64,000 nucleotides of DNA from Eledone cirrhosa (Eukaryota), in contig OZ024758.1 of NCBI GenBank assembly GCA_964016885.1, forward strand, positions 31,930,001 through 31,994,000, read 5' to 3'. A program made the position numbers and the translations under genes. Positions within the stretch are counted from its first letter, which is position 1. Every line of letters starts with the position of its first letter. Below the pieces are notes generated by a model. It searched no databases. It was not told where the DNA came from and saw nothing but the letters and a program-made list of their open reading frames with translations. Shown here in pieces: positions 1 through 64,000 of the stretch.

Positions 1-778
1 AGGCAGATTGTACGATGCTTGTATATGAACAGCGATATTACATGGTAGTGAGACCTGGGCATTGTGTGCTGAAGACTTGCCTAGATTAGAAAGAAATAAA
101 GCTTGCATGCTCCGATGGATGTGTAATAGAAACTTGTGCGAATGGCGAAGCATAAACGAATTGAGAGAGAGAGACTAAGCATAAGAGGTATCAAATGTTG
201 TGTTCTAGAGAGGAGATTGCATTGGTATGGACATCTGATGCGTTTGAAGGACGACAGCTGTATAAAAAAGTGCAGGGCAATGAAAATTGATGGAAGTTAC
301 GGAGTGGGTAGACCAAGAAAAACCTGGGACGAGGTGATAAAAACTGACCTTGCCCACTTACACCTCTCTAAGACAATGACACTGGATCAAGACCTTTGGC
401 ACCATGCAGTTGTATAGAAGACCCGACTGCCATTACATACAAACCTACAGTCAGTAGGCACCTCTTAACCCCACCGCCAATGTACACCCCACCGCCACAC
501 CCTACCCTACCCTCCCTCTCCCGTTCTGTCCATTGTGTCGATAACACAACAGTCCACACTCTAAGGTGGCCATGTAGGAGAAAAGGCTCCCAGTCCACAC
601 TGCAAATGTGGTTGGTGTTAGGAAGGACATCCAGCTGTATAAAACCTGCCAGAGACACTTCCGTACGAGCGAGACTTAGTCTCCCGACCATTCTCGAATC
701 AAGTGGAACAAAACCGTCTAACCCATGCTAGCGAGGAAGGTGGACGTTAAACGATGATGAGGATGATGATGATGATAT
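1..778 (+). mobile_element. RTE-clade LINE, 3' fragment (RT C-terminus, 3' UTR and (GAT)n tail)
   Basis: ORF 136-417 reads ERRLHWYGHLMR...GVGRPRKTWDEVIK, and an upstream frame reads LHGSETWAL. It ends in ggacgttaaacgatgatga like the other RTE copies. Confidence 0.9.
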
Positions 779-920
779 CATCATCATCATGTTACATCTG
801 CTTTTCCCTGCTTGCAAGGGTAGGACGGGTCCTATTAAGCACAGCATCTCTCCACTTGTCACGGTCCTTCGTCATCTCCTCTGTGAGCTTCAGCGATCTG
901 AAGTCTGCTCTCGGGAGAAC

Positions 921-964
921 CTGATGATTTCTCCCGAATGAAACAGTTCTAGACCTGTAGAAGC
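921..964 (+). ncRNA. Type I hammerhead ribozyme, 5' strand of stem I lost
   Basis: CTGATGA-tttctcccgaat-GAAA-cagttctagacctg-TA-gaagc. Near-identical to the complete motif at 18343-18395. Confidence 0.55.
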
Positions 965-1066
965 CTTTTCTATATTAATATTTATACTTTGCTTTGTATT
1001 GAGTACCTTACTTACTGTGGTTACCCTCGATTGAAGCCGGGATAAACTTATATATATTTATATATG

Positions 1067-1146
<80 letters not shown>

Positions 1147-1197
1147 AATAATTGTTTCTACTTTAGGCACAAGGCCAGCAATTACCCAGTGCATTAC

Positions 1198-2122
1198 TGC
1201 GGCGTTGCAAATGGGATACATATGAAAAAGTGAGTCCTTCATCAGTGACCCTCCAACCGTCCTAGGCATTTCATCGCTTTAAGGGCCATATGCCTCAGGT
1301 TGGTGCGAACAACGGCTAAAAAAAGTCGTTGGGACACGTAAACAAAGGGGACGCCAGGGTAACAACAAAAAAGTTTAAGCAACGGAAAGTGAGAGGAAAT
1401 AGACAAGTCCCAGATCTCTATGAATATAAACTCGGTGAAATCTCGAACAAGAGACAAAAGACCATCAAACCTGGTTGAAATTACCCTTTCTAGCAGTCTC
1501 TTTCTCTGTTAGCCTCCTCCTCAACTTCACTCACTCATTCTCTGTCACTACCTCTCCTCCTCCTCTTTCCTCCTCCTCCTTCAAGTTTGACCTGTGTGTA
1601 ATTCTTTTCTCGCGCGGTCTTGACCAAGCTGGTATGGGATCTTTTTCTCTCTCTCTTTCGTCTGCGACTTCACAAAACTTACGTTTACCGAATTCGTAGA
1701 CCAGACCCCTTTATCTTCTTCTTCTTCTTCTTCTTCTTCTTCTTCTTCTTCTTCTTCTTCTTCTTCTTCTTCTTCTTCTCCTTCTTCTTCTTCTTCTTCT
1801 TCTTCTTCTTCTCTCCTTTCTATCTCCCCCCCCCCGTCAAACTTGGGCGAAATTCTTTCCTTGCTCACATTTCAACCAGGTTTGATGGTCTTTTGTCTCT
1901 TGTTCAAGATTTCACCGAGTTTATATTCATAGAGATCTGGGACTTGTCTATTTCCTCTCACTTTCCGTTGCTTAAACTTTTTTGTTGTTACCCTGGCGTC
2001 CCCTTTGTTTACGTGTCCCAACGACTTTTTTTAGCCGTTGTTCGCACCAACCTGAGGCATATGGCCCTTAAAGCGATGAAATGCCTAGGACGGTTGGAGG
2101 GTCACTGATGAAGGACTCACTT

Positions 2123-2130
<8 letters not shown>
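1198..2130 (+). mobile_element. Non-coding PLE-like element with (TTC)n tract and inverted terminal duplication
   Basis: ~1220-1475 is the reverse complement of ~1875-2130. The body matches the reverse complement of 19151-19783 and abuts (TA)n. Confidence 0.6.
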
Positions 2131-2178
<48 letters not shown>

Positions 2179-2202
2179 ACGTATATGTATGTACATATAT
2201 AT

Positions 2203-2585
2203 ATTCTATTCTAAGGCGGGTAAAATTCCCGAGATCCATGGACGAGTTCTCTCCAGCGGTCTCTGTCCCTCATTATCGCTGCCATGTCCTGCGTCTCCAA
2301 TAGACCAGTGTCTGTCCTTAGGGCATCAACATACGTTAACCTTGGTCTTCCTCTTCTGTGCTGCTGTATGGGTCTGAGACTTGGACACTGACCAAGAAAC
2401 TCACTCAGATGGTGGATGGGTGCTACACGAGAATGCTGAGGATGGCTCTGAACATTAATCAGTATACACTGAGGATGAAAAACTCAGAGCTGTATGGGAG
2501 CATCCCAAAAGTCAGCTCAAAAGTGACACAGAGGAGACTGAGGTTAGCTGGACATGCTCACCGACATCCAGAGTTGACATTGCAC
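2203..2585. mobile_element. RTE LINE (third family) fragment with 5' inversion
   Basis: 2203-2355 is the minus-strand 3' end, matching 40276-40430. 2355-2585 on the plus strand encodes LLYGSETWTLTK...[12 protein letters not shown]. Confidence 0.75.
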
Positions 2586-2662
2586 ACATATATATATATA
2601 TGTATATACATACATATATGTATATATGTACATACATATACGTACATATATATACATATGTA

Positions 2663-2744
<82 letters not shown>

Positions 2745-2825
2745 GTTGTTAGGTTGCAAGATAACTGCGTTCCCAGGCGGTATGCCGCTTAATCACTAGA
2801 TGCTCGCGCAGAGCAGAGTATAATA

Positions 2826-2999
2826 TAATTGTTTCTATTTTTGGCGCAAGGCCAGCAATTATCCCAGTGTATTATTGGTACTTTATTTTAAGAAGGAAAG
2901 GCAAAGTTAACCTCGGCGGGATTTGAACTCAGACCATAAAGGGCCGTAACTCTTTGCTGTAACGCTTGGTATCTGACCCTTTACCGATACTGCCAATCC
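2826..2999 (-). mobile_element. tRNA-derived SINE
   Basis: A-box/B-box head (ggattggcagtatcggta...gagttcaaatccc), core gccgaggttaactttgcctt, 3' end gctggccttgcgcc...agaaacaatt. Confidence 0.8.
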
Positions 3000-3250
3000 A
3001 AAGAACGAGGATTCAGTGTTGCATCATATCACATTTAATAACATATTACATATGTTTCTCTATCGATCAGCTTGAGGCAAGATTTATTACAGATTGAACC
3101 TGACTCTGTAATTGAAAGTTCTACAGATATGTTTGGTATATGAATTCGTCTCCGATTCTATATATATATATTTATATGTATATATATGTACATATATATA
3201 TATAGATACAAAATATTAAAACAATCAAATCTTAGTTTAATACATTTATT

Positions 3251-3297
3251 TGCTGACAATTGTTTCTTCCAGAGGGATGTCTGGAATCATCGGAGCA
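3251..3297 (-). ncRNA. Minimal type I hammerhead ribozyme (CCGAUGA core variant)
   Basis: Minus strand TGCT-CCGATGA-TTCCAGA catccc TCTGGAA-GAAA-CAATTG-TC-AGCA, followed by AATAAA. Confidence 0.75.
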
Positions 3298-4239
3298 TAG
3301 GGAATGTTTAAACAGGTGATTAAAATTCTAGTCTTCAGAACATTTAGTTAGATACATAACTGTTGTCAGTGTCATAAACATCATATAGAGAATCGGGAGT
3401 TAAAAAAGAATTTTATGCTTCAGAAAATACAATTACAAGGAGCAATGGTGAAAGGTGAAAAATAAGCATATTATGTATAAAGGTATTGTTTAAGGTAATG
3501 CATGTGCAAAAGGTACAAGCAAAAAAAGTTACAAGCAAAAAAAATGTAAGATAGGATAGATAGAAGATATCATAGCATTGGAAATCAGGTAATGTTAAGG
3601 GTATGTAATGCAACAGTCAATACAATCAATAAGGCATGTATGAGGTAAGAGTTATATTACAGCTGAAACAACCATATTTCATGTAGAATGTAAAAGCATG
3701 TTACAGGTGTTAGAAATGTTAAAAATGTTTTAAATGCTGTGCTATATGGTAGAGAGACGTGGTGATAAAATGGATATATGTTATGTGAGATGTAATGCAG
3801 AGCACGTGATTGAGTTAGATAGGTAATTTTCATTCAAAAATATTTATTTTGGAATTCGTATATAGATGTATATGTTGGGTGTAACACAGATCATGGGATT
3901 TTCTTAGTTTTAGATGTAATTTGTTTTAGATGTGTATAGTTTATAGATGTGTTTGGTAAAGATAAATTCCACTGAATTACTGGCCATGTTGTTATACTCA
4001 GTACTATACTATGCATTCCTATCTTTAAATGTTCTATTAAGGAATATTAGAGTTTGCTTTATGTGCGAGTTCCGTTAATAGTTATTAGGCGGTTAAGAAG
4101 TTGTTAAGTTGTTTTAATGTCATGAAATTAAAATAAGAAGCGGTACTGTACAGGGGAGTTTATAACAAAGGGAAATAATTAAGGTTATTGATAAATTAAG
4201 GGTTGTTTTATTATTGTAAATAGATTTTATTATCTATTA

Positions 4240-4405
4240 GAGGGTCGGACGCCATGCTTTGACGCATAGAGTTACGGCCCTTGTTATTCTGAGTTCAAAT
4301 CCCGCCGAGGTTAACTTTGCCTTTCATCCTTACGGGGTCGATAAAATAAAGTACCAGTAATACACTGGGCAATTGCTGGCTTGTGCCTAACGTAGAAACA
4401 ATTAT
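4240..4405 (+). mobile_element. tRNA-derived SINE
   Basis: B-box gagttcaaatccc plus core gccgaggttaactttgcctttcatccttacggggtcgataaaataaagtaccag. Confidence 0.8.
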
Positions 4406-4859
4406 CTATTGAAAGTCATCTTTCATTAAGTAGTGTTATAAATTAATATTTATAAATTATAAAATATTATTAATGATTATTAATTAATTATATATAAAAG
4501 TTATTTGTTATTCTCATCTATTCAAATTGTGTGGAGAGAATTAACAAATTGTTATAACGATATAGGGATAATACTACCAGAATGGGCCGGCGTTGCTCGG
4601 GCTTCTAAACATAGATTGGCATGTTTATCCCTCCTTTCTGAAACAGTACAGAGAAGTACGGATTACCTCGGCCTGGGGATGGTGTCTACATTTTGTGCTT
4701 AGGCAAATAATTTTCCATTAAGATTTTTCAAAGGCATGTAATTGCGTTCCCTCTCTTTTTTGTTGTTGTTTTTGCTGCTGTTGGTATGATAGTAGCCGTT
4801 GGTCTTACTACTAACACAGTCTCGTCCTTCTTCAGCCAATCATGTATATGCCCTTCTAC

Positions 4860-5950
4860 CTCGTCTACCTAAACAATGATTGTAGCACCTCCTTGTACAC
4901 AATGTTCCTTGTTCTTCCATGTCGGGCATATGCAAAGAGATTTGTCTTGCTTCCCACTCTTGAGCAGCCAACGTATAGTTGCCCGTGTGAAAAACATGAC
5001 TCTTCCAAAAGAAGACCAGCAACAGATAGACATTGCAAAGCTGACACGGTTCGGCGAATGGTTCGTTGGTTGTGTTTCAAGTGCTCTTCTGGTGGTAGTA
5101 CGTTCAGTATCTTGCGACTGTCGAATAGTAGATTCCACCGAAGATTCGTTTGCCCGCCTTGTTATTTTTCTTGCCACTTTCGCAGTATTTCGGCCAATGG
5201 AGCCTCTCTTCCTTCGAGGCATGACATAAAAGCAGGACGAAGTACACTAAGACTAACTGGTAGAGTAAGGAGTAAATTCGTCAGTGATGCATGTGATTTC
5301 CGAAGCGTTGACTATGTAATTGCTGGCCTTGTGCCAAAAGTAGTGGGACTTTTTGGGTGGCATATCGGCAGTAACAATGACGATAAGCCGTCTGTGCTTT
5401 AGTGAAATAAATACGTTTGTTTATATTTTGTTTTTGTGTATGCAAAAATATCTGTACACGAATATATAATTATATATATATATATATATATATTAAAATA
5501 ACAGATTAAAGTTTAAGCAAAAAATCGTTGCTTTCACCCTTAACGGGATCTTCTGAAACTAAAAAAAATCATTCTGTGAACGCAGAAGTAAATATTTCGA
5601 AAAACGTTGCAATCGAAGGAAAAGACGATACTTTGGTTCGTGAAGACGTTCCCTGGCAATGAACGTAAAATAGCAAAGATAATACGTCAGTAATGAGAAC
5701 AATATTTGTCATAATGTCTTAATGTAGATAGCCAGACATACAGACAGATATTATAAGGGAGCGATGTTATAGCTATGTATCTATCTAAAAAGACAGACTA
5801 AGAAAGAGAAAAATAAAAGCTGCAGTTAATATCTTTAGACCGCAAGGAATATATAAATGAAAGTTTGAAGTCAATCGGAGTAGAAATGTGGATTTGTATA
5901 GACTTTGCAAAAATGAGGACACACACAGAGACAATTTCAGTTTTATATAT
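4860..5950 (-). mobile_element. Internally deleted Helitron derivative
   Basis: A RepHel-like N-terminus (MPRRKRGSIGR...) is joined to a Pif1 helicase C-terminus (CFSHGQLYVGCSRVG...RTRNIVYKEVL). Segments are shared with 6650-7010 and 11260-11345. Confidence 0.7.
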
Positions 5951-6054
5951 ATGTATATATAATGTATATATATGTGTGTGATAATATATATATATATTCA
6001 GATTGTGCAGAGAGAGTTAAACATTTTTATAACAAGATAGGGATTTATATAATA

Positions 6055-6771
6055 CTAGCTGGCCCGTCCGGCTGGCGCCCGGCTAGGTATACCGGCTTTT
6101 TATCTTTTCAGGAATCCCCCCCCCCCCCTCCACTCCAGTGTAAAGATACCGCACACCCTCTCAAGTCAGCGAGGGTGGGATGGGGTGGGGGTTGGGGTGG
6201 GGTGGGGATGGGGGTTAACGTGCTCTGATATTGGGTTTGAATAGTTTTTAGGATTCCCCAGTTCAACAGCCAGTACGTTAAAAAAAATTGATAGTTACAA
6301 CAATAAAGGCTGAACAGAGAACAAATTTTTTACAAACTTTACAATAATTTGTACAACCATAATAGAAATTCCAAGTAACAGAAAATACATAAATTACATT
6401 GTTAGAGCCTCAGAGTATACAATATTTTTTGTTCGGCCCTCGGGAGCAAAGATGAAGAGATTGTTAGGCGAGCTAACTCTAGAGCATCCTACATTCAATT
6501 GACCACGGGAGAACATGGTTTTCCCAGATGAAGGCCAGCCACTTTTAGGGTTTGACCCTGAGCTTTGTTGATGGAAATCACGAAGCTTAGCTTCTCTGTT
6601 GCTCTAGTAACATTTTTTCTTCTGGAAAATCTGATCTTGTGGCCAGGCTGGGACTTTTTTTGTGGCATATCGGCAGTAACAATGACGATAAGCCGTCTGT
6701 GCTTTCATGAAATAAATACGTTTGTTTATATTTTATTTTTATTTAGGCAAAAATATCTGTACACGAATATA

Positions 6772-6811
<40 letters not shown>

Positions 6812-7010
6812 TAACAGATTAAAGTTTAAGCCGCTTTCACCCTTAACGAGATCTTCTGAAACTAAAAAAAATCAATCTGTGAACGCAGAAGTAAATATTT
6901 CGTTGCAACCGAAGGAAAACAGGAAGACGATACTTTGGTTCGTGAAGACGTTCCCTGGCAATGAACGGAAAAAAGTGAAGATAATACGTCAGCAATGAGA
7001 ACAATATTTG
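6055..7010 (-). mobile_element. Helitron 3' derivative
   Basis: The minus strand encodes ISINKAQGQTLKVAGL...GQLNVGCSRVS...RTKNIVYSEAL with a frameshift. It ends in a GC-rich hairpin-capable tract followed by CTAG|T at 6055. Confidence 0.8.
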
Positions 7011-7116
7011 CTCTGGGGTTCTTATATATTTGATATATATTTATCCTTATCGAGCCGTCTTTGGATTTTAGTCTTCACATTTATTATTATTACTAATTAT
7101 ATATATATATATATAT

Positions 7117-10035
7117 GATTACTACACATCCATATCCCCAGTCACCCTAGATAAAGCGCTAATATTTGCCCAAAATAACTCAGACCTTACCTCAGATGAA
7201 ATTAAAATAATACTAGCTGCTAGAAGGACTATCATAAAATTTGAAAATAGCTACCTGGAAAGAAAAAATAGGATGAATAGCTTCGATATCACAAAGGGAT
7301 CAAACGACTCAGCGCAAATAACGGATGTTGTGGGGATATTTATAGCACACAACCTACATAAAGAATCTAATAACCTCCAAGGAGGAATTTATAGAGATAA
7401 CACACTCCTTATAGCTAGGAACTTAAATAACCAGAGCATGGAAAGATTACGAAAAAACATTAGAACATTCTTCAAAAAACTAGGCCTAGATATTACTTAC
7501 GAACTGAATTTTAAAAAGGCAAACTTTCTAGATGTAACTCTAAACCTAAACACGGGATTAATAGAACCCTTCCATAAAAATAATGAGAATCTAGCCTACA
7601 TTAGTTATAACTCAAACCACCCCCGATCCATAATTAACTCCATAGCACGTAGTATATTCCTTAGAATATCCCACCTATCCTGAAACCAAGAAATTTTTAA
7701 TGACCATGCTAATTATTATAACGCAGCATTACATAGGGCTGGACACAAAGAAAAGCTGCAGTTTATAACAGATAAGGACAACACAAACAAACCCATTAAC
7801 AGCAACACTAACCGCTCATACAAAAATAAAGGTAACTGGACTAGACATAGAACTAGGCAAGTAGCACCTAGAGTAGGAGGACTGAACACTATAGAAACTA
7901 TAGAAGAACTAGAGAAAGAAAATACCTATGGTTTAATCCGATCTTCAACTCCTCTATAAGAACTAAACTGCCTTCCACGTTTTTTAAACTAATAGATAAA
8001 CACTTCCCTACATCACATAGATATCATAACATCTTCAATATAAAAACTATAAAACTCTCATACTCTACTGCTGCCAACATTGAATCGCACATACGCAAGA
8101 TCAACCACAAAAATACCTCTAAGAAAACTATCCCACCTATGCGCAACATAGCACCAAACACTAAACACAAACACATTACTGCTTTTACAGCCACAAACGC
8201 ACAGGAACACACCACAGCAAAACTCCAATAGGCATGAATCACAACCCACATATAACATTTTGAAAAAACCGCAATGTGAAAGCTGCACGGAATAATACTT
8301 CAAACTGCAATTGTCACCTACCAGATAAGTGCCTATTAGCGAATAGGTGCCTAGATTCTAGTCTAGTGTACATGTGTACTGTAAACTCGGGCAACTCCAC
8401 AAGGCACTACATTGGATCCACCGCGGGTGTTTTTAAAAAAAGGTGGTATGTGCACAGACATTCAACGAAGAACCGTGCACTGGTAAATTCTACAACCCTC
8501 GCCAATAAAATCTGGCAACTTAAGGACAAAAACCTTGATTACAATATTAGCTGGTCGAAATTAGCGGCCGCAAAGGCCTATAACAGCGGTATGTCCCAAT
8601 GTGGGCTCTGCAACCTTGAATTGCTACATATCTTAAGGAACGATAAAATGCTACTCAACAGCAAAATAGAAAGGTCAATTTTCTGCAGACATAGGATTGC
8701 TACAAAATTCGCGAGATTTAAACCACCGTGATTCGAACCAGCATCCCCTATATTAAGGGAAAACCACTTAGCATTTAACATATGAAATCCACATTCTCAC
8801 ACAGCCCACTTCGGAACCATAATCTTCTATAAACACCTTCTAGCCTCCCTACATCTATACCACTAGGATGGGGCAGTAAGGTCTACAACTATCTTGTCAG
8901 TCCATAAATCAATCCCATCTTTGCTGTTGTTTACTCCTTCGGACCAAACAATTATATCTACGTATCTCACATTAGCACTCATGATCCCTAACAGATGAAC
9001 TTAATTCTCAGTACATTATCTTATTACTCCTACACTCCTTGAAATCTTATTTTCCTCTTATTATTATTATGATCATCTCAATGTATCCCTAATTTTATTC
9101 ATCATGTTCTCTTTATTTACCATGCATATTTTATTATTTTATTACTTTTATTGTCTCTATTATTGTTGTTATTATTGTCTTATTTCTACACTATTTGTTA
9201 TTGATGTTGTGAAAACTAAACCCCCATGATTCGAACTAACAATCCCAACTTTTAGAATAGGCCACTTAAATACCGAATCTACAACTTCACTTAACACCAC
9301 ATAAAAGCCATATATCTCTATGCACCCACCCTATCATTCTCACTAAGTTCATACAACGAAAATACTTATCTGTCAAATAATAAATCAATCTCCGGTTTAT
9401 TGCTAGTGTGCTTTCAGACCTACAGCACACGCATATACCTCCTAAATCCTGACTCCAAGTACATTTTATCAGTTATATCTCCACCACCTTAACACTACAT
9501 CTAATGTACCCTATAGCAGTTTTCACATGTCAATTTCATACATCTGTATCATATCAGTTCGTTTAATATGCTAGATTCATCATTATACTCTATTTCTTAC
9601 TTATATTGATGTTATTATTTTAACTATTCAGTATCTAGTTATTTTATTATTGATATTATTGTTCTGGTTTAATACCACTCCTCTATAAAAGCCATGCCTT
9701 GAGTATCTTCCTCACTTTCGCACGCTCTGATGAAACGACTGGTTATAAACAAAGTATTGGAGATCGATTGACGCAACATCAAGCGAGTAGCGAACTCTAG
9801 ACCTACCAGATCAAAGTAACAATTGTCAGCAATGTGAATAAAGCCCTTATTGTATAGCCAACCATGTCACTCTTCTTTCTTGAATTATTATTATTCCAAG
9901 TAGAAATCACATAGAAATCACCGCGAACTCGCAGTATCACTATGGAAACGTCTTGTTGAGTCAAACTAAGCCATACGTTAATACCATCCACAACACGGAG
10001 TACTCTAACTGGACTACATCTAAGTGGGCTGCTTA
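7117..10035 (+). mobile_element. Penelope-like retroelement (Naiad type), 5'-truncated and decayed
   Basis: RT motifs (FDITKGSNDSAQITDVVG, GGIYRDN, NFLDVTLNL), CNCx5Cx5C linker, GIY-YIG-like LVY...HYIGST and CGLCNLE. Long 3' UTR with an HHR-like motif; flanked by (TA)n. Confidence 0.85.
9717..9838 (+). ncRNA. Hammerhead-like motif with long stem II, degenerate core (GUAA instead of GAAA)
   Basis: TTCGCA-c-GCT CTGATGA ..GACTGGT...ACCAG.. GTAA CAATTG TC AGC-aa-TGTGAA, then AATAAA. Confidence 0.55.
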
Positions 10036-10055
10036 TAACGATAACCTGTTATCCC

Positions 10056-10147
<92 letters not shown>

Positions 10148-10151
<4 letters not shown>

Positions 10152-11048
10152 AAAATTAAGATAAATCAAATGAATTTAATCTAAATCAAAATTATGGGTG
10201 TCATGCCAGAAAGACATGCGCCATATCACCCGAAAAATAAGCTCTAAGATTCTAACGAGTAGGTCCGAGCATTTTATAATAACTAGAGATTGATTAACAT
10301 ATAAATAAAGATGAATAATCACAGGAGATAATTTTCACAAGTGTGTAACCACACATAGCTAGGTAGGTAACTAAATAAAGTTGACCAGAACTTCAAAAAT
10401 AGATACCTTATAATATGATTAATCTTCCCTGTATATATCCCATTAAAGAAATATATTTCACCAATTAATCAGATGGTAAACCACAGAAGTGGAGACTTGG
10501 ATTTTCAACAAGGAAGAACTTCCAGCAATCCATGTTTACACTTCAAGTTCAAATCAGCGACTGGCCAGCACCACGTGTTGTGTTTACTAGAAATACACAC
10601 ATCATACTAGCTTCGTCCCAGTCGCGTGAATAGGGTTATCGACAACTAGAAACAGCAGTCGAGTCCTTTCAACAGAGTTAGCTCTACAATTAAGGAGCCG
10701 TATTTATATATCTATATCCAAAATTAAGATAAATCAAATGAATTTAATCTAAATCAAAATTATGGGTGTCATGCCAGAAAGACATGCGCCATATCTCCGC
10801 AAAATAAGCTCTGAGATTCTAACGAGTAGGTCCGAGCATTTTATAATAACTAGAGATTGATTAACATATAAATAAAGATGAATAATCACAGGAGATAATT
10901 TTTACAAGTGTGTAACCACACATAGCTAGGTAGGTAACTAAATAAAGTTGACCAGAACTTCAAAAATAGATATCTTATAATATGATTAATCTGATTAATT
11001 ATCTCCTGTGATTATTCATGTTTATTTATATGTTAATCAATCTCTAGT

Positions 11049-11054
<6 letters not shown>
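10148..11054. repeat. Non-coding partial tandem repeat (568-bp period) plus short inverted copy, pLTR-like
   Basis: 10148-10423 is repeated at 10716-10992. 10997-11054 is an inverted copy of ~10276-10332. Flanked by (TA)n on both sides. Confidence 0.7.
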
Positions 11055-11130
<76 letters not shown>

Positions 11131-11139
11131 TTATTGAGA

Positions 11140-11576
11140 GCGTTTGCGGTATCTTTGCACTGGATTAATTAAAAGTTGGCTAGAAGCGAAGTCAATGCAG
11201 ACAGGCAGCCAGACAGACAGATATTATAAGCGTGTGACGTTATAGCTATGTATCTAATGCAGGCAGCCAGACATACAGAGACATATTATAAGGGCGCGAC
11301 GTTATAGCTATGTATCTATCTAAAAAGACAAACTAAGAAAGAGAGAGGAATGTCGTATAACCGGAAGTGTTGACATTTGAAAATTTTAAAGAAGTGAATA
11401 TTTAAATAAACGATAAAATATCTTTAATCTTTTAACGAAATTTAGAAGACAAAAATACCTTCATTTTCTTACTTGGAAAATGTTACATCTATGGTGTAAA
11501 TTTTGTGCTGTTTGGTCCAGCCGTTTGGCGAAAAGTTTGTTACATACATACGGCCGTCAGCTTTATATTATAGATA
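11140..11576 (-). mobile_element. Non-autonomous Helitron-like element
   Basis: The minus strand begins A|TCTATAATATAAAG, a Helitron-type 5' TC end. It shares segments with 5725-5810 and 6135-6150. Confidence 0.55.
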
Positions 11577-11814
11577 TAATGGAGTAATTACTGTTATATA
11601 CACTGTTGTCAGCTATTTAATTGGTGTTATATATTGTTTTACAAGTAAGTATTGAGAGTAGATCAGGGTGTCTAAATTATTTATTTATTTGGTTATTGAG
11701 AAGAATTAGAACTGTATTAGGTGAGAGATCAAAGAAGGGGTTTATTATTATATATACGCCCTGATCTACTCTCAATACTTACTTCTAAAATAATATATAA
11801 CATTAATTAAATAT

Positions 11815-13692
11815 CTGCGACGGGAATATCAGAGACGTGCGGTGTTCCACATTGCAAGGCAGTGTGTCAGTGCAAATCAGGATGTTGTTGGAGATAAATG
11901 TGTCCGGAATGATGTCAGTATACTTAGTGTCACGAATGATCGGAAAAAGGAGGCTTGGAAATGTCATTATGAGAGACTGATGAATGTGGGAACGAATGGG
12001 AGAGAGAGAAATTACCCTCAGTAGATCCGACAGAGGGACCAGCTATTGAAATTGACGAATATAGGGTCCAAGAGGCGATTAAAGAAATGGAAAATGGGAA
12101 GGCTGCCGGACCATCGGGGATAGTTGCTGAGATGCTGAAGGCATCAGGGGATGTAGGCAATAAACAGGTTGCACGCATCATCAATCAGGCTATATATAGT
12201 GGTGTCATACCCAAAGACTGATGCAGCAGTATTCTCATAAATTGCTACAGAGGTAAAGGGGATGCTCTGGAGAAGAGCAATTACAGGGGCATAAAACTAA
12301 TGGATCAGGTTATGAAAGTGGTAGAAAGGATATTAACACAACTAATTAGAGAAAGGGTCAAACTAGATGAGATGCAGTTTCGCTTTGTGCCTGGGAAAAG
12401 TACAACAGATGCCCTCTTCTTAGTGAGACAACTACAAGAGAGGTTCTTAGAGAAGAATAAGTCACTATACCTAGCTTTTGTTGACCTAGAGAAGGCCTTT
12501 GATAGGGTACCCCGATCTGTTATCTGGTGGTTCCTAAGGAAACTAGGTGTTGAGGAATGGCTTGTGAGGACAGTGCAAACTTTGTACAGAAGTAGTGTCA
12601 GTAAAGTCAGGGTAGGAATGGAGTTTAGTAAGGAATTACAGATACAAGTAGGAGTACATCAGGGTTCAGTCCTCAGCCCGCTCTTGTTCATTATAGTCCT
12701 CCAAGCTATAACAGAGGAATTTAAGACTGGCTGTCCATGGGAACTTCTCTATGCTGACGATCTGGTTCTTATAGCAGAATCAGTAGAGGATCTAGAGAAT
12801 AAATTATGGCTATGGCAACAGCAGTTGGAATCAAGAGGACTGGAAGTGAACCTAGCTAAGACAAAAATGATTCCGTCAGGGAAATGGCCAAGTTCGATAT
12901 GCAGAAAAAGAACTGGCATAAATTCTATAAAATGTACACAATGCAGATCTTTGGTACACAAGAGATGTAGTGGGATAGCAGGCAAACTAACAGGTAGGGA
13001 AAACTACGTATGCAGTAGATGTACAAGGAAAGTTGACAGTAGAAGTCGCATTGATAGACACATTTTTCAAATGCAGGTGGGTGCTATAGAAGTGGTTGAT
13101 AGCTTCCGGTATTTGGGTGATCAGATTAGCATGGGAGGGGGGTGTTCCGGGGCCATAGTATCTAGAATAAGGACGGGTTGGAGGAAGTTTAGGGAGCTGC
13201 TTCCTCTGGTGATGAAGAGGGGTTTCTCGCTGCGCACGAAAGGCCGGTTATATGATGCCTGTGGGAGGTGTGTGATGCTGCATGGTAGTGAGACATGGGC
13301 AGCAACTGCAGAGGATATGCAACGGCTGGAGAGAAATGAAGCAAGCATGCTCCGTTGGATGTGCAATGTCAATGTGCGAGAACGGCCGAGCATGGATGTG
13401 TTGAGAGAGAAACTGTGTCTGAGAGGGATAAATTGTAGTGTGCGGGAGAGGAGACTGAGTATGGTATGGACATGTGATGTGCATGGAGGATGACCGCTGG
13501 GTGAAGAAGCGCCAAGAAATGCCAGTTGAAGGAAGACATGGTAGAGGAAGACCACAAAAACCATGGGCGGAGGTGGTGAGAGCAAACCTCAGATTGCTGA
13601 AGGTCATGACGAAGGACCGTGACAAGTGGAGGGATGCTGTGCTGAATAGGACCCATCCCACCCTTGCAAGCACGGAAGGCGGACGTAAAATT

Positions 13693-13730
<38 letters not shown>
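11815..13730 (+). mobile_element. RTE LINE (family B), 5'-truncated, RT with PHD-like insert
   Basis: ORF 12300-13493 contains FVDLEKAFDRVP, GVHQGSVLSPLLF, LLYADDLVL and HKRC...CSRC. (GAT)n tail. Confidence 0.92.
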
Positions 13731-13739
13731 ATGTGTAAT

Positions 13740-14924
13740 GGTGCTGATTTGATAACTAAGAAGAAATATCGGACAGGATATAGGTTGGTGTGGTTTTTTT
13801 AAGTTAAGGTGTAGTTATAAAATTACAAACATTGGGATAAATTTAAAGTTGGTGGTCTAGTATTATTTCAGACATTGGTTTATATCAGCTACTTGGTTTG
13901 AAGTAATAGAAAGAAAATCTGTGGTAGTGTGGACACGTGGAAAACATCTCTGATTTTCTATTTTGCAGGTTAAGATTAGAATGAATAATAGTTCTAGACT
14001 CGAGGATGCAAAGGTTACAAAATTTGTTAGGTGGTCTATATGAAGGGGCCTTAGCTATCACTTCCCATTTTAAGGTGTATGGTATATTACTTGATTTTAA
14101 TGAGTGTATGTGGATAGTGAGGTTACATTACTAAGTCTAGGGTTTCTGAACGAATGGAGGTGCAAATTAAAGCCATTCGATGTTGAACCTATCGAGATGT
14201 GATTAGCAGTGACAGTACAGGAGTAGATAATGTCTTTAATAAGGCAGTTCTTACTTAATGGTCATGTTCTATTAGGTCTACAATTACAATTGTTTTGGTA
14301 ACTAGTATACTGGTTAAGGGGGTATGAAATTGAGTGGTTATTTCTGTTTATACTTCTAGTATTAGGATTATGGTAAGTGTTAGTACCATTATTATTGGTG
14401 TTATTACTATTACTTGCAGTATAGTCTTGTACTGAGTTATTGTTAAGGTTATTTCTATGTTGGACATTATTAACTTGGTGTAATCTGAAGTACGTTTCAT
14501 TCTTTCTCTTGTTACTGCTGGCTATATGGTCTGCGATGTTAGGTGAGGTGGAGTAAGAGATTTTAATAGAATATTTGTTAAATAAGTTGTGGTATTTATG
14601 GTTAGTTGGGAAGTTTTTTTTATCTAAAATAGAGAAGAAAGCTTTAGGTATGTTGGTGGAGATATTTAAGTTGAACGGAGGATTAAAAAATGTGTTACTT
14701 CTATTCTTCTTATGATTGTTATTTATATTATTGTTTTGTGTGGTGTTAGGTACCTTACTATTTATATTGTTGTTTTTAACATATTTTTTCTTTCTGTGGT
14801 TTTTCTTAGGATTATTGTTGTGGTGTGAGTTAACTTTTTTGATACCCTCTGTATTGGAGTCGGGATTTTCAATACTATGATTATATTTAATTTTATTCAT
14901 GGCCATGCTGTGGGAAATTATATG

Positions 14925-14925
<1 letters not shown>
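13740..14925 (-). mobile_element. Penelope-like (Naiad) fragment: linker plus GIY-YIG domain
   Basis: FFNPPFN...KISYSTSPNI, CNCRPNRT*PLSKNCL, IIYSCTV...IGST, KAPSY...FCNLCILE. Confidence 0.85.
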
Positions 14926-15009
<84 letters not shown>

Positions 15010-15027
15010 CATATGTGTATGTGTATG

Positions 15028-15080
<53 letters not shown>

Positions 15081-15241
15081 GTTTGCATGTGTGTGTATAT
15101 GTTTATGTGTGTGTGAATATATATATATGTATGTATGTGTGTGTATATGTGTGTATGTATTTGTATGTATGTGTGTATATGTGTTTAAATGTATATATAT
15201 GTATATATATATATATGTGTGTATATATATATATATATGTT

Positions 15242-15340
<99 letters not shown>

Positions 15341-15531
15341 GTACGTGCGTGTGTGTCTGTATGTGCGTGTGTGAATGTGCCTGCCGACACCCAGAATATA
15401 GCTTAAGAGAAACTTCACAATAAGGAGAAGCACCCCAAAACCTGAACCTGTTTATAGAATTCTTTCTGCCTTTGTCACCCTAAATTCAGCTTTAAAGAAT
15501 TAACTTTTAAATAATTCCCCTTTCTTTATAC

Positions 15532-18063
15532 CAGGGGTTCCCAACCGTTTTGTCGTTATCGCCCACTTTTCCACACACAAAAATTCCCATCGCCTACCTG
15601 TACGGTAATTTTAAGGATGCAAAAATAAAGCATTATTCAGAACGGTTGCTTAAAAAATGAAATATTTATTGAGATGAAATATTACAAAATGGGGATTTGG
15701 AGTTGAAAAGTTATTCAGAAGAATGAAGTTTTTGATTGCTAAATGTTTCTCAATGAAACAAAATTGAAAAATGATACATGTATTAAATGTTTAACAAACT
15801 CACCATGTTTAGTTTTCAGTGTGATCCTTGAGGCTGATGCGACGCAACTAGTGCAGACACATTTGGTTACAAACTTGTCAATTTTAATCGCAAGTCTCCT
15901 CGTTTTGCTACATCCAGTCCACTTCTGCTTTTAGAAAGTAAAGTACCAACGTGACTGAAACCAGATTCGACCAAGTACGACGTTGGGAAGGAAAGCAAAA
16001 TTAATTTCAAATGCTTCCATAGGTTGGGGTAAGAATTCAATATACTTTGATGATACCACAAGCCTTCTTTGCATTGAAGCCGATATCGCATTGTGGCCTC
16101 ATTATCATTTTGCAATTCAATTAGTTCCTCCTGAACGTCATCCTCGTAATAGACTGCTTGGACTTCAAACGGATTGCTATACCGATTTGGAATATTCAAT
16201 GTAATAACATCTTGAAATCGCTCCATCATGTCATCATGCAATGATTGTAGATAGTCACGATAGGTAACGATATCCTCATCAACCAATTCAACTTTCAAAG
16301 AATCCAGTTGTGGAAATTGATGCAATTGGCATTTGGAAATGTTTGTTTTATACAGGACCAATTTCGAAATGAAGCCGGTCATAAATGATTTACAGTTGAC
16401 AAGAGTTTTTTTGCTTTCCTTGCAACAACTTAATCAAATCATTAAGTTTAGTGAATATATCGCTCAGAAAAAAAATATCGCGCTTTGCAGCAATCAATGA
16501 AGCCGACAGAGGAGTACTTTCAAAAAAAGATATGATCACATGAAACAGTTCAACAAAGCGAACAACACAGCTGCCCTTTGACAGCCATCGTACTTCGGTA
16601 TGGTACAAAAGCCTAACAAAGTCATAATCATTATCGAGACACAGTTGACGGAAAATTTGATCAGATAAGGAATTTGATTTCAGTTTATTCCCAGTCTTGA
16701 TAACCAACTGCAGCGCATCATTCAACCGACCACTGATATTTTTTGCCACCAAATGTTGTCGGTGTATCACACAATGAACTGTTAAAATCTGTTGAAAAAT
16801 TTCACGCTTTAGGAGAGATGAAAAACCTCTGTATCTTCCAACCATGGAAGGGACCCCATCAGACGTACAGGCAATAATATTGGTCAGTGGGATATGATGT
16901 TCAGAAAGGAAACGCTTAAGCATATCGAAAATAGATGTACCATTTGAATCAAGCAGTGAGTTCTCTGTGAGCAGCATTTCCTCACAAGGTTGAAGGTATT
17001 CATTGAAATATCGAACATAAACCATCATCAAACATTGGTTATCTATAACAGTTGACTCATCCACTTGTATAGAAAATTCAGAACACTGGAGAATTTGAAT
17101 GAGTTGATGTTTGACATCGGTGGCCATTTCATCTATTCGTCGCGAAATTGTATTGTTACCAAGTGGAATTTTCTTGATAATTGTGTCTGACTTCTCGTGC
17201 ATTACAGTCGACAGAACTTCTTCAATGACAGGTCGAAGCAATGTTTCTCCTATAGTGTGGGACTTCCCGGTCTTTGCGACCAGTAATGCAATATTGTACG
17301 ACGCAATCATACCGTCATTTTCCTATACAGTTGCTTCCCTAAACATCGTGTTCAGTGTTTTTCGCTTTTCGAAAGAGGCCTTAAGTTGCAAAATATATAT
17401 GATAACGGTTTGTCTTTTTTGTCAGAATGCTTGGAATCAAAATGATATTTCAAGCATGAAGGTTTCATGGCTTCATTGCTCAAAGTTTGCTGGCATAGAA
17501 GACACATGGGTAATTGACAGTTCTGAGGAGAAGCAATAAATCCATATGATAAATAATCAATACTGTACTGGCGACAAGTTTTTTTACCGGAGGCATCAGG
17601 GAAGTTAAAATTCGCAAAAAGAATTCATAGAGGCGGAATCGGCGAAGGCAGAAATTCACGATGCTCGACAACAGCAGTGTTAACACGTTTTTCCGTTGGT
17701 CCAGCGTCATCACCTGTTTTAGCTTACCGATGCACGCAGTTGTGTGCGTGTCCAATACGAGCTGTCTATGTGAGCTGTTTGGCAGCCGTAAATTGCTAGA
17801 CATGAATCAGTTGAAAACAGATGAATTACAGTCATACAGCTGGATACTACTTCCTTAGTCTAGACTAGGGAAGAGCGAATCTGAGCTCTGTGATTACAGC
17901 ATACCGGCCATTATATGATCAATAACATACTTAATTACCGAAAATCCTTTGTCACCCACCAAAATTTTAGATCTCCCACCATTTCCTAAAAATTCGTCCA
18001 TCGCTCACCCGATAGTTGAAATCGCCCATCGGTGGGCAATATCGCCCAGGTTGGGAAACCCTG
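15532..18063 (-). mobile_element. hAT (Buster/Charlie-type) DNA transposon, decayed transposase
   Basis: Terminal inverted repeats (TIRs) CAGGGGTTCCCAACC / GGTTGGGAAACCCTG. Transposase motifs FSIQVDEST, TSDGVPSMVG, HCVIHRQHL, HTEVRWLSKG and FPTSYLVESGFS, with an N-terminal BED-like finger. Confidence 0.92.
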
Positions 18064-18342
18064 CTAAACCAATGAACCCCACCCATCCTGTAGACACCTG
18101 ACATAGAGGCTTTGTTAGTTTAAGAGATACTTAAAAACAAGGATTGGTATTCCAATTTGAACCTGTTTACAGTATTCTTTCTGCCTTTGTCACTCTTAAT
18201 ATAAATTATAACTTTAAAGAATTAGCATTTAATGAATTCCCTTTTCATTAAACCCATCAACCAATGACCTCCACCCATCCCAATCCCCACCCTCTCCTAC
18301 CAACAGAAAATATAAAAATACCACCACATTTACTTGGACAGT

Positions 18343-18395
18343 CAGCTTCCTGATGATTTCTCACAAATGAAACAGTTCTAGTCCTGTAGAAGCTG
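18343..18395 (+). ncRNA. Type I hammerhead ribozyme
   Basis: CAGCTTC-CTGATGA-tttctcacaaat-GAAA-CAGttctagtcCTG-TA-GAAGCTG. The core is canonical and stem II is weak. Confidence 0.7.
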
Positions 18396-18656
18396 CAAAG
18401 TGGTTGTGGAGGTGCCACGGCAAAAAAGCACACAGCCCACACTGTAAAGTGGACTTGTAGGCGCCACAGAAAAAAAGCACCCAGCACTCACTGTAAATGA
18501 GGTTAGTGTTAGGAAGCGCATCCAGCTGTAGAAATCAAGCCAGAATCAGTTCCCATATGAGCAAGACAAAGTCAGCCGACTGGACACTGTCCACAACAGG
18601 ACAACCCTACTAACCCATGCTAGCGTGGCAGAACGGACGTAAAACGGTGATGATGA

Positions 18657-18725
<69 letters not shown>

Positions 18726-19075
18726 CATACATCATCATCATCATCACCGTTTTACGTCCGTTCTTCCACGCTAGCATGGGTTAGACGGGTTGTCCTGTTG
18801 TGGGCAGTGTCTGGTCGGCTGACCATGCCTTGCTCATACAGGAACTGATTCTGACTTGATTTCTACAGCTGGATGCCCTTCCTAACACCAACCTCATTTA
18901 CAGTGAATGCTGGGTGCTTTTTTGTGGCGCCTACACGTCCACTTTACAGTGTGGGCTGGGTGCTTTTTTGACGTGGCACCTCCACGACCACCTTGCGGTG
19001 GGGGGTGTGGGGGCATATTGTCTATATGCTTCAGCTTGTACCCATGGGAGGTGGGGTACTCTGTATTACTGCGTG
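18395..19075. mobile_element. Two RTE 3' UTR copies, tail-to-tail around a (TA)n tract
   Basis: 18395-18660 (+) ends in (GAT)n. 18730-19075 (-) starts with (CAT)n. The two are near reverse complements. Confidence 0.8.
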
Positions 19076-19150
<75 letters not shown>

Positions 19151-19155
<5 letters not shown>

Positions 19156-20114
19156 AAGTGAGTCCTTCATCAGTGACCCTCCAACCGTCCTCGGCATTTC
19201 ATCGCTTTAAGGGTTGGTGCGAACAAGTTGGTGCGAACAACGGCTAAAAAAAGTCGTTGGGACACGTAAATAAAGGGGGACGCTAGAGTAACAACAAAAG
19301 GGTTTAAGCAACGGAAAGTGAGTAGAAATAGACAAGTCCCAGATCTCTATGAATATAAACTCTGTGAAATCGTGAACAAGAGACGAAAGACCATCGAACC
19401 TGGTAGAAATGTGAGCAAGGAAAGAATTTCGCCCAAGTTTGACAGGGGGGAAAAGAGAGAGAGAGAGAGAAAGAAAAAGGAGAGAAGAGGAAGAAGAAGA
19501 AGAAGAAGAAGAAGAAGAAGAAGAAGAAGAAGAAGAAGAAGAAGAAGAAGAAGAAGATAAGGTGGTCTGGTCTACGAATTCGGTAAACGCAAGTTTTGTG
19601 AAGTCGCAGACGAAAGAGAGAGAGAAAATAATTCCATACCAGCTCGGTCAAGACTGCGCGAGAAAAGAATTACACACAGGTCAAACTTGAAGGAGGAGGA
19701 GGAAAGAGGAGGAGGAGAGGTAGTGACAGAGAATGAGTGAGTGAAAGTTGAGGAGAGAGTAACAGAGAGGGAGACTGCTAGAAGTGGTAAAGATACAAGG
19801 AACGAAACAGACAGGCAGCATGGAAAAGTAATATGTGTAAATATGATGATAATAATGGAGCCGCGGCGTTGCAAATGGGATACATATGAAAAAGTGAGTC
19901 CTTCATCAGTGACCCTCCAACCGTCCTCGGCATTTCATCGCTTTAAGGGCCATATGCCTCAGGTTGGTGCGAACAACGGCTAAAAAAAGTCGTTGGGACA
20001 CGTAAATAAAGGGGGACGCTAGAGTAACAACAAAAGGGTTTAAGCAACGGAAAGTGAGAGGAAATAGACAAGTCCCAGATCTCTATGAATATAAACTCTG
20101 TGAAATCGTGAACA

Positions 20115-20117
<3 letters not shown>
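19151..20117 (-). mobile_element. Non-coding PLE-like element with 736-bp unit and ~230-bp terminal direct repeat
   Basis: 19151-19381 is repeated at 19887-20117 around an internal (GAA)n. Same family as 1198-2130; embedded in (TA)n. Confidence 0.65.
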
Positions 20118-20211
<94 letters not shown>

Positions 20212-20599
20212 CATACATACGCATATATTTATATATATATATACATACATATATATATATATGTATGTACATACATACATATATATATGTGTGTCTGTGT
20301 GTGTACATACATATGTTTATATATGCACATACATACAAACATATATACATACATATGTACGTATGTATTTATATATGTAAGTACATAAAAATAAAAGTGC
20401 TATTTGGATGGCCGTTGACTCTGCTGAGTTCCTCCGTCCTTTGCCGGGTCTTGTATTGCATCCCTTCTCACCAAGCAAGCTTGGTGGGATCGCTGGTTTA
20501 GTCGCTGACGGCCCAACCACAGGTTGTACTGGGTTACATGTTACCAGTAACACTCGAGAGCGACCTGACATGCATACATAGATACATATTAAGGCTTTA

Positions 20600-21790
20600 C
20601 AGTTAGTCAAAGTCCCACAACCACTAGTAGCTGCTGTTGAACGCCTGACCAAGAACTGGTGCACCAATTTGATCCTTAGGGGTGAGAAGGAGCAAATTAA
20701 GACTGATACAATACACTACCAGAAAGGTATCTTTCAGGGTGATAGCTTATCAGTGTTGCTCTTTATCCTCTCATTAAACCCACTATCATACCTGCTCACA
20801 AAACAAAGTGGTCATAGAAGTGGGTCCAGAAGTATCTCCCATCATTTCTTTGTTGATGACCTGAAGTTGTATGGGCCAAATACCAACTATATTGAAAAAC
20901 AATTAGACCTCATTACACAATTTTCTGCAGACATCAGAATGAAATTTGGTGAGTAAAACGTGGAAGGGTTGTGCCCTCCTATTCAATGTTCGAACAACAT
21001 AAAAAAATAGACCAATTTACAGAGAAAGTTGTGCATGGGTACCTGAGACAAAATACACAGACCATAGAGGGAATAAATCATTAAAAAAGCCTGGCATGGA
21101 GTTCCGACAAGTTTATGACATCCCACCTTCAAGGATATCTGTATGCAATACAGGAACAAGAACTCCCTACCAAATATCTGCTGCACAAAAGAGGAGGGCC
21201 ATCAGTCAACAATAAATGTAGGCTATGTAAAACAAAGATCAAAGATGTTAGCCACATTGTTGCCAACTGCGAAAGAATGTCGTCTCGTTACTACCTCCCT
21301 ATGAAACACGATGTGATAGCTAGAACCATCTGGAGTGCACTTAGGAAAACAAAATTAAAAACAAATGAGGAGGAATATGTTGAAACAGATGGCACTAAGG
21401 AATACTGGTGGAACCTGAAAATAAAGACTGCCACCAAATTAAAGCACAACCGGCCTGATATTGTTGCTTGGGACCACACATTGAAAACGTGCTCTGTTAT
21501 AGAGATCAGCTGCCCACTTGATGTCAATATAAGAAAAATACAAGAGAAGGAGGACATCTACAGGTCATTTATGAGGAATTTGCAGTTTCAGTATCCAAGA
21601 TACACCTTCAGCTTCATACCATTCATTATTGGAGCTACAGGTTATATACCAACCCCCTTGGACCAAAGTATAACTGAACATGGATTTGCGGACAAAAAGC
21701 GCAACTCCCTAAATCATAGTCTACAAATGGCTGCGATAGCTGGCACCTTCAAAATTTGCAAAATATTCTTGCAATTCAAGGGATGACAAT
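20600..21790 (+). mobile_element. R4/Dong-like non-LTR retrotransposon remnant (RT, CCHC, restriction-like endonuclease)
   Basis: GIFQGDSLS, HHFFVDDLKLY, AIQEQ, CRLC...HIVANC, HNRPDIV...IEISCP and PFIIGATG, with an internal deletion. Confidence 0.85.
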
Positions 21791-22104
21791 TTCTTTTCTT
21801 TTACAACCTTGCCACCAGGAAGGTGGCCGGTCAAAAATGTACTCAAAATTAAGAGAAAGAGATAGATCCATCCAACCATCCAAATCCCATCCATTCGTCC
21901 ATCTGTCCATCCATCCAAATCCATTAATCGATTTATCCATCCAGATAAAAACCAAACGTTAAATGATGATGATCACATGTGTTATATAAGTCTGTAGTGT
22001 GGTAGAGAAGTTGGAGAACCTGACAAAAAGTGTTGCACTAGTTATGTCCCTTTACATTTTAAATTCAATTTTCCTGTCTTCCATTAAGGATTATTATTGT
22101 TTAT

Positions 22105-22240
22105 CTTACGTCCCTTTACGATCTGAGTTCAAATCCCGCCGAGGTTGACTTTGCCTTTCATTCTTACGGGGTCGATAAAATAAAGTACCAGTAATGCACT
22201 GGGTAATTGCTGGCCTTGTGCCTAAAGTAGAAACAATTAT
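22105..22240 (+). mobile_element. tRNA-derived SINE
   Basis: Same B-box and core as the copies at 4240, 33555 and 50773. Confidence 0.8.
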
Positions 22241-23189
22241 TGTTTATCTTCATGTTGGCACGAGCAAGCCTATGATCAAAGACCTCCACGGTATAAACTA
22301 TCTTAAACTATATTATCCAATATACTCTTCTTTTTATAAGGCAGGAGCATGAGATTTGAAGGTGACTTGGCTTCTGTTTCTAGCATTTTGTGTACCTAGC
22401 TCCATTGTCAAGGTTGATAAAATAAGTAGGTGTTTATGTACAAGTGGCTATTCAATATACTATACAAATATGTGGCATTGTGCCAATGTAATAAAACAGA
22501 ATATAGTTATGAATGTATCTCACAAACTGTAACTGTAATACTCAAATGTGTTAGATTCTCACATGTGTAATGTAGTGAATAGAAAAACCCCAATAAAATT
22601 ATTCATGCAACTAGTAGATAAGAACGTCTTTTCGGGATGTTTTAAATCTAAAATCAAACAAAGGAGATAACCTCAATAATATTAGTTTATCTAAATGTTT
22701 TGACTATACAAAGAATGTAGAGTAGAGAGGAACTGGTCTTTAAAGTTATCTGGTGAAACAGCGATGTTTTGGTTCCATTACACTACTCCAACGAAGCTTA
22801 TGCTACTGATGAGACCGAGCATGGAATGGAATGAATCCCCTGTTGGTTTCAAAGAAGAGGGTTTCACTTATTTGATCAAAGGGACAGCCTACTCAGGTAA
22901 TTAATGAGTAAGTGGCTGAGCATTCCACAGACATGTGTATTTTTTTCCATGCTCAGAGTTGCTGAAGCATGGGAAAAATTACCTGCATCAGTTGTTAGCT
23001 GTTGGGCTATATATAGTCACATACCTAGCTTCAGCAAAAGCAAAGTTTTTGCTGAAGCTGGGTATATGACTATAGTCACTACCTCAAATAGCGAAAGGTC
23101 TTCAAAATGTTTTAAAATAAACATACAGCATATTATTAAATATACAATACATACATTCATATATACATCACTATTTTTCGAGCTCCATC

Positions 23190-23797
23190 ATCATCATCAT
23201 CGTTTAGCTTCCATCTTCCACGCTAGCATGGATTGGTTTTGTCCCACTTGAGGCAAGATTGGTTGGAAGACCATGTCTTGCTCATGCAGAACTGTTCCTG
23301 GCAGGTTTTCTAAGGCTGGATGCCCTTCCTAACACCAACCACATTTACAGTGTGGACTGGGTGCTTTTTATCATGTCACCTGCATGACCATTTTACAGTG
23401 GACGGAAATAGGGCGATGACACAGGACCGTGACCTCTGGCATTACGCAGTAATACAGAAAACTCGACTTCCCACGGGTACAAGCCGAAGCTGAAGCATAT
23501 AGATAATATGTCTTCACCCCCTCCCACTGCAAAGTGGTCGTGGAGGTGCCACGACAAAAAAGCACCCAGCCCACACTAAAGTGGTCGTGTAGGCGCCATT
23601 GTAAAAAAGCACCCAGCACTCACTGTAAATGAGGTGGGTGTTAGGAAGGGCATCCAGCTGTAGAAACCATACGAAAATCAGTTTTGTATGAGCAAGTCAA
23701 GGTCACCCGACCTGGCACTACCCACAACAGGACAACCCGTCTAACCCATGCTAGCGTGGAAGAATGGACATAAAACGCTGATGATGATGATGATGAT
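23190..23797. mobile_element. RTE 3' end with inverted 3' UTR copy
   Basis: A minus-strand UTR (23190-23400) is joined to a plus-strand 3' end (23420-23797). (CAT)n and (GAT)n tails lie at the outer edges. Confidence 0.75.
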
Positions 23798-24227
23798 ATG
23801 CATGACATATTTTCTCATCCCTCTTCTCATTTACATAATCCTCTTTAAACTCATGACATCATACTAATCATACTTATCACTTCCCCCTAAATGCTACATA
23901 CAGCCCCCACCCATGCACTACAAAGAGTTCTTCAGTCAAAGTCAGTGATCAACAACCTCCTCATTGCTGCTACCACGATAAATTGCACCCTGAGAACTTT
24001 GTAAAGTGATTGATGTTAGGAAGGGTATCCAGCTGTAGAAAACTTCCCCAATAAAGGGTCAAAGGGACTCTTCAGGTTGAGTAGACTTTTCAGGTATGAC
24101 AACTTCATGACAGTCTCCTTAGTGCTGCCGTCACAAAAAAAAATGCACTAGTAGATATAACACATATGTTAGCAAGATGCAGACCCCCAGCCCAGGTTAG
24201 TTGCATCAATTATGTACTGACTTAGTC

Positions 24228-24345
24228 TCTGATGACCCACCTAACTCTTGTTAACTTGGTCTGAGATGACCCACCTAACTATTGCTAACTTGGTCTGAGA
24301 TGACCCACCCAACTATTGCTAACTTGGTCTGAAATAATTTACCCA
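24228..24345. repeat. Minisatellite, ~34-bp unit, about 3 copies
   Basis: ctgagatgacccacctaactattgctaacttggt repeated head to tail. Confidence 0.8.
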
Positions 24346-24559
24346 ATTGTGGATATTAAATGATATGTATGTATGTGATTAAAGCTTTAATTAAGCTATA
24401 CTCAAAATAACAAACGGTGATTTGTTGAAATGTTGTTTATTGTATGACAGGCATTTACTAATGTAAGGAGGAGCGGTCTACTCCTTAAGTTCAGTTCTTG
24501 TTACTCTCCTCACCGGAATTCCCTTCACTGCCGACCAGTCCAATAACAAGTCTGCAGTA

Positions 24560-25149
24560 AAGTCCCTTCTGCTCCACAGACAAGAGTTTGGACACTAGTT
24601 TTGCATAGATTTTTTGCATGTGTACGTATCTGTGTGTTTATACTGAGGTGTGTTAAAATTGTGTGAACTACATTGTCATTCAAGCCTGTTTCTCCTGCAA
24701 CAATCCTAACACTTAATAAGAGATCTTTCACCATCACCTTCCACTACTTCCATATTTTGTTCATTTGTTGATGAGATTGGGTTTCCAGAATGAGGTTCAT
24801 TTTCAAAATTTTCTTGGCCCTCTCTGAAAACTTTGTGCCACTTAAAAACCTTACTTTTTGATAGAGTGGCATCTTCAGAAGCTTGTGTTAAAGAATTAAA
24901 TGCTTTGGTGGTAAATTTGATGAGTTTCCCACAAAATTCGATCTCTACCCTTGTTCAATATTTTCATGCATCGCAAACGTAACACAGGTTATAAACACAT
25001 CTGTACATAAAAAGCAACAACCCTCAACTGACTCAATTGATCATGTTGAAACAAGTATGTATGTGTAGCCAATGTCACAACCAACAAGATGCTGTGTTAC
25101 CATGTCGAAAATAGCAAAATCAGTCCCCTTACTTTTGGGACAAACCTTG
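24560..25149 (-). mobile_element. Mariner transposon 5' fragment
   Basis: TIR CAAGGTTTGTCCCAAAAGTAAG next to (TA)n. HTH-region peptide LSKSKVFKWHKVFREGQENFENEPHSGNP. Confidence 0.7.
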
Positions 25150-25204
25150 TATATATATATATATATATATATATATACAAATTGTAGTTTACTTGAAGCA
25201 TTGC

Positions 25205-25571
25205 GTAGTTAGGTATAAACGTTTGGAGTTAGAAGGCCAGCATAATGCAGGTATGGATATAGAATAAAAATACAAATGCAAAAGATATTGCTGACAATTA
25301 GTCTTTTACCATAAATTTATTTGAATATCCTTAATTTTTGAGATAAATCACTTCTTCGGAGGGTAAGTAAAGGGGTTAATCCAGTGTTCTAATTAGCTTG
25401 CCAAGTCATGCTGACTTTACTTCCCTCCGAAGAAGAGATATTATCTCAAAAATTAGGGATATTCAAATTAATTTAAGGTAAAAGACTAATTGTCAGCAAT
25501 ATCTTTTGCATTTGTATTTTTATTCTATATCCATACCTACATTGTTCTGGCTTTCTAACTCCAAACGTTTA
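25205..25571. repeat. Foldback inverted repeat (~155-bp arms), pLTR-like
   Basis: ~25215-25371 is the reverse complement of ~25415-25571. It lies between TA tracts. Confidence 0.8.
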
Positions 25572-25599
25572 CATATATATAAATATATATAGTATTTAC

Positions 25600-28362
25600 G
25601 TATCGAGAAAGAGAAAAAAAGGGGGGATAGGTGATACATATAGTTATTTGCCAAGTAGCGTATGCCAAAGGTGCTCGATACTAGTGCCGGCAGTATTAAA
25701 TATTCGAAGTGTTAATATTTAGTGGGCTAGAGAGTTAGCAGAGAGTAAGCACGTGGGAAAGTAAAAAAATCGGAGAATAGACCGTTAAAACATGTTTATT
25801 TAAAATATCACCTACGTACGTTTCGCCCAGTTGGGCTTCTCAAGGGCATAAATAATCACAAGTGTTCCTTATATTGCTCGGAAAGAGTTTTTGGGGTTAA
25901 ATCCACATCAAGGTTCATTGCTCGCAAAAATATCTTGTTTTGATTTTGCAGCAGGTCAAGGGAGGTAACTCTGGCCGGACAATTTTTTTTTTTTTTTTTT
26001 TTTTTTTTGCCGCATCCGTTTGTCTGAGGCTGGGTCTGGTATGCAAGGATTGTTTCCTGGGTGTTATTTTGCAGCGCCTGCCCGCCGGGGTGTTAAGACT
26101 TGTTGCAGGGAGATCCAGTGTACTATTTCACTCTTCATCCTTAACCCATCTGAAGAAGGATATTTTTAAGCGATGTGTGCAACTTATCGCTGTTTCAGCT
26201 CTGCTGTTGATGAGCTCGTGGGGGTGCAGTTATGATGTGGTAGAGCTCCATGAGGCAAAGATCGCATTTCCTCTTGAAGTTGTACGGTGCAGCCCTGCCG
26301 ACAATCTCCGCCGACAAGTGCGTGGAGAAGCTGATGTTTAAGTCCTTTAGTGATGTGATGTAGTCCGCGAGCGAAGCGGAGTGCCTTAGTTTTCTATTTG
26401 TGAAAGAGTGGAGATGTGTTCGAAACCTAATTTTGAACGGGCCGGAGGTGGCCCGTATATAATGTTTAACACTATTGTGGCTAGTAATAGTGCATCTATA
26501 TATAACCCTATCAGTCAAGCAGTATCCTCTAAGGGGGCAGCGTCCTCTGTCGCGGCAGTTGCAATTTCTGTCGCGGTTCCGTCTATTTCCCACGGTAAGG
26601 CTATCATTGTTGCTGCCTACGTTGTTACCTACGCTACCGCAGCTGTCGTTAGCACAATTACAACCCACAGCACGCGGGGTGGTGCGATTGTTATTCCGCA
26701 CGTCATGTTCTGCATGTTCCCCAGTCATTTCGCGGTCATTCTGGTTGCGTCTGCGGATGCCGTTGCCAACACTATTGGATGCTGCCAGGGAGTTGTTAAG
26801 GCCGATATAGTTATTGTCAGGTGTATGTGCGTCTGTGTCGAGGTGCTGTGTCTTGGTGATCTTACTGTGGTTCGTTGTTCCTATGATGTCTGCTAGGTTA
26901 GGAGTAGTAGAGAAGGATATTTTTATATTGTTCCTATTAAGAATTTTTCTATACCTATGGTTGGGCGGGAAGTTCTTCTCTAAGGCTTCGAAGAACATCC
27001 GGGGTATGTTGGAGGCCACACTCCGAGAGTAGGGGGGGGGGGGGGCATAGGACGTTACGGTGGCGATTACGTGTCCTTGTACTTTTGCTACGGGTGGTTC
27101 CATCTAAGTGACCGCTCTTATGTGTGTTAATGCGCAGTCGCCCGTTCGGTGTCCCTTTCACTTTATGCTCGGGTGCACTCATTCTACCTCTTCCATGTTT
27201 ATGTACACGAAGATGTTGGTTGGAAGGCATTGGTAGTAGGCCGTCGCCTTTGTTGGTTTTGTAATAGGGGAATAGTTTGAGTAATCTACAGTGTTCACCG
27301 TCGCCGGGGACGTGATCTTTGGTGCGGTTATCTATTCTATTATATCCGACTTCAACGAGGTCGCCGCGTGATCGGTTATAGGTATGGCTTACTATAACGT
27401 TAGTTTTATGAGGGGGGTGGTTTCTAGAGCTAGCGTTAGGGATGTAGGAAATATAGGGTATATCCCGACCAGGTCAGTTGCTTGCGCTGAGTCACTGGAC
27501 CCCATCGTGACATCGAAGTTATCAGGACGGTTGGTTCTGGTCCAGTGGGAGCCTTCGAACTGGATAATGGTTCTACGTGCCGCTAGAATTATGTCTATTT
27601 CTTTTTTAGTGAGGCTAGTGTTAGATCTAGCTAAGATAAGTGCCTTATTTAAGAGTATGGGGGAGATAGAGGCGTAGTAGCTATCTATATCAAACTGGAT
27701 GAATTTCAGGGTGGCTTTATCCGGCAACTCGGTGAACCAATTTATGACCTGGTCGGTGTTGCCCCAGAGGCAGACCTTAGCCTTTCTATTAAGCTCGAGT
27801 AGTACTCTGTCGAGGATCACTTTACTAATCTTACCTATATCTGATGTAGAGGGGCATATTAGTCTAATAGAGGGGCTTTCATTAAAGTCATATTTGTGAT
27901 CCTTTCAGAGGGACGTACGGGTTAGTGTACTTTTCTATTTCTAAGCTGGTGACTATATCCTTCCCTACTCTATTTATGTCATTTAGGGTACTAGAGGGTG
28001 TCTTTTTGTAGTCTTTGTGTAGTTCCTTATAGATGAATTTTTTATACTCACTCGCGTCCATCTTGTACAGCTTTTTGGTTTTGTCGGAGGTGACGAAAAG
28101 GAAAAAAAAATTTGTCCGGGAAAGACTGCCCTAACACCGGCCAGAGTTACCTCCCTTGACCTGCTGCAAAATCAAAACAAGATATTTTTGCGAGCAATGA
28201 ACCTTGATGTGGATTTAACCCCAAAAACTCTTTCCGAGCAATATAAGGAACACTTGTGATTATTTATGCCCTTGAGAAGCCCAACTGGGCGAAACGTACG
28301 TAGGTGATATTTTAAATAAACATGTTTTAACGGTCTATTCTCCGATTTTTTACTTTCCCACG

Positions 28363-28363
<1 letters not shown>
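25600..28363 (-). mobile_element. Penelope-like (Naiad) element, 5'-truncated, with inverted pseudo-LTR
   Basis: DHKYDFNESPSIRLICP, FIQFDIDSYY, FDVTMGSSDSA, CNCRDRGRCPLRGYCL, VIY...HYI and KCDLCLME. 25751-25990 is inverted at 28102-28363. Confidence 0.88.
28265..28307 (+). ncRNA. Hammerhead-like motif with altered 5' core (second copy at 25806-25848, minus strand)
   Basis: TGCC-CTTGAGA-A-GCCC aact GGGC-GAAA-CGTACG-TA-GGTG, then AATAAA. The core deviates from CUGANGA. Confidence 0.5.
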
Positions 28364-28437
<74 letters not shown>

Positions 28438-28789
28438 TAGTGAGGCGAGGTTAACTAAAACCATTGCAAATATTAGTTCTTCTTATGTATAATGTGTGTG
28501 ATTATGTGTTTATGTGATTATGTGTGTGTTTGTGTGTTTATATGTTTATGTGTATAATGTGTGAGGTTATGTGTTTATGTGTGTGTGTGTTGATAATGTG
28601 TGTGTTTCAGTGTTTATAATGTGTGTATGACTATGTACATTTTTGTGTGTGCACATGTGTGACTATGTGTATTTTCGTGTGTCTGACTATATGTATTTCT
28701 GTGTGTGTGTGTGTGCATGTTTGTGTCTATGTGTATTTTTGTGTGTGTGACTATGTGGTCTCATAGCGTACAATTGGGATAAAGTCATG

Positions 28790-31700
28790 CCAGGTGGAGT
28801 GGGTCCCAGGTTCAAAAGGCTAAGGGTGCCATGTGGGCACATAAAACACCCATAGCCCACGGGACCAAACATGGAACAGTCAATGTTTTCTTCACAGACC
28901 CACAAGAAGCCAGGGAACATTCCATTACACCCCTGCAAAGTGCAGAGATAACAATGATGCCCACCTACTGCGGACAAAAAGTTGTTCGAGTTTGCATAAC
29001 TCAAGTTCCGCCCAGAATAACCATTCCCTGGCTGATGGCAGCTGTCCTCACTGACGTCAAGGAAAACCATTTGATCTTGGAGATCACCAAGATAAAACAA
29101 GAAGTCTGGATAGGATCGGGGATGGAGCTCCTAATCCAAATGGACCATAAAAACATAGAGGCCATCCCCAATGTTATTGACCTTGACGAAAATACCCAAC
29201 TACCTGTGGCCTGTATTGTGTGTGGGAACAAAACCCACCTAAAGGTCTTCTGCCTAAACCAAACCAAGGTGGGAACAAGGATCCCTCTCCTCTCTATGCC
29301 AGGGCCCATGATGGGAACTGTGGTTAGAAAAAGCTATCTCACTTACCGCTTTTCATAGGCGCCGCTAAATTCCACTGCAGGTTACTCCTCTTCCACGTGC
29401 GTCCAACTGCTTAACACCGGGAGCTGCCAAAACTCGCGTCCACACCGTTGCTGGTCACCACTAGAGAGGCCCTCTGCTGGCCCTTCCGGTCGAGCATCCT
29501 TCCGGCCAACCACCCTTCCGGTCGAGCACTCCCCCGCTTCCGGCCACCACACGCCACACCATACCCACAGGAACAACACAACTGTTTGTGGCAACTGTAG
29601 CTGCAAAAGCCCCAACACGAACATCAGCACCAAAAACTTCAAAAACAAAACCACCAACAAAACCACCAACACCATGGAAAACTTACCCCTCCCTGTCATT
29701 ACACAGTTCAACACTGAGTGTGATGATGCTGAGGAAAGCCAAAAGAAAAAACTCGCCCCCTTCGCCCTTAAAACAAAAAAAAGATCAAACACTCAGTACC
29801 ACCATCCACACCACTATCACCACCACCTACACCATCATCACAACCAACTCCATCACCACAGCAAACACCAAAGACATCAACAACACTGCACACACAATAC
29901 ACAGCAATAGACATAAACAACCGAAACCTTTTAAATTACTTACAACACCGACATTACACAAACAAGTTATGCACAACCACAAAATATTGCACCCCACCAC
30001 ACATAAAAATTATACAAATCACACAACAAAAGACATATATGCTTTTAAAAACTAAGTTCCCCGAGGCTGTTGGAGACTTTAGAGAAAATTTCTCAAATAG
30101 AATATATTCTGATATTCTTGTGGAGAAACACACACCAAGCCAGAGGGTTGATTCACACATTCTCCCCACAAAAAGCAAAAAGTAAGTCTCTCTCTCTCAC
30201 TTGTTTCCTCCTACTTTATCGAAAATGGCTTCTCTCAGATTAGGCAGCATAAATGCACGTAGCCTGGGGTAGTCTTAGAAGCAGGGCCACCTGCTCATCG
30301 ACCTCAGGTCTCTGAACATAGATGTGGTGGCCATCAGCAAGACCAGAATCTCTGAGGCACGGGCTTTGCATTACCAAGCTGTCCTGGATCTGGAGGTAGA
30401 GTAGCCGTGTTGTTTTGGAGAGGTTTGGATCTCTTCTTGGACCCAGAAGGTAAGTTGGTGATGCTGGACGTGACCAACAGAGAAGGGCATGCTTTCAGAC
30501 TGGTAACTATCTACGCCCCAACAGGGGCAGGATGGCCTGATTTCTTCCGGTGACTGGAGACCTTTCTAGGAACGTCCCGCTCTTTAGTTTTAGTGGGTGA
30601 CTAGAATAGGATCTTGGATAGGGGAGGAGGGTCTAAAAGCCTAGCAAACTTGCTCAGATGGTTCCAACTGTCTGACAGGTTCCATCCGGATTTCCCGAAT
30701 CTGTCTGTGTGGACATGGACAAACTGCATCAGGTTACCCAGATCATATCTTGATAGGGTATTTTGTAGGGATATAGATAGGATTAGCATAGGATGTTCAA
30801 TTTTCAAGATGGTTGGCTGCACAAGCCACAAATTTGTGATCTGCGTGGTCCACCTAGATAGGTTACATAGGCAGGGACCCAAATACTGGAAGCTGAACAC
30901 CTCACTACCGGTGTGTAAAGACTACAGGGATCAGACTAAGGCAGGCATCAATAACAAATGGTGGATCAAAGTAGAATTCATTAGGTTTAGCAAGGTGATA
31001 GTGATAGAAAAGAATAGACAAGAGGGAGAACTAGTCACAAAACTAGATGAAACGCTTTGTAAAGGCATTGCGACCGATGTGCAAGGGGCCAGATTGGCCC
31101 TCAACCAATTCTTCAATGCTAAGCATGAAGGCTGCATTGTCAGAGCTAGGATGCATGCACTCAGACATAAGGGGAAGAAAGCCGTTCAATGAGCCTGGGT
31201 GTTGGAGACGCAGCATGGCAATAAAGCCACAATCCGGTCTTTAGCGCATGCTAGTCGATCCCAAGAAGATGTATGTAGCCTTTCAGCAGCACTTCACTCA
31301 ACTGTTTGAGAGCAGTGACAGCCTGCCGTAGCTCTCAGCAACAGAAGGTGAGTGCTGTGAAATGCCAATAACTACTGCTGAAAGCTTTCGATAGGGTCGA
31401 CCATCAATACCTGGCGGCTGGCTTTGGGTGGGTCGCTGTCATGCACAACAACATATGCTCTGTGGTGAGCATGAATGGTCACCTTTTGAAACCTTTCAAC
31501 ATCATGCACTCTGTCCACCAAGGTTGTCTCCTCTCACCCCTGTTGTATGTATTGACTCTAGAGCCATTACTGCACAAACTGGAAATGATGAGAAGCATCC
31601 TGCGAGAACTGGTATGCGGGAGAACCATGTCAGCCTATGCTGATGACGTCATTGTGTTGAACACCAAACACATTGAGGTGATCAGCACTATTCTAAGAGA

Positions 31701-33220
31701 ATATAAGACGGTGACAGGTGAAAAGATTAACCAGGAAAAGTCAGAGGGCCAGTGGTTTGGCACCTGGAGAGACAGGTCCATGCTGTCCAACAGCAATTTT
31801 GGGCACTGGATGGATGAACTGGTTAAGTTGCTAGGGGCCTAGTTTGGTCCAGACCTCCAGATGGACAGAAATTGGGATGAAGTGGCAAGCAGGGTGGCCT
31901 ATCTCACTCAGAAATGGGCTGAGAGAAAGCTATCCCTGAAAGGTCGGGCAGAAGTGGCGAACGCGTACATTGTGACTGTCATCTACTACCGCCTGACCAT
32001 TGTGCCTTGTCCTAAGCTCCATCTGGCTGCAATGGAGTGTTTATTCTTTTGCTTTTTGTGGAAGGGACACACTTCGATGGTCAGGCAGTCAATCTGTTGT
32101 GAACACCCACTACATGGCGGACTGGGCATGCTGTGGCTGATGATGTGCAGACATACCCTGAGACTATGACATCTCCAGATTTTCCTAGATGGTGAACATA
32201 TGTGGTTGCTTTTGCTAGACACGTATTTCCTCAGCTCATCTCCTTGATGGAGCTGCAATCTTGGGTCAAGCAGAGGGAGTGCTTGGAAACTGGAATGTCC
32301 CCAAGCCCTAACTGCCCTTTGCCAATTGGGCTTTGTGATCGGTAGAAACTCCACCTTGGCTTTCTATAGAGGATTAGTGGAGGGCAAATGCGATGACGTC
32401 TTTAGGAAAACTCTGGGTGTCAATGAAAGCCAACTAGCTATTGTCTTCTGGAGGACTTTCGGTCGAGGGCCAATGGATAACTTCCGGAAATCCCTGGCCT
32501 GGCAGTGTTACTAGGGAGCACTGCCAGTTCGAGATAAACTTTACAGGCATGGAGGAGCAGTCAGCCAGGCCTGCCTGAGATGCGTGCAGGGCAATGAGAC
32601 CGTCCTGTATACACTCGTCCAGTGTCTGAGTATCACTGACTTGTGGGTTTATGTTGAACATCTGCCTTCGTGTGTAGGACAGGTCAGGCTATCAGCTGAG
32701 TCCATCATGAAGATTGCCCCACCTTTAACCAGGAAGAGCAGGCAGTTTTTATTTGTCTGATAGCCATGGTAAAAGAGGCATATGGGTGACGCATTGAAAA
32801 GGGTTTTAGACGGGCACCTTCCTCTTCAGCGATGCTCTCATTAATTTTTTCAGGTTTTACCTGAAAAGGAAAATCAAGGTGGAGGGGGAAGTGCTACCTT
32901 CCCACCAGTTTGTTGAAAGGTGGGTGAGAGAAGCAAGAATGGCCTGTGAGAATGGGCTTGCTCTGAGCATGTGTCTGTAGTATTATAGGACAGCTGGGAG
33001 AGGGTGCTTGCCCTAGAGGTCAAAGTGATCATGGCTTTTGTGAGCTTTCTCAACGAGTAACCCTTGGCATCTCCTCACCTCTTGGGAATTTGATATCTTT
33101 GTATTTTTTAAATGTTTATTTTCTTAATCTCTGTTATAATTTTTATTTCACACACTGTATCATCCTGAACCATCTTTAATGTCTCTTTAATGTGAGCACC
33201 ATGTGGATAATAAAGAAAGC
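28790..33220 (+). mobile_element. L1/Tx1-like LINE, near full length and decayed
   Basis: ORF1 with a CIVCGNKTHLKVFC knuckle. ORF2 with APE (SINARSL, IYAP, SYLDRVF, YWKLN), RT (KAFDRVDH, SVHQGCLLSPLLY, AYADDV) and a C-terminal CxxC. AATAAA near 33207. Confidence 0.85.
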
Positions 33221-33554
33221 ATTATGAATTTGTATCAATGCCAACCATTATAGCATAATTCTAAGATCACACACACACATACATGAACATACCCAAACAC
33301 AGAAATACACACATGCACATAAACTCAATCACACACACACACGAATACCCACAAACAACACACACAAACACACATACACAAACACACACACACACACACA
33401 CATACATTCATATAATTCTCTGAAATGTACTTTTCCTTGTGTTACATTATGAACAGTCAAATAATAGGTGATAGAACATCAGACAAGGAATTATAATGAG
33501 CTAAATATAAATCTTGTGTCTACAATCCATACTTTATTATTTTGAAATAACAAA

Positions 33555-33925
33555 AGGGCGGTGGATTGGCAGTATCGGTAGAGCATCAGACACCATGCTT
33601 TGCAGTATAGAGTTATGTCCCTTTACGTTCTGAGTTCAAATCCCGCCGAGATTATTTTTGCCTTTCATCCCTTCAGGGTCGATAAAATAAAGCACCAGTA
33701 GTGCACTGGGGTAATTGCAGGTCTTGCGCCTAAAATAGAAACAATTATTTTGGAATAAGTTGTTTTCGAAGGTGGTTAATTGGCAAAGTCATTAGAATGT
33801 TGGATAGAATGCTTTGTGGTATTCGTTTCGGCTCTCTGCTCTCTGCGTTCAAATCCCGCTGAAGTCAACTTTACCTTTCATTCATTTGAGGTTGATAAAA
33901 AAGTACCAGTCTACTATTAGGGTCG
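33555..33925 (+). mobile_element. Two tandem tRNA-derived SINEs
   Basis: ggcggtggattggcagtatcggtagagc...gagttcaaatccc plus core. A second, diverged copy starts at ~33770. Confidence 0.8.
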
Positions 33926-34072
33926 ATTCTTCCTCTATATCTCTCCCTCACTTCCACTCTCTCACTCTGCCGTATTCATACCTGGTGAGGAGAAGGGCTA
34001 CACTATCTTTAAAAGAGCCCTTGAAATGCCGTATGTCAATATGGTTCCTCTACGGTTCCATCAAGAGTTACC

Positions 34073-35928
34073 GAGATGGTAGGTCACACCATAGCCACAC
34101 GTATTGTTAACCAGGTGATACTAGAAGGTGTCATACCGAATGATTGGTGCAACAACACCATTGTCAACTGCTACAAGAGTAAAGGTGATGCACTAGATAG
34201 AGGAAACTATAGAGGTATCAAGCTGATGGACCAGGTCATGAAAGTAACAGAAAGAGTGATAGCACAGCTGATTAGGGATCGAGTAAATATAGAAGAGATG
34301 CAGTTCGGATTTGTACCAGGTAAAAGCACTGCAGATGCTTTCTTCCTGGTGAAGCAATTACAGGAAAAGAACCTAATTAAAAGTAAGCCATTCTACATGG
34401 CATTTGTTGATCTGGAGAAAGTTTTCAACAGAGGCCTGGTGGGTTCTTAGAAAACTAGGAGTAGACAAGTGGCTTGTGAAGGCTGTACAAGACATGTATT
34501 GAGGAATAGTCAGCAAATTTAGGATTAACAATGATTATCACGAGGAATTTAGAGTACAAGTTGGCATCCACCAAGGCTCTGTTCTTAGCCATCTCCTGTT
34601 TATTATCATACTACATATGACATCATACTACTATAAGAGAGGAGTTTAAGACTGGCTGCCAATGGGAACTCCTGTATGTAGATGATCTCACACACACAGC
34701 GGAATCTATGGCAAAACTAGAGAAGAAATTCGAAAGATGGAAGCAGGGCCTAGAAAAAAGGGGTCTTAAAGCCAACCTGACAAAGACTAAGGTCCTAGTG
34801 AGTAGAAAAGTAAACAGAACTCTGATCCTCTCAGGGAAATGGCCCCGCTCAGTATATGGGAAAGGTGTAGGTAAAAATTTCATCCACTGCTCAAAATGCA
34901 AACTATTGGTACACATGACATGTGGTGGGATCTCAGGAAGTTTAGCTAAGAATGTAGGCTTTACATGTAGCGGTTGTACTGGGACAGTAAACATCCAGTA
35001 TCAAATTCTGGGAAGGCTTGGTAGAAACAGTAGACAGCTTCTAGGGAAGTAGGGTGTTCTGAAAGTACAGTAGCTAGAGTAAGAACAGGATGGAAGAGGT
35101 TCAGGAAACTACTGCCACTGCTGGCTACAAAAGGCTTTTCCCTCAAAATGAAAGGCAGACTGTATGATGCATGTATATGAACAGCAATATTGCATGGTAG
35201 TGAGACCTGGGCGCTGTGTGCAGAAGACTTGCATAGATTAGAAAGAAATGAAGCTTGCATGTTCTGATGGATGTGTAATAGTAATATATGTGAACGGCAA
35301 AACATAAACAAACTGAGAGAGAAACTAGGCATAAGAGGAATCAGGTGCAGTGTGCAGGAAAGGAGATTGCATTGGTATGGACATGTGATGCGTATGAAGG
35401 ATGGCAGCTGTGTTAAAAGGAGCTGAGCGCTCAAAGTTGATGTAGGCCATGCAGTGGGGAGACCCAGAAAGACTTGGGATGAGGTGATAAAAGCTGACCT
35501 TGCCCACAGGCACAAGCCAAAGCTGAAGCATATATATTATGCACCACCCCACCTACACATCTCCCATGAGGACAAGCTGAAGTATTCATCCAGTGAGCCT
35601 CCAGCCTACACTGTAAAGTGGTCATGATGGCAACATGACAAATAGGGCCCAGCCCACACTGTAAAGTGGTAGTGTAAGTGTCACAGCAAAAAGCACTCAG
35701 TCCACACTGTAAAGTGGTCGTGTAGGCGTCATGACAAAGAGTACACAGTACTCACTGTAAATGAGGTTGGTGTTGGGAAGGGCATCCAGCTGTAGAAACC
35801 AAGCCAAAATCGGTTCTGTATGAGCAAGACATGGTCACCTGACCTACCATTTCTTACAACAGGATAACTCATCTAACCCATGTTAGCATGGAAAATGGAT
35901 GCTAAACAGTAATGATGATGATGATGAT
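34073..35928 (+). mobile_element. RTE LINE, 5'-truncated and decayed
   Basis: KGDALDRGNYRGIKL, FVDLEK, PHD remnant, HGSETW. 3' UTR with ~45-bp subrepeats and a (GAT)n tail. Confidence 0.9.
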
Positions 35929-36691
35929 CTACTGACGTCAATGTTTATTAACTAGTTATCTTTAGTTGCTTAGTTTCCCTACTACCCTATCAGATATACA
36001 CAAACACATTCCATTACTATGTGGAATGTGTTTGTGTATATCTGATGAAATGATTTTATCTAAATAGTTATGTATCAGTTGTTGTTGTTGTTGAGCCCAG
36101 GTCAAATTTCATTGAGTAAATCTATGATTAAAGCATTCCAGTTCTGATCATTCTATTGTATTTTCAGACAATATATCCATCCAAGACTACTATTGAAAGT
36201 GTATCATTACAATTTTGAGAAAGAAGAGTACGGTTTGAGGGTTACTTAGTTTGATGTTTTAGGGATTTTTTTCTTATAGGTGGAGCAACCAGGTACAGGT
36301 TTCCTGGTTGGTTTGTTATCACACATGTATGTGTACAGATATGTTTAACTGTCATAAACTACATATCTGTATATACACAATACTGAGTAAAAGTATGTTT
36401 CTCTGGCTTGTAGCTTGCTATCAGTTATTTTCACCAAGGTTCATATTTAGAACAGAAGAAAAATAAGTATTAAAGATTTCTGAATTATTCCATACTTAAA
36501 ATGCAAAGACTGTTCGTTTCAAGAACAAATTAGAAAGTCAGGAATTTGCTGTTGAAACAGCAAGAGCTCAGTTGTTGGGCAACCACTCTCTAATATACTT
36601 ACATTCCAGGTGTTGAGTATTCTGCTGAATAATAGTCTTACTAATTTAAAACTGGTATAATCCTGATCTCTCTCACTCTCTCTGTGTATAT

Positions 36692-39600
36692 ATCATCATC
36701 GTCATCATCATTGTTTAATGTCTATCTTCCACGCTAGCATGGGTTAAACGGGAATTGTCCCACATGAGGCAAGATTGATCGGGCGACCATGTCTAGCTTG
36801 TATAGGACTATCTGGCAGGTTTTCTATGGCTGGATGCCCTTCCTAACACCAACCACATTTACAGTGTGGACTGGGAACTTTTTACCATGTTACCTACACG
36901 ATCACATTACAGCGTGGACTGTGTGTTTTTTTGTCGTGACACCTACACAACCTCTTTAGTTTGGACTGGATGTTGTGGTACCAACATAACTTTACAGAGA
37001 AAGGGGTGGTATTGATGGGGGTGCGAGGATGGAGTAGGGGTGGTGATTTGGGGTGTATATTTGGTTAAGAGGTGCCTACTGACTGTAGGTTAACTTTGAA
37101 CGTAGGGAAGACGAGTCTTCTGTATTACTGCGTGGCGCCAAAGATCTCGATCCAGTGACATTGCCTTAGAGAGGTGCAAGTGTGTAAGGTCGGACTTTAT
37201 CATGTCGTCCCAGGTTTTTCTGGGTCTACCTACTCCATTACTTCCATCAATTTTGATCACCCTGCACTTTTTTATACAGCTGTCATCTTTCATGCACATC
37301 ACGTGACTATACCAACATAGTCTTCTCTCAAGTAAACAGCATCTGATTCCACTTATTCCTAATTTCTCCCTTAGTTCATTTATGATTTGCTGTTCACGTA
37401 TATTACTATTACACATCCAACGGAGCATGCATGCTTCGTTCGTTTCCAGTCTGCGCAGGTCCCCTGCACACAATGCCCAAGTCTCACTGCCATGTAACAT
37501 TGATGTTCGTATGCAGGCATCATTCAATCTGCCTTTCATTTTTAGAGAGAAACCTTTAGCGGCCAATAGTGGTATAAGCTCTCTGAACTTTTTCCATCCT
37601 GTTCTAACTCTGGCTACTGTACTTTCAGAGCACCCTCCAACATTGCTGATTTTGTCACCCAGGTAAAGGAAAGTGTCCACTATTTCTTTAGAACCATCTG
37701 GGCAATAGAAGGAGCTAGTGTCCTGTGGGCACCTGCTACTTATTGCACCTGAGCACCGGCCACATATAAAATCTATGTTCTTAGATAGCTTGCCTGTGAT
37801 CCTACTACATCTTTTATGTACCCATAGTTTGCATTTGGGACATAAAATGGAATTTTTACCTACTCCTTTCCTACATACTGAGCATGGCCATTTCCCAGAG
37901 GGCACCTGTGCCCTATTTTCCTTTCTACATACTAGAACTTTAGTCTTAGACAAGTTAACTTTAAGACCTTTTGATTCTAGGCCATGCTTTCATGTTTGGA
38001 ATTTCTTCTCTAGTTCAGCCATTGATTCAGCTATGAGCGTTAGATCATCTGCATAGAGAAGTTCCCATAGGCAGCCAGTCTTAAACTCCTCTGTTATAGC
38101 CTGAAGGGCAATAATAAACAGGAGGGGGCTAAGGACAGAGCCTTGATGAACACCAACTTTTACGCTAAATTCTTCACTATATTCGTTGTTAATTCTAACC
38201 TTGCTGACTGTTTCTTTATACATGGCTTGTATAGCTCTGACAAGCTATTCATCAACCCCTAGTTTTCTAAGGGCCCACCAGTGCGGGGAACTCTGTCAAA
38301 TGCTTTCTCCAAGTCAACAAAAGCTAAGTATAGGGGTTTACTTTTAGCTAGGTATTTCTCCTGTAGTTGTCGTACAAGGAAAAGGGCGTCTGTGGTACTT
38401 TTACCTGATACAAACCCAAACTGCATTTCATCTAGATCAATTCGATCTCCGATTAGTTGTGCTATAACTCTTTCTGGGACCTTCATGACCTAGTCAACTA
38501 ACTTAATGCCTCTATAGTTTCCCCTATCTAGAGCATCTCCTTTACCCTTGTAGCAGTTAATGATGATGCTGCTACACCAGTCATTTGGTATAATCCCATT
38601 CTGTATTACTTGGTTTACTATCCGGGTGACCATAGAATGTCCCACTATTCCAGATGCCTTCAACATCTCAGCAACTATCTCTGAAGGCCCAGCTGCCTCG
38701 CCTGTCTTCATATCTTTGATTGCCTTACTTATTATACTACCTTCAACTTGCACTGCTGGTCCCTCTATTGGATCGATGTGGGGCAGTCTATCTTTTTCCC
38801 ATTTATTCTCCTCATTTAGTAGCCTCTCATAGTGACATTTCCAAGCTACCTTCTTATCAGTATCAGTGAGGGCAAGTACACCATGATCATTATGGACACA
38901 CGTGTCCCCGACAATATCACGGTTTTCCTTGACACATTGTCTAGCAATCCTGAACACCTCACGTTTTTGCTCCTCACGTTGTAGAGCATTCTTGAACTTT
39001 CTATCCTCTGCTTCCTTTCTTGCGAAGTTCACTTGTCTCCTAGCTTCCCTCCTGGCCACTTGATAGTCTTCTCTACTTCCCCCATCGCGCCATACTTTCC
39101 AAGCCTGCTTTTTGGCCTTGATTGACTCCTCCACCTTACTGTTCCACCACCATGTTACTCTCCTCCTGCCTATAGGTCTGCTCCAGCCACAGATTTCATC
39201 TGTTGCCTTCAGCAGGTTAACTTTCAAGAATTCCCACTGTTCCTCTATATTGTACGACTCTAATTGCTCTTCCTTACTGTCAAAAGCATCAAGTAATATG
39301 CTTTTAAATTTATTACTGTTTGTGAGGTCCTTTAACTTCCATATTTTTCTCCTCAAAATAGTCCTCCTCTGTCGTCGAGTACGTCTCGTCCTGACTATGA
39401 GGTTGCTAACTATGACGTTATGTTGTGAGGTGCATTCTTCACGGGGGACGGATTCAGTGTTTACAACAGACACTCTGTCACGTCTTCTGGTAAGGATATA
39501 ATCTATCTGACTGGTGTATTCCCCTGATCTATAGGTGATCAAGTGATTATTTCGTTTTTTGAAGCTTGTGTTACAGATAGGTAGGTTATTTGCGTCACAG

Positions 39601-40265
39601 AATTTCAGGATTCTGAAGCCTTCCTCATTTCTAGTACCAAAACCATAGCCTCCATGGGTTCCATCATAGCCGTCACAATGTTGTCCAACGTGACCATTTA
39701 GGTCGCCAGCGATAATTATGTAGTTACTGTTGGTTATTTGGGAGGTAGTGAGCATTAGCGACTCATAGAATCTGTCCTTTATAATGTCAAGTAGACCGGA
39801 TTGGGGTGCATACGTGGATATTATTGTCACAGGAGTTCTATTTAGGACAAGTCTTATTTTAATTATTCTGTCATTCACTCTATTTACGTCAATTACCTTA
39901 TCTACCCATTTTTCTGCTAACATAATTCCTACTCCACCCAGCCCATTGTCATTTCCCACCCAGAAAAGTTTCTAGCATCGTTTTTTACCCACAATGAATC
40001 TAGCAGACCCACCCCTCCACCTGGTCTCTTGAACACAACAAACATCAACTTCTTTACGTTCAAGCATCTTGTTAGAGCGACCTTTTAAAGTGTTACATTC
40101 ATGGTACCAACTCTGAAGTTTTGGGTTTCATTGGGTGGGTGGAAGGGATGGGTTGCAGGTGCAGGGAGGGGTGTGGGAGATGGAATTATATTGGCCATCC
40201 GTGTCTGAAATAAAGAGGAGTCCGTGCATTCTCGTCCGGCAGTGGGAGGCGAATTTATCTTTGCA
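36692..40265 (-). mobile_element. RTE LINE, near full length (APE plus RT with PHD insert), few disruptions
   Basis: ORFs 38490-39959 (TYAPQ, AGDLNGHVG, QIDYIL, SQH), 38259-38486, 37990-38223 (YADD) and 37090-37953 (C4HC3). (CAT)n tail. Confidence 0.95.
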
Positions 40266-40430
40266 TGGACACACTGGAAGAGGAAAACCGAAGTTAACAT
40301 ATGTTGATGCCCTAAGGACAGACACTAGTCTGTTGGAGACGCAGGACATGGAAGCAATAATGAGGGACAGAGACCGCTGGAGAGAACTTGTCCATGGATT
40401 TCGGGAATTTTACCTGTCCTAGATAGGTAG
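40262..40430 (+). mobile_element. RTE (third family) 3' fragment
   Basis: HGHTGRGKPKLTYVDAL...MRDRDRWRELV; reverse complement of 2203-2355. Confidence 0.7.
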
Positions 40431-40476
40431 AGTTATATATATGCATATATATATATTTATATATATATATATTTGC

Positions 40477-40510
<34 letters not shown>

Positions 40511-40616
40511 TTATATATTTATATATTTATATATATATATATTTATATATTTATATATATTTATATATATATATTTATATATATATATATATGCATATAT
40601 ATATATATATATGCGT

Positions 40617-40651
<35 letters not shown>

Positions 40652-42900
40652 TTTACGTCCGCTTTTCCCTGCTTGCACGGGTCTTATTCAGCACAGCATC
40701 TCTCCACTTATCACGGTCCTTCGTCATCTCCACCGTGAGCTTCAGCGATCTGAGGTCTGCTCTCACCACTTCTGCCCATGTTTTTCGTGGTCTACCTCTA
40801 CCACGTCTTCCTTCAACTGGCATTTCCTGGCACTTCTTCACCCATCGGTCATTCTCCATGCACATCACAGTCCATACCACCTCAGTCTCCTCTCCCGTAC
40901 ACTACACTCTATCCCTCTCAGACACAGTTTCTCTCTCAACACATCCATGCTGGGTAGTTCATGCACATTGTCATTGCACATCCAACGGAGCATGCTTGCC
41001 TCATTCCTCTCCACCCATTGCATATCCTCTGCAGTTGCTGCCCAAGTCTCACTACCATGCAGTATCGCGCTCCTCACACAGGCATCATATAACCGGCCTG
41101 TTGTACGCAGGGAGAAACCCTTCTTTGTCAGCAGAGGAAGCAGCTCCCTAAACTTCTTCTAACCCATCCTTATTCTAGATACTATGGCCTCGGAACACCC
41201 TCCTCCCATGCTAATCTGATCTCCTAGGTACCGGAAGCTATCAACCACTTCTTTAGCACCCTCCTGCATTTGAAAAATGTGTCTATCAATGCGACTTCTA
41301 CTGTCTAATTTCCCTGTACATCTACTGCATACATATTTCTCCCTACCTGTTAGTTTGCCTGACGGTCCAGCGGCCTTACAATTTTTCATTTCCTTAATCA
41401 CCTCTTGGACCCTATGTTCGTCAATCTCAATAGCTGGTCCCTCTGTCGGATCTACTGAGGGTAATTTCTCTCTCTCCCCCATTCGTTCTCCACATTCATC
41501 AGTCTCTCATAATGACATTTCCAGGCCTCCTTTTTCTGATCATTCGGGACACTAAGTACACCGGCATCATTCCGGACACATTTATCTCCAACAACATCCT
41601 GATTTGCATTGCAATGCGGAACACCGCACGTCTCTGATCTTCCCGTGGCAGAACATTGGCAAACCTCCTACTCTCAGCCTCCCTGCGTGCTAAGTACACC
41701 TGACGTCAGCTTCTCTCTTAGCGGCTGTATATCCCTCTCTACTCCCACCCTTTTTCCAAGCCTTCCATGCTAGTCTTTTGTCTCTAATGGCCCTATCTAC
41801 CGTGCTGTAGACAGGTCACTCTCTGTCTGGTTGGAGCTCTGCTCCAGTCACAAGTGTCATCAGTAGCCTGCAGTAAGTTGTCACGTAAGAAATTCCAGTT
41901 ATCATCTATATCATACGATTCTAAATCGTCTTCTTTTTCATCATACACATCTTGAAGGGCTTTCCTAAATTTGTATTTTAGTGAAAGGTCTTTTAGCTTC
42001 CAGACCTTTCTTCTCCACACCTTCCTGTATGTCTGATTCCGTCTCTTGCTTACTAAGATTTCACTAACGACTAACCTATTCTCTGGGGTACATTCTTCCC
42101 CAGGGTATGCTTTGGTATTTGAGACCATCTGCCTGTCCCACTGCCTAACTATTAAGAAGTCAATCTGGCTTATGTGCTCGCCTGATTTGTAGGTTATTAG
42201 GTGGTTGGCAGGTTTCTGGAAGTTAGTGTTGCAAATGGTCAGTGTACTTGCATCACAAAATTCAAGAAGTCACACTCCTTCTTCATTTCTTGAGCCATAA
42301 CCGTGCCCACCATGTACTCCAGTGTAACCATCCTGGAGCTGTTCAACATGACCATTGAAGTCTCCTGCTAGCATAACGATGTCTCTGTCCTCTGTCATTG
42401 CGGTTGTTTGTAAAAGTTGCTTGTAAAAGCAGTCTTTCTCTTCTTTACCTAAGCCTGCTTGGGGAGCATAGGCAGAGATGATTGTCAGTAGTCTCCTGCC
42501 TACAACTAATCTAAGCTTAATTATTCGATTACTAACTCGAACTACCTCTATTGTCCTATTGATCTATCTCTCAGCCAGGAAAATGCCTACTCCCCTTAAC
42601 CCATCATCCTTACCTACCCAGAAAAGCTTATAGCTAAGATGTTTGCCTGCGACTATAGTCTTGCAGAGGCACCTCTCCATCTCACCTCTTGCACGCAGCA
42701 CACATCCACATGCCTTCTCTCCAGAATCTCTGCTATTTCACCAGATCTACCTGTGAGGGTGCCAACATTAAGTGTTGCAACTCTGAGATGCAACGTCTTC
42801 ATATTTTGTTGTTGTTCCTTTTCCTGTAGTGCGATTGCTTGAAGACGGTTGGAGGGTTCTCGCACATGGCTGCACCAGCCACGCCACTACCGTGCGCAGC
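40617..42900 (-). mobile_element. RTE LINE family B with internal deletion of the RT core
   Basis: APE start LRVATLNVGTL...CCVQEVRW. KAAGPSG is joined directly to KLTGREKYVCSRC. (CAT)n tail. Confidence 0.88.
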
Positions 42901-43112
42901 CCTAACATGGTTAGTGCTATTGCTGTTTACGCAGTTATTGTGATATATATTTGTTGTTGTGCTCATACAGCATAGACTGGGTGCTTTTATTCATGCCACC
43001 AGCACTAGAGAGGATGTTTTACTGGACTCATGGGCCCTCTCTACCCCTCCATTTTACAGCATGGTCATAACAATAATAACAATAACAATAACACTATTAA
43101 TAGTTATTAATT

Positions 43113-44105
43113 AATGATTTCTTTATTGGCTACAAGAAAAACATTACAGACGCCACAGGACGGTACGAAAAAGAAAAAAGACATAGAAACATATATATAT
43201 ATAACAATAAAAATGAAAATTCAAACAATGAAAAATTCCCCAATAGGGGGGAAACCTCCGAGGGTTACTCGTGGCGAAAACCACACAAAAGACCATGGCC
43301 ACCCTGACCACCAGGGCAAGCGCCCTCTCTCAATTGTTTACCATTCCTCAAACTACAAGCATATATTCAGAGCGGTCCCGTTCCCTTGGACCATTCTCAC
43401 GACATTTACCCACCTTTCAACAAACTTGCTAGAAGACATGCCCTTGCCTCTCCACCCTGATTTTCCTCTTCACTTTTTAAAGTGAAACTTGAAAAAGTTA
43501 ATCAGGGATTCGCCAAAGAAGAAAGTGTCTGTCTTTAACCCTTTCAACCTTGTCCACCACACAATCTCTTTCGCCATGGCCACCAGGCAGATGAAAACTG
43601 CCTGCTCTTCCTCCTCGAAGGAAGACGGCGAGACCATCTGCACAATGGACTCAGTCGATAACCGGATCGGTCCTACACGTGACAGCAACTGTTCGACATA
43701 GCTCCACAAGTCAGCAATGCTCGGGCACTGAACAAGTGTGTGCACGACAGTTTCGTCGCTCTGCGTGCATCTCGGACAGGCTCGGCTGACGGCACTTCCG
43801 TGCCTGTAGAGCTTATCTCAAACTGGCAAAGCTCCCCGGGAGCACTGCCAGGCCAGGGATTTCTGGAAGTTATCCATAGGCCTTGGGCTGAAAGTTCTCC
43901 AGAAGAGAGCAAACAGCTGATTTTCTTCGACGCCCAGGATCTCTCCGAGATGTCGTCGCTCTTCCCCTCCACTAGTCCTCTATAGAACGCTGAGGTGGAT
44001 GTTCCACCGATACTGGTGTCCAGCTGGCAGAGGGCAGTGAGCACCTGGAGACATTCCAGTTTCCAAGCGCTCTCCCTCGGTGTTTTCCTGACCCAGGACT
44101 GCAGT
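43113..44105 (-). mobile_element. L1/Tx1-like LINE 3' fragment
   Basis: Homologous to 32250-33220 (AFYRGLVEGK, HTLVQCPSIADLWSYVE). The polyA signal appears as tttatt near 43122. Confidence 0.85.
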
Positions 44106-44206
44106 TAGTTATTAATTAATGCAATCGTGCAATGCCTGTGCGTGAAGAATATTTTTAAAGTGAGCAAAGACTGTGCATATATATATATGCATATATATAT
44201 ATGTGC

Positions 44207-44240
<34 letters not shown>

Positions 44241-44522
44241 GTGTGTATATATCATCATATATATATATATGTACATATATATATCATCATCATTATCATC
44301 ATCATTTTACGTCCGCTTTTCCCTGCTCGCAAGGGTGGGATGGGAACTGATTCTGGCTTGATTTCTACAGCTGGATGCCCTTCCTAACACCAACCTCATT
44401 TACAGTGACGGCCGGGTGCTTTTTTTCGTGGCGCCTACATGTCCACTTTACAGTGTGGGCCGGGTGTATATATATGCATATGCATATATATATATATATG
44501 CATATATATATATATATATATG

Positions 44523-44560
<38 letters not shown>

Positions 44561-44683
44561 GGAGGTGAGTTTTATTGTAGTACAATAAAGCAATGCAGAT
44601 ATCGGATAAGAAGCACTCTACAGTTTGTGGGACTGGAGTATGCATAATATAAGATCAAAAGATGGTTAAAGGAGTTCCATATA

Positions 44684-44750
44684 TTTTATTATGCGCATTT
44701 CAAAAACAAACATCATCAAGCAATAATATTTGTGTTTTCATCAGATAAAA
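44684..44750 (-). ncRNA. Type I hammerhead ribozyme, canonical
   Basis: TTTTAT-CTGATGA-AAACACAAATATTAT tgcttg ATGATGTTTGTTTTT-GAAA-TGCGCA-TA-ATAAAA. Confidence 0.85.
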
Positions 44751-44849
44751 CAGGAGAACATGATATGAAGGCTAAAAAACACTTGTGGATGTTGATTTAA
44801 AACTGCACTATCCACAAGTGTTTTTTAGCCTTCATATCATGTTCTCCTG

Positions 44850-44916
44850 TTTTATCTGATGAAAACACAAATATTATTGCTTGATGATGTTTGTTTTTGA
44901 AATGCACATAATTAAA
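44850..44916 (+). ncRNA. Type I hammerhead ribozyme, inverted twin of 44684-44750
   Basis: Same motif with single changes in stem III (TGCACA) and stem I. Confidence 0.7.
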
Positions 44917-44948
44917 TATATGGAACTCCTTTAACCATCTTTTGATCT

Positions 44949-44979
<31 letters not shown>

Positions 44980-45868
44980 CAGGGTGTGGACGATATTTGT
45001 TCGCAAGATTACTGTCTAGGAAAAAATAACACAGTAGTTTTATTTTTTAAGATTTATTTATCAAACTTGGGTCAGTTTGTCTTCATGACTTGTTCTTTCG
45101 ACCTCACTCGATAAACCTGCCATTGGCTTTGATGACGGCCTCAAGGTGGCCTCGGAACCGGCTACAGGCCTTCGTCACTGTCCCCTGACTTAGGCCCCTA
45201 AAGGCACTTGTGATCCTGGCCTTCAGATCGTCTTTCGTATTGCAGCTAGATCTGTTGGTGTCTCTTTCCACTGCGCCCCACACAAAGAAGTTGAGGGGGT
45301 TGCAGTCATGCGAGCTGGGAGGCCAGATGACAGGTGAAGTGTGGTCGACGAAGTTCTCTGACAGCCAGGCTTAGGTCTTTCGGCTGGTATGGCAGGGCGC
45401 TGAGTCTTGCTGCCGCATGTACGGCCTACCTGCAGCTACCTGGTTGATCCAGGGCTTTACTACCTCGCTCAGAACGCGGATGTAGCCATCGGTGTTCAGC
45501 TTGTGGCCCTCAAGGAAGAAGTGAGGTGGCATGATGTCACCTTGACTGCTGACGACACCTAAGACCAATGTTGTCGCTGGAAACTTTGTCTGCATGACTC
45601 TGGGCATGTCTTTGGATGAGTCAGCGAGCCACCTGTTGTTCTGGGAGTTGACCTTCTGGTCTTATTTGTCCTCCTGGCGCGAATTCCAACAAGAACTCTG
45701 TGTCTCTTCCACAAATTTGGAGGTTCAAAATTATTCATAATCAATTATTCTGAAAATAAATAATGAAAATATAGTCACTGTTTTTATGAAGACAAGAGTG
45801 ACAACGGAAGTAAAAAATATTTGCATAAAATTAGCAGTTGAAAATTGTGAACAAATATCGTCCGCACC

Positions 45869-45871
<3 letters not shown>
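44980..45871 (-). mobile_element. Tc1/mariner maT-type (DD37D) element, internally deleted
   Basis: TIRs CAGGGTG(T/C)GGACGATATTTGTTC within (TA)n. QQDSAPCH...WPPSSHDCNPLN gives 37-residue spacing, with the last D changed to N. Confidence 0.88.
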
Positions 45872-45929
<58 letters not shown>

Positions 45930-45934
45930 TATCC

Positions 45935-47650
45935 TCATCATCATCATCATCATCATTTAACGTCCGTGTTCCACGCTTGCATGGGTTTGAACGGGAGTTT
46001 TCCCACTTGAGGCAAGAGTGGTTGTCTTGCTCACATAGGACTGTCTGACGGGTTTGCTACAGCTGGATGCCCTTCCTAACACCAACCACATTTACAGTGT
46101 GGGACTGGGAAGTTTTTACCGTGTTGCCTACACGGCCACATTACAGCATGGAATGTGTGTTTTTTTTGTCGTGACACCTACACGATCTCATTTGTTTCGG
46201 CCTGGATGTTGTGGCACCAACATAACTTTATATTGAAGAGGGCGGTGTGGATGGGGTGGGGGTGTTAGGACGGGGGTGTATTTTGTTAGAGATGCCTACT
46301 GACTGTAGTAGGTTTTACTTTGTATTTAGGTAAGGCGGGTCTTCTCTATTACTGAGTACCGCCAAAGATCTCGGTCCAGTGACATTGTCTTGGAGAGGTG
46401 TAAGTGTGTGAGGTCGGAATTTATCAGGTCGTCCCAGGTTTTTCTGGGTCTGCCTACTCCGTGGCTACCGTCTTTTTTTATTGCCCTGCATTTTTTTATA
46501 CAGCTGTCGTCTTTCATGCGCATCACGTGACCATACCAACGTAGCCTTCTCTCGAGTAAACAACATCTGATCCCTCTTATTTCTAATTTTTCCCTTAGTT
46601 CGTTTATGCTTTGCCGTTCACGTATATTACTATTACACATCCAGCGGAGCTTGCAAGCTTCGTTCCTCTCCAGTCTGCGTATATCCTCTGCACACAATGC
46701 CCAGGTCTCACTGCCATGCAGCATTGCTGTTCGTATGCAGGCATCATACAGCCTGCCTTTCATTTTTAGGGAGAACCCTTTAGCGGCTAATAGTGGTATA
46801 AGCTCTCTGAACTTTTTTCATCCAGTTCTGACTCTAGCTACTGTACTTTCAGAGCACCCTCCCCCACTGCTGATTTTGTCACCCAGGTAACGGAAGCTGT
46901 CCACTATTTCTATAGAACCCTCTGCGCAATTGAAAGAGCTAGTATTCTGTGGGCACTTGCTGCTACTTATTGCACCAGAGCACCGGCCACATGTAAAATC
47001 TATGTTCTTAGTTAGCTTACCTGTGATCCCACTACATCTTTTATGCACCCATACTTTGCATTTGGGACATAAAATGGAGTTTCTACCTACACCTTTCCTA
47101 CACACTGAGCATGGCCATTTCCCGGAAGGGACCGGCGCCTTATTTTCTTTCCTACAAACTAGAACTTTAGTCTTAGCCAGGTTAATTTTAAGGCCTTTTG
47201 ATTCTAGGCCGTGCTTCCATGTTTGGAATTTCTTCTCTAGCTCAGCCATTGATTCAGCTATGAGCGTTAGATCATCTGCGTATAGGAGTTCCCATGGGCA
47301 GCCGGTCTTGAACTCCACAGTTATAGCCTGAAGGGCAATAATAAATAGTAGGGGGCTAAGAAGAGAGCCCTGATGAACACCAACTTTTACGCTAAACTCT
47401 TCACTATATTCGTTGTTAATTCTAACCTTGCTGACTGTTTCTTTATACATGGCTTGTATAGCTCTCACAAGCCATTCATCAACACCTAGTTTTCTAAGAG
47501 CCCACCAGATAATGGAATGGGGGACTCTGTCGAAGGCTTTCTCCAAGTCGACAAAAGCTAAGTATAGGGGTTTACTTTTAGCTAGGTACTTCTCCTGTAG
47601 TTGTACAATGAAAAGAGCATCTGTGGTACTTTTGCCTGACACAAACCCGA
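45935..47650 (-). mobile_element. RTE LINE 3' half
   Basis: ORFs 46818-47690 (RT, YADD, C4HC3) and 46326-46763; (CAT)n tail. Confidence 0.92.
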
Positions 47651-48910
47651 TCATCATCACCGTTTTACGTCCGTTCTTCCACGCTAGCATGGGTTAAACG
47701 GGTTGTCCTGTTGTGGGCAGTGTCTGGTCGGCTGACCTTGTCTTGCTCATAGGGGAACTGATTCTGGCTTGATTTCTACAGCTGGATGCCCTTCCTAACA
47801 CCAACCTCATTTACAGTGAGTGCTGGGTGCTTTTTTTCCGTGACGCCTACACGTCCACTTTACAGTGTGGGCTGGGTGCTATTTTGCCGTGGCGGGGGTG
47901 GGGGCATATTGTCTATATGCTTCAGCTCTGGCTTGTACCTGTGGGGAGTCGGGTCTCCTGTATTACTGCGTGACGCCAGAGGTCTCGGTCCTGTGTCATT
48001 GCTTTAGAGAGGTGCAATTGGGTAAGGTCGACCTTCATCACCTCATCCCAGGTCTTCTTGGGTCTCCCCACTCCGCGGTTTCCATCGACTTCTACTGCTC
48101 TGCACCTTTTTATGCAGCTGTCATCCTTCATATACATCACATGTCCATACCAACGCAACCGCCTCTCCTGCACACAGCATTTGATTCCTCTTATGCTCAG
48201 GCGCCCTCTCAATTCATTTATACTTTGCCGTTCGCGTATATTACTATTACACATCTATTAGACCATGCAAGCTTCCTTTCTTTCTAATCTACGCAAGTCT
48301 TCTACAGACAGCGCCCAGGTCTCACTACCATGTAACATTGCTGTTCGTATGCACGCATCATACAGTCTGCCTTTCATTTTGAGGGAAAAGCCTTTTGCAG
48401 CTAGCAGTGGCAGTAGCTCCCTGAACCTCTTCCATCCCGTTCTTACCCTAGTTATTGTACTTTCTGAACACCCACCTCCGCTGCTAATTCAGTCACCTAG
48501 GTAGCAGAAGCTGTCTACTGTTTCTACAGAGCCCTCCCAGAGTTTGGTGGTGCTTGTTTCCTGTGACTGTTTGCTGCTTGCTGTCCCAGCACAGCTGCTA
48601 CATGTGAAGCCTACATTCTTAGTTAAGCTTCCTGAGATCCCGCTACATCTCTTGTGTACCCATTGTTTGCATTTGGGGCAGAGAATGGAGTTCCTACCTA
48701 CACCTTTCCTACATACTGAGCAAGGCCATTTCCCTGAAGGGATCTGGGTTCTGTTTTCTCGTCTACTTACAAGGACCTTAATCTTTGTCAGATTGACTTT
48801 GAGACCCTTTCTTTCTAGTCCCTGCTTCCAAGTTTGGAATTTCTTCTCTAGTTCAGTTAGATTCAGTTATAGATTCAGTTATAAGTGCGAGGTCATCTGC
48901 ATACAGGAGG
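47651..48910 (-). mobile_element. RTE LINE 3' fragment abutting the previous copy
   Basis: (CAT)n tail at 47651; PHD region and RT C-terminus. Confidence 0.88.
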
Positions 48911-49129
48911 ATATATATATATATGCATATATATATATATATATGCATATGAAGTGGTACCTTGTCTTTAAAGTGTAGACATATCCTAGACCCTCAGTAG
49001 ACAACTGATGAGGCAAACTCCCCCCCCCCCCCCTGTTCTTGCTTTCTTCGTATTCCCACTGCATTTTAAGTTACCTTAAATAGAAACTACACAGCCATTT
49101 CTATTCTCCATATATACATATATATATAT

Positions 49130-50700
49130 TTAGGTTTGTTGGTTCACCACTGGATAGAATTGGTTATTTCGTATGGTCAATCTTGATGTAATATTATGGA
49201 GAGTACTCAACGTAATGTAGCTCACCCCTCTTCATTTGTGTAGTTGGTGGTGCGAATACGGAGTTAATTATTATAAATAAAATAACAGGAGGCTGGACTG
49301 GTGTAAATCCTTGAAAGGTTTATTATACTATGATCATTTCAATGACCGGGTTCCGTATGAATCCGGTGATATCATCAGGTATTCGAAATATAACAAAGGA
49401 ACATAACAGATAAAATCCATGGGTCCGAAAATCAAAGACAAAGAGGACGACTGACCAACTAGCTGCCTTCACCTCGGTCAGTCGCCCTCAAGTGATGGCT
49501 ACTCGGTCTACTAATGACCATCTGGTGAGGGGGCGAAGGCTTATAATGTACTACCACCTCTCCGTTAAAGAGAAAAAGAAGAAAGAAAGAAAGAAGAAAA
49601 GTCAGCGTAAGGGTCACACTACAGTCAGGCTAGAAATCGCTGCGAAAAATGTTATTCCAAAGAACCTATATCTTAACAGAGGCATATATAGTAGGCGTCT
49701 GTATGGTATAATGTGTGAACAGAAAATTGGAACGTTAAACTTATGTTTAGAGTTTTAGGATGAAATCAAATTAAAAAATTAAAAAATTAAAAAATTAAGA
49801 AAAAAAAATTATTAAAAAATTAAAAAATTAAAGGTTTGGGTTGCGAGATTTATTTAATTAAATTACAGAGAGAGTCTTACATGAAAAAGTTTAAGTGTAT
49901 TATAGAGAATCTCGATAAGTTATTAGGGTGGGATATAGAGTAAAGATTAAAGCTTTCGATTGTAAATCCCAGCCAGCACCTCCTAACCACGTGTCAGCCA
50001 GTTTCGAATGGTATCGTCTAGTGAAAGAAATGGAAATTAATTTTTCCGAGTACTCTTGGAACGTAACTGCCTTAGGCTTCGGGTGTGCTAGTGGGAAGTC
50101 TACCATCTTCAACAGGCCATCGTCTATACCAAACAAATACTATAAATTCACACAGGAGGGGTTTATTTATGTGCCAGTAGAGAGAAGCATGATACAGCTA
50201 ATAGTTATGCTTAGGCCTAGAGTTTATAGGTATAATATGGTGGTCAAAACAGGCCCGGAACGAAGCGAGCCGCTCCGAGTAATTTCGTTTACCGAAAGAG
50301 GGGAAATTTATTTTTCCAAGCACTCAAGGAAGGCTGAACTACCCGAGCGCCCGGCGCGCAGCCGGGAAAGCCACCACATCAGTCGAAAGTGGTAAAACCC
50401 GATGAAATGCGCCAATAGACTATATCTAAGTCCCAGTTAGTCCGGGTTATAAGTAGTGTGATTCTTTGGTTTTGAAGATCCTATCGAAGTTGGATATATT
50501 TTCTTTTCCATCTGATTTTTTATCAAAATGTAAAGGCACGCCATCTAAGTCTTCTTATAAACGAGTCCGATTTCTCAATAAGTTGTTTAAGATAGTCCTT
50601 ATTCCTAGGTAAAGGTATGTCTTTTAGAGAAGAAGAGATCTTAAAGAATTCCATTTTAATCAGTTATAATTTAAAGTGCTCAACAATAAAGGAGCTAAAT
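49130..50700 (-). mobile_element. Non-autonomous Naiad-derived PLE (N-terminal ORF remnant plus structured 3' region)
   Basis: The minus-strand ATG at ~50654 gives MEFFKISSSLKDIPLPRNKDYLKQLIEKSDSFIRRLRWRAF, resembling a Naiad N-terminus. No RT or GIY-YIG follows; an HHR lies near the 3' end. Confidence 0.65.
49325..49382 (-). ncRNA. Minimal type I hammerhead ribozyme, canonical core
   Basis: ATAC-CTGATGA-tatcACCGGaTTC atacg GAAcCCGGTcatt-GAAA-TGATCA-TA-GTAT, then AATAAA. Confidence 0.82.
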
Positions 50701-50772
50701 ATATGCAGAGGTTATATTTAATTTGTTGTACTTTCTAATATTTCTACTTCATAAATATACTTTGTATTATTA

Positions 50773-50940
50773 GCAGTATCGGACGCCATGCTTTCCAGCA
50801 TAGTTATGTCCCTTTACGATCTGAGTTCAAATCCCGCCGAGGTTGACTTTGCCTTTCATCCTTACGGGGTCGATAAAATAAAGTACCAGTAATGCACTGG
50901 GTAATTGCTGGCCTTGTGCCTAAAGTAGAAACAATTATTA
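50773..50940 (+). mobile_element. tRNA-derived SINE
   Basis: Same B-box, core and 3' end as the other copies. Confidence 0.8.
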
Positions 50941-52107
50941 CACTTATCAATCCTACCTCCAAAAATATATCATAACCTTTTTGTATGACTACTTGAAATT
51001 CTTTTAAGAAAAGGTTTTGAAAATTCTAAAAATTTCCTTTGAAAGAACTTTCTGAAGGTTTTTGAGAATTTTTTTAAAGGCTTTTGGTAAAAAATTTTTT
51101 GAAAGATCCTTTTGAAAGATACGGAAAAACCATTATTTTCATATCTTACAATATTTTTATATCTTCCAATATTTTAAACATTTTTAATATTTATGTATTT
51201 TCATATATTTCCAAATATTTATATATATGTGGAATAATGTATGGTCTATGTTTTAATTATATTTTAAGATGAATTTTTATAACTTCTTATAACTTTTTAA
51301 AGAGATTTTTATATATCCTTGGAGTCATTTGAGTTTTTAAAAAATCCCTTTTAACTTCCTTATTGTTTTTATAATCTCAATTTTTATAGTCTTAATTTAT
51401 AGTCTGAATTTTTAAATGGTTTTAGTATATACTTCTAATTAAGTACTTATTCCTCTGTAAACTCTCGTAATTTTTCGTAATCTTTGGAATTATTTAGGTG
51501 TTTAAGATTGGACTTACAACGATTAATAAATTCTGGCTAAATATAATTTTGCCAAATTTACTTTAATTAAATAAACAATACTAAGTTTTTTTCCAATGTA
51601 AAATAATTTATAATCTATAACATACTCATCTAAACCCATATATTATTAATACATCTTAATATATTTTAAATACTTCTTTTTGTAATATATCCTATTTTTA
51701 ATTAAATTTTAACAATATTTTTATTTATTCTTAATTTAATTTTTAACGTATCATTATAAATATTATAAACATAGCATAATGAACGTTATATTTACGATTT
51801 GAGTATTCATCCATGAACAACTCATTTCTTCGCTCGCTTCTCTTCACTATCACTATGCATAATCTTGTCTTTCTTTCCCCCCTTTTTTATCACCCTTTTT
51901 CTTTCTTCTTCTCTCTTTCTCTATTCTTTCTCTCTCCCTTTCAATATTTTTTCTAAACCGTTGTTTTTTCAATTTTTCTGACACTCATTGGCATACTCAC
52001 TCATAACTTTGAATCACCCTCAATATTATCTCCACCATCCAGCGAACCTCAACCGTTAAAGTTGTCTTTATGCGGTTATGTCAATATTTATTTATAAAAC
52101 AAATTTG

Positions 52108-52173
52108 TATTTCATCTGATGAAAGCGCACCATAATTTGCCTTGGTCGCCCTTGAAATATATATAATAAAATA
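52108..52173 (+). ncRNA. Minimal type I hammerhead ribozyme
   Basis: TATTTCAT-CTGATGA-AAGCGCACCA taatttgcct TGGTCGCCCTT-GAAA-TATATA-TA-ATAAAATA. Confidence 0.65.
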
Positions 52174-52316
52174 ATTATGGTTTTATAAATATAGTTTCCA
52201 TTTGTTAATATATTGTATATTTACTCCACTAATATGTTGAGTGCTTTATAACAGTTATAAAATGTTTAAGCTTGTTGAATCCCAACAAATTAAATATAAC
52301 CTCTGCATATATATAT

Positions 52317-52611
52317 ATATAAGTTAAAACAATGAAATAAAAAATCAAGTCATTAGAGATATACTTCAATGCTTTACGATCGTTTCTAGATGATGATAAT
52401 ACATTGTAGCTATACTCAGATTGCTTTTGAAAACAGCTGGTGATATGCATGTAAGTAAATATTCTCTTTATCTGATAGTTTGTAACTAACCTTACATAGA
52501 TCATTAACTGAGTATAGCTACAATCTATTATCATCATCTAGAAACGATCGTAAAGCAGTGAAGTATATCTCGAATGACTTGCTTTTTTTATTTCATTGTT
52601 TTAACTTATAT
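52317..52611. repeat. Foldback inverted repeat (~100-bp arms) with HHR 3' half
   Basis: 52317-52419 is the reverse complement of 52508-52611. The arms contain GAAA-CGATCG-TA. Confidence 0.75.
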
Positions 52612-52741
52612 CATGACTCTGTTTTCCTTTTAATGTTTTATTGTTTTCTGAGATTTATCTTAACCTACATTTTCAACATATGGATTACATCGAGTTCTTC
52701 ATGTAGAATAGACCCCACAACTTACTGTGGATCCCTCTGTG

Positions 52742-52803
<62 letters not shown>

Positions 52804-52823
52804 TATATATATATATATATATA

Positions 52824-55311
52824 CAGTGAGTCCTCGATATTCGGTAGTTCTTTATCCGGTAAATTCACAGATACGGTTTTGGGTAATTACTACCATCAAT
52901 TCTATTTACGGTAAAAAAAATTCCCAGATACGGTTTTTGGTCATGTTTTGTTTATATTATACCGTAGCGCTACCTACAGTAAGCAATAAATTCCCCCCTG
53001 AATTCGTGGAAACTGACTGCTATTCGAATTCTAGGAAAATTGTTTTACTACTGCTATCGTACTAACTGACCTTACCGAGAAACTGGCCAATCACGAGCGA
53101 GTTCAGATATCAGTCGATGACGTCATAACTCTTAACTGATCACTTCAGTTTGGCAAACTAGCGTGTCCTCTCAGTGAAAGAATTTTTGCCGAACTGAAGT
53201 GATCAGTTAAGAGTTATGACGTCATTCAAAGTAAGAGAAAACCTGACGGCGTGTTTTTGAAGCATAATTATCACGACATATCTTATAACCCCATATCTCA
53301 TGGCCCCAAACATCCTGCGAATATTGCTGATGCAGATGGAAAGGCCAAACGCATGAGGAAGAGCCTAACTTTGGAGATAAAGCTGGACATTTTGAAAAGG
53401 AAGGAACTGGGGCAAGGTACGTTCGCCATAAGTCGTAACTGAGGCCTAGCCCAGTCTACATTCTGGACTGTTTTAAAAAATAGTGAGGCTGTCAAAAAAG
53501 CTGGGGAGAATGCTATGAGTCTACAGAGTAAATTGTTGACCAAACACCGTGAGCCGATTATGGATAGGATGGAAAGGTTGCTCAAAATTTGGATTGACGA
53601 CCAAAATTGTCAAAATATGCCTCTGTCTTTAAATGTAATCAGTGAGAAAACATTGTCCATTATTGACAGGCTCAAGACTGAAATGGGGGTGGTATTCAAG
53701 GCAAGCAAAGGCTGGTTTGATAAGTTCAAACAACGTTCGAGTCTTCACAACATAAAAGTTACAGGTGAGGCTGCCAGTTCTGACAAAGAGAGTGCTGAAA
53801 AATTCAAGGCAGAGTTAGAGAAATGCATTGCAGAGAAGGGGTACAGCAAAAATCAGGTTATTTATTATGATGAAACAGGACTTTATTGGAAAAAGATGAC
53901 CAGTAATACTTATATTGACAAAGAAGAGAAAAGTGCGAAGGGGTTCAAAGCCTCAAAGGACCGCGTTACTTAGAGGGAATGCAGAAGGAGATTTAAAGCT
54001 AAAGCCACTCATTATCTACCATTCTGAAACTCCAAGAGCACTCAAGAGGTTACTTAAGCAATACCTACCAGTGATATGGAAGTCTAATAAGAAGGCATGG
54101 CTGATCACTTCAATTCACCAGGATTTTTTCACCTCATATCTGTCATCAACCCTTAAGGAATATGCATTAGCTAACAACATTGCCAACTGTTTTCTGCTAT
54201 TAGTGGACAACGCTCCCAGCCACCCACGGGCAATGGAAGACTGGTCAGAAAATATTGAGGTTTTGTTTCTCCCCCCAAACACCACAGCTCTCATTCAGCC
54301 GATGGATCAAACAGTCATCAAAACATTTAAGGCATGCTACCAGCGGAGAACCATGCAGCAGCTGATAAAGGGCACAGATGGGCCTGACAAGCCCACGAGC
54401 AGGGAATGGTGGAAATTGTACAACATCAAGCACGGCTTAGACAACATCAAGGTATCTTGGGAAGAAGTGAAGCAGTCTACCATGAACTTGGCCTGGAAGA
54501 AATTATGGCCAGCATGTGTGAATGACTTCCAAGGCTTTGCTGAGGACATTGGTGCGATAAAAAAAAGATATTGTAAATCTCTGCCATAGAGCTGGCTTCG
54601 ATGGTGTTAATGATGATGATGTGCAAGACCTTTTGGAAAGCCACGCTGAACCACTCTCCAATGATGAACTCATAGAACTAGACAAGGCGATACAGGAGAC
54701 AGAAAAAGAAGAAGAGGAGGTCGAAGAACCTGTGCGTGGCTTGGATATAAAAACTCTAAGAGAATGTCTCGGGAGTATCGAAACAATCTTAGAAACCCTG
54801 AAGGAGCGTGACCCCAACCCTGCTAAGGAGCAGCAACGTGGCTCAAGACGTCGAGAAAAGTGTCAAGATTTACCAAGAAATGTATGAAGCCAAAAGAAAC
54901 ACCGCCAAACAGTCCTCCATCTACTCTTTCTTCAAGCCAGTCACACCTGCCAACCGTGCTACAGCTGGCCCTTCAACATCCACGGCAGTCAACGAGTTTG
55001 TTGGTTTTGAGCCTCCCACATCACCCTCATCCTCCCATGGCAACTCAGCCCAAGATAAGTAAGGGCTGAAACCATACTGTCCCTTAGCCTAGGGAGGGAC
55101 AAATGAAGTGGCACATCATCTGATGGACTACGCGGCATGTGTAAGGTACAGTAAATAAAAAAACAACATTATTTCTTTTCTGTAGAGATGACTTTTTCGA
55201 TGTGCTGGAACGCATCCCTATCTATTGCATGTTACAATGTGTTCTCTATACGGTAATTCGATATACGGTAAGGGTTTCAGGAATGCATATATACCGTATA
55301 TCGAGGACTCA

Positions 55312-55314
<3 letters not shown>
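52824..55314 (+). mobile_element. Tigger/pogo DNA transposon, full length and decayed
   Basis: TIRs CAGTGAGTCCTCGATAT within (TA)n. CENP-B-like HTH (RKSLTLEIKLDIL, FKASKGWFDKFKQR) and DDE_1 motifs (YDETGLYWK, LLVDNAPSHP, LIQPMDQ). Confidence 0.93.
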
Positions 55315-55341
<27 letters not shown>

Positions 55342-55349
<8 letters not shown>

Positions 55350-56519
55350 ATATTTGGGGAGGGTCATATTTGCGTAATATTGCCAGAATTAATAACAGAA
55401 CACACTCACTGTTTGGTTGGTTTTTGCTTCTCGCTGTCTTTTATATATATATATCTGCGATCTAACTTACTCGGTCCTCAATGTTGCCATTGACTGACCG
55501 GCGGTCAAAAATAATACAGATACAATATAGACAAACACATATATATATAGTTTACATAAATCTTTCGTTGCACATCTGCAACATCGTCAGTGGTGTTATA
55601 TTCATTGTTCCTCCTGTTGTGTTGTATGTCTACGCCATTTTTTTGTTCAGTCTGTCTATATATTTATTTATTTATTTGCTTGTTTGTTTATCTTATTTTA
55701 TTTTGTCTTCTTTGCGCATGCGTTTGCGTGTGTGTATAGTGTTATGTGTGATGTGTGACTAGTGTGTATAGTGTTGTGTCTGCTGGGTGACTAGTGTGTG
55801 TTTATGTGCTTGTGTATGTATTTATTTATCTTATTTTATTTAATTTAATTTACTTATTTATTTATACTTCTCTTAGGTCAGTGTTGTTTGTTTGGGTGTT
55901 GTTGTTGTTCCACTCATTCTTTCTGTTTAGCTAAACAGAAAGAATGAGTGGAACAACAACAACACCCAAACAAACAACACTGACCTAAGAGAAGTATAAA
56001 TAAATAAGTAAATTAAATTAAATAAAATAAGATAAATAAATACATACACAAGCACATAAACACACACTAGTCACCCAGCAGACACAACACTATACACACT
56101 AGTCACACATCACACATAACACTATACACACACGCAAACGCATGCGCAAAGAAGACAAAATAAAATAAGATAAACAAACAAGCAAATAAATAAATAAATA
56201 TATAGACAGACTGAACAAAAAAATGGCGTAGACATACAACACAACAGGAGGAACAATGAATATAACACCACTGACGATGTTGCAGATGTGCAACGAAAGA
56301 TTTATGTAAACTATATATATATGTGTTTGTCTATATTGTATCTGTATTATTTTTGACCGCCGGTCAGTCAATGGCAACATTGAGGACCGAGTAAGTTAGA
56401 TCGCAGATATATATATATAAAAGACAGCGAGAAGCAAAAACCAACCAAACAGTGAGTGTGTTCTGTTATTAATTCTGGCAATATTACGCAAATATGACCC
56501 TCCCCAAATATAACAATAT
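55342..56519. repeat. Spacerless palindrome, 589-bp arms
   Basis: Centre ...gtttag|ctaaac... at 55930/55931. Mirror-image ORFs 55481-55762 (+) and 56099-56380 (-) are identical. Confidence 0.95.
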
Positions 56520-56557
56520 CTGTTTCGACACACGATTTCATATAAAAAACCTCGCAA

Positions 56558-56621
<64 letters not shown>

Positions 56622-56639
56622 GCATATATATATATGCAT

Positions 56640-58500
56640 ATCATCATCATCATCATCGTTTAACATCTATCTTCCACGCTAGCATGGGTTTAGACGGGAA
56701 TTGTCCCACTTGAGGCAAGATTGGTCATCTTGCTCGAATGGGACTGTCTGGCAGGTTTTCTATGGCTGGATGCCCTTCATAACACCAACCACGTTTACAG
56801 CGTGGACTGGGAGGTTTTTACCGTGTTACCTACACGGCCACATTACAGTGTGGACTGTGTGTTTTTTTGTCGTGACACCTACACAACCCCATTTATTTAG
56901 GACTGGATGTTGTGGTACCATGGTACCAATATAACTTTACAGAGAAAGGGGTGGTGTGGGTGGGGGTAGGGGTAGTGGGATGGGGGTATATTTTTGGTTA
57001 TATATATATATATATCTGTTCATTGCCCTTCAGGCTATAACAGAGTAGTTTAAGACTGGCTGCCCATGGGAACTTCTCTACGCAGATGATCTAGCGCTCA
57101 TACCTGAATCTATGGCTGAACTAGAGAAGAAATTCCAAACATGGAAGCATGGCCTAGAATCAAAAGGCTTTGAAGTTAACTTGTCTACGACTAAAGTTCT
57201 AGTATGTAGAAAGGAAAATAGGACACAGGTCCCCTCTGGGAAATGGCCATGCTCAGTGTGTAGGAAAGGAGTAGGCAGAAATTCCATATTATGTCCCAAA
57301 TGTAAACTATGGGTACATAAAAGATGTAGTGGGATCAGAGGTAAGCTATCTAAGAACATAGATTTTATATGTGGCCGGTGCTCAGGTGCAATAAGTAGCA
57401 AGTGCCCACAGGACACTAGCTCCTTCTATTGCCCAGATAGTGCTATAGAAATAGTGGACACCTTCCGTTACCAGGGTGACAAAATCAGCAGTGGTGGAGG
57501 GTGCTCAGAAAGTACAGTAGCCAGAGTTAGAACGGGGTGGAAAAAGTTCAGAGAGCTAATACCATTATTGGCTGCTAAAGGTTTCTCTCTAAAAATGAAA
57601 GGCAGATTGTATGATGCCTGCATACGAACAGTGATGTTACATGGCAGTGAGACATGGGCATTGTGTGCAGAGGACCTACTCCATCCTCCCACCCCCACCA
57701 ACACCACCGCTTTCTCTATAAAGTTATGTTGGTACCACAACATGCAGTCCAAACTAATGAGATTGTGTATGTGTCACAACAAAAAAACACACAGTCCACG
57801 CTGTAATGTGGCCGTGTAGGAGACATGGTAAAAAGTTCCCAGTCCACACTGTAAATGTGGTTGGTGTTAGGAAGGGCATCCAGCCATAGAAAACCTGCCA
57901 GACAGTCCTATATGAGCGAGACACAGTTACCCGACCAATCTTGCGTGGAAGATGGACGTTAAACGATGCTGATGATGATGGTGATATATATATATATGCA
58001 TATATATATATACGAATGGCAAATTTACATGGTAGTGAGACCTGGGCTTTGTGTGCAGAAGACTTGCGTAGATTAGAAAGAAATGATGCTTGCATGCTCC
58101 GATGGATGTGTAATAGTAATGTATGCGAAGCTTAAACGAATTGAGAGACAGACTAAACGTAAGAGGTATCAAATGTTGTGTGCCAGAGAGGAGATTGCAT
58201 TGGTATGGACATGTGATGTGTATGAAGGACAATAGCTGTATAAAAAAGTGCAGAGTGGTCAAAATTGATCGAAACTACAGAGTGGGTAGACCAAGAAAAA
58301 CCTGGAACGAGTTGATAAAAACTGGCCTTGCTCACTTACACCTTTCTAAGACAATGTCACTGGATCAAGATCTTTGGCGCCATGCAGTTGTACAGAAGAC
58401 CCACCTTCTCTTGCATACAAACTTAAACCTACAGTCAGTAGGCACCTCTTAACCCAATATACACCCCACCCCATACACCCTACTCCATCCTCCCATTTCT
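56640..58500. mobile_element. Cluster of RTE fragments in both orientations
   Basis: Minus-strand 3' UTR 56640-57000, plus-strand RT/PHD 57015-57680, plus-strand 3' UTR 57680-57985, plus-strand RT C-terminus 58010-58500. Confidence 0.85.
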
Positions 58501-58574
58501 GTCCACTGTAAAGTGGTCATGTTGGTGATATGACAAAAAGCACCGAGTCCACACTGTATATGTGGTTGATGTTA

Positions 58575-61500
58575 GCAAGGGCATCCAGCCAGAGACAGCT
58601 TGTGCTCATGGGAATTTGGGTCTTCTGTATTACTGCATATCGCCAGAGATCCTGGTCATGTGTCATTTCCTTTGAGAAGTGCAATTGGGCATGGTCGGCA
58701 TTTATCACCTCATCCCAGGTCTCCTCACTCCAAGGCATCCAGTGACTGAGCGCTCTGCACATTTTTATGCAACACATGTTCATACCAACGCAATCTCCTC
58801 TCCTGCACACAACATTTGATTCCTCTTATACCTAGTTTCCCAGTCAGTTCATTTATGCTTCGCCATTCTCGTATATTACTATTACACATCCATCAGAGCA
58901 AGCAGGCTTCATTTCTTTCCAATCTACGCAAGTCTTCTCCACACAGCGCCCAGGTCTCACTACCAGGCAACATAGCTGTCCATATACTCACATCATAGTC
59001 TTCCATTCATTTTGAGGGAGAAGCCTTTTGCAGCTAGCAGTGGCAGTAGCTCCCTGAACTTCTTCCATCCCGTTCTTACCCTAGTTATTGTACTTTCAGA
59101 ACACCCACCATTGCTGCTAATTCAGTCACCTAAGTAGCAGAAGCTGTCTACTGTTTCTACAGAGTCCTCTGAGAATTTGGTAGCACTTGTTTCCTGCAGT
59201 CGTTTGCTGCTTACTGTTCCAGTGTAACTGCCACATGTAAAGCCTACATTCTTAGCTAAACTTCCTGAGATCCCACTACATCTCTTGTGTACCCACATTT
59301 TGCATAAGAGGTAGAGGATGGAATTTCTACCAATGCCTTTCCTACATACAAGGCCATTTTCCTGATGGGATCTGGGTTCTGTTTTCTCTTCTACTTACTA
59401 GGATCTTAGTCTTTGGCAGGTTGACTTTAAGACCCCTTTTTTCTAGGCCCTGCTTCCATGTTTGGAATTTCTTCTCTAGTTCCACCTTAGATTCAGCTAT
59501 GAGTGTAAGATCATCCGCGTACAGAAGATCTCATTGCCTGCAAAATGATAATAAACAGGAGTGGGCTAAGGACAGAGCCCTGGTGGATGCCAATTTGTAT
59601 ACTAAATTCCTCGCTAGTTGCTGTTAATCCTCACTTTGCTGACTGCTCTATATATGGCTTGTACAGCCTTCACAAGTCACTCATCTATTCCTAGTTTTCT
59701 AAGAGCCCACCAAATTATGTCATGGGGCACTCTGTCGAAAGCTTTCTCCTCTCCAGATCAACAAATGTTAGGTAGAAAGGCTTACTTTTAGCTAGGTACT
59801 TTTCCTGTAACTATCTCACAAGGAAGAGGGCATCAGTGGTGCTTTTGCCTGGCACAAATCCAAACTGCATCTCATCTAGATATACCCTGTCCCTAATCAA
59901 CTGTGTTATGAGACTTTCTGTTACTTTTATTACCTGGTTCATCAGTTTTATACCTCTATAGTTACCCCATCTAGCGTGTCCCCTTTACCCTTATAGCAAT
60001 TGACAATGATGATGGTATGACGCCATCCAGTATTACTTCGTTTACAATACGCTTGCTTATGGTGTGTCCTACTGACACAGATGCTTTCAGCATCTCAGCA
60101 ACAATTCCCGATAGACCGGCTGCTTTCCCAGTTTTCATATCCTTAATTGGCTTACTTACTACACTGCTACTGACTTTTACTGCTGGGCCTACAATGGGGT
60201 CTGCTTGGGGTAGGGTCTCTTTCTCCCATGTATTCTCTTCATTCAGTAATCTTTCATAATGGCTTTTCCACGCTTCTTTCTTCTCAGAATCTGTGAAGGC
60301 AAGTGCACCTTTATCATCCCGAACACACTTCTCACCGATGACATCGCAATTTTCACTAACACACTGCCTCGCAATCCTGAACACCTCCTGTTTCTGGTCC
60401 TCACGCTGTAAAACATGCTTGAATTTTTTATCCTCTGCTTCCCTCCTAGCTAAGTATATTTGCCGCCTAGCTTCCCTCCTTGTCTCTATGTAATGTATCC
60501 TGCTCCCCACCCCATTCTTCAATTGTTGCCATGCCTGTCTCTTAGCCTTAATTGCTTTGTCTACCTTATTGTTCCACTACCAAGTCACTCTCCTTCTCTC
60601 TGTAGTCTTGCCCCAACCACAGATCTCATCTACAGCTTCTAGTAGGTTATTTTTTAGGAACTCCCAGTGCTCTTCTACATTGAATGCTTCTATCTGTTCT
60701 TCTCTACTGTCATAAGCATCAAGTAAAATATCTCTGAATTTGTTACTGGCTGAGGAGTCTTTCAGCTTCCAGATCTTTCTTCTCCAGGCTGGTTTTTGTT
60801 TCAAAGTTCATCTAGCTCTGACAGTGAAGTCGCTGACTACTAGGCTGTGTTGGGAGGTACATTCCTCGCTCGGGAACGCTTTCGTATTTACAACCATCCA
60901 TTTATCTTGTCCTCTGGTAAGGATAAAAATCTATCGGACTAGTAAGCTCCCCTGATCTATCAGGTGGTATTTCGGTGTTTTGAAGTTTGTGTTACATATC
61001 GACATGTCATTGGCATCACAGAATTCTAGAAGCCTGTAACCTTCTTCATTTCTTATGCCAAACCCGTAGCCTCAATGGACTCTGTAGAAGCCATCACTAT
61101 GTTTCCCAAAGTGTCCTTTAAAGTCCCCTGCAATGAGTAGGAAGTCATTGTCATTAGTTAGAGTGGTAGTGTGCATTAGGGACTCATAAAACCTATCCTT
61201 AAGTTTGTCTGGCAACCCAGATTGGGGTGCATAAGCGGATATAATTGTAGCTATTGTTTTATTTAGGACTAGTCTCAGTTTAATGATTCTCACATTTACC
61301 CTGTTCATTGAGATTACCTAATCTACCCGTTTGTCAGCTAATAGTGTACCTACACCACTCAACACGTTGTCATTTCCCACCCAGAAAAATTTTGTAGCAC
61401 TGTTTTTTATCAATGAGGAGCCTAGCAGACCCTCCTCTCCCTCTAGTCTCTTGCACACAACATACGTCAATTTCCTTTTGCTCCAACATCTCTATAATTT

Positions 61501-61700
61501 CTCCCGTTCTTCCGTTCATTGTGCTCACATTAATGGTGTCTGTTCGGAATTTTGGGAGTTTGACGTCAATAGGGGAGGGTGGGTTTTTGTGGAGTAGAGG
61601 GTGGGTGATGTTTTCTGTATCTGAATTAAGGATTTGCATGGTCACCTGGAAACGTGTAGGTTCATATTCATTCAAAGTTGTTCATCTTCTTCAGTTCATC
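58575..61700 (-). mobile_element. RTE LINE, near full length and heavily decayed
   Basis: APE (CCVQETR, SAYAPQ, IAGDF), linker and RT fragments homologous to 36692-40265. Confidence 0.9.
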
Positions 61701-61926
61701 CATAGACAATGATAGTCAGAAATTTCTCGAGAGGAGAATGGTTAAGAAAGATAACTAGTAGTAGCATTTTGTTGCCGAGGGTGATCGATGAAGGTATGTT
61801 GTAGTTTAATTGGTCAATAAGTCTATGGTGGTGTGTGGTGGTGGGGGAAGGAAAATGTGAGATAGATAAGTAAGTCTAGATGGGGTGGCAAAGAAAAATT
61901 TTGAGGAATTTATACGGAGATTATAT

Positions 61927-63255
61927 ATCATCATCATCAGGTTTAGCGTCCGTGTTCCACGCTTGCATGGGTTTGGACGGAGGTTTTCCCACTTGAGGCA
62001 AGAGTTGTCTTGCTCGCATAGGACTGTCTGGCGGGTTTTCTACAGCTGGATGCCCTTCCTAACACCAACCACATTTACAGTGTGGGGCTGGGAGGTTTTT
62101 ACCGTGTTGCCTACACGGCCACATTTACAGCGTGGACTGTGTGTTTTTTGTCGTGACACCTACACGATCTCATTTGTTTCGGCCTGGATGTTGTGGGACC
62201 AACATAACTTTACATTGAAAGGGGCGGTGTGGAGGTGGTGGGACGGGGGTGTGTTTTGATAGAGATGCCTACTGACTGTAGTAGGTTTTTACTTTGTATT
62301 TAGGTAAGGCGGGTCTTCTCTGTTACTGAGTACCGCCAAAGGTCTCGGTCCAGTGACATTGTCTTGGAGAGGTGTAAGCGTGTGAGGTCGGAATTTATCA
62401 GCTCGTCCCATGTTTTTCTGGGTCTGCCTACTCCGTGGCTACCGTCTATCTTTATTGCCCTGCACTTTGTTATACAGCCGTCGTCTTTCATGCGCATCAC
62501 GTGACCATACCAACGTAGCCTTCTCTCGAGTAAACAACATCTGATCCCTATTATTTCTAATTTTTTTTTCCTTAGTTCGTTTATGCTTTGCCGTTCACGT
62601 ATATTACTATTGCACATCCAGCGGAGCATGCAAGCTTCGTTCCTCTCTAGTCTGCGTATATCCTCTGCACACAATGCCCAGGTCTCACTGCCATGCAGCA
62701 TTGCTGTTCGTATGCAGGCATCGTATAACCTGCCTTTCATTTTTAGGGAGAACCCTCTAGCGGCTAATAGTGGTATAAGCTCTCTGAACTTTTTCCATCC
62801 AGTTCTGACTCCAGCTACTGTACTTTCAGAGCACCCTCCCCCACTGCTGATTTTGTCACCCAGGTAACGGAAGCTGTCCACTATTTCTATAGAACCCTCT
62901 GCGCAGTTGAAGGAGCTAGTATTTTGTGGGCACTTGCTGCTACTTATTGCACCAGAGCACCGGCCACATGTAAAATCTATGTTCTTAGTTAGCTTACCTG
63001 TGATCCCACTACATCTTTTATGCACCCATACTTTGCATTTGGGACATAAAATGGAGTTTCTACCTACGCCTTTCCTACACACTGAGCATGGCCATTTCCC
63101 AGATGGGACTGCCGCCATATTTTCTTTCCTACAAACTAGAACTTTAGTCTTAGCCAGGTTAATTTTAAGGCCTTTTGATTCTAGGCCGTGCTTCCATGTT
63201 TGGAATTTCTTCTCTAGTTCGGTCATTGATTCAGCTATGAGCGTTAGATCATCAT
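61927..63255 (-). mobile_element. RTE LINE 3' fragment
   Basis: ORF 62300-63292 runs from DDLTL through the C4HC3 finger to the stop. Nearly identical to 45935-47275. Confidence 0.92.
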
Positions 63256-63304
63256 ATATATATATATATAAATATATATATAACTCATGCAAGCATTTAA
63301 AAAC

Positions 63305-63460
63305 ATTCTGAGTTCAAATCCCACTGAGGTTAGTTAGCTTTACTTTTCTTCCTTATGGGGTCGATAAATAAAGCACCAGTAATGTACTAGGGTTAATTTA
63401 ATCAACTTTCCCTTTCCCCAAAAATCGTTGGCCTTGTGCCTAAATCAGAAACAATTATTA
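63305..63460 (+). mobile_element. tRNA-derived SINE, diverged
   Basis: gagttcaaatccc, ggggtcgataaataaagcaccag and ggccttgtgcctaaa. Confidence 0.7.
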
Positions 63461-63711
63461 TTATTATCTTTTTTTGGGGGGAAGTTAACAATCTTCACCA
63501 TATCACTAAAAGTACACATACATTGCTATCTGAACAGTTACATTCATGCAATTCCTCTTCTCTCATCTCAAACTGTGTTTCTATTTTCTGTGTGTATCAG
63601 CTATTATAAGCAACCATCTTTAATAATCTTTTATTAGTGGTTTATAGTGCTAATGGTTTTCATTGAAGACGAACACACACTTTGTCCTTTTATGCAATTC
63701 TTTTTAATATA

Positions 63712-63902
63712 TGAGGGTAGGCTGAAAAGTTCATAGGCTGACTATGAAAGATTGATGCTAGAGCTGTGAAATTTTGTATGCATTAATTTCAACTCTTCTT
63801 ATTAATAACAGCATTGTTTCTTTCCAGAAATTATGTTGAAAAATAAACCTTATTTGATCATTCCATGAAAGTGTCTTGGTCAGCCCATGAACTTTTCTCT
63901 TG
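63712..63902. mobile_element. Short mariner-type MITE
   Basis: Imperfect TIRs gaaaagttcataggctgac / gtcagcccatgaacttttc, flanked by TA. Confidence 0.55.
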
Positions 63903-64000
63903 TATATGATATGAAAAAAATATGAAAAACAGTAATAAGGCATGATTTTACTACAACCTCATCATTATTGTGTTTTATATCTGTTTACCAATAATAGTTA

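What the first reader, a model, noticed from the sequence alone, without database searches (positions are those of the whole stretch)
49325..50700. Mini-Naiad RNA: N-terminal peptide remnant, strand-specific H-type pseudoknot and hammerhead ribozyme
Seen: the minus strand carries a short Naiad-like N-terminal ORF (SLKDIPLP...LIEKSDSFIRRLRWRAF) with no RT or endonuclease. At 49443-49540 it can form a pseudoknot: S1 GCCUUCGCC/GGUGAAGGC (9 bp) and S2 GAGGGCGACUGACC/GGUCAGUCGUCCUC (14 bp). The single non-Watson-Crick pair in each stem is a G-U wobble only on the minus strand, the same strand as the ORF and as a canonical HHR about 60 nt downstream. Known: PLE RTs are related to telomerase RT, and PLE pseudo-LTRs carry HHRs. 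Inference: this may be a non-autonomous PLE RNA whose pseudoknot is an RT-recruiting or 3'-stabilising element. I know of no description of such a pseudoknot.
Basis: partly seen in the sequence, partly recalled or inferred. Interest (0 to 1): 0.75.

Follow-up and report, generated by a model that had tools for sequence, protein, structure and literature searches.

The report
Non-coding passenger of Hydra retrotransposons
This spot is a one-off fusion between the start of a known kind of animal jumping gene and a 2-kb non-coding repeat that likely borrows such genes' copying enzyme; the repeat carries a predicted self-cutting RNA and a conserved hairpin where copies often break off, but the proposed RNA knot is only weakly supported.

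Summary
The letters are as described; the reading mostly is not. The peptide remnant is the 5' end of an autonomous Penelope-like element with Hydra-clade motifs (RT first, GIY-YIG last), not a Naiad. It is joined, at this locus only, to a 5'-truncated copy of a separate non-coding family (B; 1,977-nt head-to-tail unit; sister families 2.4-2.6 kb). B has a Hydra-type hammerhead and the two bulged hairpins that lie just past the (TA)n-inserted 3' ends of Hydra families, so Hydra RT/endonuclease likely mobilises it. Stem S2 is well supported: kept in sister families with double-sided changes, and a hotspot of 5' truncation (25 of 54 copies at risk, 8 expected). S1 is weak: the perfect 9-bp allele is 8 of 177 genome matches, the family-majority S1 is at chance level, and two registers compete. 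The strand argument fails for S1. S2 is absent from the autonomous families checked, so it is unlikely to recruit RT; the twin hairpins are the better candidates. The scan noted those hairpins before, elsewhere in this genome. No RNA data; cleavage and folding untested.

The parts
50729..52311 (+). Inverted, 5'-truncated copy of autonomous family A (3' UTR, hammerhead, tail), ending in (TA)n; interrupted by a short interspersed repeat
   Evidence: BLAST to family-A copies L082-L089
50772..50933 (.). Short interspersed repeat inserted in the A copy, flanked by a 6-nt direct repeat (50766-50771 / 50934-50939)
   Evidence: SINE identity not tested
52116..52163 (+). Family-A type I hammerhead motif (stem II closed by A-U, C.C at position 4)
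52223..52242 (+). Family-A bulged hairpin 1, just past its first preferred 3' end
50466..50728 (-). 5' piece of family A: tail end, hairpin 2 and ORF start
   Evidence: 90-96% identity to 8 A copies
50678..50695 (-). Family-A bulged hairpin 2, just before the start codon
50523..50654 (-). 43-aa remnant of the Hydra-type ORF N-terminus; stop reached after a frameshift relative to other A copies
50462..50471 (-). A/B junction with about 8-10 nt of microhomology; single copy in the genome
49127..50470 (-). 5'-truncated copy of non-coding family B (unit positions 622-1977, 93% identical to the family majority), ending in (TA)n at the second preferred end
49532..49540 (-). S1 5' arm; can pair with the S2 loop in two competing registers
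49443..49489 (-). S2 hairpin (14-16 bp, 19-nt loop): conserved with double-sided changes; hotspot of 5' truncation and inversion
49465..49473 (-).
49325..49382 (-). Family-B type I hammerhead motif: intact core, 4-bp stem I, palindromic stem III, stem II with U.U closing and C.C at position 4; predicted cut after 49329
   Evidence: activity untested
49205..49264 (-). Family-B bulged hairpin 1 (long-loop form), a few nt past the first preferred 3' end (about 49270)

Best explanation
The locus is a single-copy chimera: 260 nt from the 5' end of an autonomous element with Hydra-clade motifs joined by microhomology to a truncated copy of a 2-kb non-coding repeat (family B) that is likely copied in trans by a Hydra RT/GIY-YIG protein. 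Inferred mechanism: the endonuclease nicks (TA)n; RT starts inside the RNA at an AU-rich stretch 0-12 nt 5' of either of two bulged hairpins, which B shares with autonomous families; it copies the hammerhead and then often stalls or switches template at the GC-rich S2 hairpin, giving short pseudo-LTRs and head-to-head inversions centred on S2. S2 forms as a hairpin; pairing of its loop with the upstream S1 arm is possible but marginal and not needed in its 9-bp form for B to spread. The chimera probably arose by a template switch from B RNA to A RNA during one insertion, or by a later deletion between neighbours.
For: Chimera: 39 of 39 other full A matches end by window 50455; 5 of 29 B loci reach 50470 and none crosses it, and the 4 whose upstream DNA was printed carry B sequence there; junction 33-mer single-copy. 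A: intact 741-aa ORF in L089 with RWR, DKT, CxCx5C linker, C-terminal GIY-YIG, CxxC and CxH against the Hydra description. B: tail runs into body head to tail in 27 of 30 loci; unit 1,977 nt; longest ATG ORF 72 aa or less and no Hydra profile hit in B or three sister units. Ends: 73 of 74 (TA)n-bound B ends, 22 of 23 A ends, 33 of 33 F ends and 6 of 7 G ends lie 0-12 nt before a bulged hairpin; motif 18,478 matches against 79 for the reversed control, first pair kept in 99 of the 100 listed (counted by eye). S2: 92.8% of cells paired, 3 of 14 pairs with double-sided change in 26 sequences; 25 of 54 copies at risk break within -230..-160 against 8.0 expected, P=3.6e-8, or 21 of 50, P=3.1e-6, without four low-identity alignments; at least 7 of 26 are long inversions centred in S2. 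Precedent for two internal RT starts matching tail ends: PMC11167929.
Against: No autonomous element with B's own pLTR was found; B's HHR-to-hairpin region is only weakly similar to A (z 3.7) and G (z 2.7) and not to C, F or H. In family H only 11 of 26 (TA)n ends lie before a hairpin that my descriptor detects, and family C gave one end with no detected hairpin. BLAST ends inside a palindrome are imprecise, and the baseline hazard is a rough piecewise estimate. Double-sided S2 changes could come from arm-to-arm copying during inversion rather than from selection. No B sequence was found in 27 A loci, so A and B fusions are not a habit. Nothing here shows transcription, cleavage or trans-mobilisation.
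Confidence: 0.75

Rival explanations
1. S1 and S2 form a functional H-type pseudoknot (first reader's register, or a shifted register that uses the first loop bases and, in short-loop families, the top of S2) that sets where RT stops or protects the RNA next to the hammerhead.
For: The S1 arm survives a 33-nt deletion of loop 1 in two sister families and can still pair. Shifted outer 5 bp: 93% paired, one column shows U.G, C-G and U-A and never C.A; duplex -8 to -11 kcal/mol in two sister families and -10.3 in B. The pairing-restoring G allele appears in at least three places on the copy tree.
Against: 8 of 177 exact genome matches have the full 9-bp allele; the 49-copy allele has two mismatches; majority S1 at chance level (P=0.78 without, 0.29 with one mismatch); the closing pair is unpaired in 15 of 25 sequences and another in 11 of 25; duplexes of only -3 to -4 kcal/mol in two families (consensus partly undefined); pyrimidine-rich against purine-rich arms keep pairing in 3 of 4 transition states by chance; RNAalifold finds only S2 (cannot predict knots); one B-like copy lacks the 3' arm (L301).
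Confidence: 0.2
2. S2 is a selectively neutral inverted repeat left by an old snap-back event; it stalls RT as a by-product and is kept paired only by arm-to-arm conversion.
For: PLEs make inversions routinely; inversions centred on S2 do replace one arm by the complement of the other; S2 arms (5 of 14 and 4 of 13 variable columns) are no more conserved than the flanks (5 of 16, 5 of 23); S2 is absent from autonomous families.
Against: The loop is about twice as variable (12 of 19 columns); the G.U at pair 5 persists in most families, so the arms are not routinely homogenised; the block shared between B and its sisters starts about 12 nt before S2.
Confidence: 0.3
3. One reading: a mini-Naiad RNA that keeps an N-terminal peptide and uses the pseudoknot to recruit RT.
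For: All named features lie on one strand within 1.3 kb in this copy.
Against: Junction single-copy; ORF is RT-first with C-terminal GIY-YIG; Naiads are reported to lack canonical HHRs; S2 absent from the autonomous families checked.
Confidence: 0.02

Closest known systems
Hydra clade of C-terminal EN+ Penelope-like elements (Craig et al. 2021, PMC8557442; e.g. Hydra-1_Obim in its File S1)
   Same: Family A: RT then GIY-YIG, DKT, CxCx5C linker, CxxC and CxH, HHR, (TA)n targets, pseudo-LTRs, inverted 5'-truncated copies. Family B: same insertion anatomy, HHR of the same stem-II build.
   Different: A has RWR for RWK and a unit of about 3.9-4.0 kb (paper: generally under 3 kb). B codes for nothing. 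The passages read describe no non-autonomous Hydra family, no twin hairpins and no S2-like helix.
Animal non-LTR retrozymes (PMC7229834; bioRxiv 10.64898/2026.07.22.740005)
   Same: Non-coding, head-to-tail units with a type I HHR; proposed to derive from and depend on PLEs.
Non-autonomous Chlamys elements such as MRC1 (PMC8557442)
   Same: Non-coding PLE passengers with pseudo-LTRs and head-to-tail copies.
   Different: Other clade and host; those resemble their autonomous partners at the 3' end, whereas B shares only short structural motifs with the autonomous families found.
Poseidon_Ac internal RT initiation (Frangieh et al. 2024, PMC11167929)
   Same: Two internal start sites that define the tail, within a stem-loop region; HHR upstream.
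   Different: Here the tail is 80-150 nt, each end sits before a bulged hairpin with covariation across families, and nothing was tested in vitro.
Naiad PLEs (PMC8557442)
   Same: (TA)n preference, pseudo-LTRs.
   Different: Naiads have an N-terminal GIY-YIG, DKA and no canonical HHR; family A has none of these traits.

Membership tests
Naiad PLE (family A, source of the peptide) | N-terminal GIY-YIG before RT | tested here: not met
   ORF starts with the RT N-terminal region; GIY-YIG is C-terminal
Naiad PLE (family A) | DKG modified to DKA; no canonical HHR | tested here: not met
   DKT present; HHR motif in all 8 widened A loci
Hydra PLE (family A) | Single ORF, RT then C-terminal GIY-YIG | tested here: met
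   741-aa ORF in L089, read by eye; Pfam gave no hit on it
Hydra PLE (family A) | RWK, DKT, CxCx5C linker, CxxC and CxH, no CCHH | tested here: met
   RWR (variant), DKT, CNCRNKSNC, CSLC, CKH
Hydra PLE (family A) | HHR in pLTR and (TA)n targets | tested here: met
Hydra PLE (family A) | RT phylogeny groups with published Hydra families | not tested
   No tree with reference sequences was built
Non-autonomous PLE (family B) | No coding capacity | tested here: met
   Longest ATG ORF 56-72 aa and no Hydra HMM hit in 4 of 4 units
Non-autonomous PLE (family B) | Partial tandems, inverted 5'-truncated copies, two fixed 3' ends | tested here: met
Non-autonomous PLE (family B) | Identified autonomous partner sharing the 3' end | tested here: inconclusive
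   Only twin hairpins and HHR build are shared; no coding element with B's pLTR found
Non-LTR retrozyme | Tandem units each with a type I HHR | tested here: met
   Two HHRs one unit apart in L156; full units in L301, L326, L327
Non-LTR retrozyme | Small monomer (under 1 kb) | tested here: not met
   1,977-2,590 nt
Non-LTR retrozyme | Self-cleavage and circular RNA in vivo | not testable with these tools
   No RNA run listed
Type I hammerhead (family B) | CUGANGA, GAAA, UH core with stems I-III | tested here: met
   near-identical in five sister-family copies
Type I hammerhead (family B) | G10.1-C11.1 closing pair of stem II | tested here: not met
   U.U in B and sisters; no variant with both bases changed in the genome; no Rfam hit
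H-type pseudoknot | Stem 2 conserved with covariation | tested here: met
H-type pseudoknot | Crossing stem 1 conserved with covariation | tested here: inconclusive
HDV-like ribozyme | P3/L3 and P4 between and after the crossing stems | tested here: not met
   Only 0-2 nt between S2 5' arm and S1 3' arm; layout of the family recalled; no Rfam hit

The most novel reading that the evidence does not exclude
Family B and its sisters are 2-2.6-kb non-coding RNAs that parasitise a telomerase-related Hydra RT with a three-part signal: twin bulged hairpins that set where copying starts, a conserved atypical hammerhead, and an S1/S2 pseudoknot, possibly switching between two registers, that works as a programmed stop and as a self-complementary joint at which two cDNAs primed from opposite target strands anneal, a functional parallel to the template boundary of telomerase RNA.
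Probability: 0.15. Interest if true: 0.72.

Novelty: new variant of a known kind. Interest (0 to 1): 0.4.

Why it matters
How PLE reverse transcriptases, the closest relatives of telomerase RT, choose their RNA and where they start and stop is largely open; only one PLE has been reconstituted (PMC11167929). A non-coding passenger shows what the enzyme needs in cis: B keeps the hammerhead and both end hairpins while the rest of the unit diverges, and this genome holds at least 60 intact young Hydra ORFs with which to test it. The S2 hotspot offers a sequence-level cause for the short pseudo-LTRs and head-to-head inversions typical of PLEs. The finding as written (mini-Naiad with peptide and RT-recruiting pseudoknot) would not stand.

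Tried and rejected
Rfam scan of the whole window at E<=1: 89 matches, none in 49000-51000. Mini-Naiad family: rejected. Second or scrambled hammerhead hidden in S1/S2 (B has CUGA..GAAA-like letters there): rejected by eye, as neither block is kept in sister families. HDV-like fold: no room for P3/P4. Search for a relative with another stem-II closing pair: 0 matches. Metagenome pattern scan for S2: 61 loci, 0 homologous to B, 0 with a hammerhead core behind. Viral contigs with the Hydra alignment: nothing. Sequencing runs: no RNA holder listed; no reads were laid, so expression and variants in other samples stay open. MAFFT alignment of 13 end hairpins was unusable because loop lengths vary; pairs were read by descriptor instead. 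The script stopped with an error after the numbers cited; the HHR comparison was repeated. Literature: searches showed no description of a pseudoknot or S2-like helix in a PLE 3' region, of non-autonomous Hydra elements or of the twin hairpins; subscription papers, Repbase entries, Craig's Files S2 and figures (only rows of File S1 seen) and preprint supplements were not seen.

Full report
Observation. On the minus strand the window has a 43-aa ORF start (50654-50523), the S1 and S2 arms at the stated places and a hammerhead core at 49382-49325. S2 folds at -30.6 kcal/mol, z -4.9 (plus strand -22.2, z -3.6). Rfam reports nothing in this region. The window lies in a 3.0-Gb genome rich in (TA)n; I did not identify the organism.

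Two families, one junction. The pseudoknot-hammerhead stretch is a repeat (2,336 first-look candidates, 40 scored). Of 29 other loci, five align up to window 50470 and none beyond; the four printed continue upstream with shared non-coding sequence. The ORF piece is a different repeat: all 39 other full matches stop by 50455 and run on into an RT. A 33-mer across the junction matches only the window at up to 2 mismatches. The two parents share about 8-10 nt there. The peptide is therefore not part of the RNA family.

Family A has Hydra, not Naiad, features. [quoted passage not shown] These are the Hydra traits in Craig et al. 2021 (PMC8557442; section 11 read whole, other passages and File S1 rows seen), which also says Naiads lack canonical hammerheads. 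31 relatives at 31-42% identity were found, almost all unnamed. In the window an inverted 3' copy of A (50729-52311, plus strand) sits back to back with the 5' piece, the usual PLE arrangement.

Family B. Tail runs into body head to tail in 27 of 30 loci; the unit is 1,977 nt. A pattern for its first end hairpin gave 3,104 matches against 94 for the control and opened sister families with units of 2,412, 2,568 and 2,590 nt. None of the four units has an ATG ORF above 72 aa or a Hydra profile hit; the last 370 nt or so are 82-87% identical to B, the body mostly 68-78% or unalignable. The hammerhead is near-identical in five sister copies. It has the core, a 4-bp stem I and a palindromic stem III, but stem II closes with U.U and has C.C at position 4, as family A's does after three pairs; PLE hammerheads are reported to be atypical, dimer-dependent and slow (PMC4209133, passages).

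What ties B to Hydra. A 23-nt match between A and B proved to be a hairpin: four-pair lower stem, two-base 3' bulge, variable upper stem. Its short form occurs 18,478 times against 79 for the reversed control; among the 100 listed matches the first pair is A-U in 76, G-C in 17, G.U in 6 and A.C in 1 (by eye). It occurs twice per element in A, B, F and G, and (TA)n-bound 3' ends fall 0-12 nt before it: B 73 of 74, A 22 of 23, F 33 of 33, G 6 of 7; in H only 11 of 26 (no first hairpin detected) and C gave a single end. This fits the two internal RT starts shown for Poseidon_Ac (PMC11167929, parts 1-2 of 4 read). I found this before looking at scan notes; two notes on other pieces of this genome report the same hairpins. 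They are not independent support.

S2. Intact in all subfamily majorities of B; 14/14 in 46 of 87 decayed copies. In an alignment of 26 copies (6 B-type, 20 from sister families, picked for having the whole region) 92.8% of cells pair, with A-U/G-C, C-G/U-A and G.U/G-C exchanges; these cells count sequences, not events, about four lineage events in all. Among 83 copies taken by genome position from the list (90 loci fetched), 5' ends pile up on S2: 25 of 54 copies that reach -160 stop within 70 nt against 8.0 expected (P=3.6e-8; 21 of 50, P=3.1e-6 without four low-identity alignments), and only 4 of 29 stop in the next 70 nt. At least 7 of 26 such copies are long head-to-head inversions centred in S2. 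So S2 very likely forms during reverse transcription (inference). No comparable stem lies upstream of the hammerhead in seven stretches from families A, C, F, G and the L153 family (longest 6-10 bp, at most 3 G-C), nor by eye in distant relatives such as L280, L291, L313 and L314.

S1. The window's perfect 9 bp rests on a rare allele: exact counts 8 (full), 120 (one C.A) and 49 (two). A crossing helix that long has P=0.021 for the window allele and P=0.78 for the majority. Some changes look compensatory and the arm survives a 33-nt loop deletion, but pyrimidine-purine arms keep pairing in three of four transition states anyway, and duplex energies range from about -3 to -11 kcal/mol among families with a usable consensus. 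I leave the pseudoknot at about 0.2. The strand argument is weak: two wobbles give one chance in four, and the majority S1 has a C.A on this strand.

Mechanism, shown and inferred. Shown: chimera, two families, domain order, non-coding units, end positions, S2 conservation and breakpoint excess. Inferred: Hydra protein binds the end hairpins and primes from nicked (TA)n; B is a passenger; S2 stalls RT or joins two cDNAs; the chimera is a template switch (a later deletion cannot be excluded; no B in 27 A loci). Untested: transcription, cleavage, pseudoknot. No RNA run was listed.

Comparison and verdict. B works like an animal non-LTR retrozyme or a non-autonomous PLE (PMC7229834 passages; bioRxiv 10.64898/2026.07.22.740005 part 1 of 5 and passages) but is two to three times longer than the longest unit in that survey and has PLE-type truncations. 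Five searches found no description of such Hydra passengers or of S2. New variant of a known kind; interest 0.4.

Noticed in passing
G000 genome-wide; window 50678-50695 (-), 52223-52242 (+), 49205-49264 (-): Twin bulged hairpins just past the two preferred 3' ends of Hydra-type families, with compensatory changes in both stems (18,478 matches against 79 control); also in earlier scan notes.
   Followed up: yes
L235-L264 (e.g. G000:C1:437200465-437213151): A young Hydra family with at least 60 uninterrupted ORFs in 3.53-kb tandem units; it has both end hairpins, but my CUGANGA..GAAA pattern found no hammerhead in three copies.
   Followed up: partly
L151:3677-5815 and L320: Another Hydra family (41% identical to A) whose first hairpin has a long loop and whose tail is about 146 nt, like family B; overall pLTR similarity to B not significant.
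   Followed up: partly
L153:2835, L154:3119, L155:575-700, L156:1747 and 5179: At least four further hammerhead-bearing PLE-type ends nested in the same (TA)n tracts as B copies.
   Followed up: no
L326, L327, L301: Sister non-coding units contain internal tandem duplications of about 230 nt.
   Followed up: no
window 46326-48866 (-): Two decayed LINE-type RT fragments (RTE-like by recalled resemblance) flank the PLE insertion.
   Followed up: no
window 53203-54589 (+): Fragments of a transposase-like ORF (Tigger/pogo-like by recalled resemblance).
   Followed up: no
window 55891-55970: A perfect 38-bp inverted repeat (Rfam mir-3910 match below its gathering score), probably a fold-back repeat.
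   Followed up: no
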